Made by a program: the position numbers and the translations under genes. A DNA stretch of 9,965 nt. It comes from Octopus sinensis. Taxonomy: Eukaryota. The first letter of the stretch is position 1. Each line of letters opens with the position of its first letter. The notes below the pieces were generated by a model. It was not told where the DNA came from and searched no databases. It was given only the letters and a program-made list of their open reading frames with translations. Positions 1 to 9,965 of this stretch are shown here, one piece after another. The stretch spans positions 1-9,965 of the forward strand of contig NW_021827669.1 of the NCBI RefSeq assembly GCF_006345805.1. Reading direction: 5' to 3'.

Positions 1-2
1 AT

Positions 3-260
3 GGTGAACGTTTTATTCCTCGAGGCCAGTATAGCCTTTTTGCCAATCCAATCCATATTCTGATAATTAGCTTGTAGATCTGGGAACACTGCATCTCTGA
101 GATCAGAAGGCGTCTTAACAATGGTACAAATGGAATCGATGGCAATATTACCATTTTCATCCCCTGGTATTTTGCCTTCGCCAAGTGCAAGGAGGGTGTG
201 AGGAAATGCTGCTGATGTGATATTACGTCGCATATGAGCTCGCATATTGGTGTAAAGTTT
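3..260 (-). pseudogene. Helitron RepHel PIF1-type helicase fragment, open to the left window edge
   Basis: Manual minus-strand translation: KLYTNMRAHMRRNITSAAFPHTLLALGEGKIPGDENGNIAIDSICTIVKTPSDLRDAVFPDLQANYQNMDWIGKKAILASRNKTFT. It matches the Helitron/PIF1 pattern L..NMR...F...LL..G.G...VFP....Y....W....AILA..N. Absent from the ORF track because no stop is reached inside the window. An in-frame TAA lies just upstream (276-278). Confidence 0.85.
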
Positions 261-492
261 GAGAGTTACTTCCCTTTATTTAAAGAAATATGCATTAAAA
301 TGGGAGAAAATGATGGTAAATTATTTGTAAAATCGTAGACTCATCGTAGATGCGCACTAATAGGCAGAAGGGCTCGATATGAATCGCGACTATAAGATAC
401 CCGGTTTTGGTTAAACTGCATCGCAAAATCTGGGAGTAGTTAGGAATCTAAATCGGAGTAGACAGACACACAACCTTTCTTTTATATATAAA
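261..492 (-). mobile_element. Putative 5' terminal segment of the same Helitron (non-coding)
   Basis: Minus strand starts A|TTTATATATAAAAGAAAGGTTGTGTGTCTGTC, resembling the A|TC-TATATAT.. starts of non-autonomous Helitrons (C would be mutated to T). It is contiguous and co-oriented with the helicase fragment. Based on resemblance only. Confidence 0.45.
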
Positions 493-523
493 TATTTTCG
501 TCCTAAAAAACTTTGTAATAGAC

Positions 524-1618
524 ATCTTCCAGATGTATATTATGGCATATCTTTCCCGCCTACGCTCCAAGGAATATAGTTTTAATCTCTTGAGTCTTTC
601 CCAGTAGCTTATTTTCTGCATAGAGGCTATCTTCTTCGTATAGCTACGTTTGATCGCCTCAAGTTCTGTGATCAACTTGACACTGGATGGTGACCATAAC
701 TGAGAGCAATAGTCAAAGTGGCTTAGGATGAGTGTCCTCCAGAGGACCATCATGGTTTCTTGTTCTAAAGGTTCTGAGAATCCATCCGGCCAGTCGTCTA
801 CATTTCATTGCCAATTTAGCAACATGTACACGAAAGGTTGCGTCATCACTCATGTAAATACCCAGGTCACGCACTGATTGTGTCTCTGGGATTGCAATTC
901 CTCCGGGTCCAGTGTATTCATTGGGTATTGCATTCAGTTTTGCATGCTGATAGTATAAATCTTGAAACTTTTCAGCATTGAACTGCATGCTATTCTTTTC
1001 AGCCCACTTGTATATTTTGTCCAGCTCACATTGCAGGTGTTTAGTGTCCTCAGGGTTCTGTATTGCCTGTGAAACTTTTGTATCGTCTGCATAACTTGTG
1101 ATCGTGGCTCTCTGCGTGACTGAGGGCATGTCTGAGAGGGCCATTATGAACAGTAGTGGTCCCAAAACAGTGCCCTGCGGAACACCGCTCACTATTTGCG
1201 TGTTAATGGAAGTGGCCTCATTAGCTACTACCACCTGACTTCTATCTTTCAGAAAGTCATGAAGCCATTCTCCCAGTTTTCCAACTATGCTGAGATCACG
1301 CAGTTTGTGACATATCATTCCATGATCGACTTTATCAAAGGCCTTTGCAAAGTCGAGATATATCACTTCCACATTTGAGTGGTTGAGCAGTCGTTTCGGC
1401 ACCCAGTCATAGTGTTGTAGGAGCTGAGTTAAACAGCTTCTCCCTGGTCGGAAACCATGTTGGCGGGGCGGGCGCAAGTCATTTTCTTCAAGGAAGGTGA
1501 TCAGTTTCCTTCTGACTATTCGTTCCATGACCTTGCTGATGTGTGAGGTGAGAGAGATAGGTCTGTAGTTCTTGGCCTCCGCTCTGCTACCTCCTTTATG
1601 AATAGGGCATATTTTACC
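524..1618 (-). pseudogene. Reverse transcriptase domain and thumb of LINE copy A
   Basis: Motifs [76 protein letters not shown]. Confidence 0.93.
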
Positions 1619-2398
1619 TTACTTCAGTTCTCTTGGAAGTTTGTCAGCTGCAAGGGAGCTCTGAAAGAGGAACTGCAGTGGGCTTGCTAGGACTCTCTTA
1701 CATACTTTTAGGAGGATTGCCGAGAATCCATCGGGGCCAGTAGCTGAGTCTGTTTTCATTTCATCTATAGCCTTTATTACATCGTCTTCCTTTATATCGA
1801 TGTAATTTATCGTCACCGCCTCTGATTTTATATCTGTAGTGGTAAAGAAGTCAGTTGGATTTCTGATTTGGAAATGCCCAAGGGGTGGAGTGAAAACACT
1901 CTTGAATTGCTCATTCAGTATTTCACTTACCCTCATTGGTTTTCCTGTGAGTGTGCCATCCTTTTCAAGGAGTGGCCCTATCCTACAGTGCACCGTAGTT
2001 GTTTCTTTTGGCATACCTGTAGAAAGCTCTGGGGTTAGATTTTATGTTGTCTATAGACCAGGCTTCTTTGTCTGCTCTTTCCTTTTCATGGGAGAGTTGC
2101 AGACATTTTTCAATTTCCAACAGTTTTATTTTCAGGCGGGACTTTTGACTGCTTTCAATTTGTTTGTTTAGGCGATTTGAAATTTTTGTACGCCGTCTCA
2201 TTAAAATTTTCCTCTCACTGGGGATTTTGTTCTTGTGTACAGTGGCCTTTCTCTCTGGGACACATTTGTAGCATATGGCTTGCATTACAGACATGAATTG
2301 TTGAAGTTTCACGTCGATGTCTGGCGAGGAGAGACATTCAGGCCAGTTTTGTTTGAGGATCTCTTTCTCAATTTGTTTCCAGTTTGCCTTATGGAAGT

Positions 2399-3033
2399 TC
2401 AAGCTGGAAAGATTCTGAGGGTTCTTGTAGGCTGCATGTCCATGCTTTCCTTTGGCCCGTCCATGGTCAGCTCTACCATGTTGTGATCCGAGAGTAGTGT
2501 CGGTGTCACTTTCACATTATGGATGAGATCCATATTATTTGTGAAGCAGAGATCCAGTGTGTTACCTGCCCTGGTTGGTTGGAGTATTACTTGCTCCATG
2601 TACAGGGTGTTGATGAGGTTCAGGAGGGACCTCGCCTGTCCTCGTTCACATCTTGTCATTCCTGGGAGAGAAAGGCCCTCGGGCCATCTGACATTGGGTA
2701 GATTGAAGTCTCCCATAAGAAGTACACTTATGTGTTGTTCTATCGTGATTAGAACTTCTATTTTTATAAGGCAGTCTTCAAACTTGCCTACATGGCTTGG
2801 AGCATCTGGAGGGTGATATGTAGCACACACAACTACATCAAGTTGCCTTATATGTATAATTAGTGTGTCACACACCGAGTTTGAGTATGACAAAAGGACC
2901 TGGGGTGTTAGGTCCTCACGGATGTACATAGCAACTCCTCCATGACTCCTTTCTTTTCTGTCGGTCCGTTGTACAACATACTGTGGTATGTGTAATTCCG
3001 CATCTGCTATGTCCGTTTCAGGTGCATTTCCGT
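2399..3033 (-). pseudogene. APE (apurinic/apyrimidinic-like) endonuclease domain of LINE copy A
   Basis: Motifs TE(M)HL [frameshift] ..RTDR..GGVAMYI, YHPP, MGDFN, PTR..NTLDL, SDH. Confidence 0.9.
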
Positions 3034-3041
3034 ATATATGT

Positions 3042-3104
<63 letters not shown>

Positions 3105-3128
3105 CATGATATATATATATACGTATAT
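3034..3128. repeat. Imperfect (TA)n microsatellite separating the two LINE copies
   Basis: Direct inspection. Confidence 0.95.
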
Positions 3129-4279
3129 ATACTCAAACCAACTAGGGCGAATAACATTGTGGGTCACTGCTTTACGAACAATATGGACATCATTCATGAT
3201 TTGAAAGTGACACCGACATTAGTTTCGGATCACAACATATTAGCGCTGTCTATGTTTGGGCTGAAAGTATCCAGAAACATACAGCATAAAGGAAGCACCC
3301 GAAATCACTCCAATCTGAACTTCCACAAAGCAGGTTGGAAATTGATCCAAAAAGAGATCCTCAGAGAGGACTTGCCGGAATGTCTCTCTACACCAGACAT
3401 TGACATGAAACTAGAATGTTTCATGTCTTTTGTGCAAGCTGTATGCCAGAAATTTGTCCCATGTCCCAGAGCACAAGGCCAAAACATATAGAAGGAAGAT
3501 TCCAAGAGACAGGAAGATCCTCATGAGACGACGGACGAAGCTTGCAAATCGTCTCAACCAACATCCCAAAAGTAGTGAAATGTCCCACCTAAAAACAACA
3601 CTGATGGGATCGAAAAAACGCTGCAACAATCCTATGTGAGGGAGAAATCAGACAAAGACACCTGGGTTATAAAAAACATTAAATCAAACCCAAAGGCCAA
3701 TTTTTCATTACGCGAAAGAAACAGTCTCAGTACACTACAAGATAGGACCACTCCTCCAAAAGGATGGCTCCCTCACAGACAGTCCAACTAAGATCAGTGA
3801 GATGCTGAATGACCAGTTCAAAAGTGCCTTTCCCACCCCGTTGGAAAACAGACAAGTGAACGAATGAGTGGACTTCTTTGCCGCCTCACAATCAGCGAGG
3901 CGGTTACAATAGAATGTAATGATATTAGCGAAGAAGATGTCCTAGTAGCCATAGATGAAGTGCACACAAACTCAACTACTGGTCCAGATGGTTTCCCAGC
4001 AATCCTCCTCAAAGTGTGTAATCATGCCCTGGCAAAACTCCTCAAGATTCTCTTCCAGAGCTTTCTTACAAATGGCAAATTGCCAAGCAAGCTGAAGGAG
4101 GGAATAATAAGCCCAATACATAAATGGGGAGGTAGAGCAGATGCTAAAATCTATAGGCCTATCTCTCTGACTTCACACATCAGCAAATCATGGAACGGAT
4201 AGTCAGAGTTAAACTAATCGCATTCCTTGAGGAAAATAACTTGCTAAGTGATACCCAGCATGGTTTTCGACCAGTGCGT
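3129..4279 (+). mobile_element. CR1-like LINE copy B fragment (end of APE, linker, start of RT), disabled
   Basis: [78 protein letters not shown]. Collinear with copy A (~2586 down to ~1440) on the opposite strand, with several frameshifts. Confidence 0.9.
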
Positions 4280-4384
4280 GGTCCTTCCCTTTTCCTTGTG
4301 TTGATGGCTTGTCCATCTGCCTCGTGTCTCTGCGGCAGGGTCCCCGATGTGCAAAGCGGCAGCCTGCACCTTCCTTTCCATGCC

Positions 4385-5107
4385 ATATATATAAATATAT
4401 ATATATATACATACATACATATATATACATACATATATACATATATATATGTATACATACATATATACATATATATATATACATATATACATATATATAT
4501 ATATACATACATATATACATATATATATATATACACATATATATACAGACATATACATATATATACAGACATATACATATACATACATACATATATATAC
4601 ATACATATATATTTATATACATACATATATATTTATATACATACATATATATTCATATACATACATATATATATATAGATACATATATATATATTTACAT
4701 ATACATACATATATATATATAGATACATATATATATATTTACATATACATACATATATATATATAGATACATATATATATTTACATATACATACATACAT
4801 ATATATAGATACATATATATATATTTACATATACATACATATATATATATATAGATACATATATATATATTTACATATACATACATATATATATATATAG
4901 ATACATATATATATATTTACATATACATACATATATATATATAGATACATATATATATATATACATATACATAATTATATATATAGATACATATATATAA
5001 TATTACATATACATACATATATATATATAGATACATATCTATATATTTACATACTATATAGATATATATATATATATTACATATAATACATATATATATA
5101 TTTACAT

Positions 5108-5150
<43 letters not shown>
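4385..5150. repeat. Compound (TA)n/(TACA)n microsatellite with a ~44-bp higher-order unit in its distal half
   Basis: TTTACATATACATACATATATATATAGATACATATATA-type unit starts at 4694, 4738, 4780, 4824, 4870 and 4916, then degenerates. Confidence 0.95.
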
Positions 5151-5151
<1 letters not shown>

Positions 5152-5272
5152 CAACAATAAGGAACGGCCATAATAGGCCATTCACCCACTAGAAATAACA
5201 GCCAAAGCTTCAACCGAAAAAAACATCAATTCCGCAAACCAGGAGAAAATTAAAAAAACACTTTACCCTGTA

Positions 5273-5379
5273 GTTCCTTATACGATGCACCGTTTCATCT
5301 ATTGTTTAATGGTAAACTAACCTGATTAAATTAAATCAAGCTAGTCTTCCATAGGCCGATAGATTCGTCAGTAAAGAAC
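5273..5379 (-). ncRNA. Type I hammerhead ribozyme, unit 1, core intact
   Basis: Minus strand: GUUCUUUA-CUGACGA-AUCUAU[56 nt]AUAGAU-GAAA-CGGUGCAUCG-UA|UAAGGAAC. Stem I 8 bp (one U.G), GUA triplet, predicted cleavage between 5281 and 5280. Confidence 0.88.
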
Positions 5380-5755
5380 AGCCAGATCGGAGCAGATATT
5401 TAGACGAGGCACTTCTATCACTGTCTCGGCAATATCTGACCTAAAATTTTCAAATCATCGCACTCGCGCCAAATTATCGGCAGCAAATATAAGCCGCCGA
5501 TTCCATTACGGAATAACCAGAAAATTCATAATTAATCAATATAGGGTGGCAAAAAATTTCGTAGAATTCTTTTGCCACCAGCGGCCTAGTGGGGAAAAAA
5601 ATTAAATAGTCATAGACCATTTATAAATTCAACAGCAACAATCAAGGAACGGCCATATAGGCCATTCACCCACTAGAAATAACAGCCAAGCTTCAACCGC
5701 AAAACAACATCAATTCCGCAAACCAGGAGAAAATTAAAAAAACATTTACCCTGTA

Positions 5756-5862
5756 GTTCCTTATATGATGCACCGTTTCATCTATTGTTTAATGGTAAAC
5801 TAACCTGATTAAATTAAATCAAGCTAGTCTTCCATAGGCCAATAGATTCGTCAGTAAAGAAC
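5756..5862 (-). ncRNA. Type I hammerhead, unit 2, G16.2>A variant (AUA triplet, C15.2.A16.2 mismatch), probably impaired
   Basis: Plus strand reads TTATATGATGC instead of TTATACGATGC (C>T at 5766, a CpG site). The rest of the core is intact. Confidence 0.8.
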
Positions 5863-6229
5863 AGCCGATCCGAGCAGATATTACACGAGGCACTTCTATC
5901 ACTGTCTCGGCAATATCTGACCTAAAATTTTCAAATCATCGCACTCGCGCCAAATTTATCGGCAGCAAATATAAGCCGCCGATTCCATTACGGAATTAAC
6001 CAGAATTCATAATAATCAATAGGGTGGCAAAAAATTTCGTAGAATTCTTTTGCCACCAGCGGCCTAGTGGGAAAAAATAAATAGTCATAGACCATTTATA
6101 AATTCAACAGCAACAATCAAGGAACGGCCATAATAGGCCATTCACCACTAGAAATAACAGCCAAAGCTTCACCGCAAAACAACATCATTCCGCAAACCAG
6201 GAGAAAATTAAAAAAACATTTACCCTGTA

Positions 6230-6333
6230 GTTCCTTATACGATGCACCGTTTCATCATTTTTAATGGTAAACTAACCTGATTAAATTAAATCAAGCTAGT
6301 CTTCCATAGGCGATAGATTCATCAGTAAAGAAC
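6230..6333 (-). ncRNA. Type I hammerhead, unit 3, CUGAUGA core
   Basis: Plus TCATCAG (6319-6325) gives CUGAUGA, a change at the free N7 position. GUA triplet intact. Small deletions in the stem II base. Confidence 0.8.
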
Positions 6334-6711
6334 AGCCAGATCGGAGCAGATATTTACACGAGGCACTTCTATCACTGTCTCGGCAATATCTGACCTAAAA
6401 TTTTCAAATCATCGCACTCGCGCCAAATTTATCGGCAGCAAATATAAGCCGCCGATTCCATTACGGAATTAACCAGAAAATTCATAATTAATCAATATAG
6501 GGTGGCAAAAAATTTCGTAGAATTCTTTTGCCACCAGCGGCCTAGTGGGAAAAAATTAAATAGCCATAGACCATTTATAAATTCAACAGCAACAATCAAG
6601 GAACGGCCATAATAGGCCATTCACCCACTAGAAATAACAGCCAAAGCTTCAACCGCAAAACAACATCAATTCCGCAAACCAGGAGAAAATTAAAAAAACA
6701 TTTACCCTGTA

Positions 6712-6819
6712 GTTCCTTATACGATGCACCGTTTCATCTATGTTTAATGGTAAAAAACTAACCTGATTAAATTAAATCAAGCTAGTCTGCCATAGGCCGA
6801 TAGATCGTCAGTAAAGAAC
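6712..6819 (-). ncRNA. Type I hammerhead, unit 4, one A missing at position 9/10.1
   Basis: Plus TAGATCGTCAG versus consensus TAGATTCGTCAG. May be a sequencing indel. Confidence 0.75.
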
Positions 6820-7198
6820 AGCCAGATCGGAGCAGATATTTACCCGAGGCACTTCTATCACTGTCTCGGCAATATCTGACCTAAAATTTTCAAATCATCG
6901 CACTCGCGCCAAATTTATCGGCAGCAAATATAAGCCGCCGATTCCATTACGGAATTAACCAGAAAATTCATAATTAATCAATATAGGGTGGCAAAAAATT
7001 TTCTTAGAATTCTTTTGCCACCAGCGGCCTAGTGGGAAAAAATTAAATAGTCATAGACCATTTATAAATTCAACAGCAACAATCAAGGAACGGCCATAAT
7101 AGGCCATTCACCCACTAGAAATAACAGCCAAAGCTTCAACCGCAAAACAACATCAATTCCGCAAACCAGGAGAAAATTAAAAAAACATTTACCCTGTA

Positions 7199-7305
7199 GT
7201 TCCTTATACGATGCACCGTTTCATCTATTGTTTAATGGTAAACTAACCTGATTAAATTAAATCAAGCTAGTCTTCCATAGGCCGATAGATTCGTCAGTAA
7301 AGAAC
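7199..7305 (-). ncRNA. Type I hammerhead ribozyme, unit 5, core intact
   Basis: Same sequence as the unit 1 motif. Predicted cleavage between 7207 and 7206. Confidence 0.88.
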
Positions 7306-7445
7306 AGCCAGATCGGAGCAGATATTTAGACGAGGCACTTCTATCACTGTCTCGGCAATATCTGACCTAAAATTTTCAAATCATCGCATTCGCGCCAAAT
7401 TTATCGGCAGCAAATATAAGCCGCCGATTCCATTACGGAATTAAC

Positions 7446-7489
7446 AATAATATTTACATATACATACATATATATATATATATAATATC

Positions 7490-7520
<31 letters not shown>

Positions 7521-7539
7521 ATATATAATACATACATAT
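7446..7539. repeat. Imperfect (TA)n/(TACA)n microsatellite
   Basis: Direct inspection. Begins with the same TTTACATATACATACATATAT motif found left of the array. Confidence 0.92.
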
Positions 7540-8512
7540 TGTTACGGAAACCGGCCATTGCTCAAACTCGAACCCGGGACCCTAGTAAGTCGAGCGACGA
7601 CGATTGACCAGCTCAGTCGAACAGGAATCCGCCACACAGAGAGGAAATGGTGGTGGAGGATGGCAGCGAACTCGAACCGTTGACTGGAGAAAACAACAAC
7701 AAAAGCAGGAAGAGATAGAGAAACGGCGGAAGGTAATTTGCTTACATTTATGAACAGTTTATACAATTATTAAAACATCAAATAAAACGTGAAACATAGC
7801 AGATACATTAAAGAAAATAACATGCAACAGAATTAAAAAGAAAAACAACCAATGCATTTAAACATAACACATCGTTCGAAAACAATCAAAGGCATGCACA
7901 ATACAAGTCCGAAGACAGTCTACGCAATATAGAGTTCGAAACAGTTCAACATTAAAGTCTTTCTCCTTCTTTCTTTTTCTCTTCAACACAATTCACAATG
8001 TTCTTTATAGTCTCATTTCTTTTCTTCCTCTTTTCCTTCTCTTTTTTTTTTGACACAATTTTTTTTTTCTTTACAACAGATTGCAGCTTATGTCACAATC
8101 CTTTCTTTTACATTTCACATCAAAATATAAACAAAACATACTGTTACAAGCTCCTGCTACAATAGCCGTGCCCTTCCGCTGTAATCTCTCTCTTTCGCTC
8201 TATATGTCCCCAATGCTATCTGCCTGTCTTTTTCACCACGCTTGTCATCCTCTCGCTTGTCATCTCACACATTCACTGTCTGTCTTTCTCAACGTTGTTG
8301 TTGCCTCCCACCATCGCCACCTTCTTGGCTGACCGTCCGTATCACTACTGTCTTTTGCCCAGCTGCCCTGTTGCCAATTCACTGTCTCAGGCAGAACTGA
8401 CCTGTTGCCATCTCACAATCTCAGGCAGAACTAACCTGTTGCCATCTCACTGTCTCAGGCAGAACTGCCAAACAAACCCAGCTGATCGCATTTTAAAGGG
8501 TGGTTTCTTACA
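7540..8512 (-). mobile_element. Possible LTR (Gypsy-like termini) of an LTR retroelement remnant
   Basis: Minus strand begins TGTAAG (8512), directly after a purine run AGGGAAAG (8513-8520, PPT-like), and ends CGTAACA (7540). Non-coding, with internal short tandem repeats. No TSD, second LTR or gag/pol seen. Confidence 0.35.
8367..8467. repeat. Three tandem copies of a 34-bp unit
   Basis: CCTGTTGCCATCTCACTGTCTCAGGCAGAACTRA at 8367, 8401 and 8435, head-to-tail with no spacers. Confidence 0.92.
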
Positions 8513-8670
8513 CTTTCCCTGACCGGAAAAGGGTCAGAGGTCTCTTCCAAACCCATTAATCTCTCCAGAAAATAACAGAACAAAGTGCAATAATTTTTTT
8601 TCCAGATTCTTCGACTACACACCAACGAAAACTGTGTCATAGAACTTTTTCTCAACTGACCTCCATATCA

Positions 8671-8730
8671 ATATATATATATTTATATATACATACATAT
8701 ATATATATATACATATATATGTATAAACAG

Positions 8731-8761
<31 letters not shown>

Positions 8762-9064
8762 CATATATATATATAAACAGATATATATATACACATACAT
8801 ATATATATATAAACAGATATATATATATATATATATACATACATATATATATATATATACATACATATATATATATATATACATACATATATATATATAT
8901 ATATACATACATATATATATATATACATACATATATATATACATACATATACATACATATATATATATACATACATATATATATACATACATATATATAT
9001 ATACATACATATATATATACATACATATATATATACATACATATATATATATAATATATATACA
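8671..9064. repeat. Compound (TA)n/(TACA)n microsatellite
   Basis: Direct inspection. The variant TATAAACAGATA occurs three times. Confidence 0.95.
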
Positions 9065-9741
9065 TATATAAATTTATATATGAGGATAATATCGATATTT
9101 AAGTGTCGAAATTATTAAGTGGCCAGCATGAAGAAATACCTTACAAGGTAAAAAAATTTTTAACAATTAAAAATGAGGGTCTAAAAGACACCAACATGCC
9201 GAAATAGCAGTCGAAACACTGACTATAGTACCACGTTAAATGTTCATATCGCACCATGAGGTAAAGCGGAGGGACAAAACATACAAGCAAAAATTTTTGA
9301 ATAATTCAAGATCCAAGGATTTCTGGTTCTGCTTTAGATAAGCTTTACCGTCATCATTGAATATTCAAGGGTACATAAATACAGATATATATATGCACAG
9401 CAAACGATATACTTACATATACGAGCGTCGTACATACATACATATGCACGTATGGACACAGCCAGTTTGAATCGCCCGCCAAATCACCGCATAAGTATGA
9501 TATGGTTAAAATAAGCACCGCAGTGAATATAATATAACAAAGAATTATATAAATTGTATATGAGGATAATATCGATATTTAAGTGTCGAAATTATCAAGT
9601 GGCCAGCATGAAAGAAATACCTTACAAAGGTAAAAAAATTTTTAACAATTAAAAATGAGGGTGTCTAAAAGACACCAACATGCCGAAATAGCAGTCGAAA
9701 CACTGACTATAGTACCACGTTAAATGTTCATATCGCACCAT
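9065..9741. repeat. Second ~480-bp repeat family: one full unit plus a ~195-bp partial direct copy
   Basis: TGAGGATAATATCGATATTTAAGTGTCG at 9081 and 9561 (480 apart). Identity continues to ...TATCGCACCAT at 9257 and 9741. Confidence 0.92.
9297..9368 (-). ncRNA. Degenerate type I hammerhead-like motif, position 3 missing
   Basis: UUGAAUAUUCAA-(_)UGAUGA-CGGU..ACCA-GAAA-UCCUUGGA-UC|UUGAAUUAUUCAA. Stem I 12 bp with one bulge. Confidence 0.5.
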
Positions 9742-9965
9742 ACGCTCGTATATGTAAGTATATCGTTTGCTGTGCATATATATATCTGTATTTATGTACC
9801 CTTGATATATTCAATTGATGACGGTAAAGCTTATCTAAAGCAGAACCAGAAATCCTTGGATCTTGAATTATTCAATAATTTTTGCTTGTATGTTTTGTCC
9901 CTCCGCTATTTCGGCATGTTGGTGTCTTTTAGACACCCTCATTTTTAATTGTTAAAAATTTTTTT
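9742..9965. repeat. Inverted copy of the second family, running off the right edge
   Basis: 9742-9907 is the reverse complement of 9265-9428. 9905-9965 is the reverse complement of 9632-9692 (equivalent to 9148-9208). Confidence 0.92.
9802..9875 (+). ncRNA. Degenerate type I hammerhead-like motif, UUGAUGA core
   Basis: AUUCAA-UUGAUGA-CGGUAAAGCUUAUCUAAAGCAGAACCA-GAAA-UCCUUGGA-UC|UUGAAU. Deviations from consensus: C3>U and a C10.1.A11.1 mismatch. Confidence 0.58.

Follow-up and report, generated by a model that had tools for sequence, protein, structure and literature searches.

A tandem array of type I hammerhead motifs with a long helix II in Octopus sinensis, probably a partly decayed copy of a retrozyme-like repeat

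Tandem repeats that carry type I hammerhead ribozymes are known in several animals. Metazoan non-LTR retrozymes are non-coding head-to-tail repeats, quoted as 150-450 bp long, each unit bearing a single type I hammerhead on one of the strands; their circRNAs, of 170-400 nt, have been described as strongly structured (PMC7229834). Those of the mollusc Mytilus galloprovincialis have repeats of ~350-390 bp that lack the archetypal nucleotides of loops 1 and 2 (PMC7229834). Newt satellite 2, Schistosoma Sm-alpha and Dolichopoda pDo500 are tandem satellites with a type I hammerhead, in which a short helix III and a palindromic loop favour dimers (PMC6155905, PMC2837043). These features, and the associated dimer mode, are known from the type I hammerheads of metazoans (PMC4209133; Figure S8 of PMC3088659). 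Finally, some Penelope-like elements (PLEs) carry min-HHRs in their pLTRs (PMC4209133). Cephalopods are reported to carry PLEs, including remnants of Naiad elements, whose half-core consists of CUGANGA and GAAA placed 35-50 nt apart (PMC8557442). In the literature that we searched, we found no description of a cephalopod retrozyme.

The locus analysed here lies in a stretch of 9,965 nt of Octopus sinensis DNA (contig NW_021827669.1, positions 1 to 9,965), hereafter the window. An initial annotation had noted a tandem array with one hammerhead per unit and compared it with newt satellite 2, Sm-alpha, pDo500, non-LTR retrozymes and Penelope pLTRs, which we judge to be the right comparison class. 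The array itself was borne out. TRF and the alignment of units place it at 5150-7445 on the minus strand, with a TRF period of 486, 4.8 copies and 96% matches. Read 5' to 3', it comprises a ~238-nt partial unit, four full units and a 131-nt partial unit. When phased at the predicted cut site, the full units measure 487, 482, 474 and 483 nt, in agreement with the spacings proposed at the outset, and alignment of the five copies shows that they are 96-98% alike. The array is non-coding, its longest ORF having 48 aa, and the unit shares no sequence with the remaining window. The repeat unit is rich in perfect hairpins. This is the layout of a retrozyme, head-to-tail non-coding repeats devoid of LTR features, with a unit (474-487 bp) slightly above the quoted size. 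The initial annotation placed the unit at the long end of such elements; length alone does not make it novel, because it barely exceeds 150-450 bp and falls within the range of pDo500, whose units of ~500 bp are close in size. Unlike the hammerhead satellites, the repeat forms one short array within the window.

The minus strand of the consensus unit contains one complete type I hammerhead motif. Helix I, GUUCUUUA/UAAGGAAC, has 8 bp and is found in every unit on this strand; it is open, and helices II and III are closed, which is the type I order, with lengths of 8/6/4 bp in copies 1 and 5. The consensus core reads CUGANGA...GAAA and the predicted cut site is GUA. Helix II spans 68 nt, starting with 6 bp and continuing as a long imperfect extension of ~56 nt. 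Helix III has 4 bp (A-U, C-G, G-C and G.U) and a UGCA loop, with which it makes up a 12-nt palindrome. All conserved core positions (C3 U4 G5 A6 N7 G8 A9, G12 A13 A14, A15.1-U16.1, H17) are present in the consensus and in copies 1, 3, 4 and 5, the sole core substitution being a C>U at the free N7 position of copy 3. CUGANGA occurs on the minus strand at 7297, 6811, 6325, 5854 and 5371, and nowhere in the plus strand of the window. The A17 of the GUA or AUA triplet falls at 7207, 6720, 6238, 5764 and 5281, exactly where the five cut sites had been predicted.

Some traits of this motif are atypical. The pair 10.1-11.1 is A-U, unlike the usual G10.1-C11.1. In hammerheads this pair is nearly universally G-C and contributes to a metal site. 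Since helix II is devoid of a short loop 2, the contacts that join loops 1 and 2 in canonical hammerheads cannot be made in the way known for them; here the motif resembles the elements of M. galloprovincialis, whose host is likewise a mollusc. Helix I ends after 8 bp in an internal loop (GCU/UA) and helix II ends after 6 bp in another internal loop, and these two loops could act as substitutes for the loop contacts. The 2-bp offset between helices I and II of the canonical 6/4 bp design (PMC4209133) is retained. A helix II of 68 nt sets the motif apart from metazoan non-LTR retrozymes, where this helix consists of ~4 bp and a loop, and is also far longer than that of the hammerhead satellites, whose helix III has 1-2 pairs instead of the 4 found here. 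The motif shares with the min-HHRs of PLEs the type I permutation, an enlarged helix II, an ill-defined loop 1, a small palindromic helix III and the tandem arrangement (PMC4209133). It differs from them by a helix I of 8 bp, against 4-5 bp or less, and by having a helix III, described as absent in min-HHRs. The long distance between CUGANGA and GAAA recalls the 'HHR_half_core' of Naiad (PMC8557442).

We graded every copy with our own motif descriptor according to the lengths of helices I, II and III. Three of the five copies pass, those at 7297 and 5371 with 8/6/4 bp and that at 6325, under a relaxed version of the descriptor, with 8/3/4 bp. Copy 1 (7199..7305, minus strand) is canonical, with CUGACGA at 7297-7291, GAAA at 7222-7219 and a predicted cut 3' of A7207. 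Copy 5 (5273..5379, minus strand; predicted cut 3' of A5281) is also canonical and identical to copy 1. The other three deviate. Copy 2 (6712..6819, minus strand; nominal A17 at 6720) is defective and rejected by the descriptor: next to its CUGANGA at 6811, one A is deleted at the junction between CUGACGA and the following A, which disrupts the core and can be read either as the absence of A9 or as a surplus U beside G12. Helix II of this copy is also altered, by the loss of one more nucleotide from its 3' strand and, in the extension, by an inserted UUU and an A>C change, and it is absent from the MFE fold. Copy 3 (6230..6333, minus strand; nominal A17 at 6238), with CUGAUGA and helices of 8/3/4 bp, is weakened by a helix II 3' strand that reads AAUGAU instead of AAUAGAU and leaves 3 contiguous bp. 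Copy 4 (5756..5862, minus strand; nominal A17 at 5764) is weakened in helix III, for which the descriptor rejects it: a G16.2>A change creates a C:A mismatch and turns the triplet from GUA into AUA. A C>U change in helix II of this copy replaces a C.A mismatch by a U-A pair and results in an 8-bp helix II. Hence, the full type I topology first attributed to every unit holds for the consensus and for copies 1 and 5, and is compromised by the deletion in copy 2, the short helix II in copy 3 and the C:A mismatch in copy 4.

Complete motifs are found only in copies 1 and 5, which are not adjacent, and no two neighbouring units both pass the descriptor. A recent preprint takes at least two consecutive complete HHRs as the mark of an active retrozyme (preprint 10.64898/2026.07.22.740005). 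This locus lacks such a pair, because only two of its five ribozymes are canonical and these are separated. For the same reason, a read-through transcript of this locus would not yield five clean monomers, contrary to the release first envisaged. Every deviation of the motif is private to one copy, and hence the ancestor of these units carried an intact motif. The array has 29 indels confined to single copies, among them the one that breaks copy 2, and these may be either real or long-read errors. As for the locus itself, a fossil or a weak producer is more likely than a master copy.

We assessed how often motifs of this quality arise by chance. Among 20,000 dinucleotide shuffles of the unit, scanned on both strands, none reached 6/4/3 bp and 14 reached 4/3/3 bp. 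Markov sequence (142 Mb-strand) contained, per Gb-strand, 725 motifs of 4/3/3 bp, 77 of 6/4/3 bp and 7 of 6/5/4 bp; the 8/6/4 motif was seen 0 times. Given these rates, a few chance motifs of such grade are possible in a multi-Gb genome, and it is very unlikely that one of them would land in the consensus of a tandem-repeat family. Rfam models were silent. A search at the gathering threshold with 4227 families, all hammerhead models included, returned zero hammerhead matches. At E<=10, neither the array (5100-7500) nor the single motif (7185-7320) matched a hammerhead family. All that these Rfam searches gave was weak miRNA- and snoRNA-like noise from the hairpins. The Infernal check with Hammerhead_1 that had been suggested was accordingly negative both for the array and for the single motif. 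Other ribozyme families were also absent, at the gathering threshold and at E<=10 on the array. This silence is probably explained by a helix II that spans 68 nt (56 of them in the extension) and starts with an A-U pair. A further check proposed at the outset was whether the core is better conserved than the remainder of the unit. Differences among the copies amount to 2.6% within the motif and to 1.9% outside it (p=0.30), which reveals no preferential conservation, in a comparison of five near-identical copies that has almost no power.

In copy 1, the hammerhead-constrained fold has -36.2 kcal/mol and the MFE -38.3 kcal/mol, i.e., the active fold costs 2.1 kcal/mol; the folding z of the motif is -5.5. 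The MFE contains helices I and II, with pair probabilities of 0.6-0.99 and 0.92-0.97, respectively. In the thermodynamic ensemble, the occupancy of helix III is ~4%, and A6-A9 are tied up in a competing ACGA/UCGU pairing with an occupancy of ~55%. As a hairpin, helix III is worth -1.2 kcal/mol, and the 12-bp helix of the dimer -19.5 kcal/mol, a contrast shared with the hammerheads of newt, schistosome and Penelope. Since helix III is a weak hairpin and a strong intermolecular palindrome of 12 bp, a double-hammerhead mode between neighbouring units is the most likely, and cutting of the monomer is disfavoured. The circular monomer has an MFE of -147.0 kcal/mol (z = -6.1), with 61% of its nucleotides paired in a branched, not rod-like, fold; such a self-paired monomer RNA, predicted here, is another likeness to metazoan non-LTR retrozymes (PMC7229834). 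We also considered the strand asymmetry of folding as a sign of the functional strand, and dropped it because both strands have z ~-6, which is uninformative.

The array is embedded in repetitive DNA. An AT-rich low-complexity tract of (TA)n/(TATG)n with a ~50-nt periodicity (4385..5150, from TRF, the sequence and the comparison of flanks) adjoins its 3' end in the minus-strand sense and is a candidate insertion target. A like (TA)n/(TATG)n tract (7450..7539, from TRF and the comparison of flanks) adjoins its 5' end. The presence of TATGTATGTATATGTAAAT at both edges indicates that the array interrupts one microsatellite. We rejected the possibility that these copies are a target-site duplication, because the microsatellite around the array is itself built of TATGTATGTATATGTAAAT repeats. 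Microsatellites rich in (TA)n are documented as preferred targets of PLEs (PMC8557442), with which the array has this type of insertion in common. Unlike PLE pLTRs, the repeats neither enclose nor adjoin an RT/GIY-YIG ORF. Pfam identified in the flanks only RVT_1 and Exo_endo_phos_2, which come from APE-type LINEs, with LINE fragments near the array, and found no Penelope-like ORF (RT/GIY-YIG) in the window, whose only RT is that of an APE-type LINE. A partnership of the SINE-LINE kind was discarded, the similarity between the tails of the array and of the neighbouring LINEs not being above noise; nor did ARAGORN detect a tRNA-derived SINE beside the array.

Searches for relatives of the repeat in viral contigs, JGI metagenomes and protein space found none, and so gave no sign of helix covariation or of dispersed copies. 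The exact look-up of the flanking RT ORF returned no record, and close RT homologues are on short contigs that are uninformative on the repeat. The exact 27-mer of the helix III and cut-site region had zero matches among viral contigs. In JGI metagenome contigs, a pattern made of the core and helix III, with helix II left free, matched two sequences (L002 and L003) that we attribute to chance: both lie in GC-rich DNA that looks coding and has neither flanking helices nor tandem repeats, and two is about the number expected for 22 specified bases. The protein route, through spurious ORFs of the unit, yielded empty exact look-ups and no candidates in a word-based search.

Overall, our results suggest that the array is probably a partly decayed genomic copy, in a cephalopod genome, of a repeat of the metazoan non-LTR retrozyme or hammerhead-satellite kind. 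It departs from metazoan non-LTR retrozymes by the A-U pair at 10.1-11.1, by its invisibility to Rfam and by having only two of five ribozymes intact. By analogy with the known systems, a read-through transcript of the minus strand would fold into hammerheads that cut 3' of A17, leaving monomers of ~480 nt with 5'-OH and 2',3'-cyclic phosphate ends. An RtcB-type tRNA ligase would circularise these monomers, and the reverse transcriptase of a retroelement, acting in trans, would copy and insert them; the literature's favoured candidate for this retroelement is a PLE. A bolder version of this reading, which we regard as possible though doubtful, is that the array represents a cephalopod retrozyme family characterized by a rod-like helix II extension of ~56 nt and an A-U 10.1-11.1 pair, and missed by covariance models and standard descriptors.

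The resemblance to PLEs raises the question of whether the array is instead a tandemised fragment of a pLTR or 3' end of such an element that lost its ORF, i.e., a PLE remnant and not an independent retrozyme family. The type I hammerheads of pLTRs combine a large helix II with a small palindromic helix III, and pLTRs occur in partial tandems (PMC4209133, PMC8557442); (TA)n tracts, such as the one around the array, are among the microsatellites that PLEs prefer; the half-core spacing of Naiad, 35-50 nt (PMC8557442), is reminiscent of the 68 nt found here; and a 2026 preprint argues for a descent of retrozymes from pLTRs (preprint 10.64898/2026.07.22.740005). Yet one finds 4.8 short head-to-tail units and not two repeats around ~3 kb, RT or GIY-YIG coding sequence is absent in and beside the array, the window's only RT being of the APE-type LINE, and the unit has no sequence in common with the rest of the window. 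We consider this origin rather unlikely. A distinct type of replicon, an integrated viroid-like or HDV-like circular RNA agent, was rejected because ribozymes are not found in both polarities: the plus strand is devoid of CUGANGA and Rfam detects no other ribozymes.

A more prosaic explanation is that of an ordinary satellite or minisatellite, produced by unequal crossing-over, in which the hammerhead-like motif is coincidental and has never cleaved. This would fit the silence of every Rfam hammerhead model, the atypical A-U 10.1-11.1 pair, the 68-nt helix II lacking a canonical loop 2, the motif's lack of preferential conservation among the five copies, and the lack of relatives in viral contigs, JGI metagenomes and the protein search. 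Moreover, a few such motifs are expected in a multi-Gb genome and the scan that led to the discovery was genome-wide. However, the space of tandem-repeat consensus sequences is tiny relative to the genome, and from the Markov rates we infer that a chance 8/6/4 motif is expected there at ~1e-4 or less; none of the 20,000 shuffles of the unit reached even 6/4/3. Furthermore, the motif has family traits that lie outside the descriptor, namely the type I permutation, the palindromic tetraloop on a short helix III, the 2-bp offset and strand specificity. Coincidence thus seems to us an improbable explanation. Less credible still, and in our opinion highly improbable, is that an active hammerhead serves the host without retrotransposition, by processing a lncRNA or satellite transcript for heterochromatin or small RNA. 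In its favour, hammerhead satellites such as newt satellite 2 and Dolichopoda pDo500 were for a long time regarded as satellites that are transcribed, no mobility having been demonstrated (PMC2837043, PMC6155905), and the unit abounds in perfect hairpins. But decay is equal inside and outside the ribozyme and has damaged three of the five copies, unlike what is expected of a locus selected by the host, and such repeats are placed by the current literature in the retrozyme class (PMC7229834).

The preferred reading, of a decayed retrozyme or hammerhead satellite, involves no new mechanism and settles no long-standing question, because multimers, self-cleavage, circles and reverse transcription in trans are known in other animals. 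The hammerhead array is real but fairly ordinary, and what is unusual about it is the long helix II together with several decayed copies. If the consensus unit cleaves, the retrozyme and hammerhead-satellite class would extend to a cephalopod genome, and a natural type I hammerhead would tolerate both a helix II of 68 nt and an A-U pair at 10.1-11.1. Screens based on Rfam would then miss such variants, descriptors with a short helix II would under-count them and, if they are active, the number of hammerhead-bearing mobile elements would be underestimated. It would also imply that the half-cores of Naiads, although these elements are currently thought to lack ribozymes, might be real hammerheads with a long helix II.

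The repeat was recovered as a single array at 5150-7445 (period 486, 4.8 copies, matches 96%, indels 2%; Tandem Repeats Finder), with no ORF longer than 48 aa in its unit and no sequence in common between the unit and the remainder of the window. Numbering the copies 1 to 5 along the minus strand, a script placed the starts of GUUCUUUA at 7305, 6819, 6333, 5862 and 5379, and CUGANGA at 7297, 6811, 6325, 5854 and 5371; nowhere in the window does the plus strand contain CUGANGA. The GUA triplet ahead of UAAGGAAC (AUA in copy 4) has its A at 7207, 6720, 6238, 5764 and 5281, and the cut-site spacings of 487, 482, 474 and 483 nt given by the initial annotation are exactly those found from these positions. 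Canonical copies read GUUCUUUA / CUGACGA / AUCUAU ...56 nt... AUAGAU / GAAA / CGG-UGCA-UCG / U-A^ / UAAGGAAC, which is the order expected of a type I hammerhead, with helices II and III closed and helix I open.

The initial annotation had seen this full topology in each unit, which holds for the consensus and for two of the five copies. Our descriptor, which requires contiguous pairs adjoining the core and accepts G-U, accepted copies 1 and 5, at opposite ends of the array, with helices I, II and III of 8, 6 and 4 bp. It also accepted copy 3 (8, 3 and 4 bp), where CUGAUGA is a change at the sole free core position and the 3' strand of helix II is damaged. Copy 2 was rejected because one A is missing at the CUGACGA|A junction, leaving either A9 absent or an unpaired U adjoining G12, and its helix II carries three additional changes. 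Copy 4 was rejected because G16.2>A creates a C:A mismatch in helix III, and it also has a C>U change that improves the structure by giving helix II a U-A pair in place of its C.A mismatch.

The five copies, aligned in a phase chosen so that the motif stays whole, show 47 differences from their consensus, all private to one copy each, which points to an ancestral unit with an intact motif. The 107-nt motif accounts for 14 of them (2.6% of 535 sites) and the rest of the unit for 33 (1.9% of 1770 sites), a contrast (Fisher p = 0.30) that with five copies has almost no power to reveal constraint. The copies have thus drifted with no sign of selection, as insertions of a mobile element would be expected to. 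There is an odd excess of indels (29 of the 47 differences, 1-3 nt, many within short homopolymers), which suggests uncorrected long-read errors, so that part of the damage may be artefactual and the hammerhead of copy 2 may be unbroken in the real genome. Alongside this excess, the neighbouring LINE (448-2929) is riddled with frameshifts.

Could such a motif arise by chance? Dinucleotide-preserving shuffles of the unit, scanned in all phases of either strand, produced it in none of 20,000 cases with helices I/II/III of 6/4/3 bp and in 14 of 20,000 at 4/3/3. Random sequence from a first-order Markov model of the unit's composition, 142 Mb-strand in total, contained no 8/6/4 motif, and lower grades occurred in it at rates per Gb-strand of 725 (4/3/3), 155 (5/4/3), 77 (6/4/3) and 7 (6/5/4); extrapolation by pairing probability places the observed grade at roughly 0.4 per Gb-strand. 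A few chance motifs of this grade are therefore possible per multi-Gb genome, and the motif alone is not genome-wide significant. The relevant search space is the set of consensus sequences of tandem-repeat families, many orders of magnitude smaller than the genome, for which we infer an expectation of about 1e-4 or less. Three traits beyond the descriptor's demands agree with the repeat-borne type I hammerheads of the literature (PMC4209133): the type I permutation, the palindromic tetraloop serving as loop III on a short helix, and helices I and II that each add 2 bp to the canonical 6 and 4 bp, keeping the offset.

Other evidence argues against a working ribozyme. The initial annotation had proposed a check with the Rfam hammerhead model, and no hammerhead family of Rfam release 15 matched at the gathering score, or at E<=10 on either the array or a single motif, a silence likely due to the 56-nt extension of helix II. 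The pair opening helix II (10.1-11.1) is A-U; to our knowledge, G-C is nearly universal there. A short loop 2 is absent, so the contacts between loops 1 and 2, as described, cannot form; one might speculate that internal loops beyond the 8 bp of helix I (GCU/UA) and the 6 bp of helix II substitute for them.

The minimum free energy of the 120-nt motif is -38.3 kcal/mol (shuffles, -20.8 +/- 3.2; z = -5.5), and this minimum includes helix I and the complete helix II, in which 6 bp lead to a C.A mismatch and one G-C pair, and a 4x4 internal loop, 4 bp and an A.A mismatch come before a 14-bp hairpin capped by UAAUUU. In this fold A6-C7-G8-A9 pair with UCGU, replacing helix III; forcing the hammerhead fold costs only 2.1 kcal/mol, and the competing pairing occupies about 55% of the ensemble and helix III about 4%. 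ACGGUGCAUCGU is a perfect 12-nt palindrome, predicted to form an intermolecular helix at -19.5 kcal/mol versus -1.2 kcal/mol for a hairpin. Such modelled energetics are the classic signature of double-hammerhead cleavage, in which multimers would be active and monomers quiet, known from newt and other repeat-borne hammerheads (PMC4209133; PMC6155905; Figure S8 of PMC3088659).

The circular monomer is strongly structured on the minus strand (-147.0 kcal/mol, z = -6.1, 61% paired) and on the plus strand (-109.2 kcal/mol, z = -6.6), and a property common to both does not point to the functional strand. Each of four units carries a near-perfect minus-strand hairpin, GGUGGCAAAAGAAUUCUA(A/C)GAAA(A)UUUUUUGCCACC, at 6987-7022, 6501-6535, 6023-6057 and 5545-5579, with a mir-5728-like Rfam score (17-19 bits, E 3-10) that is weak and falls far short of the gathering threshold; further perfect hairpins occur, such as AUCGGCGGC...GCUGCCGAU. 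These are probably merely part of a self-paired, retrozyme-like fold.

The array splits an AT-rich low-complexity tract, of which 766 bp lie at 4385-5150 and 90 bp at 7450-7539. A target-site duplication from the TATGTATGTATATGTAAAT found at both edges was rejected, since TATGTATGTATATGTAAAT is the tract's own repeating unit and no duplication can be scored. Penelope-like elements (PLEs) are biased toward insertion in microsatellites, including (TA)n (PMC8557442), and the setting is compatible with a PLE, the favoured partner of animal retrozymes (PMC7229834; preprint 10.64898/2026.07.22.740005); the argument is weak because similar tracts are frequent in the window (3033-3131, 8671-9081). These four tracts in 10 kb consist of (TA)n/(TATG)n, some with a periodicity of ~50 nt. 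Each repeat-element boundary in the window adjoins one, which suggests either that the tracts are hot spots for insertion or that microsatellites grow at the ends of elements. The flanks hold no GIY-YIG protein and two related APE-type LINE fragments, at 448-2929 (minus) and about 3141-4330 (plus), arranged head to head with a (TA)50 tract between them. In the minus-strand fragment the endonuclease (Exo_endo_phos_2, 2399-2929) and reverse transcriptase (RVT_1, 713-1528) are broken up among five or more overlapping ORFs that differ in frame, and microsatellites cut the plus-strand one short at either end. The reverse transcriptase has its best named relatives in the octopods Octopus bimaculoides (63% identity) and Argonauta hians (60%), followed by crustacean proteins (about 46%), which makes a cephalopod host probable. 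At 7540-7600 (minus), just upstream of the array and microsatellite, CTAGGGTCCCGGGTTCGAGTTTGAGC looks like a tRNA B box, perhaps that of a tRNA-derived SINE; ARAGORN found no tRNA in the window. At 8363-8467, 3.1 copies of the 34-bp unit CTGACCTGTTGCCATCTCACTGTCTCAGGCAGAA (87% identity) occupy a region of strongly negative GC skew without recognisable ORF or Pfam domain.

Viral contigs gave no match to an exact 27-mer, and the spurious ORFs of the unit had no counterpart in protein collections. The core plus helix III pattern (CTGANGA-N(50-80)-GAAACGGTGCATCGTA) matched only two JGI metagenome contigs, L002 (831-928) and L003 (1052-1144), both GC-rich, coding-like, lacking the flanking helices and thus chance matches. 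We found no literature linking retrozymes with cephalopods, except a PLE survey mentioning both.

The organisation of the array agrees with the comparison drawn by the initial annotation: like metazoan non-LTR retrozymes and older hammerhead satellites (PMC7229834), it consists of head-to-tail non-coding repeats of a few hundred bp, in which one strand carries a type I hammerhead and the monomer is predicted to be self-paired. Its unit slightly exceeds the 150-450 bp quoted for non-LTR retrozyme repeats (PMC7229834) and is comparable in size to pDo500 (PMC2837043). Mussel retrozymes (350-390 bp), which cleave slowly, also lack the archetypal loop-loop nucleotides (PMC7229834). The ribozyme departs from known systems in its periphery, with a 68-nt helix II, the A-U pair at 10.1-11.1 and a helix III of four pairs. 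An active element has been given the working definition of two consecutive complete motifs (preprint 10.64898/2026.07.22.740005), and the locus contains no such pair. We conclude that this is a real hammerhead-type motif within a retrozyme-like tandem repeat, at a partly decayed locus. By analogy with the family, a transcript of the array would self-cleave, its monomers would circularise and the unit could be mobilised. The element likely belongs to a known class, its unusual part being a helix II that probably conceals the motif from covariance models.
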